Source: Eledone cirrhosa
Taxonomy: Eukaryota
DNA: 64,000 nt
Reading direction: 5' to 3'
Assembly: GCA_964016885.1 (NCBI GenBank)
Contig: OZ024744.1
Location: 41,168,001-41,232,000, forward strand
Positions 1 through 64,000 of this stretch are shown piece after piece. The stretch's first letter is position 1; each line of letters opens with the position of its first letter. The translations under genes and the position numbers were made by a program. The notes beneath the pieces were generated by a model. The model did no database searches. It had not been told where the DNA came from and saw nothing but the letters and a program-made list of their open reading frames with translations.

Positions 1-332
1 CTACCTTGAAATCAATTTATATAACCTCCAGTACCTATTTTTCAATTGTGGTACTTATTTTATCGATCACCTTTTGTTGAATTGCTATGTTGCAAGACAA
101 ACACAGACAGACACAAACAAAGGGAGACATGGATGCACACACACACATGACTTTTCTCAAATGTACTTGAGGATTTGGAAAATATATAGCATTTTCTCAA
201 GTACACATTGGCTGAGTAGCCTCATTTGCATACTGAGCAAGTTACGGGTGGGCTTGCTGAGAACTAAAAATAAAATTAGAATTTTATTTCTCACCCTAGC
301 ACAGCTGATACATAAATGTAAGTATGTATATG

Positions 333-393
<61 letters not shown>

Positions 394-516
394 ATATATA
401 CATATACATATGTACATATGGGTTACATCAAATATTAACAATAATATTTGATTTGTTTGTAAACAATAAAATTCTAATTTTATTTTTAGTTTTCGTACAC
501 ACACACATATTCACAC

Positions 517-547
<31 letters not shown>

Positions 548-642
548 CACACACATACAAAAAGTAAACGGAAACAACATAGCAAATAACACAGTACAAT
601 GAAGAAATATATTAGTTTAATGCTTGATATAGTAGAAGAAAA

Positions 643-680
643 GTATTTATGTTTTGGACACTAGTCCTTCATCAGAACAT
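643..680 (-). ncRNA. Degenerate minimal type I hammerhead motif
   Basis: Minus strand reads ATGTT-CTGATGA-A-GGAC-TAGT-GTCC-AAAA-C-ATA; GAAA is mutated to AAAA and stem I pairs weakly. Confidence 0.35.
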
Positions 681-1057
681 AGAATGAAAAAGTAAGATGG
701 AGAGTGAAAACAGGAAGGAACAGTTTCTGTCTCCTAAATTTAATTCACACTGCATTAGTCAAGCTGAGATTATAGTAGAAATTACTTGTCCATGATGCTT
801 TGCAGTGAGACTGAACTTGAAAGCAAATGACTGCAAAGCAATCTCTTTAACTACACTTTCAGCCCTGCACATATATGTGTGCACATGTGAGTGTGGCAGC
901 ATGGCTGTGTTTGTGTACACTTTATATTTAATAAATACTTGAGAAAGGTGTTTTCAAAAGAAGGAGCAGCTGTAGATTTACAAAGTCTAAAGTTTCTTAA
1001 CCCTTCAGCATTTAAACTGGCTATGGCTATATCCAGCCAGTATTCTCTCATCCCTTT

Positions 1058-1922
1058 CTGTTCAAACTGATGGTATCCTGTGTCAGAGAAACGCTTTGGA
1101 ACTTCTGGAACTCTCACAGTCTTATCCGGCCCTCGCAATTTGGATTTATCCCCAATACCAGCTGCTGTGATCAACTTATCGAGTTTCTTGAAGACATCAC
1201 CCGGATCACTGATGGCGATCATGGGTGGATTTTGTTTACCTTGACTTTGCTAATGCTTTCAATTCTGTGCCACACAAAAAACTTATGGTAAAACTCTCTG
1301 CAATGGGTGTGAAGAATGATCTTTTTAACTGGTTAAAGTCCTTCATTCTCAGTCGAAGAGTGGTAGTCACGGTTCTAGGACAGCATGCCTCACCATATGA
1401 GATGTCAACTGGTGTACCACAGGGATCTGTTCTTGGCCCCCTTTTGTTTGTGGCATATATTAATGACAGAGATGCCAACTTAAAGAATGCCACAGTACTG
1501 AAATATCCAGATGACATCAAGCTGTACCTTGAGATAAACAGGACAGATTCTGAAAACTATAGATCTTGCCTGCAATCTGACCTGGACACAATGCAACAAT
1601 GGATCACAGACTGGCAACTCAAGCTGGCTGTGGACAAGTGTACCACCATGCATTTTGGGAGTAAAAACCCAGTGTCCACATACTCCCTCCACAACACTAA
1701 TAACAAGAAGTCTTCTTATAAACGTGACCTGGGCATTATGGTCAGCAGCGATTTACATTGGACGAAGCACGTCACTAAAATTGTCAAGAAGGCCAAAGGT
1801 GTCTTAGCATCACTCAGCAAGACCATTGTCAGCCGCTCTCCAGCTATCTATTTAAAGCTGTATGTAGCTATGGTGCGACCACATTTAGAATTTGCATCAC
1901 CAGTCTGGAACCCCTATCTTGG
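1058..1922 (+). mobile_element. CR1/L2-like LINE, RT fragment
   Basis: ORFs 1070-1291 and 1225-1929 contain QFGF, VYLDFANAFNSVPH, GVPQGSVLGPLLF, YPDDIK (degenerate YADD), RDLGI and VRPHLEFASPVWNPYL. Confidence 0.85.
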
Positions 1923-2689
1923 ACGATGATGATGATGAAGATACAGACATTGAATATGACATCTTTTATAAGGGCTACACAAAATATATCCATGAGCTAG
2001 ACAATTTATTTAATGTTGCTCCAGTCTACTCAACAGGAAAAATGAGTTGTACCTGTAATTCAAAGGGTTGCCTTTATCATATACAGTACCATGCTGAATT
2101 TCCTTGTGAACTATGTTATGAGTACATTACATGTGTCTGGAATGCTCAGTCAATCGCTTAATTTTACAAGCAATCTGTTCTATACATCAAACAACTGGAA
2201 CATTTATTAGAATTGACAGAGCTCCAGCTTATTAAGTCCTTAGAGGGGTGGGGTATAATTAAGATTTTGTGTGAACTTAATCCCATAAAAATGTCTCCAG
2301 CATGATTAAAGTTAAGAAATTTCTATAGAAATAAAAGAATCTACATGAGAGATAACTGCATAAATAAATATCAGTATTGATTTCTTACAATTGCACAAAG
2401 ACAGAAATTGTGTCAGGGATGTATAGTTGATTATATTAACACCTGACTTAGTCAACCCATGCCAGTTGAAGTTGCAGGGGAACTGTATCAAGTCACAAAG
2501 AGTATGACAAAAATGTTGATACCAAGAAACACATGCTTGATAAACATTAATTTAAAGTTAATCATTTTTAAATGACTTTCATGATGTAATTACCATTCTG
2601 TGATCAATAATATAAAGTACCAGACAAGTAGTGAGGTCAATATGTTAGAATCAAACTTACTAGCACTTTCATCTCTAAGTTTACTATAA

Positions 2690-3440
2690 GGCCTTTTGAC
2701 TCCAAGCCTTGTTTCCAAGCCTGGAATTTTCTTTCTGACTCCCCTAGTGTTTCAGCTATGAAAAGTAGATTATCTACATACTGGAGTTCATAAAGACAAC
2801 CAATCTTAAACTCCTTTGATATCAGTTATAAAATCAAAATAAATAACAGGTGACAGATGGCTGAACCTTGGTTCACCACTATACACATTCCTGACACTCA
2901 CCTTACTGACATACCCCCCCCCCCATACATTGCTGGTACAGCTATAACAAACCATTCATCTACTCTTAGCTTCTGTTTATCTTAGTTTTTATAACTCTGT
3001 TCAAAGCACTATTCTACCACCAAATAACTCTCCATGTTGTTGGGACCTTACCCCAATCAGATGGTAACTGTTGCACTTAGTAAGTTGTCCTGTAGAAACT
3101 CCTAATTGTCCACTATGTTAGATGCTTCTATCTTCTCCTTCCTCTTGCTATATACATCAATTAGAACTTCTCTGAATCATTGGCCAACCAAGAGTTCTTT
3201 CAGCATCCATATCTCCTACTACATATTGTCTTATGTCTTTGGATCTATATAGCTCTTATTATAAAGTCACTAATCACTGGTCTGTGTTGGCTGGTACATT
3301 TTTTTCAACTTCCATATATTCCCTCTCCATCTAGGTTAGAAAACATTGGTGTATGCTGGCTGGCATATTCTTCACCAAGAACAGGCTCAGGATTTATAAC
3401 CATCTGCCTATCTTGTATCCTGATAAGAATAAAGACTGTC
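2690..3440 (-). mobile_element. Highly degenerate RTE-clade fragment
   Basis: Reverse strand resembles the RT segments (GLESKGL, YVDNL, HQGS-like) of the other RTE copies in this window; many stops. Confidence 0.5.
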
Positions 3441-3519
3441 TAGCTTGTGAGTGGTCAGTGGTCTGTTTCTTGAAGTTTTCATTGCAGATTTCCAGGTCAT
3501 TAGCATAAACTTATAAACA

Positions 3520-3783
3520 GAACATATATACATACAGTCACTGCAGATCCACTGTGGACTCTTTCGGCCTCCACCCGCTTTCCTGTTGCTACAGTGCTGG
3601 CCACCTTCCATACCATACTGCCCACAACGAAGTCATAAAGCATGGCTTGGATGCTGCAGGCTTTCCCTCCCAGCTCGAGCTGGTGGGGATGGACCGAGGG
3701 GCCAGACGGTATGACCATCTTCCCATTCCATGGTGGCAAACCCTTCGTCTGGGATGCTACTTGCAGCGACACATTCTCCACTA
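3520..3783 (+). mobile_element. CRE-like non-LTR element, C-terminal zinc knuckle/RLE fragment
   Basis: Two frames give HPLSCCYSAGHLPYHTAHNEVIKHGLDAAGFPSQLE and PDGMTIFPFHGGKPFVWDATCSDTF, typical of CRE-clade PD-(D/E)xK endonuclease ends. Confidence 0.7.
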
Positions 3784-4425
3784 TTGGTGGTGTTGGTGTT
3801 GTCAGTGTTGGTGATGGTGTTGTTGGTGTTGGTGATGGTGAGGATATTGGTGTTGTTGTTGGTATTGTTGTTGATGTTGGTGGTGTTGGTGCTGTTGGTG
3901 CTGCTGTTGGTGATAGTGTTGATGTTGGTGATGGTGTTGGTGGTGGTGGTGTTGGTGTTGGTGTTGTTGGTGTTGGTGTTGTTGGTTTTGGTGTTGTTGT
4001 TGGTGTTGTTGGTGATGGTGTTGTTGATGTGGTTGTTGGTGTTGGTGGTAGTGTTGGTGTTGGTGTTGATGGTGTTGGTATTATTGGTGTTGTTGCTGCT
4101 GCTGCTTAGTGTTGGTGATGGTGTTGTGTTGTTGTTGGTAATGGTAGTACAATTGAAATTGTTGTGTTTGATGTTGGTGTTGGTGGTGGAGTTGGTGTTG
4201 GTAATGGTGGTGGTGTGTATGGTGGTGTAGTAATAGATGTTGTTGTTGATGATAGTGGTGGTGGTGTTGATGATGTGGTGGTGGTGGTGGTGATGGTGGT
4301 GGTGGTGGTGATGGTGATGGTGTGGTGGTGGGGTGGGGTGGGGTGTGGTGGTGGTGATGGTGGTGATCATGGTGGTGGTGATGAGAGTGGTTTCGAATCA
4401 AAGATGATGATAATGGATGATGATT
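3783..4425. repeat. (GGT/GTT/GAT)n low-complexity trinucleotide tract
   Basis: Directly visible; explains the poly-Val/Thr/His ORFs. Confidence 0.95.
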
Positions 4426-4924
4426 GATCTGAATATGATGAGAAAAGTGAGAGCAATAACACCTACACAATGGTATTTTAGTATAAAAGTTATTTGTTCA
4501 TTGAAAAATGTTCATTGAAAAATATGGTCAGTTGCAGCATTTCTTTGGCAAGTGGTACTGTCTCTTGGATCTCCATCAATACAAGATTGATGACGTTTCC
4601 AAATGATTGAAATATCACACATATCACACACTCACACACACATAAACACAGGCACACTCATCCACATACACACATATGTACATACACACACATACACACA
4701 TACACATATACACGCACACACTCATACATACACACATAAACATATACACACATACACACACATACATACACAACCACATACACATACAGACACACCAGTC
4801 CAGTCAAATAAACATTCATAATAAATTCTCTAATCATTTGTTGTTATCAAAATCAATAAGTCAACAACAGTACATATAAATAACATATAAATAACATACA
4901 AATAATATATGTATATATATATAT

Positions 4925-5292
4925 ACGTCCGCTATTCCCTGCTTGCAAGGGTGGGACGGGAACTGATTCTGGCTTGATTTCTACAGCTGGATGCCCTTCC
5001 TAACACCAACGTCATTTACAGTGAGTGCTGGGTTCTCTTATTCCGTGGCGCCTCCACGTCCATTTTACAGTGTGGGCTGGGTGCTTTTTTGCCATAGCAC
5101 CTCCACGACCACTTTGCAGTGGAATGATAGGGACCCCAGTCCCTATCATCTCATTTCTACAGCTGAGTAAACTGGAGCAATGTGAAATAAAGTGTCTTGC
5201 TCAAGGAAACAACACATCACCCGGTCTGAGAATTGAACTCACAACCTTTCGATTGCAAGGCCAATGCTCTAACCACTAAGCCATGTGCCTTC
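4925..5292 (-). mobile_element. tRNA-derived SINE (family A) with RTE-like 3' end
   Basis: Minus strand has an A box TGGCTTAGTGG, a B box GAGTTCAATTCTC, a central CCTTGAGCAAGACACT, and a 3' CCCACCCTTGCAAGCAGGGAA shared with the RTE ends at 43081 and 51130. Confidence 0.85.
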
Positions 5293-5302
5293 ATATATAT
5301 AT

Positions 5303-5391
<89 letters not shown>

Positions 5392-5414
5392 TACATATAT
5401 ACATACATACATAT

Positions 5415-5482
<68 letters not shown>
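5293..5482. repeat. (CA)n/(TA)n compound microsatellite
   Basis: Directly visible. Confidence 0.95.
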
Positions 5483-5486
<4 letters not shown>

Positions 5487-5492
5487 CCACTG

Positions 5493-6044
5493 CATTCCCT
5501 GTCTTGCTCAGAACGTTGACTGCCTGGAAACTGTTCAGAGACGTGCAACCAAGCGAATACCCTCCATCGGGCATCTACCATACTCTGAATGCCTTGCTTC
5601 CCTGGGCATGGATACATTGAAGTTCTGACGTCTGGCAAATGACTTGGTAAACACCCACAAAATTATTAACCATCTTGCCAACAACAACACTGAGTACCTT
5701 TTTGATGTCCATGTGTCTAACACACGTAGGCATGCCCCCAAAGTCAGAAAACAACACAGCTCCATGACTTTCGGAAACATTTTTTCACGCTCATAGTTGC
5801 TGAAGCATGGAACAAACTCCCTGCATCAGTTGTTAGCTGTCGAGACAATGCATCCTTTAAAACCTCCATGCTTCCTGAGATTCGCCAACACTACACCTTA
5901 TATTACCCCTCCATACATACGCACACATGTATTTCATGACACATACACTATTCACTTCCCTGACATTTGTATATTATAAATGCACCTTTGACGAGTTGTA
6001 GTGCACCTGATCACTGTACACAATAATTTCATTATTATTATTAT
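5493..6044 (+). mobile_element. CR1-like LINE 3' end with (TTA)n tail
   Basis: Translates as CLAQNVDCLETVQRRATKRIPSIGHLPYSECLASLGMDTLK...DLVNTHKII, a CR1 ORF2 C-terminus; ends in ttcattattattattat. Confidence 0.8.
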
Positions 6045-6054
6045 AAAACCAGCC

Positions 6055-6182
6055 CTTTACGTTCTGAGTTCAAATCCCGTCGAGGTTGACTTTGCCTTTC
6101 ATCCTTACGGGGTCGATAAAATAAAGTACCAGTAATGTACTGGATAATTGCTGGCCTTGTGCCAAAAGTAGAAACAATTATT
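6055..6182 (+). mobile_element. 5'-truncated tRNA-derived SINE (family B) with TSD
   Basis: B box GAGTTCAAATCCC; ends GGCCTTGTGCCAAAAGTAGAAACAATTATT; flanked by a duplicated ataaaaccagcc. Confidence 0.8.
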
Positions 6183-6374
6183 ATAAAACCAGCCATAACC
6201 GGCTGCTTACACTAATGTTAAGGTATTGTTTTAAAAATAAATAATATCAAAATCTCATAGATTTGATATTATGTGAGATACTTATGTGAAGTAAAGTGTT
6301 TACTGTGAAAATATAATAGTAAATATAGAGTAATGTAAATGCTAAAGGATTAAGATAAAGATTAATGCATATAC

Positions 6375-8289
6375 AATCTTCTGTTTATGCTTATTCTATG
6401 AGATGCTAATGCACACTACCTCCCAAATAACTGACAGCGACTACTTAGTTATTGGTGGCGATCTAAACGGTCATGTTGGACAACATAGTGATGGCTATGA
6501 TGGAATCCATGGAGGCTGTGGGGTTGGAAATAGAAATGTGGGTGGGCTTCAGAATCCTGGAATTCTGTTACGCTAATAACCTAACCATCTGTAACACAAA
6601 CTTCAAAAAACGTGAAAACCACTTGATCACCTATAGATCAGGGGAATACGCCAGCCAGATAGATTATATCCTTACTAGAAGATGGGACAAAGTGTCTGTT
6701 GTAAAAACTAAATCCCTCCGCCGTGAAGAATGCACCTCCCAACATAGCCTAGTAGTTAGTGACCTCATAGTTAGGAATAGATGTACACGACGACAGAGGA
6801 GGACTATCTTGAGGAGAAGAATATGGAAGTTGAAAGACCCTATAGCCAGTGACAAATTTAAAAGCTTATTACTTGATGCCTTTGACAATAAGGAAGAGCA
6901 ATTAGAGACGTGTGATATAGAGGAAGAGTGGCAGTTTTTGAAAGTGAACCTGCTGAAAGCAACGGATGAAATCTGTGGCTGGAGCAGACCTATTGGCAGG
7001 AGGAGAGTAACATGGTGGTGGACAGTAAGGTAGAAGAGACAACCAAGGCCAAAAGCAGGCTTGGAAAGTATGGCAGGATGGAGGAAGTAGAGAGCACTAT
7101 CAAGTGGCCAGGAGAGAAGCTAGGAGACAAGTGTACCTTGCAAAAAGGGAAGCAGAGGAAGAAAGTTCAAGCATGTTCTACAACATGAGGACCAAAAACG
7201 TGAGGTGTTCAAGATTTTTAGGCAATGTGTCAAGGAAAAGCGTGATATTGTCGGGGAGAAGTGTGTCCGTAATGATAACGGTGTACTTGCGCTCACTGAT
7301 ACTGATAAGAAGATAGCCTGGAAGTGTCACTATGAGAGACTATTAAATGAGGAGAATAAATGGGAAAAAGATAGTCTGCCCCAAATCGATCCAATAGAAG
7401 GACCAGCGGTGCAAGTTAAAGTATAGTATAATAAGTAAGGCAATCAAAGATATGAAGACAGACAGACAAGGCAGCTGGGCCTTTGGAGATAGTTGCTGAG
7501 ATGTTGAAGGCATCTGGAATGGTGGGACATACTATGGTCACCCGTATAGTTAACTAAGTAATAGAGAATGGGATCATACCAAAAGACTGGCATAGCAGCA
7601 TCATCATTAACTGCTACAAGGGTAAAGGAGATGCTCTAGATAGAGGAAACTATAGAGGCATTAAGTTAGTTGACCAGGTCATGAAGGTCACAGAAAGAGT
7701 TATAGCGCAACTAATCAGAAAGCGAATTGATCTAGATGAAATGCAGTTTGGGTTTGTGTCAGGTAAAAGTAGCACAGACGCTCTTTTCCTTGTACAACAA
7801 CTACAAGAGAAGTACCTAGCTAAAAGTAAACCCCTCTACTTAGCTTTTGTAGACCTGGAGAAAGCCTTTGACAGAGTCCCCCGCTCCATTATCTGGTGGG
7901 CTCTTAGAAAACTAGGTGTAGATGAATGACTTGTGAGAGCTATACAAGCTATGTATAATGAAACAGTCAGTAAGGTTAGAATTAACAATGAATATTGTGA
8001 AGAATTTAGTGTAAAGGTTGGCGTTCATCAAGGCTCTGTCCTTAGCCCCCTCCTATTTATTATTGCCCTTCAGGCTATAACAGAGGAGTTCAAGACTGGC
8101 TGTCCATGGGAACTTTATATGTGGCCGATGCTTAGGTGCAATAATTAGCAAGTGTCCACAGGATACTAGCTCATTCCATTGCCCAGATGGTTCTATAGAA
8201 ATAGTAGACAGTTTCCGTTACCTGGGTGATAAAATCAGCAGTGGAGGAAGGTCTTCTGAAAGTACAGTAGCCAGAGTCAGACGGCATAG

Positions 8290-8290
<1 letters not shown>
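6375..8290 (+). mobile_element. RTE-clade LINE, APE-RT fragment (disrupted)
   Basis: GGDLNGHVG, SQIDYIL, SQHSLVVSD (APE); YKGKGDALDRGNYRGIKL, QFGF, FVDLEKAFDRVPR, GVHQGSVLSPLLF (RT). Confidence 0.9.
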
Positions 8291-8323
<33 letters not shown>

Positions 8324-8329
<6 letters not shown>

Positions 8330-9730
8330 TAAAATAACAGATTAAAGTTTGAGCAAAGAATCGCTGCGTCTTTACATGCATACCCATTCTTTTCGTTACC
8401 CTCTAAGAAGGAATATGACGTCACTTTCAGCTTTCTGGAGTCTAAAAGTTACACTGGGAGATCATGGGAAATAAAAGACCATGTGACCTCTGCGCCGCTG
8501 AGGCCCTGGAAATACTGTACGCCACAGACCACATCTTAAACAAAAAATCTGAGGCAATTTCGGCTTGTAAACATAAATTACACAAAACTTTCCTGTATTA
8601 CAGCCCCACATTATACCCTAACGGTTAGTACGATCTATACGTGGATATTCGACGTCTTGATGTGGTAGCTAAGTATATGTTATGTTTATACCATTACTTA
8701 TTTGCATAGGTAAGTATATATAACCTGTATGTGTTGTGAAGGTACGTTTACTTTCTCGTACGTATATTTGATTGTATATGTTATGGCGTATGATTTTATA
8801 TATTCTGGTACATATGGTTTGGTTATGTGTATACGGGAGTTTTGCGTCTGTGTGAGTATGCAGGTTCGTATGTATGTAGGGTGTGAGTATATGTGTACTT
8901 CATATTTTGGTTGACATACGTATCCGAACATTTGTGTATTTACATGTAGGTATGTGTGTGCGCTTGTTATATACGTATTTATTTATTTATATACGTTTAT
9001 TTATTTATTTATTTATTTATTTGTATACACGCACACACACACATATTTATATGTGCGTGGTTTTGTATACCTATGGCAAGTGTTTTCGCGTATGCTTGTG
9101 TATGTACGTATTTGTATGCGTGTATGTATTTATTTAATTTCTATTACCTCTGTATTGTATTTTTTTACTTTATTCTTAACTCTGAAGCGGAGATTCTTTC
9201 GGTTTCCTAGTTAGAATTTTAGTCTACGACTTCAGTTATACCATTTACGTGCATTTGTCTTTGCGTGAAATTGTTCTCCACGCTCCACATATGACGTATT
9301 ATCTTCGTTTTTTCCGTTCATTGCCAGAGAACGTCTCTATGAACCACCTAAGAGAATATTAGTCTACGACTTATTTTATACCATAAACGTGGTTCTGTCT
9401 TTGCGTGTAATTGTTTTTCACCGCTCCAAATAATGACGTATTATATTCGTTTTTTTCTGTTCTTTGCCAGGGAACGTTTCCACGAACCAAAGTATCGTCT
9501 TCCTGTCTTCCTCCGGTTGCAACGTTTTTTGAAATATTCACTTCTGCGTTCACAGATTGACTTTGTTAGTTTTTAGAAGATCCCGTTAAGGGTGAAAGCA
9601 TCGATTCTTTGCTTAAACTTTAATCTGTTATTTTAATAAATATTTGCTCTACGGTTCTTATATATTTGATATATATTTATCCTTATCGAGCCCTCTTTGG
9701 ATTTTAGTCTTCAAATTTATTATTATTACT
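8324..9730 (+). mobile_element. Penelope-like element 3' fragment (Neptune-type GIY-YIG end, pLTR, short 5' inversion)
   Basis: ~8467-8600 encodes GNKRPCDLCAAEALEILYATDHILNKKSEAISACKHKL (CxLCxxE..LNKxSE..CxH). 8324-8365 is an inverted copy of 9600-9645. Flanked by (TA)n; the same terminal sequence recurs at 31631-31935 and 52191-53128. Confidence 0.75.
9553..9627 (+). ncRNA. Full-size type I hammerhead-like motif with variant core
   Basis: CAGATTGA..AGTTT(T)-TAGAAGA-TCCC/GGGT-GAAA-GCA/TGC-TT-AAACT-TTAATCTG. Confidence 0.55.
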
Positions 9731-9914
9731 ATATATATATATATATATATATTGTTATACTTTGGGAGGGTCATGTTGCCAATAAGAAACACCAGCACCA
9801 GCTGCTTTCACTTCAATTTATTATATATTTATAAATTTATAAATTTACAAATCTACAAACTTATAAATTTCTGGTTGGTTGGTTGGTTCCACAACCAGAT
9901 AGTTGTTTGTATAT

Positions 9915-9959
9915 AGTCATAGTCCTTTCGTCACACACTCTGTGACCTCTTCAGTGACT
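9915..9959 (-). ncRNA. Minimal type I hammerhead ribozyme (PLE pLTR)
   Basis: AGTCA-CTGAAGA-G-GTCACA/TGTGAC-GAAA-GGAC-TA-TGACT. Confidence 0.75.
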
Positions 9960-10534
9960 GGGGATTCCTTTCTTTGTTTCTGTGCCTTTCCTTTCTTCTG
10001 TCCTACGCCATTTTGTTTCTGTGTGTGTGTTGTGTGCTCAGTTTGCGCATGCGCCACATCCGGGTGTCTGTGTGGGTTTGTGTTCATTTATCTATTTGTT
10101 TATTTATTTACATGTTGTTGGTTGGTTGTTTGTTCTATGTGTGTGTGTGTTTTCATTTTGTCCTTAATTGTAAGTTGTGATGTTGCTGTTCCACTCATAT
10201 TTTCTATTTAATTTTGGTTGTAATTCTTTTATGCTTACTGCCTCTGTAATTTGCCTAAACATTGCATCTTTTCTGTGTGTGGATTCTATTTTTATTTCTA
10301 TGTTCTCTAATTTACCCTTGTGTTCTATCTTAGCATGTTGGTAGAGTACAGATGATTCTTTATTATCTTGAAGGTCTCGCCAGTGTTCATTTATTATCAT
10401 AGATAAATGAACACAAACACACACAGACACCCGGATGTGGCGCATGCGCAAACTGAGCACACAACACACACACAGAAACAAAATGGCGTAGGACAGAAGA
10501 AAGGAAAGGCACAGAAACAAAGAAAGGAATCCCC

Positions 10535-10579
10535 AGTCACTGAAGAGGTCACAGAGTGTGTGACGAAAGGACTATGACT
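10535..10579 (+). ncRNA. Minimal type I hammerhead ribozyme (inverted copy)
   Basis: Same motif as 9915-9959 on the opposite strand. Confidence 0.75.
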
Positions 10580-10799
10580 ATATATAAACAACTATCTGGT
10601 TGTGGAACCAACCAACCAACCAGAAATTTATAAGTTTGTAGATTTGTAAATTTTTAAATTTATAAAAATATAATAAATTGAAGTGAAAGCAACTGGTGCG
10701 TGTGTTTCTTATTGGCAACATGACCCTCCCAAAGTATAACAATATCGGTTTCAACACACGATTTCAGATAAAGAATCTTGCTAAACAAATTCAAAAACG

Positions 10800-15812
<5,013 letters not shown>

Positions 15813-15834
15813 AATAATAATAATAATAATAATG

Positions 15835-15866
<32 letters not shown>
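15813..15866. repeat. (AAT)n spacer between tandem Tx1 copies
   Basis: Directly visible. Confidence 0.95.
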
Positions 15867-15867
<1 letters not shown>

Positions 15868-16109
15868 TTTTCTTTATTAACCACAAGGGTTCACATAAAG
15901 TAGACATTAAGGACAGTACAGGACAATACAGGACGGTACAAATGGGCATTTCTGCGTGTAAAAAAACAGAGGTTGAAATAAAATAACAAAGAAAAATTCC
16001 CCAATAGGGGGGAGACTTCCAAGGGACATTTGTGGAGAAAGCCCATTAAAAGACCACAGTGGCCCTGACCACCAGGGCAAGTGCCCTCTCCCAGTTTTCC
16101 ACCTTTAAT

Positions 16110-19100
16110 TTACAGACACATACTCAGAGAAGGCCCATTCATTCGGGCCATACTTGCTTCTCTCACCCATCTTTCAACAAAATGCTGGGAAGAGAGCACT
16201 TCCCTCTCTACCCTGATTTTCCTTTTCAAATGAAATTTGAAAAAGTTAATCAGGGCATCACCGAAGAGGCAAGTGCTCGTCTTCAGCCCTTTCAAACGTG
16301 TCCACCATACTATCTCTTTCGCCATGGCCACCAGACAGATAAAAACTGCCTGCCCTTCCAGGCTAAAGGAAGGGGGCGGGGCAATCCTCACGATGGACTC
16401 AGCTGATAGCCGGATCCGTCCTACACGTGACAGCAGGTGTTCGACATAAACCCACAAGTCAGCAATGCTCGGACACTGGACGAGTGCGTGCAGGACGGTT
16501 TCGTCGCCCTGCGCGCATCTCGGACATGCCCGGCTGACGGCACCTCCATGCCTGTAGAGTTTATCCCGAACTGGCAAAGCTCCTCGGTAGCACTGCCAGG
16601 CCAGGGATTTCTGGAAGTTGTCCATAGGCCCTGGCCCGAAAGTCCTTCCGAAGAGATTGGCTAGTTGATTTTCGTCGACGCCTAGAGTTTCTCCAAGTAC
16701 GTCGTCGCTCTTCCCCTCCACTAATCCCCTATAGAACGCCAAGGTGGAGTTTCCACCGATCACATTGCCCGATTGGTCGAGGGCTGTGAGCGCCTGAAGA
16801 CATTCCAGTCTCCAAGCGCTCCCTCTCGGTCTTCGCTTGACCCAGGACTGCAGCTCCGTCAAGGAGACGAGCTGGGGAAAAACGCGTCTTGCAAACGGCG
16901 ACCACACCTGATCACCGTCGAGGAAGAGGTGGAGATGTCGTAGCCTGAGCGCGTGTCTGCGCATCATCAGCCACGGCATGCCCAGCCCTCCACGTAGCGG
17001 GTGTTGACAGCAGATGGACCGCCTGACCATCGGAGCGCGTCCCTTCCACAAGAAGCGAAAGAGCAAACGCTCCAGCGCAGTCAGGCGGGGCTTAGGACAA
17101 GATACGACGGTCAGGCGGTAGTAGATGACGGATGCGATGTACGCATTCGCCACCTCCGCTCGACCTTTCAGAGATAGCTTCCTCTCGGCCCATTTCTGTG
17201 TGAGAGAAGCCACCCTGCTCGTCACGTCGTCCCAGTTTTTGTCCGTCTGGAGGTCTGGACCGAACCAGACCCCTAGCAATTTAACCGGTCCGTCCGTCCA
17301 GCGCCCGACGACGCTGTTGGACGGCATGGACCTGCCTCTCCAGGTTCCGAGCTGCAGGCCCACTGACTTTTCCTGGTTGATCATTGCTCCTGTCACCGCT
17401 TCGTATTCTCTTAGTGTAGTGCCGATCGCCTCGATGTGTTTGGCGTTCGACACCACTACGGTGACATCGTCGGCATATGCTGACAGGGATCTTCCGCATC
17501 CTAGTTCGCGCGGGACCCCCCTCAACGTCTCCAGTTTGTGCAGTAATGGCTCGAGAGTCAATACGTACAATAGGGACGAGAGGGGACATCCTTGGCGGAC
17601 CGAGCGCATGATGTTGAACGGTTCCGAAAGGTGACCGTTCACTCTCACTACAGAGCAGATGTCGCTGTGCATGGCAGCGATCCAGCCTCTGAAGACGGGC
17701 CCAAAGCCAGCCGCCCTCAGGACTGCCGTTAGGTAACGATGGTCGACCCTATCGAAGGCTTTCGACTGATCTAAATTGATCAAAGACCCACCCGTGCCAG
17801 GTTCCCTAGCTACCCTCTCTACGATGTATCGCATGAGGTGGAGGTTGTCGTGGATGGATCTGTCGGGAATGGCGCATGTCTGTGCCTCTCTCACCAGACC
17901 ACCAACGACAAGCGCCAACCTCTTTGCTAGCACCTTGGCCAAAATCTTGAACTCTGTGTTTAGCAGAGTTATGGGCCTAAAATTATCTATGTTATCCCCC
18001 TTGTTCGGATCCTTTCTCAGCAACGCCACCGCTCCTCGGCTCACAGAGCTGGGAATTCTCCCGTTCTGTTGCCAGTAGCAGTAGACGTCCGCCAAGAGGC
18101 CTCCGAACAAGTTTGGCATTTGTACGTAAAGTTCATAGGGCAGACCATCCAAACCAGGCGATTTACCCCTTGTGCAACTAGTCATTGCATCCCGTACTTC
18201 AGCGGTTGTTATCGGCTTTTCGCAACACTCCGCCTCAGTGGCCGAAAGCCGCGGCAGTCCGTCGAGGTAGACACTAAAGTCCATCCCTCGATCCGGCCCG
18301 CCACTGCCCCCGAACAGTTGAGCGAAGTATCGCTGAAAAGCTTCACACATTTGCCCGGGATCGAGTAGCATGCGCCCGTCGTGGTCCACCAAAGACCGGA
18401 TCGTGGCTTTGTTGCCACGACGCGCCTCCGCCACTCGGGCCCATTGAACGGCTTTCGTCCCCTCGTGTCTGAGAGCACGCACCCTAGCTCTGACAACGCA
18501 GCCTTCGTGCTTTGCATTGAAGAATTGGTCAAGGGCCAATTTCGCCGCAAGTACGTCGGTCGCGATGCCTCTGCTAAACGCCTCATCTAATTTTCTAACT
18601 AATTCTCCCTCTGCTCTATTTTTCTCTATTGCTAAAGTCTTACTAAACCTAATGGACTCTATTCTAATTGCTCTTTTCAGAGCAAACCACCACTTGTTGT
18701 TGACGATGGCCCCCGTCAACGCCCGCTTAACTAGTTCGCTAATCCGGTCTCTGTAGGCCTTGCGCGCTGGTAAGGACGCGTTTAGCTTCCAGTAGCCGGG
18801 TCCTCGTCTATGAAGCATATCTAAGTCAAGCACACAGATCACGAATTTGTGGTCCGTGTAGCTGACTATCTTGAATTGTGGACAGCCTATGCTAGACCTA
18901 TCTATTTCCCTACAAAATACTCTATCTAGATATGATCTGGATGACCCTATGCGATTTGTCCAAGTCCACATTGGTACATTCGGGAAATCCATTCGGTACC
19001 TGTCAGACAGTTCAAAACGTCTGAGCAGGTTGGTGAGACTCTTGCACCCTCCTTCCCTATCCACTAATCCCACACAATCCCAGCGTGCATCTAAGATCCC

Positions 19101-19529
19101 GTTCCAGTCGCCCACTAACACTAAAGAGCGGGACGTTCCAAGAAAGGTCTCCAGACGCCGGAAGAAATCAGGCCGCCCTGCTCCTGTCGGGGCATAGACG
19201 GCCACTAACCTGAAAGCTTGCCCGTCTCCGCTGGTCACGTCCAGCACCACCAACTTACCTTCTGGGTCCAGGAATATGGCCCGTATGGCAAGATCCAAAC
19301 CTCTCCGAAAAAGCACAGCAACTCCTCCCCCCGATCCCGGACGGCTGGGAGATGCGTACACATCGTAGCCGCCGAAGATCGGTGCGAAAGCCTGTGCTTC
19401 GGAGATTCTGGTCTCGCTGATGGCCACTACATCTATGTTTAGTGACCTGAGGTCGTTGAGCAGGTGGCCCTGCTTCCATGACGACCCCAAGCCACGCGCA
19501 TTTATGCTGCCTATTCTGAGTGAGGTCAT
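16110..19529 (-). CDS. Tx1 ORF2: AP endonuclease + reverse transcriptase + C-terminal CCHC, intact 1139 aa
   Basis: SINARGL, ISETR, VYAP, GDWN, SYLDRVF, YTDHK; [38 protein letters not shown]; CPRC..ETVLHALVQC. Confidence 0.95.
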   Translation of the reverse strand: MTSLRIGSINARGLGSSWKQGHLLNDLRSLNIDVVAISETRISEAQAFAPIFGGYDVYASPSRPGSGGGVAVLFRRGLDLAIRAIFLDPEGKLVVLDVTSGDGQAFRLVAVYAPTGAGRPDFFRRLETFLGTSRSLVLVGDWNGILDARWDCVGLVDREGGCKSLTNLLRRFELSDRYRMDFPNVPMWTWTNRIGSSRSYLDRVFCREIDRSSIGCPQFKIVSYTDHKFVICVLDLDMLHRRGPGYWKLNASLPARKAYRDRISELVKRALTGAIVNNKWWFALKRAIRIESIRFSKTLAIEKNRAEGELVRKLDEAFSRGIATDVLAAKLALDQFFNAKHEGCVVRARVRALRHEGTKAVQWARVAEARRGNKATIRSLVDHDGRMLLDPGQMCEAFQRYFAQLFGGSGGPDRGMDFSVYLDGLPRLSATEAECCEKPITTAEVRDAMTSCTRGKSPGLDGLPYELYVQMPNLFGGLLADVYCYWQQNGRIPSSVSRGAVALLRKDPNKGDNIDNFRPITLLNTEFKILAKVLAKRLALVVGGLVREAQTCAIPDRSIHDNLHLMRYIVERVAREPGTGGSLINLDQSKAFDRVDHRYLTAVLRAAGFGPVFRGWIAAMHSDICSVVRVNGHLSEPFNIMRSVRQGCPLSSLLYVLTLEPLLHKLETLRGVPRELGCGRSLSAYADDVTVVVSNAKHIEAIGTTLREYEAVTGAMINQEKSVGLQLGTWRGRSMPSNSVVGRWTDGPVKLLGVWFGPDLQTDKNWDDVTSRVASLTQKWAERKLSLKGRAEVANAYIASVIYYRLTVVSCPKPRLTALERLLFRFLWKGRAPMVRRSICCQHPLRGGLGMPWLMMRRHALRLRHLHLFLDGDQVWSPFARRVFPQLVSLTELQSWVKRRPRGSAWRLECLQALTALDQSGNVIGGNSTLAFYRGLVEGKSDDVLGETLGVDENQLANLFGRTFGPGPMDNFQKSLAWQCYRGALPVRDKLYRHGGAVSRACPRCAQGDETVLHALVQCPSIADLWVYVEHLLSRVGRIRLSAESIVRIAPPPSFSLEGQAVFICLVAMAKEIVWWTRLKGLKTSTCLFGDALINFFKFHLKRKIRVEREVLSSQHFVERWVREASMARMNGPSLSMCL

Positions 19530-19563
19530 GTTGAAAAGGAGTGGAAAAGATGGGAAAGACCAC

Positions 19564-21428
19564 TTACCTTACTTCTCGTAGGAGAAGGACGGCTTTTCCA
19601 TCCTTTTCACTGCTTGTGGCCTCCTCAGGAAGGATGTCCTTATAAATTTTCCTGGAGAGTGCTTGTCGGATGTCTTTGGGGAATTTTTGTTTTAGTGTCA
19701 TGTACGTTTTCTGTGTGATGCGAGTGATTTTTATGTGTGGAGGTGGTGTGAATTTTGGGGTTGTTGTGTAGTCTTTTTCTGTGATGCTGGTGTTGTGTTG
19801 GATGTAGTGTAATAATTGCTTGTTGTTCAAATTTAATGCTGTGTAGTGTGTATCGTTTTGGTTGTTTTGTTTTGTTTGCGTTTGTTGTGGGTTTGTTTCT
19901 GTTTCGCATTTTGGTGATTTTTTGTGGTGTAGGTGATGGTGGTGTTGGAGTTAATGATGGTGATGGTGTTGGTGTTTGGGTTGATGGGGTTGGTGATGCT
20001 GGTGTGGATGGTGGCATATCTGTCCTAACTTTTTTGTTTCTTAGTTTATTTGTTTCCCTCTGTATTTTGTTTTTGGAGGGGGAAGGAAGAGAATTTTTTC
20101 TTTTTTGGTTTCTCTTTTTTTTCCGGATATCGTTTCCCACTCCTCGTCGTCACAATGGTGTTGTTGGTTTTGCTGGTGGTGGTAGTGGTGTTGGTTTTGC
20201 TACTGTTGCTGGGGTTGTTGCTGTTATAGTTGCTTCTGTTGTTGCTGCTACAGTTGTTGCTGGCATCTCTGCTACTGGTGGTGTTGATGGTTGTGTCACT
20301 GGGGTGGGTAGGAGAGGTGGCCTCAACCTTTTAACCTGAGGGCAGAAAGCCCTTAGGTGGGTTCCTTCACCACAAACGACACACCTAGGTCTTCTGCCCT
20401 CGACAATTACCGTGAGGTGGCTGCCGTCAGTGAGGTCTATTACCTCTGGGATCTCCTCAATGCTTTTTTGGTCCGCTTGGATCAGGAGCTCCATCCCAGA
20501 TCCGGACCAGTTTTCCTGCTTTTCTTTTGCTATTGTTATTATTTTCGTGTTGGCCTCGATGCCGGCGATGACAGCCGCTATTAGCCAGGGAATTTCGATG
20601 GCCGGTGGAACGTGGGTCACCCTGATCTTTACGAGTCTCTGGCCACAATAGCTTGGGACGAGTGTGAAGTCGTCACTTTTTAATGGGGCCATGGAGTGTT
20701 CTCTAGCCTCCTCTGGTGTTTCAAAGAACACATCCACGGTTCCATACTTTTGCCCACGTCTGATGTGGGTTTTTCTTTCCCACACATGTCCCAAAGCTTT
20801 TTGGATTTGGGACTCGGATGCCCGTTCCACTCGGCGCGATTTTACATTTATTGTTCTATACGACACGGTGCATAGGCGCCGATGCTCCATTTTATTAGGT
20901 GGGGGGGGGGGGAGGCTGACCCTGTACCCATCTTTCTTTACCATTTGTTTGGCATTTTCTAAATCTTCTTGAGTTACCGTGAACGCTTCGAATTGTTTTG
21001 CTACGATGGCGAAACTGAGGGTCGGTTTTATAATGTCATTGTTGTTGTTGTTGCTATCGTTAATATTAATTTTATTTTCAGTTGTGGTGGTGGTGACGTC
21101 AGTCGTCTTTGGTGGGGAAGAGTCCATTTTGCTTGATTTCATTTCGACGTCACGAGTTAATTTATTTTTTTCTTCTTTTGTTTCTGTTGTCGCGGTGGTG
21201 GTGGTGGTGGTGGTTGTCGCGGTGGTGGTGGTGGTGGAGGGTTTAACACCTGCAGTCATTGGTAATGGCGGGAAATGAATGTCTGCCTGAGACAAATTTA
21301 AAATATTGCTACTGCTTATATTTTTTTTGTTTGGCAAACGTAGTAACATTTACAATGGTGGTGTCGGTGTGAGGTGTTATTTTGTGAGGAAGGCTTTCAG
21401 CTGCTTCGTGCAGAGGGGAATTAGCCAT
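19564..21428 (-). pseudogene. Tx1 ORF1 (gag-like, zinc knuckle), frameshifted
   Basis: ATGGCTAAT start at 21428; main frame 20150-21349 has CVVCGEGTHLRAFC (CX2CX4HX4C); continues through frameshifts to ...LLLREVR* just before ORF2. Confidence 0.8.
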
Positions 21429-21637
21429 TTTTTTTCAAAGAAATTTTTGGATAATAATAAAAGTTAAAATTTTGGGCACAAGGCCCCAATCTTTTTGGGT
21501 GTCCTTTTCGGAAAACAATGTATGTGTGCTTATAAACAGTTTACAATAAAATTTTCCATAGATGGCAATTTTTAAACAAACGGAAATAACAAACCTTTGC
21601 GGAGCTCACGATAATACGATTTCCTACGTAGGTCGCC

Positions 21638-21755
<118 letters not shown>

Positions 21756-24700
21756 GAGAACGGAGGAACCACCCGAAGCAGACAATGATCTGAATACTGA
21801 GATAAATAATACCTGGAACAGAGATACGGCCACTGAGGAGATGAATGCTGACGGGCTAGGACAAGATTCGGTTGACATCCTAAATTTAGTGGTAGATAAG
21901 TTGAACAATGATAGTGGGAGACCTATGAACCTAAGATTTGTAGACAGGAAAAAGTTAAAAGAAACAACAGCTAAGGTAAACAAAGTCATCCCATACCTTG
22001 AGGCGAGGAGTCTTCACCAGTGCAACAATATCCTCAAATCAACAGCAAATACGGTGAGGAAACTACTTGGTATAAAAGCGAGAGGAAACAACAGACAAGA
22101 AAGAGCAGAGCCGTGGTGGAAGAAGCGACTGAGTGGGCAAATCGGGGAAATGAGAAATGACATAGGAAAGCTTGAGTCACTACTGAATGGGACACTAAAA
22201 AACATAGGCACTAAAAATAGACTGGAAATAAAATACAAAACTAGGAGTAAAAAGCTAAATATTATCATAGAGGAATTGAAGCAACGCATTGTAGCAAAGA
22301 GTGCCAAAATCAGGCGATACGAGAACAGAGTCAGTCAGTATAAACAGAACCGCATGTTCGACAACAACCAGAAGATGCTGTTTGGACAGCTTGAGGGGAA
22401 AGAAAGAGGCAACGACTTGATCCCTGGGGCGGAACAAGCTAAAACATTCTGGAGAGGAATATGGGAGCAGGATGTTAGACACAATGCCCAGGCAGGGTGG
22501 ATTGAGACAGTACAGAGGGAGATCGGTGAGCAGGCACAACAACAGACTGATTTGAGTATCACAGTTGAAACTCTTAAGGGGCAAGCCAAAAAACTAACTA
22601 ACTGGAAATCACCAGGCCCAGATGGTGTGCAGGGGTATTGGATTAAACATTTAACATCCCTCCACCCGAAGCTGACGGCCATGTTCAATGACTGCTTGGT
22701 GTCGGGTGAGGTGCCAGAGTGGTTGACAAAAGGTACCACAGTTCTGATAATGAAAGACCGAATCAAGGGTAATGATGTTACCAACTATAGACCTATCACA
22801 TGTCTGCCCGTAATGTGGAAACGGTTGACGAGCATTGTGTCTGAGGAAATCTACCATCACCTCCACACAAACAACTTGTTACCGGACGAACAGAAAGGAT
22901 GCCGAAAGAAGTCACGTGGTACAAAGGACCAGTTGCTTGTTGATAAGATGGTAATGGGGAATTGCAGGAGGAGACACACTGATCTTGCCATGGGATGGAT
23001 AGACTACAGAAAGGCATTTGACATGGTGCCTCATTCCTGGATCACCAAAAGCCTGGAGATCTTCAGGGTGGCAGATAACATCAGACAGTTGCTGGGCAGG
23101 AGTATGGGGTCCTGGGAGACAGAGTTGACATCAACTGGAGTATCCTTGGGAAGCGTGAAGATCAAGAGAGGTATCTTCCAGGGAGATAGCCTGTCCCCTC
23201 TGTTGTTTGTCCTTGCCCTGATGCCCTTGACCATTATGCTGCGAAAAGTGAGAGCAGGATACAAGTTGGGAAGGGGAGAGCTTACCATCAATCACCTCCT
23301 CTTCATGGACGATCTTAAGCTCTTCGGGAAAAGTGAGAAGGAGTTGGATGTGCTTGTTGACACTGTCCGTATTTTCAGCAGTGATATATGTATGCAGTTT
23401 GGTATTGGTAAATGTGGAGTCATTGTGATGAAGAGGGGTAGGTTGAGCAGAAGTAACGGGATCCAGATACCAACAGGTGAGATGATAAAGGAAATTGACT
23501 CTGAGGAAGGATACAAGTATTTGGGCGTTCTGGAGGCTGATGGCATAAAGAACAAAAAAATGAAGGAATTGTTAAGAACTGAATACATTCGGAGAGTAAG
23601 GAGCGTATTGAAGTCACATCTGAACAGCAGAAATGCCATAAGCGCAGTAAATTCCCGAGCTGTGTCTATTATTAGGTACAGTGCGGGAATTCTGAGATGG
23701 AATGTTGCTGAACAGAAAGAAATGGATAGGAAGACTAGGAAGCTATTGACTATCTACAACATGTTCCACAAGAGGAGTGATGTCGATAGACTCTACCTAA
23801 GGAGATCTGAGGGTGGAAGAGGTCTTATCAGCATAGAGGACTGTGTTCAGATGGAGAAAAACAACCTATACAAATACGTGACCTATAGTAAGGAGCCAAT
23901 GCTCAGAACTGTACTGAAGGAGGGGACAGTAGGCCAGGGGATGTCCAAGGAGGAAATAACATCAAGGAGGAAGAGCAGCCTTAAGGGAAAATCCCTTCAT
24001 AGTACCTTCTTTGAGAAAACTGAATTTAGAGATCCACAGACATGGAACTGGTTGAGAAGAGGAGACCTCAAAAAGGCTACAGAAGGAATGGTAATGGCTG
24101 CGCAGGAGCAGGCCCTCAAAACGAAGTGGTTGAAGCACCATATCTACAAGGAGGAGGCTAGCCCACTGTGCAGGATCTGTGGAGAGAGAGAGGAGACTGT
24201 GGCTCACATTGTGTCCGAGTGTAAACACCTAGCCCAGACCCACTATAAGGGCTGGAGACACGATGTGATGGGCAGGGTGATCCACTGGCACCTGTGCAAA
24301 GTAAACAATCTACCACATTCTGAGAAATGGTATGAGCATAGGCCAGAGGCGGTGATGGAGAACAGTCAGGTGAAGGTGCTGTGGGATTTTAGGATACAGA
24401 CGGACAAAAAACTGGAACACAATAGACCTGACCTGGTGGTTGTGGACAAAGAAAAAAGATCGTGCCTGATTGTGGATGTGGCCTGCCCGTTCGACACGAG
24501 AGTGCAAGAGAAGGAGAGGGAGAAAATTAACCGATACCAGGACCTAAAGTGGGAAGTGAAAAGGATTTGGAACTGCCATGAAGTCAAAGTGATCCCGATT
24601 GTCATAGGCGCACTGGGGACTATCTCCAAAGGTTTCCAGGGATGGTTAAAGAAAATCGGCCCCTTCACGCTTTTTGGAACGCTTCAAAAGGCATGCTTGC

Positions 24701-24820
24701 TTGGAACAGCAAGAACCCTCCGATACGTCCTGAATATCTGAGGCTGCAGGTAGTGGCTTGATATTCAATCCAACGGATTTTCCAGTTAACCAACATCAAT
24801 GACTGAGATTCAAGGAATAG
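21756..24820 (+). mobile_element. R4/Dong-type RLE non-LTR retrotransposon, 5'-truncated, (AAT)n tail
   Basis: Starts mid-ORF (matches 26338 onward of the next copy); short 3' UTR followed by (AAT)n. Confidence 0.9.
21841..24741 (+). CDS. RT + CCHC + restriction-like endonuclease (uninterrupted, N-terminally truncated)
   Basis: KSPGPDG, YRPITCL, IDYRKAFD, GIFQGDSLSPLLF, LLFMDDLK, YKYLG, GGRGL, CRICGEREETVAHIVSEC, RHD, RPDLVVVD..IVDVACP..K..RY. Confidence 0.92.
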   Translation: MNADGLGQDSVDILNLVVDKLNNDSGRPMNLRFVDRKKLKETTAKVNKVIPYLEARSLHQCNNILKSTANTVRKLLGIKARGNNRQERAEPWWKKRLSGQIGEMRNDIGKLESLLNGTLKNIGTKNRLEIKYKTRSKKLNIIIEELKQRIVAKSAKIRRYENRVSQYKQNRMFDNNQKMLFGQLEGKERGNDLIPGAEQAKTFWRGIWEQDVRHNAQAGWIETVQREIGEQAQQQTDLSITVETLKGQAKKLTNWKSPGPDGVQGYWIKHLTSLHPKLTAMFNDCLVSGEVPEWLTKGTTVLIMKDRIKGNDVTNYRPITCLPVMWKRLTSIVSEEIYHHLHTNNLLPDEQKGCRKKSRGTKDQLLVDKMVMGNCRRRHTDLAMGWIDYRKAFDMVPHSWITKSLEIFRVADNIRQLLGRSMGSWETELTSTGVSLGSVKIKRGIFQGDSLSPLLFVLALMPLTIMLRKVRAGYKLGRGELTINHLLFMDDLKLFGKSEKELDVLVDTVRIFSSDICMQFGIGKCGVIVMKRGRLSRSNGIQIPTGEMIKEIDSEEGYKYLGVLEADGIKNKKMKELLRTEYIRRVRSVLKSHLNSRNAISAVNSRAVSIIRYSAGILRWNVAEQKEMDRKTRKLLTIYNMFHKRSDVDRLYLRRSEGGRGLISIEDCVQMEKNNLYKYVTYSKEPMLRTVLKEGTVGQGMSKEEITSRRKSSLKGKSLHSTFFEKTEFRDPQTWNWLRRGDLKKATEGMVMAAQEQALKTKWLKHHIYKEEASPLCRICGEREETVAHIVSECKHLAQTHYKGWRHDVMGRVIHWHLCKVNNLPHSEKWYEHRPEAVMENSQVKVLWDFRIQTDKKLEHNRPDLVVVDKEKRSCLIVDVACPFDTRVQEKEREKINRYQDLKWEVKRIWNCHEVKVIPIVIGALGTISKGFQGWLKKIGPFTLFGTLQKACLLGTARTLRYVLNI

Positions 24821-25749
24821 CAATAACAATAATAATAATAATAATAATAATAAAATAATAAAAAAAGGGAAGAAGACGCACGAGGTGACGGAGGTCATGA
24901 AATCGCTCCCGTAAGTTTTGAATTTTTAACATATTTAAACCATTTGTGAAATAACAACTCTTAGCACAAATGCTACGTAAAGCACCCGGCTTGAGCCCCA
25001 AAAAAATTCGGACCCAAAATATATTGTTATAAGGCTCAAATATTCAAATATTCAACTTTGTATTGTACACTGTATATCCAAAAAAAAATGGCTATAAATG
25101 GAAGAAGAACCCCTCCCCTCCTCTCCTCTGGCTACACTATATAGGACAGCTAAACTCACCAACACCAGAAACTAGATACACCACCCACCCCATCATCTGT
25201 GTACACTAAACACAACAGCCAGATAACGACACATTTTCACCTTCACCGCCACCGCTCACTACGGCCATCATTACCACCACTATCCCATCACCGCCGCCAC
25301 CACCCCTTGACTCCGCTACAGCACCATCACTACAGTAATACGGTCACATCACCGCCACCACTGCCTCGGTATCGACATCACCACCACCACTGTCTCAGTA
25401 TCGCTAACGCCGCCAGTCTCCCACTTCCCTGCTGGCTGCTACTTCCACATTATAGAATTCCTACTACTAACAAAGAGGAAGGCATCAAAATATATAGATA
25501 GACCCAAAAGAAAAAAGAAAAAAAAAACAACAAAACCAAAGCAGCACAGCAACAACAGCAAAAAACGAGAAAAACAAACAGAGAAAAACAAAAACAAAAA
25601 AAAGAAACCCCAAAAACGTAAAGAAAATAAGATTGAAGAGAGAAGCAGGCGGACGGACAGAGAAGAGGGGGGAAAAGTAAAACTTAAAAAACTCAAACTA
25701 AGTCAGACATTCGAACACTACATTACAATGAAACTTATGCTTATTCATT

Positions 25750-28700
25750 TCTGGGGCTCTTTCTGCCTGTGTGTTTGTTTGTTTATGTGTGTTCGTATAC
25801 AGCGTGGCGATAATGCCACACAAGGGCCAAGTGGGATGGCGGATCCACAGATGGCTATGTAAACATACATTCGCCAATCCTCGATAAGAGTGTTTAAATA
25901 TCGAACATAAACAGTTCGAATAACGGTGAAATGGAGACTAGAACGTCATGTGACAGACTCTCACCCAACAGGTGCCCCCTGGCTCAGCAGCAGGAACCTG
26001 ACTGTCAACCAAATACTGCTGATGTTGGAGGAAGGAGAAGAAGGAAAGGGGCCAGAACCAACTGGACGAAAGAATTGAATAGAACTGTTATGCAATGCTA
26101 CCTGAAAAGTAACCCCAAGGAGAGGGGCTACAGGAGACGGATGCATAACATCTGGAACGAGATTGGTTTATTTAAATTAGATGAACAAAAATTGGCCGGG
26201 CAGGCTCGGGTAATAAGAACTAATGGGTGGATAAGCGAGCTGGAACTGGAGGAACTGAGCAGAGAGAATGGCTTGGAGATGGCGGGTGTAGTATGCCAGA
26301 CAAGCGAGCCGGTGGGAAATGAAGGTGAGGAGGTCCTGAGAACGGAGGAACCACCCGAAGCAGACAATGATCTGAGTACTGAGATAAATAATACCTGGAA
26401 CAGAGATACGGCCACTGAGGAGATGAATGCTGACGGGCTAGGACAAGATTCGGTTGACATCCTAAATTTAGTGGTAGATGAATTGAACAATGATAGTGGG
26501 AGACCTATGAACCTAAGATTTGTAGACAGGAAAAAGTTAAAAGAAACAACAGCTAAGGTAAACAAAGTCATCCCATACCTTGAGGCGAGGAGCCTTCACC
26601 AGTGCAACAATATCCTCAGAGCAACAGCAAATACGGTGAGGAAACTACTTGGTATAAAAGCGAGAGAAAACAACAGACAGGAAAGAGCAGAGCCGTGGTG
26701 GAAGAAGCGACTGAGTGGGCAAATCGGGGAAATGAGAAATGACATAGGAAAGCTTGAGTCACTACTGAATGGGACACTAAAAAACATAGGCACTAAAAAT
26801 AGACTGGAAATAAAATACAAAACTAGGAGTAAAAAGCTAAATATTATCATAGAGGAATTGAAGCAACGCATTGTAGCAAAGAGTGCCAAAATCAGGCGAT
26901 ACGAGAACAGAGTCAGTCAGTATAAACAGAACCGCATGTTCGACAACAACCAGAAGATGCTGTTTGGACAGCTTGAGGGCAAAGAAAGAGGCAACGACTT
27001 GATCCCTGGGGCGGAGCAAACTAAAACATTATGGAGAGGAATATGGGAGCAGGATGTTAGACACAATGCCCAGGCAGGGTGGATTGAGACAGTACAGAGG
27101 GAGATCGGTGAGCAGGCACAGCAACAGACTGATTTGAGTATCACAGTTGAAACTCTTAAGGGGCAAGCCAAAAAACTAACCAACTGGAAATCACCAGGCC
27201 CAGATGGTGTGCAGGGGTGTTGGATTAAACATCTAACATCCCTCCACCCGAAGCTGACGGCCATGTTCAATGAATGCTTGGTGTCGGGTGAGGTGCCAGA
27301 GTGGTTGACAAAAGGTACCACAGTTCTGATAATGAAAGACCGAATCAAGGGTAATGATGCTACCAACTATAGACCTATCACATGTCTGCCCGTAATGTGG
27401 AAACTGTTGACGAGCATTGTGTCTGAGGAAATCTACCATCACCTCCACACAAACAACTTGTTACCGGACGAACAGAAAGGATGCCGAAAGAAGTCACGTG
27501 GTACAAAGGACCAGTTGCTTATTGATAAGATGGTAATGGGGAATTGCAGGAGGAGACACACTGATCTTGCCATGGGATGGATAGACTACAGAAAGGCATT
27601 TGACATGGTGCCTCATTCCTGGATCACCAAAAGCCTGGAGATCTTCAGGGTGGCGGATAACATCAGACAGTTGCTAGGCAGGAGTATGGGGTCCTGGGAG
27701 ACAGAGTTGACATCAACTGGAGTATCCTTGGGAAGCGTGAAGATCAAGAGAGGTATCTTCCAGGGAGATAGCCTGTCCCCTCTGTTGTTTGTCCTTGCCC
27801 TGATGCCCTTGACCATTATACTGCGAAAAGTGAGAGCTGGATACAAGTTGGGAAGGGGAGAGCTTACCATCAATCACCTCCTCTTCATGGACGATCTTAA
27901 GCTCTTCGGGAAAAGTGAGAAGGAGTTGGATGTGCTTGTTGACACTGTCCGTATTTTCAGCAGTGATATATGTATGCAGTTTGGTATTGGTAAATGTGGA
28001 GTCATTGTGATGAAGAGGGGTAGGTTGAGCAGAAGTAACGGGATCCAGATACCAACAGGTGAGATGATAAAGGAAATTGACTCTGAGGAAGGATACAAGT
28101 ATTTGGGCGTTCTGGAGGCTGATGGCATAAAGAACAAAAAAATGAAGGAATTGTTAAGAACTGAATACATTCGGAGAGTAAGGAGCGTATTGAAGTCACA
28201 TCTGAACAGCAGAAATGCCATAGGCGCAGTAAATTCCCGAGCTGTGTCTATTATTAGGTACAGTGCGGGAATTCTGAGATGGAATGTTGCTGAACAGAAA
28301 GAAATGGATAGGAAGACTAGGAAGCTATTGACTATCTACAACATGTTCCACAAGAGGAGTGATGTCGATAGACTCTACCTAAGGAAATCTGAGGGTGGAA
28401 GAGGTCTTATCAGCATAGAGGACTGTGTTCAGATGGAGAAAAACAACCTATACAAATACGTGACCTATAGTATGGAGCCAATGCTCAGAGCTGTACTGAA
28501 GGAGGGGACAGTAGGCTAGGGGATGTCCAGGGAGGAAATAACATCAAGGAGGAAGAGCAGCCTTAAGGGAAAACCCCTTCATAGTACCTTCTTTGAGAAA
28601 ACTGAATTTAGAGATCCACAGACATGGAACTGGTTGAGAAGAGGAGACCTCAAAAAGTCTACAGAAGGAATGCTAATGGCTGCGCAGGAGCAGGCCCTCA

Positions 28701-29400
28701 AAACGAAGTGGTTGAAGCACCATATCTACAAGTAGGAGGCCAGCCCACTGTGCAGGATCTGTGGAGAGAGAGAGGAGACTGTGGCTCACATTGTGTCCGA
28801 GTGTAAACACCTAGCCCAGACCCACTATAAGGGCTGGAGACACGATGTGATGGGCAGGGTGATCCACTGGCACCTGTGCAAAGTAAACAATCTACCACAC
28901 TCTGAGAAATGGTATGAGCATAGGCCAGAGGCGGTGATGGAGAACAGTCAGGTGAAGGTGCTGTGGGATTTTAGGATACAGACGGACAAAAAACTGGAAC
29001 ACAATAGACCTGACCTGGTGGTTGTGGACAAAGAAAAAAGATCGTGCCTGATTGTGGATGTGGCCTGCCCGTTCGACACGAGAGTGCAAGAGAAGGAGAG
29101 GGAGAAAATTAACCGATACCAGGACCTAAAGTGGGAGGTGAAAAGGATTTGGAACTGCCATGAAGTCAAAGTGATCCCGATTGTCATAGGCGCACTGGGG
29201 ACTATCTCCTAAAGTTTCCAGGGATGGTTAAAGAAAATCGGCCCCTTCACGCTTTTTGGAACGCTTCAAAAGGCATGCTTGCTTGGAACAGCAAGAACCC
29301 TCCGATACGTCCTGAATATCTGAGGCTGCAGGTAGTGGCTTGATATTCAATCCAACGGACTTTCCAGTTAACCAACATCAATGACTGAGATTCAAGGAAT
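25750..29400 (+). mobile_element. Near full-length R4/Dong-type element; ORF 25931-29323 with three in-frame stops
   Basis: N-terminal WTKELNRTVMQCYLKSNPKERGYRRRMHNIW..EQKLAGQARVI typical of the R4 clade; near-identical to the upstream copy; stops at ~28517, 28733 and 29210; (AAT)n tail. The 5' boundary is uncertain. Confidence 0.88.
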
Positions 29401-29522
29401 AACAACAATAATAATAATAATAATAATAATTATAATAATAATAATAATAATTGTTTCTACGTTAGGCACAAGGCCAGCAAGTACCCAGTGTATTACTGGT
29501 ACTTTATAATAATAATAATAAT

Positions 29523-30395
29523 GCTTTCTTTATTAACCACAAGGGTTTACACAAAGTAGACATTAAGGACAGTACAGGACAATACGTGACGGTACAAATG
29601 GGCATTTCTGCATGTAAAAAAACAAAAAAAACAGAAGATGTAACAAAAAAGAAACAATGAAAAATTCCCCAATAGGGGGGAGACTTCCGACGGCCATCGT
29701 GGAGAAAGCCCATTAAAAAAGCCACGGTGACCCTGACCACCAGAGCAAGTGCCCTCTCCCAGTTTTCCACCTTCAATTTGCAGGCACATACTCAGAGTAG
29801 GGCCATTCACTTGGCCATGCCTGCCTCGCTCACCCATCTTTCAACAAAATGCTGGGAAGATAGCATTTCCCTCTCTACCCTGATTTTCCTTTTCAAATGA
29901 AATTTTAAAAAGTTAATCAGGGCATTACCAAAGAAGTAAGTGCTTGTCTTCAGCCCTTGGAAACGCGCCCACCACACTATCTCTTTCGCCATGGCCAGGT
30001 AAAAACTGCCTGCCCTTCTCGGCTAAAGGAAGACTGCGGGGCAATCCTCACGATGGACTCAGCTGATAGCTGGATCCGTCCTACACGCGACAGGTGTTCG
30101 ACATAAACCCACAAGGCAGCAATGTTTGGACACTGAACGAGTGCATGCAGGATGGTTTCATCGCCCTGCGCGCATCTCAGGCACACCCGACTGACGGCAC
30201 TTCCATGCCTGTAGAGTTTATTCAGACCTGGCAAACTCCTTGGTAGCACTGCCAAGCCAGGGATTCCTGGAAGTTGTCCATAGGCCCCGGCTCAAAAGTT
30301 CTCCCGAAGAGATTGGCTAGTTGATTTTCGTCGACACCCAGAGTCTTCCCAAGTACGTCGTCGCGCTTTCCCTCTACTAATCCTCTATAGAAAGA
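29523..30395 (-). mobile_element. 5'-truncated Tx1 copy flanked by (AAT)n
   Basis: Homologous to 15867-16740. Confidence 0.9.
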
Positions 30396-30412
30396 CAATA
30401 ATAATAATAATA

Positions 30413-30591
30413 ATTGTTTCTACTTCTGGCACAAGTCCAGCAATTATTGCAGTGTATTACTGGTACTTTATTTTATCGACCCCGTAAGGACGAAAGGCAA
30501 AGTTAACCTCGGCGGGATATGAACTCAGACCATAAAGGACCTTAACTCTTTGCTGTAAAGCATGGCGTCCGACCCTCTACCGATACTGCCA
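30413..30591 (-). mobile_element. SINE family B in (AAT)n
   Basis: TTGGCAGTATCGGTAGAG head, B box and AGAAACAATTATT tail; further fragments at 29451-29507 and 30733-31035. Confidence 0.8.
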
Positions 30592-31101
30592 AAATAATAA
30601 TAATGTTTTTCAAACATTACAATGAACCACGCACCCCACCACCACCACCACCGCCACTGCCACTACTACCACCGAAAAATGAAAATGATAATGGTTTGTT
30701 GATGTTGATGGTGGTGATGCTGATGATAATGGTTGTTTCTTCTTTTAGAACAAGGCCAGCGATTTCCACAGAGAATTGTTGTTGCTCTGTCTTGTCGACC
30801 CCGTGAAGTGAGGAGTGGGGTTGACCTTGGCAGGATTTGTGCTCAGACCATAAATGGCAGATGCTGAAGATCATAATAATTGTATCACTTTTGGCACAGA
30901 GCCAGCGATTGACCTCTGCAGGGTTTGTGCTCAGACCATAAATGGTAGATGCTGATGATAATGGTGGTTGTTTCTGTTTAGGGCACAGTGCCAGCAATTG
31001 CTCCAGTATATTACTCTGTTTTATTGACTCCGTAAGATAATAATAATGACTTATAAACAGGATTCACATTAGGAAAATATTAAAAACAGCACAAAAAAAT
31101 A

Positions 31102-31545
31102 ATCTATATTATAAAGCTGACGGCCGTATGTATGTAACAAACCTTTCGCCAAACGGCTGAACCAAACAGCACCAAATTTGCACCATAGATGTAACTTTTT
31201 TCAAGTAAGAAAGTGAGGGTATTTTTGTCTTCTAAATTTCGTTAAAAGATTAAAGATATTTTCTCGTTTATTTACATATTCACTTCTTTAAAATTTTCAA
31301 ATGTCAACACTTCCGGTTATACGACATTCCTTTCTCTTTCTTAGTCTGTCTTTTTAAACAGATGCATAACTATAACGTCGCACCCTTATAATATGTCTCT
31401 GTATGTCTGGCTGTCTGCATTAGATACATAGCTATAACATCGCACGCTCATAATATCTGTCTGTCTGGCTGCCTGTCTGATTGACTTCGCTTCTAACCAA
31501 CTTTTAATTAATTCAGTGCAAAGGTACCGCACGCCCTCTCAATAA
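31102..31545 (+). mobile_element. Possible non-autonomous Helitron (Lep1-like)
   Basis: Starts aTCTATATTATAAAGCTG..TGTATGTATGT..AAACGGCTGAACC..CCAAATTTG, the usual 5' pattern of such elements; 3' CTAG end not clear. Confidence 0.45.
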
Positions 31546-31630
<85 letters not shown>

Positions 31631-31633
<3 letters not shown>

Positions 31634-31935
31634 ATAATAATAAATGTGAAGACTAAAATTCAAAGAGACCTGATAAGGATAGATATATATCAAATTTATA
31701 AGAACCTTAGAGAAAATATTGTTCTCATTGCTGACGTATTATCTTCGCTTTTTCCCGTTCATAACCAGGGAACGTCTTCATGAACCAAAGCATCGTCTTC
31801 CTGTTTTCCTTCGGTTGCAACGTTTTTCGAAATATTTACTTCTGCGTTCACAGATTGATTTTTTTAGTTTTAGAAGATCCCCTTAAGGGTGAAAGCAGCG
31901 ATTCTGTGCTTAAACTTTAATCTGTTATTTTAATA
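31631..31935 (+). mobile_element. PLE pLTR fragment with inversion and variant HHR (31851-31924)
   Basis: Homologous to 9290-9730; flanked by (TA)n. Confidence 0.75.
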
Positions 31936-31947
31936 TATATATATATA

Positions 31948-32825
31948 CAAAATAATTTGGAGATAATTATAAAGAATTAATATATCTAGTAACATATATA
32001 TACACAGATGCATACTTATGCTAGCAAATATATAGGTTTTGTCTTAGTAACTTTGTGGTTCAATGCATGGGGATGCAGAACAATAATATGAGAGACGTAA
32101 AATAAAAAAATTATAAAATTAACTCACTAAAATTTCACTCCAACTAATTAGTTTCTGAAAGGGAATAAACATAGTTTCCGAAGAAATTATTGTTCTGCAT
32201 CCCCATGCATTGAACCACAAAGTTACTAAGACAAAACCTATATATTTGCTAGCATAAGTATGCATCTGTGTATATATATGTTACTAGATATATTAATTCT
32301 TTATAATTATCTCCAAATTATTTTGTCGAGCAAAAATTGGCCAAAACTGCTACTATAGTAACGGTCCGGCTGCTGTCTTCTTAACAAACCATTCTTCACT
32401 GATTGACCTCGATGTCACGTGACTGATTCTTTTGAATTTGCCACCGACGCAGTAGGCAGTGATTTTTTCAATGGCTTGGAATTTAGTCCACGCTTTGCTT
32501 TTTTCCATCCACTGAATTATTTTTGTATAAGTTCCCTGTGTCCACGTATTGCCTGGAAACTTAGCTGAGAATAGACTTCCCTGATGACGAAAGGCTTCTC
32601 CGTACGTTTCTTCGGAAACTATGTTTATTCCCTTTCAGAAACTAATTAGTTGGAGTGAAATTTTAGTAAGTTAATTTTATAATTTTTTTATTTTACGTCT
32701 CTCATATTATTGTTCTGCATCCCCATGCATTGAACCACAAAGTTACTAAGACAAAACCTATATATTTGCTAGCATAAGTATGCATCTGTGTATATATATG
32801 TTACTAGATATATTAATTCTTTATA
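31948..32825. repeat. ~520-bp unit with terminal redundancy plus upstream inverted copy (PLE/retrozyme-like)
   Basis: 32187-32305 is repeated directly at 32707-32825; 31948-32186 is the reverse complement of the unit end and start. Confidence 0.75.
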
Positions 32826-32969
32826 TATATATATATAATGATATATTCGTGTACAGATATTTTTGCATACACAAAAACAAAATATAAACAAACGTATTTA
32901 TTTCACGAAAGCACAGACGGCTTATCGTCATTGTTACTGCCGATATGCCACCCAAAAGGACCCAGCCTG

Positions 32970-33825
32970 GCTGTATAGGATCTGTGGAGAGAGAGAGGAG
33001 ACTGTGGCTCACATTGTATCCGAGTGTAAACACCTGGCCCAGACTCACTATAAAGGATGGAGACATGATGTGATAGGAAAGGTGATTCACTGGCATCTAT
33101 GCAAAGTAAACACTTTACCACATTCTGAATAGTGGTATGAGCATAAGCCAGAGTCGGTGATAGAAAACGATCAAGTGAAAGTGCTATGGGATTTCAGGAT
33201 ACAGATGGACCCGAAATTAGAACACAATAGGCCTGACCTGGTGGTTTTTGACAAGGAAAAACATTGTGCCTGATTGTAGATGTAGCCTACCCATTTGACA
33301 CGAGAGTGCAAGAAAATGAGGAGAAAATTAACCAATACTAAGATTTAAAATGGGATTTAAAAAACATTTGGAAATGTCATGAGATCAAGGTCTCCCTGAT
33401 TGTCATAGGAGCAATAGGTACTATCTCAAAGAGTTTTCAAGGATAGTTAAAGAAGATTAGTCCGGCCCCCTTTTTTGGAACACTTCAAAAGGCATTGCTG
33501 GGAACACCAAGAACCCTCCGATTCGTCCTGAACATCTGAGGCTGCAGGTAGCGGCTTGATGTTCATTTCAACAAACTTTCCAGTTAAATAACTGTTTCTA
33601 CTTTAGGCACAAGGCCAGCAATTACCCAGTGCATTACTGGTACTTTATTTTATCGACTCCGTAAGGATGAAAGGCAAAGTCAACCTCGGCGTGATTTGAA
33701 CTCAGTCCGTAAAGGGACGTAACTATGCTGGAAAGCATGGCGTCCGACCCTCTACCGATACTGCCAATCCACCGCCCTTTCCAGTTAAATAACACCAATG
33801 AGTGAGACTCAAAGAATAGTAATAA
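32970..33825 (+). mobile_element. Older degenerate R4/Dong 3' fragment
   Basis: RICGEREETVAHIVSECKHL..RHD..RPDL, with the same 3' UTR as 24741-24820. Confidence 0.85.
33593..33776 (-). mobile_element. Full-length SINE family B with 17-bp TSD
   Basis: ctttccagttaaataac is duplicated at 33576-33592 and 33777-33793; another copy lies at 33830-34003. Confidence 0.88.
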
Positions 33826-34034
33826 TAATTTTTTACTTTTGGCACAAGGCCAGCAATTATTCCAGTGCATTACTGGTACTTTATTTTATCGACCCCGTAA
33901 GTATGAAAAACAAAGTTAACCTTGGCGGGATTTGAACTCAGATCGTAAAGGGGCGTAACTCTATGCTGCAAAGCATGATGTCCGACCCTCTACCGAAACT
34001 GCCAATAATGTTTAATAATCATTGCTATCGTTTC

Positions 34035-34165
34035 CTTATCATCATCATCATCATCATATTGTTGTCATCAGCATTGTTATTGTTATCATCACCACCCTCA
34101 CTAAAACTGTTATCACTCTCGACATCACCATCATTATTCTCATTGTCTTCACCATCATCATCACT

Positions 34166-34196
<31 letters not shown>

Positions 34197-34270
34197 TCAT
34201 CATCACCACCACCATCATCATCATCATCATCATCATTATCATCATCATCATAATCATCATAATCATCTTT
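34035..34270. repeat. (ATC/ACC)n tract
   Basis: Directly visible. Confidence 0.9.
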
Positions 34271-34469
34271 AATCTCAACTTAATCATTGGATCTTCCGTG
34301 AGCTCATCTGAAATATTCCTGCCTACACTCTCATATACAAACATATGTAAATCCTTTACTTGTGTATTTTCCATGTTTGTAGATATCTTCTATTGTCTCA
34401 TGTGCATCTTTCCTAGTGGCTGTTTTTCTTTGTCTTAAGTCTAAAGTCTGTCTTAGGCCAGAAAGCTCG

Positions 34470-34730
34470 TTAGGTTGGTGCTTATCCATGTTCCATGGCG
34501 TGAAGTTACTGAGTGTACAAGACTCGCCCCACCCTGTTGGATAGGATGCAATTCCATTGCAGGGTTAAACCCCTAGCCATTGCTGGTACTAATTTTGACC
34601 TGAGTATACTGGAGCAACATGAAATAAAGTGTTTTGCTCAAGAACACAACACACAACCCGGCCCAGGAATCGAATCCATGACATTATGATCATAAGTCCA
34701 ACACCCTTTCTACTAAGACATGTGTCTAGT
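34470..34730 (-). mobile_element. Diverged tRNA-derived SINE related to family A
   Basis: Contains TTCTTGAGCAAAACACTTTATTTCATGTTGCTCCAGT and a tRNA-like head. Confidence 0.6.
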
Positions 34731-35034
34731 ACATACCGGAAATAAGTAGGCACTTTACCTGTAGTTGTACGAAATCTCTATCATCTATTTTAAGATGTGG
34801 CTGATGAGGGATGTAAATTTTCATTCAACCTTCATCCATTGTGTATGTTTTCCTTTTCCTGAATCCAATGATACATACATGTATGCATACACACATTTTA
34901 AGCCACATTCCTCATTAGTGTTAAATTTAAAATGATTTGTTTTTTTAATGTCTATCTCATCATATGCTATATTTGTGTGGCAATTTCATCTGAATTTAGA
35001 AGATTGATATTTAGTGTAATATATAGGGTATTAG

Positions 35035-35240
35035 ATTGGCAGTTTCGGTAGAGCATCGGACAACATGATTTATGGCATAGAGTTACGGCCCTTTACGATC
35101 TGAGTTCAAATCCTGCCGAGGATAACTTTGCATTTCATCCTTACAGGGTCAATAAAGTACCAGTAATGCACTGGGGTCAATTTAGTCGACTTTCCCCTCT
35201 CTCCGAATTGTTGGCCTTGTGTCTAAATCAGAAACTATTA
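35035..35240 (+). mobile_element. SINE family B variant
   Basis: TTGGCAGTTTCGGTAGAG..GAGTTCAAATCC..GGCCTTGTGTCTAAATCAGAAACTATTAT. Confidence 0.75.
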
Positions 35241-35397
35241 TTTAGCGTAATACGAATATATTCATGGGTGAGTGTTTAAGAAGTTTCTTTCCCAACCAAG
35301 AGGTTCTGGGTTGAATCCCATTGTGTGGCATCTTGGGCAAGTGTGCTTTACATAGCCCAAGGTTGATGGAAACCATAATAATATATATATATATATT

Positions 35398-37782
<2,385 letters not shown>

Positions 37783-37957
37783 GATATTAACAAATGGAAA
37801 CTATATTTATAAAACTATATCTATTTTATTATACATATTTCAAGGATACCACCATTTGTTAATATCGTATATTTACTCCAAATACTTGTCGAGTGCTTTA
37901 TATCAGTTATAAAAATATTTGCTTGTTGTATCCCAACAATTTAAATAGAACTTTTGC

Positions 37958-38011
<54 letters not shown>

Positions 38012-38064
38012 CAAGAGATTTAAAAGAATCAAAGTCAGTCTTGCATATGTACAAACTTTATAAG

Positions 38065-38143
38065 CATATTACAATTGTTTCAATATCAATCAGCTCAGGG
38101 TACAATCAATATATATATATATGTCAACATCTCATCAGATATG
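38065..38143 (-). ncRNA. Inverted hammerhead copy, stem II loop replaced by (AT)n
   Basis: Reverse complement of the stems and core of 38178-38264. Confidence 0.6.
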
Positions 38144-38177
38144 CAAGTTTATATATGCAAAGAAACACATAAACTCG

Positions 38178-38264
38178 CATATCTGATGAGATGTTGAAAA
38201 AGAGTTGGGCTCCATTACCTTGATTGTACCCTGAGCTGATTGATATTGAAACAATTGTAATATG
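38178..38264 (+). ncRNA. Type I hammerhead ribozyme with 58-nt stem II region
   Basis: CATAT-CTGATGA-GATGTTGA...TTGATATT-GAAA-CAATTG-TA-ATATG; canonical core, palindromic stem III, GUA site. Confidence 0.75.
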
Positions 38265-38629
38265 TCAATAAAGTTTGTACATATGCTGGAACACTAACTT
38301 TAATTCTTTTAAATCTATTTACACTTTGCCCACTACAGCTGCCTTAACTCTGGAATACAGCCAAAATGAGATGGAACTTGTAACAGTACTGAGTGCATTG
38401 AATGGTGCGCTGCCTGTAACTGTTGTTACTCACCTAACACATACACACACACACACAAGTATATATCAATTTGAAAAGTCGTTCTGTGTGGCTAAGATCA
38501 TAAAAAATGAATAAAAGAATAACAGTAACTTTCTTTTTCTCACTTAGTCACTCTCTGCTCCACCTGTGTTATGTCTGTCCACCTTCTCTTTCTCACTTCT
38601 GTGCATAATTTCTTTTTTTTCAGTTACAA

Positions 38630-39700
38630 CACATTGGTTTGTAGCAAAGTTTGTTTTATTTGTAAATATTCAAGATTCGTTTAAGTCATCGACTGTCTTA
38701 TGGACATTTGAACAGGCTTTTTCTTCAAGGATATACCAAACTGAAAAGTCCATAAGGTACAAATCAGGTCAACAAAGAGGCTACATTTCTTTGGACCAGA
38801 ACCTCAGTAGATGGTCTCTGCACCAAGCTTGTGTGACATTTGGTGTATGGGAGGTGACTCCATCCTGTTGGAAAGTCCACTGATAATCATTGCTAAAATG
38901 GTTAGTTGCAGAAGCAAGCATAGGCTCCAGAATACCGTTTATGTAAGATTGGGAGCTGATTTTTGTCCTTTCTTCCACAAAAAAGAGAGGAGACTTCAAA
39001 GATGATGAAACAGCTTCCCAGACCATATCAGAAACTGGTTTCATTGTATGGAATACAGATGTTTTGGTCAACATTGATTCCTGATGTTTTTTCCCAATGA
39101 CTTGATCATTTCTTTGGTTGTGTGTCTGCCCAACAGTGAAAATCTTTTCATCTGACCAGCCACGTTTCATTTCTTTAAGCAAATTCTTGCTTCTCTCTAG
39201 TCTTTTTTGTTTTGTCTTTTCAAAAAGGATTTGTCTCTTCTGAAGGCTGAAGGAAGACATTTCTAAGTCATCATTGATGATGCTTCTCCTTGTCTCAGGG
39301 CTTACTCAGACCTCTTTTGCCATTTTTCTCATCCATCTTTTTTGATTTTTCTTATCCTTTTCTAAACGGCTTTAATGAGAGTAAAGGTCTGTCTATTTTG
39401 TGGTTTTCCACTTCTGGGTCTATCTGACAAATCTTTATCTTTAAAACACTTCACAGCTTTCCAAACAGTAGATCTTGTAACTGAAAGTAACTTTGTAATA
39501 TCCGAATCTGACTTCCCTGTGCGATGAAGTTTGAGCATCATTTCTCTATTGGATAACATATTCAAATTCTTTAAGAAATTCAAGTCCAATATGTTTACAT
39601 GGACTAATGTTTTAAAATGAAAATAAAAAAAGATTAATGATATACTTAGAACACTTTTAGAAAACAAATTTAAAAAATTTGCTTCTGAACTTATGCCACC

Positions 39701-39703
<3 letters not shown>
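38630..39703 (-). mobile_element. Tc1/mariner DD37D (maT-type) transposase relic
   Basis: WSDEKIFTV..NQRND, QQDG..37 aa..(PDLYLM)D; HTH with DRPRSGKP; 5' end TA|CAGGGTGGCATAAG. Confidence 0.85.
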
Positions 39704-39744
<41 letters not shown>

Positions 39745-39775
<31 letters not shown>

Positions 39776-41625
39776 GTTTAACGTCCATTTTCCATGCTAG
39801 CATCGGTCTGCACAGGAATTGTCCCACTTGAGGCAAGATTGGTTGTCTTGCTCGGGACTGTCTGGTGGGTTTTCTACGGTTGGATGCCCTTCCTAACACC
39901 AACCACGTTTACAGCATAGACTGGGAGGTTTTTACCGCGTTACCTACACGGCCACATTAAAGCGTGGACTGTGTGTTCTTTTGTTGTGACACCTACACGA
40001 CCTCATTTATTTAGGAGGATGTTGTGGTACCAACATAGCTTTACATCGAAAGGGGTGGTGTAGATGGCGGTGGGGGTAGGGGTAGTGGGACGGGGGTGTA
40101 TTTTGGTTAAGAGGTGCCTACTGACTGTAGGTTTCACTTTGTACTTAGGCAAGGCGGGTCTTCTGTATTACTACGTAGCGCCAAAGATCTCGTTCCAGTG
40201 ACATTGTCTTGGAGAGGTGTAAGTGTGTGAGGTTGGAATTTTATCAAGTCATCCCAGGTTTTTCTGGGTCTGCCTACTCCATAGCTACCGTCTATTTTGA
40301 TCGACCTGCACTTTTTTATACAGCTGTCATCTTTCATGTGCATCACATGACCATACCAACATAGTCTTCTCTCGAATAAACAGCATGTGATCCCTCTTAT
40401 TCCTAATTTCTCACTTAGTTCATTTATGCTTTGCCGTTCGTGTATATTACTGTTACACATCCAAGGGAGCATGCAAGCTTCGTTCCTCTCCAGTCTGCGT
40501 AGATCCTCTGCACACAAGGCCCATGTCTCACTGCCATCTAACAACGCTGTTTGTATGCAGGCATCATACAGACTGCCTTTCATTTTTAGAGAGAAACCTT
40601 TAGCGGCCAATAGTGGTATAAGTTCTCTGAACTTTTTCCATCCCGTTCGGACTCTAGCTACTGTACTTTCGGAGCACCCTCCACCACTGCTGATTTTGTC
40701 ACCCAGGTAACGGAAAGTGTCCACTATTTCTATAGAACCATCAGGGCAATGGAATGAGCTAGTATTCTGTGGGTATTTGCTGCTACTTATTGCACCAGAG
40801 CACCGGCCACATATAAAATCTATATTCTTAGTTAGCTTACCTGTGATCCCACTACATCTTTTATGCACCCATACTTTGCATTTGGGACATAAAATGGAGT
40901 TTCTGCTTACTCCTTTCCTACACACTGAGCATGGCCATTTCCCAGATGGGACCAGTGCCCTATTCTCTTTCCTACATATTAGGACTTTAGTCTTAGACAA
41001 GTTAACTTTAAGGCCTTTTGATTCTAGCCCATGCTTCCATGTTTGGAATTTCTTCTCTAGCTCAGCCATTGATTTGGCTATGAGCATTATATCATCTGCG
41101 TATAGAAGTTCCCATGGGCAGCCGGTCTTGAACTCCTCCATTATAGCTTAGAGGGCGATAATAAATAGGAGGGGGCTAAGGACAGAGCCCTGATGAACAC
41201 CAAATTACGCTAAACTCCTCACTATATTCGTTGTTAATTCTAACCTTGCTGACTGTTTCTTTATACATGGCTTGTATAGCTCTCACAAGCCATTCATCTA
41301 CACCTAGTTTTCTAAGAGCCCACCAGATAATGGAGCGGGGGACTCTGTCAAAGGCTTTCTCCAGGTCTACAAAAGCTAAGTAGAGGGGTTTACTTTTAGC
41401 TAGGTACTTCTGTAGTTGTCGTACAATGAAAAGAGCACCTTTGGTATTTTCACCTGACACAAACCCGAACTGCATTTCATCTAGATCAATTCGCTCTCTG
41501 ATTAGTTGTGTTATTACTTTTTCTGTGACCTTCATGACCTGATCAATTAATTTACTAGGGCGTCTCCTTTACCCTTGTAGCAGTTAATGATGATGCTGCT
41601 ATGCCAGTCTTTTGGTACGACCCCA
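39745..41625 (-). mobile_element. RTE family A, 5'-truncated
   Basis: ORFs 41176-41535 and 40134-41141 (YADD, PHD, GRPRKTW); (GAT)n tail. Confidence 0.9.
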
Positions 41626-41773
41626 ATATATATATATATATATTTGAAAGTGAGGTTTTTTTACAAAATGAAAAAAAAACGATGTGTCCTACACGAGTGA
41701 AAGTATAAGTAAAAAAGATGAAATCGAAAATGCAACTGGAGTCTTTTTAAAAAAAAAAAAATTTATTTGCTTC

Positions 41774-41809
41774 CTTTACCGTTTTCGCAGTTCTTCTGCT
41801 TTTCAAAAG
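41774..41809 (-). ncRNA. Minimal hammerhead-like motif with U3-A8 core
   Basis: CTT-TTGAAAA-GCAG-AAGAA-CTGC-GAAA-ACGG-TA-AAG. Confidence 0.5.
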
Positions 41810-41891
41810 TAGAATTGACATGGAGGGTTTGGGGTTTTTCTCACATCTGAGAATATATATAAGTAGTAACACAACAGTTAGTTCACCATAC

Positions 41892-41930
41892 CAAGAACAA
41901 TTGTTTCACCTTATGCAGATCTTCAGCTTG
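41892..41930 (-). ncRNA. Minimal type I hammerhead within an inverted repeat (~41865-41995)
   Basis: CAAG-CTGAAGA-TCTGCATAAGGT-GAAA-CAATTG-TT-CTTG; truncated mirror copy at 41933-41967 (+). Confidence 0.7.
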
Positions 41931-42077
41931 TACTGAAGATCCACATAAGATGAAACAAATGTTCTTGGTATGGTGAACTAAATGTTGTGTTAGTATTTCT
42001 ACCAAACACGTCCCATGGACTGAGTGCTCTACTGCTACGGATATTACCTTACAGTGTTCTATCTTTATATTTATATA

Positions 42078-43140
42078 TAGCCCTCCAAGCCATAACAGAG
42101 GAGTTTAAGACTGGCTGCCCATGGGAACTTCTCTAAGCTGATGATCTGGTTCTTATAGCAGAATCAGTAGAGGAGCTAGAGAATAAATTCTGGCTATGGA
42201 AACAGCAGTTGGAATCAAGAGGTCTGAGAGTGAACATAGCTAAGACAAAAGTGTTGATAAGTAGAAGAGAGGACAATACTATGATTCAATCAGGGAAATG
42301 GCCATGTTCGATATGTAGGAAATGAACTGGCATAAATTCCATAAAATGTACGCAATGCAGATCTTGGGTACACAAGAGATGTAGTGGGATAGCAGGCAAA
42401 CTAACAGGTAGGGAAAACTACATATGCAGTAGATGTATAGGGAAAGTTGACAGTAGAAGTCGCAGTGATAGACACATTTTTCAAATACAGGTGGGTTCTA
42501 TAAAAGTGGTTGATGGCTTCCGGTACTTAGGTGATCAGATTAGCATGAGAGGGGGGTGTTCCAAGGCCATAGTATCTAGAATAAGGACGGGTTGGAAGAA
42601 GTTTAGGGAGCTGCTTCCTCTGTTGACAAAGAAGGGTTTCTCCCTGCGTACGAAAGGACGATTATATGATGCCTGTGTGAGGTGCGCAATGCTGCATGGT
42701 AGTGAGACATGGGCAACAACTGCAGAGGATATGCGACGGCTGGAGAGAAATGAAGCAAATATGCTCCATTGGATGTGTAATGTCAATGTGCGTGAACGAC
42801 CAAGCATAGACGAATTGAGTAAGAAACTGGGTATAAGAGGGATAAGTTGTGGTGTGCAGGAGAGAAGACTAAGATGGTATGGACATGTGATGCGCCTTTA
42901 GGATGACCCCTGGGTAAAGAAGTGCCAAGAAATGCCAGTAGAGGGAAGATGCAGTAGAGGAAGACCACGAAAAACATGGGCCGAGGTGGTGAGAGCAGAC
43001 CTCAGATCACTGAAACTCACTGAGGAGATGACGAAGGACAGTGACAAGTGGAGAGAAGCTGTGCTGAATAGGACCCGTCTCACCCTTGCAAGCAGGGAAA
43101 AGTGGACATAAAATGATGATGATGATGATGATGATGATGA
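42078..43140 (+). mobile_element. RTE family B, 5'-truncated, (GAT)n tail
   Basis: RT end + PHD + FRYLGD + GRPRKTW; homologous to 51088-51944. Confidence 0.88.
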
Positions 43141-43904
43141 TATATATTCATTGCAGTTAGTGGTTCACTACTGGATAGAATGTTTCATTTTGTGTAGTTA
43201 ACCATGATGCAATTGTATGAAAAGCACTCAACGTAGCGCTTTGTTGTAAGATTCTGTTGGTGGTGCGTGAACGGAGTTAAATATTAATGAATAAAGTGAC
43301 AAGAGGCCAGAAATTTGAGATTCCTTTAAAGTTTTTATCCTACAGGCACTATATATATTTCAATGGCCAGTAAGATTCCATAAGATACATCATCAGGTGT
43401 ATTGCATAACAGTTATAAAGGAATCATGGTAAACACAGGTTTGTACACGGAGACAAAAATAAAAATATTTGATTCGAGGGCAGCCTACATCCAATTCGTT
43501 AGACTAACTACCCTCGAATATTGTGTGTAAGTGTAGTTGAGTATGTGTGAAGCGAAAACAGATAATGATGTCATACTCATGTTCACATATTCCTCCACCA
43601 ACGCTCCTTTGTAACTATTCCTACTATCCTTGTACACTCTTTTTTTCACCACCATCCCCATCATAATCCCACCACATCAGCTGCAGTTCTTTAGTAATTA
43701 TACTCATACTCCACTCAATCTGAGATCCTCCCCAGCCCTTCATACATACATATGTGTGTACGTGTATAAGTTCTACCTTTCATTTGTGATGGATTTCCAT
43801 GTAATGTGTTTGACATTTTCTCTTCAACCTACTACACATCTTTAAAAACGACTATTTTGTATGTTTAAGTAATATAAATTTGTCAAATCATATCTATCTT
43901 TTCA

Positions 43905-46470
43905 GATAACTTATGTCATAACACAAACCACTAGTTGAAAACTGATATTCCTTTACATACATACAAACATAGTTCAATACTGGAAACAGCTTTACAGAAA
44001 ATGTTGAATAGTGACTGAAGAATTTCACCTTCTATCGGCATGATCTGTTATGGCTGTTTAGAGAAACCATCAAAGGCACACAAGAACTGCCCCAATGGTT
44101 ATCAACTGCCACTACTCTATTCAACCCTCAAAATAGCCAGACCACCCTTGCTAAAAATTACCAACCAATAACCTGCGAGAACATCATGTATAAATTATAC
44201 ACTAGGTGTCTTAATCTGTTTTGGTAGGATCATTGTGCCACCAACAACATTATAACACCTGAGAAACTGGTGGGAAGAAGGAGATGTGGGACTGCATAGA
44301 TCACCTACTGACAGATGAAATGATATAGGAAAAAACAGCAAAATATCACAGGAACATGACTGTGGTGTAGTTGGACTATCAGAAGGCTTTTGATAGTGTA
44401 CCTTAAGGGTAGACTATTAAGGCTTTACAATTAGCCAAAGTCACACAGCCACTAGTAGCTGCTGTTGAACACCTGGTCAAGAACTGATACATCAATTTGA
44501 TTCCTAGAGGTGAGAAGGAGCAAATTGAGACTGATACAATATACTAACAGAAAGGCATCTTTCAGGGTGATAGCTTATCAGTGCTGCTCTTTATCCTTCT
44601 AACAACATTTATGAACCTCGAAGCATAGGAGCCCATCTATTGAGCAAGTCTGTCTGCATGAAACAGATAAGATCATGAGAGTTGGGAAGGAACTCCTCGA
44701 GAGGTATTCCCTGTGTGATAATCAAAAACTCACACCCAAGGAAGTTGCTCAGCAGTTTTGCAGTGAATCCATGGATGAAAAACTGTATGCTTATCAACAA
44801 AAAGTCATGCATGGATATGTTGTCAGGAAGCTGCAGAGTGAGATAATATAGATAAACAAAGTAGTCTATCTTGGACCAACAACCGCTATATTGGCTCCCA
44901 CTTTGAAGGATATGCTTTTGCAATCCAAGAACATGAAATCAACATGAAATACCTGATTCACAAAAGAGTTAGGAATGCAGGAAAAGCACCTAGATGTGAC
45001 AACAAGTGCAGACTCTGCAGAATTAACATCGAAGATGTCACCCATGATATAAGCAGCTGTCCATAGATGTCACCACGGTACTATCTACCTATGAGGCATG
45101 ATGTAGTGGCCAAAACACTGAACAATGCAATCCATAGAAAAGATAGCTCCAACAATAAACATATTAAAAGCTACAGCAATGTGGAAGACATCCATGTATA
45201 TAATATGTAAGAGTACTGGTGGAATGTTCCAGTAAAAAACACAATAAAATGCAGGCATAACAGACCAGATATAATGATAGAGGGCAGGGAAAAGAAGGCA
45301 TGCATAGTAGTGGAAGTTAGCTTCCCAGCAGATGCCAATATAATATCAAAGATTAGTGAAAAGGAGAATATTTATGCAGAACTGATGATAAATCTGCAGA
45401 TACTCCACCCTGATTACACCTTCAGATTTATGCCTGTGATTATTGGGGCACTGGGGTATGTTATTAACTGCCTCAATACAAATCTTGAGAAGCTAGGCTT
45501 CACAGGGACAGGAAGAACACAATTAGTTAGGAAATTACAAGTACAATCCATTAATGGAACAGTAAAAATATGTAAAACATTCCAGACATTTTGCATCTAA
45601 TAACTGCATATACACATGTACAGATACAAAGCATTTACACATGCACACATACAACTCAAAACATCCACATCCACACATACAATAACATCCATATCTACAC
45701 ATGCATGCATACATATCTACCTAGTTGATGTTGTGTAAATTCCAATGAGAGAGTCTTGTGTCTATGTTAGAAACCGACTATCTCTCTATTGGTAAAACTT
45801 TGTGAAATTATAAAACCAGAAGAACATACATAATAGTAATATAGATAAGGAAAGTAGTCTATCTTGGACCAACAACCGCTATATTGGCTTCCACTTTGAA
45901 GGATACGCTTTTGCACTCCAAGAACAGGAAATCAACACAAAATACCTGATTCACAAAAGAGATAGGGATGCAGGCAAAACACTTAGATGTGATAACAAGT
46001 GCAGACTCTGCAGAATTAACGTCGAGGATATCACCCATGTCATCAACAGCTGTCCAAAGATGTCATTGTGGTAATATCTACTAATGAGGCATGATGTAGT
46101 GGCCAAAACACTGTACAATGCAATCCGTAAAAAAGATAGCCCCGATAATAAACACATTAAAAGCTACAGCAATGTGGAAGACATCCATGTACATAATATG
46201 AAAGAGTACTGGTGGAATGTTCCAGTAAAAACCCCAATAAAATGCAGGCATAACAGACCAGATATTATGATATGGGACAGGGAGAAAAAATATACACATG
46301 TACAGATACAAAGCATATACACATGCACACATACAACTCAAAACATCCACATCCACACATACAATAACATCCATATCTACACATGCATACATATCTACCT
46401 AGTTGATGTTGTTTATACCAAATATTTGGTAGAGCATGGAGTTATCTTCTGGTTTTATAATTTCACAAAC
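43905..46470 (+). mobile_element. Second, degenerate R4-like RLE element with partial tandem duplication (45845-46470)
   Basis: LDYQKAFDSV, GIFQGDSLS, CRLC..EDVTH..SC..RHDVVAK, HNRPDI..VVEVSFP..EKENIY, PVIIGALG. Confidence 0.8.
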
Positions 46471-47059
46471 ACTTGGTAGAGCATGGAGTCATATGCAGGC
46501 AAGATGCAGGCCAAAAGCCCACAGGTAAGGTTAATAGCCTCACTTGACTACTAACTTGACCAGTGAAAACTTGTGCAATGCTTGCTAGCAGAGAAGACAG
46601 ACATTAAATGATGATGATGATGATGATAATAGTTGATTGAATAAAATCATTCCCTCTGTTGCTATTCAATATATGTTGTTTCTCATTATATGATAATTTA
46701 ACCAACTAAAAGTTTCATGGAAGCACTTGGTTAGGGTATGCAGAAGCATAGAACACTATTCTTTTTTTCTTTTGTTTCAATTTATCTTATTTATTATTTT
46801 TATTTTTACAGCCAATATCTGATTCTGGTCAGATGATATTGGCTGGAATGTGCAGCGGGTAGACTATTCTATAGAAATGATTAGTTTACTTGTCACTCAT
46901 ATTGATCGGGACAATATTATTATGTGAGATATATCAGTGGTCAAGTATACAATGTAATGCTATACATAACTGTGTTGCTGAGTTACGTATGGCCAATGGC
47001 ATATGAGAGCGATGGCCTGTTGATTTTGCAGTTCGGAGTTTCTTTAAGAGAAATTTGTT

Positions 47060-47410
47060 GATAAACCTACACACAAACATAATATCAGTTCTTTGCTTAA
47101 CATATTTAGACATTGCATCAATATTTCAGACTTTTCGGCTAGATATAAATTGCATCTCATTGATCTATTGGAATATGGTGTTGCAGTTTCAAGAATGCTT
47201 CAGTTTATATGAATCTTGTCAATCACATTATATTTCAGTTTCCAGGTGTATTGAGATAGAAAGTGGAGTTAATTAAATTTCTGGATTTAATAGAGTGGTT
47301 GAGTTGTATAAGTTTAATTTTCCATAGGTTGCTTGGAGAGCTCATGGTATTTTACGAAAAACGTGTGTGAATGAGACCAAAGGTACATACTTGGAGCATG
47401 GGTGCTCAGG
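47060..47410 (-). mobile_element. PLE (Neptune-type) GIY-YIG C-terminal relic
   Basis: Minus frame: QYTWKLKYNVIDKIHIN*SILETATPYSNRSMRCNLYLAEKSEIL. Confidence 0.65.
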
Positions 47411-47511
47411 TCATAGCATTGCTAAAACATATGTGAAATGAATAAAATATGGAAATGAATAAAATATATTGATATATGATAATGAAATAATACAATCATA
47501 TACCATGCATG

Positions 47512-47589
<78 letters not shown>

Positions 47590-47930
47590 CTTCGTTTTTG
47601 AATTTGTTCTTTTGTTTTACAAGATTTCTTATCTGAAAACATGTGTTGAAACAGATATTGTAATACTTGGGGGGGAGGGGGGTCATCTTGCCAATGAAAA
47701 CACAAAAACAAGATGGTGTAGGATAGAAAAAAGGAGAGATACAAAATAAAAACATAGTCACTGAGGAGGTCACAGAATGTGAGACAAAAGAGCTTTGACA
47801 ATATATAAGCAACCATGCGGTTATTGAACCAGCCAACAAACCAACTGGAAATTTATAATAAATTGAAGTAAAAACCAACAGATGCATGTGTTTTTATTGG
47901 CAGTATGACCCTCCCAAAGTATAACAATAT
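47590..47930 (+). mobile_element. PLE pLTR related to 9748-10800, with degenerate HHR at 47757-47799
   Basis: Shares TGACCCTCCCAAAGTATAACAATAT; GTCA-CTGAGGA-GGTCAC..-AAAA-GAGC-TT-TGAC; short inversion; flanked by (TA)n. Confidence 0.7.
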
Positions 47931-48659
47931 ATATATATATATAACGAAGGAAGTGTGGTAAGGAACCAGATGGACCATAACGAACCAGAGTACTCAATAC
48001 TTAGGGTAGTAGAGTGGGTAATAGGGAAATGTTTAACCCCGACGGAAGAGCGCAAGCCGTTTCGATGGTTATTTCTGGACTAAATTAGAATTTTTAGCAT
48101 GGTAATAAATAGCCGAACTTTTCAAGGAGTAATTCCTTATATGGGAAGATTGTAGTTGTCAAAAGGATTGGTCAAAATTTCTTGTAAACACAATTAAATC
48201 TTTCATGGCGGTGGGTGGGAGGTGGAGGTGGCTGAACTTGCCTGTAGAAGAATGAGGGAGGTGGGTGAAGCATTGAAAGTGAATTCTATACAGCAAATTC
48301 TAAGGAGTGTGTATGAAATTAGGCTAGTAAGGAAGCAGGCGAAAAAGGATTCTGGAGGAATTAGAGAGTGGGATGTTATAGAATTAAATGGTTAATGAAT
48401 TGAGATTAAAAGATGATAAATAAATAAAAAAATAAAAATAAAATAAAATTAAATATTAAAAATAATAAAAAAATCTCTAGAGTCTAAAGCAGCTGCTATA
48501 TGTTTAGCTGGTGTTGCGTTTTCAGCCAATGCTATATATAAGTGACTGGGGTGGGGGTACTGTGGCTACAAAAGCCAGATGGGCTACCTCGGGGTAGGCG
48601 AAAGAGGAAAAAGGAAAAAAGAAGAGGAGAGGGAGTGGAAAGAAGTGATAAGAAGAGAT

Positions 48660-49625
48660 AAAGGAATCTCAGGAAGCTTAGCTAAGAATGTAGGCTTCAG
48701 ATGTAGGAGTTGCGCTGGGACTGCAAGCAGCAAACGGCCACAAACTCTGGGAGGGCTCTGTAGAAACAGTAGACAGCTTCTGCTATCTATGTGACTGAAT
48801 TAGCAATGGAGGTGGGTGTTCGCAAAGTACTGTAACCAGGGTAAGAACGGGATGGAAGAAGTTCTAGGAGCTACTGCTACTGTTAACTGCAAAAGGCTTT
48901 TCCCTCAAAATGAAAGGCAGACTATATGATGCGTGTATCTGAACAGCAATGTTACATGGTAGTGAGACCTGGGCGCTGTCTGTAGAAGACATACGTAGAT
49001 TAGAAAGAAATGAAGCTTGCATGCTCTGATGGATGTGTAATAGTAATATACGCGAACGGCAAAGCATAAACGAATTGAGAGACAGGCTGAGCATAAGAGG
49101 AATTAAATGCTGTGTGCAGGAGAGGCGGTTGCGTTGGTATGCACATGTGATGCATATGAAGGATGACAGCTGCATAAAAAGGTGCAGAGCACTAGAAGTC
49201 GATGGAAGCCTTGGGGTGGGGAGACCGAAGAAGACCTGGTATGAGGTGATAAAAGCTGACCTTACCCAATTGCACCTCTCAAAGGCGATGACACAGGACT
49301 GTGATCTCTGGCGTCATGTAATAATACAGAAGACCCGACTTTCCACGGGTACAAGCCAAAGCAGAAGCATATAAACAATATGCCCCCACCCCCTCCCACA
49401 ATAAAGTGGAAATGTAGGCGCCACAGAAAGAAAGCACCCAGCACTCACTGCAAATGAGGTTGGTGTTAGGAAGGGCATCCAGCTGTAGAAATCAAGCCAC
49501 AATCAGTTCCCATATGAGCAAGACAAGTTCAGCCGATTGGACACTGCCCACAACAGGACAATCCGTCTAACCCATGCTAGCGTGGAAGAATGGACGTAAA
49601 ATGGTGATGATGATGATGATGATGA
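48660..49625 (+). mobile_element. RTE family A-like 3' fragment, (GAT)n tail
   Basis: MLHGSETW, ERRLRWYAHV, GRPKKTW, 3' UTR containing GAAGGGCATCCAGC. Confidence 0.85.
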
Positions 49626-49699
49626 TATATATACATACTACCTTGGTATCTCACAGATGGCTTATTGGACTTGTTGCTCAGCTACATCGATAGAGACAG

Positions 49700-50790
49700 A
49701 AAATCTCATCATTATCATCATTTTACCACTACTTTCCCATGCTTGTATGGCCCTTTTCAGCATAACATCTCTCTACAGATTGCATCCTTTGTCCTCGCTA
49801 CCATGAGCTTCGGTGATTTGAGATTAACTTTCATGTTTTCCTCCCAGGTCTTCCTTGGTCTACCTTGGCTGAGGTTTCCATCTACTTGGATTACTTGGCA
49901 CTTCTTCACCTAGCAATCATCATCGATACACATCATATGTCCTTACATGCGCAGTCTTCTTCTCTGGACGCAAAATCTAATTTCTCTTATACACAGTTTC
50001 TCTCAGTTCATCCATGCTTTGTCATTCATGCTCTCTTTATTTATATTCAGCTGTCGCATATTCTATGCAGTAACTGCCCATGTTTCACTACCATGCAGCA
50101 TTTTACTTTGCAGTCATTTTTTTTTAGGGAGAAACCTTTTGTTGTCAACAGAGGGAATAGCTTTCTAAACTTCTTCCATCCCATTCCTGTTCTAGCTACA
50201 ATGCACATAGAATACTCACCTGCACTGCTAATTTAGTCACTTAGATAGCAGAAGCTATCAACTAATTTTATGGATCCTACCTGGGATTGATAAAGATGTA
50301 TATCATGGACACTCTTACTATGGATTTTCCTTGAGTATGAATTACAGTCTTCCGTACCAGTTAACCTGCCTGCTATCTCTCTACACACCTTGTATACTCA
50401 AGCTTTGCAATGTGTACATAGTATAGAGTTTTTACTTACTCATTTTCCTCATATCGAGCAAGGTCATTTCTCTTATGGGATCAGGGGTTTGTCTTCTTTA
50501 GTACTTACTAACACATTGGTTTTTGTTAAGTTTATACTCAGCCCTTTTGATTCTAGATTCTGTTAACACAGTGGGAATTTGTTCTGTCGTTCTTCTGTAA
50601 TTGCCCTACATGAATCAGATTATCAGATGACAGCTGTTCCAATGGACAACCTGTCTTAAACTCCTCTGTTAAAGCTTGTACTGCTCAAGCCATTCTTCTA
50701 TATTTAGTTTCCTTATGGACCTCCAGATGACAGATTGGGGTGTTCTGTCAAAAGCCTTCTCTAGATCAACTATAGCTAGATATTGAGGTT
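49700..50790 (-). mobile_element. Older RTE fragment
   Basis: VDLEKAFDR, PHD relic, GRPRKTW. Confidence 0.75.
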
Positions 50791-51087
50791 TACTCTGTGT
50801 GTGTGTGTATATATATATATACAGAGAGAGAGAAAGAGAGAGAGAGAGAGTGAATGGGAGAAATATATATAGAGACACAGTGAGAGATGGTCAGATGATA
50901 TGGGAAGATAAAAAGGCAGAAAAATAAATACATATGGATTGTTCTTACTTCCTGTGAGTGAAAGTGAAAACATTTATTCTATTTTAGCATCATAATTGTA
51001 AAATTATTATCTTAAAATATGAAATTTGATGGAAGTTGTGAGGAAACAAAATAAAGGGTGGGCTGTAAACTGCATATATATATATAT

Positions 51088-51944
51088 CATCATCATCATC
51101 ATCATCATCATCATTTTACGTCCGCTTTTCCCTGCTTGCAAGGGTGGGACGGGTCTTATTCAGCACAGCATCTCTCCACTCGTCACAGTCCCTCGTCATC
51201 TCCACCGTGAGCTTCAATGATCTGAGGTCTGTTCTCACCACCTCCGCCCATGTTTTTCGTGGTCTACCTCTACTACGTCTTCCTTCAACTGGCATTTCCT
51301 GGCACTTCTTCACCCATCGGTCATCCTCCATGCGCATCACATGTCCATACCACCTCAGTCTCCTCTCCCGTACACTACATTCTATCCCTCTCAGACACAG
51401 TTTCTCTCTCAACACATTTATGCTGGGTCGTTCACGCACATTTACACTGCACATCCAACGGAGCATGCTTGCCTCATTTCTCTCCAGCCGTCGCATATCT
51501 TCTGCGGTAGCTGCCCATGTCTCACTACCATGCAGCATCGCGCTCCTCACACAGGCATCATACAACCGGCCTTTCGTACGCAGGGAGAAACCCTTCTTCG
51601 TCAACAGAGGAAGCAGCTCCCTAAACTTCTTCCAACCCGTCCTTATTCTAGATACTATGGCCTCGGAACACCCTCCTCCCATGCTAATCTGATCTCCTAG
51701 GTACCGGAAGCTATCCACCACTTCTATAGCGCCCTCTCGCATTTGAAAAATGTGTCTATCAGTGCGACTTCTACTGTCTAATTTCCCTGTACATCTACTG
51801 CATACATATTTCTCCCTACCTGTTAGTTTGCCTGCTATCCCGCTACATCTCTTGTGTACCCAGGACCTACATTGTGTGCATTTTATAGAATTTATGCCAG
51901 TTCCTTTTCTGCATATCGAACATGGCCATTTCCCTGACGGAATC
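51088..51944 (-). mobile_element. RTE family B 3' part, uninterrupted 276-codon frame ending at the tail
   Basis: ORF 51116-51946 (PHD, FRYLGD, GRPRKTW..EKRT*) directly followed by (ATG)n. Confidence 0.9.
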
Positions 51945-52100
51945 ATATATATATATGTAAAGTTATATTTAAAATTGTTGGGTTACAACTAGTGAATATT
52001 TATAACTGATATAAAAGCACTCGACAAATACTTGGAGTATATTTACAATATTAAATAAATGGAAAACTATATTATAAATATAGTTTTCCATTTATTTAAT

Positions 52101-52136
<36 letters not shown>

Positions 52137-52143
52137 CTCTATA

Positions 52144-52190
<47 letters not shown>

Positions 52191-52194
<4 letters not shown>

Positions 52195-53128
52195 ATAATA
52201 ATAAAATTGAAGACTAAAATCCAAAGAGGGCTCGATAAGGAAAATATATATCAAATATATAAGAACCGTAGAGCAAATATTTATTAAAATAACAGATTAA
52301 AGTTTAAGCAAAGAATCGCTGCTTTCACCCTTAACGGTTTCAGAAGTTCCCGCTAAGGGTGAAAGCAGCGATTCTTTGCTTAAACTTTAATCTGTTATTT
52401 TGATAAATATATATATATATATATTAAAGATTAAGCAAATAATCGCTGCTTTCACCCTTAACGGGATCTTCTGAAACTAACAAAGTCAATCTGCAAACGC
52501 AGAAGTGGATATTTTAAAAACCGTTGCAACCGGAGGAAGACAGGAAGACCATACTTTGGTTTTGGAGCGTGGAGAACAATTGCACGCAAAGCGGAGATTC
52601 ATTCGGTCTCCTAGTTAGAATTTTAGTCTACGACTTCTGCTATACCATTTACGTGGTTTTGTCTTTGCGTGCTATTGATCTCCACGCTCCACATATGACG
52701 TATTATCTTCGTGTTTTTCGTTCATTGCCAGAGAACGTCTCTATGAACCACCTAAGAGAACATTAGTCTACGACCTCTTTTATACCATAAACGTGGTTCT
52801 GTCTTTGCGCGTAATTGTTTTTCACTGCTCCTATTAATGACGTATTATATTCGTTTTTTCCCGTCCAGGGAACGTTTCCACGAACCAAAGTATCGTCTTC
52901 TTGTCTTCCTCCGGTTGCAACGTTTTTTGAAATATCCACTTCTGCGTTTACAGATTGATTTGTTAGTTTCAGGAGATCCCGTTAAGGGTGAAAGCAGCGA
53001 TTCTTTGCTTAAACTTTAATCTGTTATTTTAATAAATTATTTACTCTACGGTTCTTATATATTTGATATATATTTATCCTTATCGATTTCTCTTTGGATT
53101 TTAGTCTGCAAATTTATTATTATTACTA
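52191..53128. mobile_element. Cluster of inverted PLE pLTR fragments with three variant HHR motifs
   Basis: Homologous to 9180-9730; motifs at 52336-52394 (+), 52424-52493 (-) and 52951-53023 (+). Confidence 0.8.
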
Positions 53129-53212
<84 letters not shown>

Positions 53213-53298
53213 TATTTTTTTTATTTTATAGAAGGAGCTTCTACAGGACTAGTACTGTTTCATTACTGTGGTTATCCCCGACTCAACCCGGGACCTAC

Positions 53299-54517
<1,219 letters not shown>

Positions 54518-54717
54518 NNNNNNNNNNNNNNNNNNNNNNNNNNNNNNNNNNNNNNNNNNNNNNNNNNNNNNNNNNNNNNNNNNNNNNNNNNNNNNNNNNN
54601 NNNNNNNNNNNNNNNNNNNNNNNNNNNNNNNNNNNNNNNNNNNNNNNNNNNNNNNNNNNNNNNNNNNNNNNNNNNNNNNNNNNNNNNNNNNNNNNNNNNN
54701 NNNNNNNNNNNNNNNNN
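54518..54717. other. Assembly gap (200 N)
   Basis: Run of N. Confidence 1.
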
Positions 54718-54727
54718 AAATATAAAA

Positions 54728-54778
<51 letters not shown>

Positions 54779-54821
54779 AATATAATATAAGATCAAAAGA
54801 TGGTTAAAGGAGTTCCATGTA

Positions 54822-54888
54822 TTTTATTATGCGCATTTCAAAAACAAACATCATCATGCAATAATATTTGTGTTTTCATCAGATAAAA
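54822..54888 (-). ncRNA. Type I hammerhead ribozyme (mirror copy)
   Basis: Reverse complement of 55002-55068. Confidence 0.75.
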
Positions 54889-55001
54889 CAGGAGAACATG
54901 ATATGAAGGCTAAAAAACACTTGTGGATAGTGCAGTTTTAAATCAACATATCAACTGCACTATCCACAAGTGTTTTTTAGCCTTCATATCATGTTCTCCT
55001 G

Positions 55002-55068
55002 TTTTATCTGATGAAAACACAAATATTATTGCATGATGATGTTTGTTTTTGAAATGCGCATAATAAAA
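55002..55068 (+). ncRNA. Type I hammerhead ribozyme with 36-nt stem II
   Basis: TTTTAT-CTGATGA-AAACACAAATATTATTG/CATGATGATGTTTGTTTTT-GAAA-TGCGCA-TA-ATAAAA. Confidence 0.8.
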
Positions 55069-55489
55069 TACATGGAACTCCTTTAACCATCTTTTGATCT
55101 TATATTATGTATACTCCAGTCCTACAAACTGTAGAGTGCTTCTTATCCGATATCTGCATTGCTTTATTGTACTACAATAAAACTCACCTCCTACATTATA
55201 TATAAATATATATATATATATAAACATATATATATATATAAATATATATAAATATATATATATATAAATATATATATATATAAATATATATATAAATATA
55301 TATGTCGATAAATCTACCAAAATATACGGTAGTGTCCAATCCGTATGAATAACTCAATGTAATCCGAATATCATGAAAAGAGATGTATTCAAAAAAATTT
55401 TTCGGTGAAAAATAACGGAAAACAGAGTCAAGATAAATTAATAAAATAATGAATAAACAAAGAAACAGTTCCTTATATTAAAAAATTCA

Positions 55490-55621
55490 TCATTTTACGA
55501 TCGTTTCTAGGATATATATTTTAGTGTTGGTATGCATATCCTATAGATCTGTGTAAATTTTTTACAAACTATCAGAGGGAATATACATACCCATACATAT
55601 ATATGCTGTCTTCAGAAATAA
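55490..55621 (-). ncRNA. Hammerhead-like motif with ~100-nt branched stem II region
   Basis: TTATTT-CTGAAGA-(~100 nt)-GAAA-CGATCG-TA-AAATGA. Confidence 0.5.
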
Positions 55622-56130
55622 TGATATTTGTTTATTGAAAAAAACCAACAAAGATTTAATACAATAGGTCCGTTTGGGAACAGGTTTTGAATTGACCAAT
55701 AGAAAGATAGTGAAGGTCAAGATGGTAAAATAGTAGTAAAAGAACCTTAATTTATGGGTAGAGGAAGGTAGATTTCAGTTTTGGATGGAAAGAATATTAT
55801 GAATGAAAGATTAATTTAGGGATGAAAATAGGTCATATGCTGACCTCAGAAATAATTATATTTGTTCATTGAATAAACAGACCTACTATATTAAATCGTT
55901 GTTGGTTTTATTCAATGAACAAATATAATTGGTATGGTGTCTCCTTGAAGGGGGAAAGTTGTAAATGTCATTCTGGCGGAGATGATTTCTAGGGTTTTTG
56001 TTCCTTCTTATGGTAGCGAGGTTGGGAAGTTCATCTTCGGTATGGTGCTTCCTTCTTCGTTTGTTAGTGGCTTGAGGGTTTGCGAAGTTGTTATGGGTTT
56101 TTCTATTTTTATGAACGGGTTATTGGAGGT

Positions 56131-56824
56131 CTAATCCGTTTGAAAAGTCGATTCATAGTGTAGGAACCAAGCGGCACTTTTTTCCCAGCGTTGAAGGGAT
56201 TTCAATTCTTCTCTGTTGCAGTCCCCTTTCCATAACTTGGAGATCTTCTCTACCTTGGGGCCTTCAGTTTTATTGTTGATTTCCAGGAGGATCTCTTCAT
56301 CGATGGTTTTGATTTTTTCCTCATTTGTCTGGGCCCTCAGTTTAAGAAGTTCAATTTCTGTCTTCATTTTTTCCAATGCCATTCTTTCCCTAAGGTGTCT
56401 TTGTGGTTCGGGTTCATTTTGAATGGACTTTATTTGTATTTTACGGGGGAGAGTTAGAGGGGTTGAGTTAAGCTATTTTTCATATATCTCCGCTTTGTTG
56501 TGATTTTTTATCATCTTCCAGAATGAGAACTTTCTGTCTCTGAGGGATTTGTTCCATTTTGGAATTGTTCGAATTTTCATTTTGTATCTCACATGGTTCT
56601 TCGTTGGTTTTTCCTGGGTTGGTAGTAGTGAACATAGTTTGGAGAGTATCGCAAAGGTTTTGGAGTTTATCGCCGATTTCGGAGGGTTTGTATCCGGTGA
56701 CGGTTTCCTTATTTGTGGAGTCAAGTTTGTCGACCAGCACAGAAAGGTTGGTGTTAATTTTCTTGAGTTCCTGTAGAATCTCTTCATTTGTGTTGATAAG
56801 AGTTGTATCTGTTTTTGTTGGCAT
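56131..56824 (-). pseudogene. Disrupted ORF for an unidentified helical/coiled-coil protein
   Basis: Overlapping frames join as MPTKTD..EEILQELKKIN../IPKWNKSLRDRKFSFWKMIKNHNKAEIYEK*..MKTEIELLKLRA..LWKGDCNREELKSLQRWE; no known domain recognised. Confidence 0.55.
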
Positions 56825-57108
56825 TTTCTGTATCTCGTGTGAGGGTATGATATTTAAAAGAATACTTATTATATATTGGTAAACGGAATAGAAAATGGTG
56901 ACAAATTGTTCACAGTGAAAAGTAGTTTAATTAGGAATAAGTGAGAATTAGTAATAGTATTGGTTAGTATTGAGTTTTGGTTTTAAGTTTTAACGGTTGC
57001 GCATTTCTAATGCTTTTCAAAAATAATTATATATATATATATAATTATTTTTGAAAAGCATTAGAAATGCGCAACCGGTGAATATATGTATATATATATA
57101 TATATATA

Positions 57109-57819
<711 letters not shown>

Positions 57820-57820
<1 letters not shown>

Positions 57821-58042
57821 TTCTTAATTCTAAGGCCTTTTGATTCTAGGCCATGCTTCCATGTTTCGAATTTCTTCTCTAGTTCAGCCATTTATTCAGC
57901 TATGAGCGTTAGATCATCTGCGTATAGGAGTTCCCCTGGGCAGCCGGTCTTGAACTCTACTATTATAGCCTGAAGGGCAATAATAAATAGTAGGGGGCTA
58001 AGAACGGAGCCCTGATGAATACCAACTTTTACGCTAAACTCT

Positions 58043-58048
<6 letters not shown>
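57820..58048 (-). mobile_element. RTE RT fragment
   Basis: GIHQGSVLSPLLF..LLYADDL. Confidence 0.8.
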
Positions 58049-58077
<29 letters not shown>

Positions 58078-58230
58078 CCACACATATATACATATATATA
58101 AATAATAATAGGGAGTATAATCGAAGCTGCAACTGTGAATAGTAGTTTCAAAATCGATTTTCTGAGGCTGCCAATAAACACTCATTGAGACGATATCAAT
58201 AATTCGATAAATTATTGCTCAGAGTAATAA

Positions 58231-58412
58231 TTGTTTCTACTTTTGCCACAAGGCCAGCAATTACCCAGTGAATTACTGGTACCTTATTTTATGGACCCCA
58301 TAAGGATGAAAGGCAAAGTTAACCCCGGCGGGATTTGAACTCAGAATGGCAAGGGCCGTAACTCTATGCGTCAAAGCATGGCGTCCGACCCTCTACCGAT
58401 ACTGCCAATCCA
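58231..58412 (-). mobile_element. SINE family B
   Basis: Homologous to 33593-33776. Confidence 0.85.
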
Positions 58413-59120
58413 CAATATTAGTTAGATATGGGACACAGTGAATTGCGACCAGAGGCTTGCTGCCACCTTAATATGACAACAACAAAAATACAAACAGGTT
58501 AAAAATGCACCTGGACCAGAACGATAGATATTATATAAACATCTTCGATTAGTTTCTGGGAATCCATAAGCTACACTCCAACTTGCATAACATGCAAGTC
58601 AGTAATGTATCTTCAGATGGAAAAAGGATATTTCTCTTTCGACAGGCATTTCGTTCCGTTATCCACTGAGCATGGCTTATTAACTCCACTGGACTATAGC
58701 AATAACAAGAAAAGAGGAAGTTCATATGTGGGCATTGGCGGGTACAAAAGTGTGAACAAAGGAATTCATTCACAGCCTCGAAATAAGCTCTCAACTAGGT
58801 TTTCAAACAAGCAATAAAAAATCAATTAATCAATTAATCAACTAATTAATTAATTATAAAGGCTAAGAGAAAATAATAATAATAATAGTGAGTATAATCG
58901 AAGTTGCAGAGGAAAAAGATATATGTATATATACCCGCATGACCGGCTACTGCCCACAACAGGACAACCAGTCCAACCCATTCTAACGTCGAAGAAGGGA
59001 CGTAAAACGGTGATCATGATATAGAGAGAAAGAGCATACATCATAGAAGAAACAGTATATTGTATATTTACAAAATACATATCTATAGAAGAATATGTAC
59101 ATAGGTGGAATCATAAGAGA

Positions 59121-59270
59121 AACCTTATAGTACTATTTCATACCTGGAGAGTATCTCAAAATCTATCTATGTAATTGATCATCGAAAAATTCAATCAATA
59201 TAATCAATCATCGAAGACAAACTATCGATTAGAATTAAACTCCAGGAGACTCAGGTACTCATCAAACGTT
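59121..59270 (-). ncRNA. Degenerate hammerhead with ~120-nt stem II
   Basis: AACGT-TTGATGA-GTACCTG...CAGGTAT-GAAA-TAGTACTA-TA-AGGTT. Confidence 0.55.
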
Positions 59271-59389
59271 AGTCTCACCATTCTAAGGGAAATATAGAAT
59301 GAAGATGGTAAATAAGACAATATACTTGCCAATATCTTTAGAGATGTTTAACGCAACCACCATGGTGAAAACCACTTGGTGTTATATAT

Positions 59390-61560
59390 ATCATCATCAT
59401 CGTTTAACATCTATCTTCCACGCTAGCCTAGGTTTAGACGGGAATTGTCCCACTTGAGGCAAGATTGGTCGTCTCGCTCGTATAGTACTGTCTGGTAGAT
59501 TTTCTACGGCTGGATCCCCTTTCTAAAACCAACCACGTTTAAAGTGTGGACTGGGAGGTTTTTACTGTGTTACCTACAGGGCCACATTACAGCGTGGACT
59601 GTGTGTTCTTTTGTCGTGACACCGACACGACCTCATTTATTTAGGACTGAATGTTGTGGTACCAACATAACATTACAGAGAAAGAGGAGGTGTTGATGGG
59701 GGTGGGAGTTGTGGTAGTGGGAGTTGAGGTAGTGGGATGGGGGTGTATATTTTGTTAGGAGGGGCCTATTGACTGTAGGTTTCGCTTTGTACATAGGCAA
59801 CAGCGGGTCTTCTGTATTACTTCGTAGCGCCAAAGATCTCGGTCCAGTGACATTGTCTTAGAGAGGAATTTATCAAGTCGTCCCAGGTTTTTCTGGGTCT
59901 GCCTACTCCGTAACTTCCATCAATTTTGATCTCCCTGCACTTTTTTATACAGCTGTCGTCTTTGATGCGCATCATGTGACCATACCAACGTAGTCTTCTC
60001 TCGAGTAAACAGCATCTGATCTCTCTTATTCCTAATTTCTCACTTAGTTCATTTATGCTTTGTCGTTCACGTATATTACTATTACACATCCAACGGAGCA
60101 TGCAAGCTTCGTTCCTCTCCAGTCTGCGCAGATCCTCTGCACACTATGCCCATGTCTCACTGCCATGTAACATTGCTGTTCGTATGCAGGCATCATACAG
60201 TCTGCCTTTCATTTTTAGAGAGAACCCTTTAGCGGCCAATAGTGGTATAAGCTCTCTGAACGTTTTCCATCCAGTTCTGACTCTAGCTACTGTACTTTCA
60301 GAGCACCCTCCACCACTGCTGATTTTGTCACCTAGGTAACGGAAGGTGTCCACTATTTTTATAGAACCATCTGGGCAATGGAAGGAGGTAGCATCCAGCA
60401 GACCCTTGCTACTTATTGCATCTGGGCATCGGCCACTTATAAAATCTACGTTCTTAGATAGCATACCTGTGATCCCACTACTTCTTTTATGCACACACAC
60501 TTTGCATTTGGGACATAAAATGGAGTTTCTGCCTACTCTTTTCCTACACACTTAGCATGGCTATTTCCCAGAGGGGACCTGTGCCCTATCTTCCTTCCTA
60601 CATACTAGAACTTTAGTCTTAGACAAGTTAACTTTAAGGCCTTTTGATTCTAGGCCATGCTTCCATGTTTGTAATTTCTTCTCTAGTTCAGCCATTGATT
60701 CAGCTATGAGAGTTAGATCATCTGCATATAGAAGTTCCCATGGGAAGCTGGTCTTGAACTCCTCTGTTATAGCATTAAGGGCAATAATAAGAAGCAGGGG
60801 ACTAAGGACAGAGCCCTGATGAACACTAACATTTACGCTAAACTCTTCACTATATTCGTTGTTAATTCTAACATGGCTGACTGTTTCTTTATACATGGTT
60901 TGTATAGCTCTCACAAGCCATTCTTCAACATCTAGTTTTCTAAGGGTCCACTAGATAATAGAGCGGGGGACTCTGTGAAAGGCTTTCTCCAAGTCAACAA
61001 AAGCTAAGTATACGGGTTTACTTTTAGCTAGGTATTTCTCCTGTCGTTGTCGTTGTCGTACAATGAAAAGAGCGTATGTGCTACTTTTACCTGACACAAA
61101 CCCAAACTGCATTTCGTCTCGATCAATTCGCTCTCGGATTAGTTGTGCTATGACTCTTTCTGTGACCTTCATGGCCTGGTAAATTAATTTAATGCCCCTA
61201 TAGTTTGCCCTATCTAGGGCATCTCCTTTACCCTTGTAGCAGTTAATGATGATGCTGCTACGCCTGTTGTTTGGTATGACTCCATTCTGTATTACTTGGT
61301 TAACTATACGGGTGACCATAGTGTGTCCCACCATTCCAGATGCCTTCAACATCTCAGCAACTATCTCCGAAGGCCCAGCTGCCTTGCGTGCCTTCATATT
61401 TTTGATTGTCTTATTTATTATATTACCTTCAACTTGCACCGCTTAAAGACCTCTTAAAGTGCCTACATTCATGGTACCAACTCTGAAGTTTTGGATTTCG
61501 TTGGGTGGATGGAAGGGAAGGGTTGGAGGTGTAGGGTGGGGTGAGGGAGATGGGGTTAAG
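59390..61560 (-). mobile_element. RTE family A with internal deletion (APE start joined to RT)
   Basis: NFRVGTMNVGTLRG (APE N-terminus) next to KAAGPSEI..YRGIKL..YADD..PHD..GRPRKTW; 3' UTR and (GAT)n tail. Confidence 0.88.
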
Positions 61561-62445
61561 TTTGCCATCCGTGTCTGAAATAAAGAGGAGTCCTTACATT
61601 CTCGTCCGGCAACATGAGCTGAATTTATCTTTATCTTTGACATTGACATTGAGTGTCCAGTTTCTTCAGACTCTACAGAATCTATAGTCCATCTAGCATA
61701 TCGAAAAGCAACCAGGTCTAAACTTAAGAGTGATAGCTTAGGCGGTGGTTTTGTGAAAGAGATTGGTAAGAGAAACATATAAGCCGCTGAATTATGAATG
61801 GACCAAATAGTAATGGTGGCATGAGGGAGGATATGGAACTTAACGAGAAGATTATTAAACGAACGTATAACAGCAATCAGAGTTTAAATACGAGAAGATT
61901 GTCGAATAAAATTGAAAAGATTGGATTCTAAGTTAGACGGACGATATAATGAAAACGTGGAGAGACAAGAAAATGGAGTGAAATACATAAAATTTCTCAA
62001 AACGACCGTTCGGAAACGATAAGGATATGGATTCGAAGAATTCTGAGATTCGATAACTCACGAGAAGGTTCATTTTATATTTGCGGAGAGAGAGGGAGAG
62101 GGAGTGAGAGAACCTGTGAGTGTATAAACAATATATTAGGGAGACAGAGAAGTGAAGAAGGAAAGAGCTTTCTGAACGAGGTTATTTTTATAATATAATC
62201 CTACAAATTCGACCATAATTAAAAGAAAGTATAACAGTAATCAGAGTTTAAATACGAGAAGATTCTCGAATAAAAAAAAAATAAAAAAAAAATATTGAGT
62301 ATATGTTGGTTGTTTACCGACACCTGAGTATGCAGATTGGAGCACTCGACGAAGTACGCAGGCTGGTTTGTTTACTCCGGAGTAATGTAAAATAATTAAG
62401 TCAAATATGTAATGTTTGGCATCGTTTATATTAAATTATAGATAT

Positions 62446-62500
62446 ACTGCTATATATATATCGGTGACAGCCATCATTGGCTGTGACCTCTTCAGGCAGT
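62446..62500 (-). ncRNA. Type I hammerhead with one core substitution (GAUA)
   Basis: ACTGC-CTGAAGA-GGTCACAGCC/GGCTGTCACC-GATA-TATATA-TA-GCAGT. Confidence 0.65.
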
Positions 62501-64000
62501 CCGAATTGGTGTGGGAAAGACAGGTACACATGTTGTTGAAGTGTGTTTTACTCCGTCAATACACCGATATGTCCAGCTCCTGGTTGTATTGTTATTCCTC
62601 TCAGGAACTGGAATTATATAGATTAGAACAAACGAATTTCGGCGTCATAGAACACGTTCGCATCCCATTGGTCAGTTGTGAGAACATTCCTCAGTCAAAA
62701 GTCTATAACAATTAAATGTATAGGAAATTGTCAAATGGATTAACACGGTTATTAGATGAAACAATAATAACAATAAATGCTTTGGTTATACCTGGAATGT
62801 TTAATGTTCCGAAGAAAGGACTGCAGTGATTAACACGTGAAGGTCCCATGGTGGGGATCCCATCACGTGGTTAATCGCCAGAGCGAAGCTATTGACGTCT
62901 GCTTTCTTCGGACGATGCAGTCAGACTTCCCCATTTGTACCAGCTGCTGATGTGATTGTCATACAAAGGGAGGCAACTCTTGCTACATTATCTCCCGCCA
63001 GATTTTTAAAACATAAAAATCGAATCAACCATGTATGAAGTAAGATAGCGAGCATGTCACACCAAAGTCCAGGCATGAAAATTACAAAAAAATAATGTTT
63101 GCAATAAAAGCAGAACAGCAAAATATAAGCATGCAAAAATTAATGATAGATATCAAGATAGCCAACCGCTCTTGATCAGAGAACAACTGGACATCTATCT
63201 ATCCATCACACAACGATACAATGTAATCAACTTAAAAGAAGAGGTCAAAGGAGCAAAGAAACGTGCTCGAATATAATTATAAACAAAGTTCAAATGTTCA
63301 AAATACAGTTCACAGGTATGTAAGCACATGACAGCAGGAAAGGGAGTGTGTCCTCACGAGAATGTATGCAGGTGGTTTCTGGACTGTGGTACAACGTGAA
63401 ATTCCCAACCTCCGGAAGCGGTGGGATTTTCTCACAGAAGAGTGCTGCAAAAATAAATTCTCTGTGTTTTGTTCTGCTGGTTTTGGTTGTTGATAAATCA
63501 AAGATGAAGCTGTGTTGTTGTTGTTGATGTTACTGATGTCTCACGGAGAAAAACAAATATCTCAAAAGTTGCCGCAAGCAAAAGAAATTCAGTCACAGTA
63601 CAAGAAATAGCAGCGAGAGTCCGAAGGGTGGATCTGTGATAGCCATTATGAAACAAGATGGCGTCGCATTTCTTTTCCAAAACAAGGATATGGTCGCGTG
63701 ACGAGGCTAAGCCAATCAGATGGCTGTATTTGAAGAAGAAGCAAAGATGGCGGTGCCGATAATGAAATCAAAAAGTCCAAAAGCGGGAAAAAGGCGGCCA
63801 TCTTGAATTTTTTGCGTTTAGACTGTGAAAACCTTTTTTGCAATGAACGTGTGAAGGTTTAAAATCAGCAAATACAATGTGCATTTCGAAAAACCAATGC
63901 CAAATATCCGATTTTGTTCGTTAAAAGTCGTAACGATACATAATCAGTGAAAAGCAACAAATTAATCTTCGAAGCACGTGCGAAAGAAATTTTCATGTGA

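Follow-up and report, generated by a model that had tools for sequence, protein, structure and literature searches.

Organization of the element and its neighbours

The window (the whole 64,000-nt stretch of Eledone cirrhosa DNA that was analysed) contains a full-length LINE, older and truncated copies of its family, and repeats of other kinds, which are arranged as follows.

15867..21637, minus strand: 5771 bp, full-length L1/Tx1-type LINE with the GGCGAC head of subfamily A; 56 head-A copies from other places are colinear with it
21429..21637, minus strand: 5' UTR, 209 nt, the ORF1 start being placed from copies with an open ORF1
19564..21428, minus strand: ORF1, broken by several indels, with a visible CX2CX4HX4C knuckle
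16110..19529, minus strand: ORF2, 1139 aa, uninterrupted, with Exo_endo_phos, RVT_1 and zf-RVT above Pfam cut-offs
15867..16109, minus strand: 3' UTR, with an AACC-CTTGT-GGTT hairpin, AATAAA and then terminal GAAAAC
21638..21755, no strand: (AAT)39 tract upstream of the head, common to the Dong/R4-like element on its other side
15813..15866, no strand: (AAT)18 tract, lying 3' of the first copy and upstream of the second
13587..15812, minus strand: older copy with a head, 74% identity, its ORF1 disrupted, stopping where ORF2 begins
21756..24861, plus strand: 5'-truncated Dong/R4-like element of opposite polarity, with RT and no APE match, flanked by (AAT)n tracts
25931..29451, plus strand: second Dong/R4-like copy, 98.5% identical to that at 21756..24861, from the ORF start to an (AAT)18 tail
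29525..30398, minus strand: 5'-truncated copy, 87% identity, between (AAT)5 and (AAT)6
30397..30592: short repeat with an (AAT)6 tail, likely a SINE, adjoining the truncated copy

The initial annotation described a full-length element with an intact ORF2 at this place, and both statements hold: the head and the 3' end were located, and the reading frame of ORF2 is open throughout. In ORF2 the APE endonuclease occupies residues 22-210, the RT residues 511-754 with YADD at 685, and the C-terminal Cys/His motif residues 1002-1019; APE and RT both carry catalytic-type motifs. ORF1, for which the Pfam search returned no family above the cut-off, is open at 652-665 aa in other copies of subfamily A, and comparison with such a copy reveals several indels, so that the element in the window is full-length but not autonomous. 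Its 5' UTR contains a CTTGT-loop hairpin (at about 21473-21487) which resembles that of the 3' end.

Both ends of the element lie directly against the microsatellite. The head GGCGACCTACG at 21637 (minus strand) abuts (AAT)39, and the 3' end, ...AATAAAGAAAAC, which has no poly(A), abuts (AAT)18. Because the junctions read ...TTATT/GGCGAC on the 5' side and GAAAAC/ATTATT on the 3' side, the repeat is better named (ATT)n than (TTA)n, as it was called initially. The window has two occurrences of the head motif (21637 and 15812), and the earlier remark that both heads directly follow the repeat is correct as a description; however, the tract upstream of the second is the 3' tract of the first, and the head at 15812 was rejected as independent evidence of targeting. 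Rearranged fragments of ORF2 continue below 13587, down to 10927. The Dong/R4 name of the neighbour at 21756..24861 is our assumption, taken from its architecture and TAA target rather than from comparison with a reference.

Affiliation with the L1/Tx1 group

The RT scores 182 bits against human L1 ORF2p and 78 bits against R2, which places it closer to L1 than to R2-type elements. Scores are higher against fish proteins named TX1 (273-329 bits, at an RT identity of only 35-38%; 273-338 bits for fish TX1-type proteins) and against BAC82609.1 of Danio (312 bits); BAC82609.1, which we take to be one of the Tx1 families of Kojima and Fujiwara 2004, itself scores 280 bits against human L1. A literature search on this accession found no paper carrying it. 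In an RT tree of 35 sequences, built without a curated Tx1 or L1 reference and with weak deep support, the lineage of the window falls outside the fish TX1 group, either as its sister (bootstrap 73) or, in the FastTree run, elsewhere. Among the 120 matches listed per homolog search no protein was identifiable as L1 proper or as Xenopus Tx1L, and the ESM Atlas matches were only unnamed RT/APE clusters without taxa.

With APE at its N-terminus, then RT, and a Cys/His motif at its C-terminus, ORF2 has the architecture of L1/Tx1 elements, and judged from its sequence the element falls in the L1/Tx1 group. In the Tx1 clade ORF1 is separate and has a CCHC zinc knuckle, and the CX2CX4HX4C knuckle is visible in ORF1 of both subfamilies described below. 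The assignment to Tx1 made initially is upheld at the level of the group, with an RT nearer to the fish TX1-named proteins than to human L1, and membership of the Tx1 clade itself is likely. R4 identity was rejected on the APE domain and the two ORFs; RTE and CR1 identities were likewise rejected. The best solved relative is human LINE-1 ORF2p (PDB 9k6g and others; E 1e-52, residues 5-854), which has the same domain order. L1 carries a poly(A) tail and has a weak site preference; the family of the window differs from human L1 in lacking poly(A) and in having the knuckle in ORF1.

Insertion junctions throughout the genome

At least 4,630 exact heads, belonging to two subfamilies, are present genome-wide. 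Subfamily B has a different 5' UTR from A and an ORF1 core only 53% identical to it, whereas the ORF2 sequences are 96.5-97% identical. The preference proposed from the window alone holds for both: a perfect TTATTATTATT precedes 2,077 of the 2,261 exact A heads (92%), and ATTATTATT precedes 2,291 of the 2,369 exact B heads (97%). A base other than T occupies position -1 in 12 of the A heads, and in all 12 (ATT)n still lies one or two bases away.

The flanks were further examined for 120 copies selected through their 3' ends, all from one contig (C1), 40 of them because they match the 3' end in the window exactly. Upstream ATT is found in all 77 head-bearing copies, with a junction ending in TTATT in 73 of them, and in 117 of the 120 ATT comes immediately after the 3' end, at one and the same position. 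Target-site duplications, which were scored outside the ATT tracts only since duplications within the tracts are unreadable, are absent from 73/77 head-bearing copies; 72.1 would be expected from shuffled pairs, so there is no excess.

Headless copies behave less uniformly. The truncated copy at 29525-30398 does lie between (AAT)n tracts, as noted initially, but upstream ATT is shared by only 15 of 39 headless copies (38%). This is about 75-fold above the background of 0.5%, the frequency with which an ATT-type run of 9 nt lies in the roughly 25 nt upstream of a position taken at random in the window. The remaining 24 copies have no ATT directly upstream, and among headless copies at least 95% identical the proportion is 12/16. 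Five of those lacking it adjoin a Dong-like 5' end, and others adjoin (TTC)n, pieces of their own family or unique DNA; (TTC)n lies directly upstream in only 2/39. A plain nick-and-duplicate model would predict upstream ATT in headless copies more often than was found. In PMC4494074 an element is treated as target-specific when more than 20% of its flanks are of one type; the corresponding shares are 92% and 97% for A and B heads and 38% for headless copies, with (ATT)n instead of the (TC)n or (TTC)n of Kibi and Koshi.

The copies are young. The median identity to ORF2 and 3' UTR of the window is 98.7% in 42 long A copies, and the family is estimated at about 27 Mb if most copies are full-length. 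An assembly artefact was rejected, since the family has thousands of copies that are dispersed and 93-99% identical. ORF2 is open in 20 of the 77 head-bearing copies and both ORFs in five, so that the repair of ORF1 suggested initially for a retrotransposition assay is not needed.

Empty sites

A host repeat found by an exact pattern (1,188 exact matches) provides sites with and without the element. Among 30 copies examined, 25 have only an ATT-rich tract (3-51 nt) between the same two flanks and no element, one holds the element under study and one a Dong-like end. Tracts at occupied sites are purer and amount to about 70-80 nt in all, whereas most empty sites are shorter (median 18 nt). Within its scope of a single host repeat with two occupied sites (L077 and L151), the comparison shows that the ATT tract can pre-exist the insertion, which supports the target preference drawn from the junctions.

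Proposed mechanism and alternative explanations

These features probably describe a young, high-copy family of APE-type LINEs that likely belongs to the Tx1 clade, has its copies inside (ATT)n in one phase and polarity, and likely enters pre-existing tracts through target-primed reverse transcription. Its ORF2 endonuclease would nick the strand that carries (AAT)n. The RNA likely terminates with a small CUUGU-loop hairpin and, after it, an (AUU)n stretch; this stretch would anneal to the cut strand and thereby prime the copying, and we propose that for this reason no poly(A) is laid down. At the other end AUU/ATT homology is likely present at the start of the full-length RNA or encountered by it, and would account for the near-invariant ...TTATT/head junction, while truncated cDNAs may be joined less cleanly.

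Targeting could be achieved mainly by RNA-DNA pairing, if a relaxed endonuclease nicked AT-rich DNA widely and only nicks in (AAT)n could pair with the (AUU)n end of the RNA and prime; we consider this a real possibility, albeit on the doubtful side. With such pairing the same flank pattern is expected from an enzyme that is not sequence-specific. The element has an ATT end and no poly(A), microsatellite-like 3' RNA ends have been argued to shape site choice in RTE elements (in the available part of PMC6007223), and the hairpin loop of the endonuclease aligns without gaps to that of human L1 and with gaps to that of Tx1L, all of which suit pairing. On the other hand, the fixed 5' phase of two different heads fits a defined second-strand cut, although 5' homology could also produce it, and the accessible text of PMC4494074 holds that the endonuclease mainly sets target choice.

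It is very unlikely that the element makes the tracts itself, as a 5' leader and 3' tail, and inserts without preference. Upstream ATT in 100% of head-bearing copies against 38% of headless ones would agree with this, as would the longer and purer tracts at occupied sites; but empty copies of the host repeat already carry the tract at the exact place, duplications outside the tracts do not occur in excess, headless copies are themselves enriched for upstream ATT, and the same tracts are densely populated by Dong-like and SINE-like ends.

Neighbours within the tracts have a strict polarity: those of the same family run in the same direction in 43/43 cases and Dong-like ones in the opposite direction in 58/59. 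Outside the window, the tail of the family, of a relative or of another ATT-ended element precedes the head at 17 of 29 loci, and at such loci the order of insertion is unreadable. Least probable of all is that the head-to-tail arrays are concatemers from template jumping or read-through, the upstream ATT being the tail of the previous copy: these 17 loci and the own-family sequence within 150 nt upstream in 23/120 sampled copies speak for it and some arrays may still fit, yet the other 12 of the 29 loci have different flanks and still ATT, A heads, B heads and copies of different age occur together in arrays (in the window a young copy stands beside one of 74% identity), and solitary copies refute it as a general account.

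Under target-primed insertion into pre-existing tracts, every inserted copy is left with ATT on either side, which would create new targets, and we propose this as the origin of the mixed arrays of subfamilies A and B, Dong/R4-like elements and SINE-like repeats. A more far-reaching picture is offered tentatively, as something we would not expect to hold in all its parts together: an undescribed and probably active cephalopod Tx1 lineage, which acquired (ATT)n specificity independently of Kibi and Koshi and converged on the target of Dong from the opposite strand; AUU homology at both RNA ends that would give precise, mostly full-length insertions; a 5' UTR/ORF1 module that was swapped while ORF2 was kept; and, with Dong and a hairpin-sharing SINE, a self-feeding growth of (ATT)n and nested arrays to about 1% of the genome.

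Comparison with known microsatellite-specific elements

Dong is an R4-clade element with a single ORF, which carries RT and a C-terminal restriction-like endonuclease and no APE. It shares its microsatellite with the family of the window, and in this genome Dong/R4-like elements occupy the very same tracts, reading (AAT)n at their 3' end on the strand opposite to that family. The portion of PMC3812793 covered here gives Dong of B. mori, A. gambiae and B. glabrata as TAA-specific and groups it with the APE types; the covered portions of PMC13282606 and PMC9115989 record Dong-R4 elements in octopus.

The Kibi and Koshi families of teleosts and the crocodilian Tx1 families are likewise two-ORF APE LINEs of the L1/Tx1 group that reside in microsatellites, but their targets are pyrimidine repeats, whereas that of the present family is (ATT)n; the Tx1 targets given in the available parts of PMC4494074 and PMC3812793 are (TC)n, (TTC)n, (TTCC)n and (TTTC)n. 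Within the literature covered no ATT/TAA target of a Tx1 family was found, TAA being described for Dong only; the target list in Fig. 3 of PMC4494074 and its supplement lie beyond that coverage and could hold one. Measured against that part of the literature, (ATT)n is new as a target, in a clade that is known to switch targets, and no new principle is involved; microsatellite-specific Tx1 elements are already known. What the system adds is a natural comparison of site choice by unrelated enzymes, with an APE element and a Dong/R4-like element on one target, in opposite polarity and in thousands of young copies; the shares of endonuclease and RNA-DNA pairing in APE-type targeting thereby become testable.

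LINE activity is debated in the host group, and the number of exact heads, together with natural copies open in both frames, makes the family a candidate active element. The repeat annotation of Octopus vulgaris lists 80 L1-Tx1 families, 13 of them recently active (PMC13282606, as far as its text was covered), among which, by description only, there may be a relative of this family; the word 'target' has no occurrence in the main text and supplement of that paper. Among metagenome contigs, 14 pattern matches were obtained, none of which was confirmed. In the raw reads of a run of organism D (X21, about 1% read) only 2 of 30 bins of the family are covered; in contigs of another run of this organism (X6) family sequence occupies 28 of 30 bins, and in those of runs of organisms B, C and G it occupies 30, 30 and 28 of 30.

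Features of the window

The features on which the analysis rests are the following (head, the 5' end of the element; A and B, two subfamilies that differ in this end).

21637 to 15867, minus strand: main LINE copy, flanked by (AAT)39 and (AAT)18
16110-19529, minus strand: ORF2, open, 1139 aa, with APE, RT and zf-RVT domains
21428-19564, minus strand: ORF1, carrying several indels when compared with the open ORF1 of another copy
head at 15812, minus strand: older head-bearing copy, 74% identity, whose upstream tract is the tail of the main copy
29525-30398, minus strand: 5'-truncated copy of the same family

The motifs ISETR, GDWN, YLDR, TDH and YADD are all kept in ORF2, the nearest named protein of which is from Argonauta hians (72%), a match that makes an octopod host likely; owing to the indels in ORF1, the window copy is unable to move by its own proteins. 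Two plus-strand elements with an RT and without an APE match occupy the same AAT tracts, and we call them Dong/R4-like, presuming this from their architecture and their target. Downstream of the older copy (10927-13583, minus strand) lie shuffled, non-colinear ORF2 fragments of the same family with 78-90% identity. Numerous decayed RT-like fragments, presumably RTE-like, and long (AT)n tracts are found at 35400-61800, and 200 N at 54518-54717.

Flanks of head-bearing copies

The preference for (ATT)n is real and well supported. The exact 24-base head of subfamily A has 2,261 matches in the 3.0-Gb genome, and perfect TTATTATTATT directly precedes 2,077 of them, so that the (TTA)n preference proposed in the initial annotation is borne out by the genome-wide flanks; a base other than T at position -1 occurs before only 12 heads, in all of which (ATT)n lies 1-2 bases away. 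That annotation had also seen the head directly after (TTA)n in both window copies, which is correct, but the second tract belongs to the first copy.

The exact 23-base 3' end has 9,314 matches, and 120 copies, all on a single contig, were picked by this end: 40 match exactly the last 244 bases of the window element, and 80 come from the first 100 listed matches to the 3'-end pattern, minus 10 duplicates and the last 10. The head is reached in 77 copies (56 type A, 21 type B); ATT lies upstream of all 77, with the junction TTATT|head in 73. Directly after the 3' end, ATT without poly(A) follows in 117 of the 120.

Neighbours within 150 nt of these copies have a preferred orientation, those of the same family in the same direction (43/43) and Dong-like ones in the opposite direction (58/59). 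Concatemers were considered as the origin of the arrays; since types A and B and copies of different ages are mixed in them, serial insertion fits better.

The tract before insertion

Target-site duplications outside the tracts are not above chance (73 of 77 copies have none, 72.1 expected). In L077 and L151, sequence of one and the same host repeat borders the element on either side; this repeat has 1,188 exact matches, and 30 of its copies were fetched as candidate empty sites. In 25 the flanks are joined by an ATT-rich tract without the element (3-51 nt, median 18, often broken by GTT); of the other five, one is L151 itself, one holds a Dong-like end, and three were not classed as empty by the script. 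At these host-repeat sites, therefore, the ATT tract is older than the insertion. Tracts at the occupied sites are longer and purer than in most empty ones. The host repeat has a duplicated unit and ATT tracts and resembles the 3' portion of a different LINE, presumably a CR1/L2-like one.

Truncated copies

No head was aligned in 43 of the 120 copies. Four were set aside, three whose head lies a little 5' of an internal deletion or rearrangement and one (L061) adjoining type-B 5' sequence, leaving 39, among which two pairs look like duplicates of a single insertion. Upstream ATT is present in 15 of the 39 against a 0.5% background, and in only 4 of the 16 youngest. Headless copies are thus strongly enriched in ATT yet far below the 100% of full-length ones, and it is this shortfall that counts most against a simple model. 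The preference argued from the truncated window copy holds as an enrichment, but 24 of 39 such copies have no upstream ATT.

In five exceptions (L050, L057, L070, L120 and L185) the 5' end of a Dong-like element, itself truncated, adjoins the copy head-to-head, and ATT is missing from the junction. Either element may have deleted the target when it inserted, or the site may have been damaged later. Three other truncated copies (L137, L139 and L160) have (TTC)n, in two, or two CCCTAA-like units, in one, directly upstream in place of ATT.

Subfamily B and age

Type B differs from A in its 5' UTR and in ORF1, which is 689-698 aa long and in its core 53% identical to that of A; the ORF2 of type B is 96.5-97% identical to that of the window, a pattern that suggests exchange of the 5' module. 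The exact B head has 2,369 matches genome-wide, and ATTATTATT precedes 2,291. Two different heads share the same flank and phase, and therefore ORF2 or the common 3' end would be what sets them. Type B, which includes L072, L131, L132, L140 and L143 among others, is similar to A in abundance.

Among the 77 head-bearing copies, 20 have an open ORF2 and 5 have both frames open, and 42 long A copies have a median identity of 98.7% to the window ORF2 and 3' UTR; the family is therefore young and probably still mobile. In runs X4, X5, X6 and X9 (organisms coded B, C, D and G) contigs cover most of the element with 85-95% likeness, which points to close relatives in several species.

Clade and known targets

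The best solved relative of ORF2 is human L1 ORF2p (182 bits; R2, 78 bits). Fish TX1-named proteins and Danio BAC82609.1 score 273-329 bits, but scores alone do not settle the clade, because BAC82609.1 scores 280 bits against human L1 and an algal protein 362 bits against the window ORF2. In a tree of 35 RT regions, rooted on a Dong-like ORF and built without an L1 reference, the window RT groups with Argonauta and the protein P0001 (support 100), then with unnamed proteins of 46-53% identity (support 100), and the fish/turtle TX1-named group is sister with support of only 73. A FastTree run of 109 sequences puts the window RT beside other unnamed proteins. Membership in Tx1 is considered quite likely.

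The available text of PMC4494074 gives TC, TTC, TTCC and TTTC as Tx1 targets, in contrast to (ATT)n here, a new target in a clade known to change targets. In that of PMC3812793, a TAA target is given only for Dong. According to PMC13282606, O. vulgaris has 80 L1-Tx1 families, 13 of them with recent activity, and the parts available, including a supplement search, do not mention their targets; those of PMC9115989, PMC8967140, PMC10294476, PMC3706591 and PMC2684134 hold nothing on an ATT target. Literature searches, with partly available texts and with Repbase and Dfam, the likeliest places, lying outside them, found no Tx1 family with an ATT/TAA target.

Proposed mechanism

Flanks, phase, polarity, empty sites and domain content were observed directly, and we infer every biochemical step of insertion. 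Most likely, ORF2p would bind its own RNA close to a small hairpin at the 3' end (AACC-CTTGT-GGTT, 15879-15891, minus strand), the (AAT)n strand would be nicked by ORF2p, and the RNA end with (AUU)n would prime. Full-length cDNA would then join the far-side ATT in fixed phase, through a defined second cut or 5' homology, and truncated cDNAs would join less cleanly. Older relatives and a SINE-like repeat have GCC/GGC stems in the corresponding hairpin. The CTTGT loop recurs, on different paired stems, in a hairpin of the 5' UTR (21473-21487, minus strand) and in one at the tail of the SINE-like repeat, which is abundant and has copies, for example, at 30397-30592 and 58225-58420.

The main question for the mechanism is enzyme specificity versus RNA pairing. 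In the sections available, the endonuclease is favoured as target determinant (PMC4494074), 3' repeats are given a role in site choice (PMC6007223), and the hairpin loop influences nicking (PMC1950540). The endonuclease hairpin loop of the window element aligns without gaps to that of human L1, which decides nothing on specificity. A splice-donor-like GGTAAG (19562-19567, minus strand) overlaps the end of ORF1; among 72 copies scored, it is present in 49 of type A and 18 of type B.

Follow-up and report, generated by a model that had tools for sequence, protein, structure and literature searches.

The window, as we call the whole 64,000-nt stretch of Eledone cirrhosa DNA that was analysed, contains copies of a hammerhead-like motif with A at core position 4, belonging to a repeat that we term the A4 family. 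A 30-mer spanning the 3' strand of helix II, the GAAA, helix III and the cut site matched the window at six places with at most three mismatches (9590+, 31887+, 52301-, 52357+, 52428- and 52986+), compared with none in 100 shuffles. Region 52200-53130 has four part-copies of a single repeat, which form two inverted, head-to-head pairs with (TA)n between them.

The motif at 52424..52493 (minus strand, core CAGAAGA) is part of a short, 5'-truncated element copy at about 52424-52583 on the same strand; it has one mismatch in proximal stem I (AAACU>AAUCU) and runs out into (AT)n ahead of the distal 3' strand of stem I. Its inverted partner, a complete-length motif at 52950..53024 (plus strand), comprises distal stem I (ACAGAUUGA/UUAAUCUGU), a 6-nt bulge, proximal stem I (AGUUU/AAACU), the core CAGGAGA (with A4 and the private change A6>G), helix II (CCC/GGG with a flanking U.U) followed by GAAA, and helix III (AGCAG/UUGCU), with the predicted cut between 53010 and 53011. 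At position 52973, the contigs of all four public runs compared have A, not G. This motif scores -0.5 bits against the clade covariance model R1 described below, and is held in a 5'-truncated element copy at 52584..53128 (plus strand) that, on comparison with locus L031 (9430-9900), consists of 3' UTR only and ends with an optional tail of about 110 nt (...TTATTATTAC) within (TA)n. In the other pair, the plus-strand motif at 52337..52395 (core CAGAAGU: A4, A9>U) is 5'-truncated inside stem I, and at about 52335/52336 it meets, head-to-head, the 3' half of a motif on the minus strand; this sixth part-copy (52292..52335) retains only the part from loop II to the 3' strand of stem I, and continues as tail sequence toward 52200.

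The two remaining motifs are on the plus strand. The one at 9552..9628 (core UAGAAGA: A4 and C3>U, G8 uncompensated) has G>U in helix III, and the element copy around it extends upstream as far as the end of the endonuclease coding region (8367-8625) and downstream, with the tail included, to about 9717, where (TA)n follows. The one at 31850..31925 (core UAGAAGA: A4, C3>U) has a helix III mismatch, the T-rich bulge typical of the older of two subfamilies, and a short 3' end in (TA)n. Each copy in the window has a lesion of its own, be it a core substitution (C3>U, A6>G or A9>U), a truncation, or a mismatch in stem I combined with a missing distal 3' strand, and no A4-family copy in the window passes our hammerhead descriptor, whereas typical family copies do, such as that in locus L016 (helix I of 5 bp, helix II of 3 bp and helix III of 5 bp). 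The original prediction had been of five copies with a hammerhead-type fold, the one at 52336 being 5'-truncated, and of A at core position 4 in all of them; reading of the sequence bears this out for the fold, for the truncation (inside stem I, at 52337), for A4 in all five window copies that retain the core, and for the core strings TAGAAGA (9553 and 31851), CAGAAGT (52337), CAGAAGA (52424-52493) and CAGGAGA (52951), and adds the sixth part-copy (52292-52335, minus strand).

The host element

When copies in other loci were followed upstream, they led to the end of an ORF with RT motifs and a GIY-YIG endonuclease, and three full-length copies have in common a 3.18-kb unit with an intact ORF of 709 aa, specifying RT plus a C-terminal GIY-YIG domain. 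These open frames (L157:2346-4472, L158:2334-4460 and L159:2387-4513) lie in copies 96-98% alike in DNA, the L157 frame having been translated and the other two being open by ORF listing, and the A4 family is possibly still active. Genome-wide, 41,004 first-look candidates were obtained with 138 aa of the protein, and the family numbers tens of thousands of copies. These are 5'-truncated at many points, often arranged as inverted pairs and sometimes in tandem, all of which are habits of Penelope-like elements (PLEs).

No Pfam family was matched by the protein, either as 600 or as 709 aa, and its affinities were judged by comparison of motifs. As described in the survey of Craig et al. 2021 (PMC8557442), the Hydra clade has DKT for DKG, RWK, a CxCX5C linker, no CCHH, and CxxC and CxH around conserved E and N residues, in short single-ORF elements that lack CxC and IFD, have a C-terminal GIY-YIG domain and target (TA)n. 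The A4-family protein has DKT (HSDKTGN, continuing as HSDKTGNLY), a linker of the CxCX5C form (CNCRNRADC), CxxC and CxH around the conserved E and N (CDLCAAEALE...LNKK...CKH), and an endonuclease (IVYKCKV...AYIGLT) with a single Cys between IVY and YIG, CCHH being absent with its second Cys missing; other motifs are FIQFDI..YSSI, GLYRDDGL and CWFNPPYN. Its N-terminal RLRWR (in RLRWRAF) is RWR rather than the RWK of the Hydra clade, and the unit of about 3.18 kb, with its single ORF and C-terminal GIY-YIG, slightly exceeds the 'generally <3 kb' of that clade owing to a long 3' UTR. As to targets, 18,306 copies pass from a short 3' end directly into (AT)n, and long-tail and 5' ends also abut (TA)n. 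Where the clade has a canonical 3' hammerhead, the motif here is at the right place but has A4. On the motif comparison and on visual likeness to the published alignment, we assign the host element to the Hydra clade. A Neptune-type PLE had been proposed for it; that it is a PLE holds, but the Neptune clade, described as having a CX2-5CxxC linker and CCHH in the endonuclease (PMC8557442), is ruled out by the CxCX5C linker and the lack of CCHH, and DKT, CxxC...CxH and (TA)n likewise speak for the Hydra assignment.

The motif lies about 915 nt past the stop codon and, in tandem copies, the predicted cut site is 159 nt ahead of the next ATG. The 3' UTR has grown to this length through microsatellite DNA and 140-bp tandem-repeat DNA. 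At L007:285-1419, within the family 3' UTR, the unit of about 140 bp forms a tandem array of at least six, ordinary copies having two diverged units. Another local peculiarity is found at L016:479-583 (minus strand), where a copy of the motif has about 16 T>C changes and one T>G within 105 nt on the element sense strand, a pattern of clustered hypermutation.

Architecture and ancestry of the motif

Read from 5' to 3', the family RNA consists of ACAGAUUGA (distal stem I), a U-rich bulge of 6-8 nt, AGUUU (proximal stem I), the core CAGAAGA, U-CCC-GUUAA-GGG-U (helix II with its flanking U.U), GAA, AGCAG-CGAUUCU-UUGCU (helix III) and U | AAACU-UUAAUCUGU, which is the cut site followed by the 3' strands of stem I. 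The topology, as read from the sequence, is that of a type-I hammerhead, with three helices, helix I open, and the order I-5', core, II, GAAA, III, UH, I-3'. In the family majority sequence, six of the seven core residues C3 U4 G5 A6 N7 G8 A9 match, position 4 being A, and G12 A13 A14, A15.1-U16.1 and H17 at the cut site are all present (GAA-A...U-U|A). There are two departures from the textbook core: A4, and a U.U mismatch in place of the G10.1-C11.1 pair that closes helix II. The second of these, U10.1.U11.1, is a known active natural variant (PMC3088659).

The window belongs to a 3.0-Gb genome, in which we counted all sequences conforming to the exact context AGTTTC[x]GANGATCCCNTTAAGGGTGAAAGCA. 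Among 18,767 such copies, position 4 is A in 18,575 (99.0%), T in 78, and C or G in 114. T4 is therefore no commoner than other point mutants, and masters with A4 are indicated by its being at the level of C4 and G4 together. With anchors placed outside the motif, 10,907 matches were found, and the first 100 listed, read by eye, comprised 99 with A4, one with C4 and none with T4; the majority sequences of both subfamilies read CAGAAGA; and contigs from four public runs, representing three organisms, have no alternative letter at 10% or more at position 4. A4 is fixed in all subfamilies. That it was present in the transposing master, as had been suggested from the local copies, is upheld by the genome-wide counts, the anchor-based sample and the subfamily majorities, and the CUGA consensus that would have contradicted it is absent. 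A subfamily with CAGGAGA (G6), which a biased sample had suggested, was represented by none of 100 copies in the anchor-based sample. As canonical-core hammerheads occur in the same genome (see the last section), the A4 state is specific to this family and not a host-wide property.

How does this motif relate to the hammerheads of other Hydra-clade elements? We collected 79 metagenomic loci encoding proteins at about 40% identity to that of the A4 family, and searched them with a descriptor that leaves position 4 free. This found 66 type-I hammerheads on the coding strand of 55 of the 79 loci, 65 with CUGANGA and one, a doubtful case, with CCGAAGA (raw descriptor hits numbered 88 on the plus strand and 20 on the minus). 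A covariance model for the clade (R1), built from 48 of the relatives' hammerheads, matched 67 of the 79 loci, with 85 matches in total, and had T at position 4 in 84 of 84; position 10.1 was T in 41 and G in 37, and position 11.1 was T in 50 and C in 32. The relatives' hammerheads, a sample picked by a pairing descriptor, show strong covariation, being 90.4% paired compared with 62.1% after shuffling and scoring 0.716 against 0.195 (0/500). In the published Hydra alignment (PMC8557442, File S2), all 26 rows, from 25 families, read ctga, with a t...t pair in at least 14. The relatives' cut site is a median of 152 nt ahead of the ATG (85-391, n = 22), close to the 159 nt of the A4 family, and their motif is a median of 134 nt past the stop codon. 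Strand, place, type-I topology, U10.1.U11.1, GAAA, A15.1-U16.1 and the UH cut site are all common to the A4 motif and the relatives. From this agreement, which extends to idiosyncratic details, it seems nearly certain that the A4 motif descends from the Hydra-clade hammerhead, and it is best described as a derived U4A form in which helix III is longer and helix I is extended and has a bulge.

The published canonical Hydra-clade hammerheads (PMC8557442, File S2) allow the comparison to be extended. Their elements resemble the A4 family in that they have one short ORF, with a CxCX5C linker and GIY-YIG at its C-terminal end, and target (TA)n, and the motifs resemble the A4 motif in being of type I, near the 3' end and on the sense strand, with frequent U10.1.U11.1, GAAA, A15.1-U16.1, and U or A at the cut site. 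In contrast, they have a CUGANGA core instead of CAGAAGA; their helix III is of 3-4 bp with a loop of 1-3 nt (in the relatives, too, it has these dimensions and is mostly palindromic), compared with 5 bp and a non-palindromic 7-nt loop in the A4 family; the A4-family helix I, of 5 bp, a 7-nt bulge (6-8 nt across copies) and 9 bp, is longer than in the relatives; the 3' UTR ahead of the motif is about 50-500 nt rather than about 915 nt; and the A4 family stands apart from them in its copy number of tens of thousands. The minimal, dimer-dependent hammerheads of metazoan PLEs (Cervera and de la Pena 2014, PMC4209133) are likewise in a repeated 3'/5' region (pLTR), have low or uncertain activity outside the cell, and provide core exceptions (U3-A8), but their helix III is of only 0-2 bp and G10.1-C11.1 and U4 are conserved, whereas the A4-family helix III is predicted to be stable in a single copy. 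A real stem III and a bulged stem I, unlike those of minimal PLE hammerheads, had been part of the original prediction, and both survive comparison with the relatives and the published families.

No Rfam hammerhead model matched at E<=10 in the window, a 121-nt piece, the 3' 2.1 kb of the element or four natural T4 copies, but Rfam also misses, at E<=0.001, the canonical hammerheads in 18 relatives' loci and in two loci of the second family described in the last section, so its silence on the A4 motif says little. With R1, natural T4 copies of the family reach 12.0 bits (E about 1.1) and A4 copies give no match at E<=10; the longer helix III loop and bulged helix I contribute to these low scores, besides A4. 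Folding is not discriminating (minimum free energy -16.3 kcal/mol, z-score -1.0; the hammerhead pairing, at -13.5 kcal/mol, lies 2.8 above the minimum), and variation within the family is too uniform for covariation, sampled copies being 93-100% alike and the subfamilies differing inside the motif only in the bulge.

Constraint, cleavage and the template RNA

Since dead copies are uninformative about selection, we compared the majority sequences of the two subfamilies, one from 38 younger copies (bulge CTTTGTT and similar) and one from 21 older copies with the T-rich bulge, which are on average 17% from their own majority sequence. Between the two majorities, 16 of 150 directly upstream positions differ, compared with none of 69 motif positions outside the bulge (Fisher p = 0.0035); inside the bulge there are two substitutions and one indel. 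If only the eight strongly supported upstream differences are used, p is 0.059 two-sided (about 0.05-0.06 with strict calls, the majority calls coming from 59 copies). C3, G5, A6, G8, A9, G12-A14, A15.1-U16.1 and H17 are intact in both subfamilies, the lack of change in about 13 unpaired core positions being in itself not significant at 10% divergence. The comparison is suggestive of an active lineage that kept the fold, A4 included, while the unpaired bulge drifted.

What might the substitution do to cleavage? It seems likely that U4A weakens or abolishes it. Changes of U4 reportedly led to large losses of activity in a core mutational study of 1990. Mutagenesis of a hammerhead with tertiary stabilisation is described as giving low activity whenever one or two bases of the CUGA U-turn were changed, except in the C:G swap (PMC9901934), and U4 contacts the A6-N7 phosphate (PMC3088659); on the other hand, it is a suggestion of Perreault et al. 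that variant cores can be offset by such stabilisation (PMC3088659).

Genomic copies give some indication of the state of the RNA that was copied. Their 5' ends show no excess at the predicted cut site (167, compared with 137 at one control site 4 nt upstream). Their 3' ends fall into two classes, a short one (18,306 copies) that runs through ...UUAAUA(AAUAU) into (TA)n 24-33 nt past the predicted cut site, and a long one (11,449 copies) with the tail of about 110 nt, ending about 135 nt past it; where copies are in tandem, the tail runs directly into the 5' UTR. All of the approximately 29,800 copies that have the 3' strand reach beyond the cut site, which implies that the template RNAs were uncut at the motif when copied. 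There is a parallel in the Poseidon PLE PAc of Anolis, where two internal reverse-transcription start sites give rise to an optional tail, so that, as in the A4 family, two classes of 3' end are found downstream of a hammerhead and the template copied is uncut (PMC11167929). In that system, ribozyme mutants had no effect on insertion in vitro, activity thus being dispensable there, and the hammerhead cleaved only when protein was added (PMC11167929). PAc differs from the A4 family in belonging to another clade, in having a tail of 30-40 nt rather than about 110 nt, and in its hammerhead, whose core is canonical and which overlaps the start codon (PMC11167929).

Together, the published activities of CUGA mutants, the lack of a 5'-end excess, the uncut templates and the constraint between subfamilies point to a ribozyme crippled by U4A, whose fold persists within a 3' recognition or priming region, a reading to which we give a probability of about one-half. 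In our best explanation, the change of U to A at position 4 would lower catalysis, and the fold would be retained just upstream of two presumed places of reverse-transcription start, where it might serve for recognition or priming by the protein of the element; a weak ribozyme beside the priming sites would then spare the template RNA.

A purely structural role, however, leaves unexplained why about 18,600 copies, and both subfamilies, should have the remaining core residues and the cut-site context intact. This intactness, and the invariance of the motif outside the bulge while its flanks diverge, would be in keeping with a working ribozyme, in which the longer helix III, the extended and bulged helix I or the element's protein compensates for A4, and which processes tandem or read-through transcripts as has been proposed for other PLEs. 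A helix III of 5 bp with a 7-nt loop and a helix I of 5 + 9 bp could offset a variant core, and active natural core variants are known, U10.1.U11.1 included, in which tertiary contacts are thought to provide the offset (PMC3088659). Moreover, PLE hammerheads can need the protein of the element, as with the added protein needed by Poseidon (PMC11167929), so rules established in vitro may not transfer. We nevertheless regard a working A4 ribozyme, the main rival to our reading, as unlikely: the comprehensive mutagenesis, as reported, yielded no active single or double CUGA mutant other than the C:G swap (PMC9901934), the retention of U4 by the relatives (84 of 84 in R1 matches, 65 of 66 by descriptor) and by all 25 published Hydra families argues against A being equivalent, and the genomic ends, with no excess at the cut site at the 5' side and an extension past it in every copy with the 3' strand, are not what would be expected of it. 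It is possible, though doubtful, either that the A4 hammerhead works without the U-turn uridine, rescued by its helices or by protein, or that an attenuated ribozyme was selected because the sparing of the template near the priming sites let the family expand.

That the motif is a dead relic without present role, which owes its apparent conservation solely to the youth of the family and to the copying of the 3' end at every insertion, appears improbable: 5' truncation does cause 3' ends to be over-represented among copies, strict majority calls do make the test of constraint borderline, and the folding energy is unremarkable, but the motif is unchanged between subfamilies outside the unpaired bulge while the upstream sequence is not, and the divergence of the older copies from their majority implies that there was time enough for change in the master lineage. 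Finally, a chance look-alike without hammerhead ancestry, which the failure of Rfam at E<=10 and of R1 to reach significance on family copies might suggest, is very improbable in the face of Rfam's equal failure with the relatives' canonical hammerheads, of the agreement in ATG distance, strand, topology, U.U, GAAA, A15.1-U16.1 and UH with 67 of the 79 relatives and all the published Hydra families, and of a descriptor background averaging 0.16 hits per simulated window.

If the motif is indeed a crippled ribozyme, it would be an example of a ribozyme fold retained for another job; if it proves active, the known sequence space of the hammerhead core would be widened. There is no settled view of the role of hammerheads in PLEs: most PLE clades have them universally and Naiads lack them, their activity in vitro is weak, and one in vitro system could dispense with it for insertion. 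In the A4 family, a Hydra-clade lineage with intact 709-aa ORFs has reached tens of thousands of copies with a substitution at a highly conserved hammerhead position. Massive proliferation and (TA)n insertion without a canonical hammerhead core are also described for the Naiad and Chlamys PLEs (PMC8557442), but Naiads have an N-terminal endonuclease and, as described there, at most isolated core strings, whereas the A4 family keeps the three-helix architecture and differs in one core base. The family thus makes two natural tests possible, one of whether cleavage in a tertiary-stabilised context is abolished by U4A and one of whether retrotransposition needs cleavage, and there are natural controls in the same genome, in the form of the 78 T4 copies of the family and the canonical core of the second family (5,848 exact copies). 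A literature search for a PLE hammerhead fixed for A4 found no report ('U4A' gave only unrelated papers). The published Hydra survey used a cuganga descriptor (PMC8557442), with which an A4 motif would have been missed.

Other hammerheads and repeats

The second abundant family has the motif CCUGAAGAUUGCGAAAGCAUGAAAGUACU, with a canonical core, a U.U pair and 5,848 exact copies in the genome. Its motif (for example L031:7491-7531, minus strand) is a minimal hammerhead with a GAAA tetraloop in helix II and a palindromic helix III (AGUACU), often paired in inverted orientation at a spacing of about 110-130 nt; six loci of 3 kb yielded no coding part. In the window, a canonical minimal hammerhead with a palindromic helix III (CUGAAGA ... 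GAAACAAUUGU) is located at 41890-41932 on the minus strand, and scores 18.1 bits with R1 (E 0.017); the repeat in which it lies forms a hairpin, and has a 3' flank (GGTATGGTGAACTAACTGTTGTG) that is likewise found after an A4-family copy in L016. Further CUGAUGA...GAAA motifs that pass the descriptor are at 38138 (minus) and 38183 (plus), at 54882 (minus) and 55008 (plus), and at 32581 (plus), the first four making up two inverted pairs, and the arms 54800-54900 and 54990-55090 are identical over 100 nt. These additional motifs probably belong to other PLE or retrozyme-like repeats.

A different PLE, not of the A4 family, is represented at 47074-47259 (minus strand) by an endonuclease fragment that shares 43-51% identity with two Hydra-like proteins from metagenomes. 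Three long open frames at 16110-19568 (minus), 21757-24741 (plus) and 25898-28519 (plus), all having RVT_1, are those of LINE-like retrotransposons, the first having Exo_endo_phos and zf-RVT as well. Finally, a tRNA-like match at 57501-57564 (plus strand; Rfam tRNA, 32.9 bits, just over the gathering score) adjoins an AT microsatellite.
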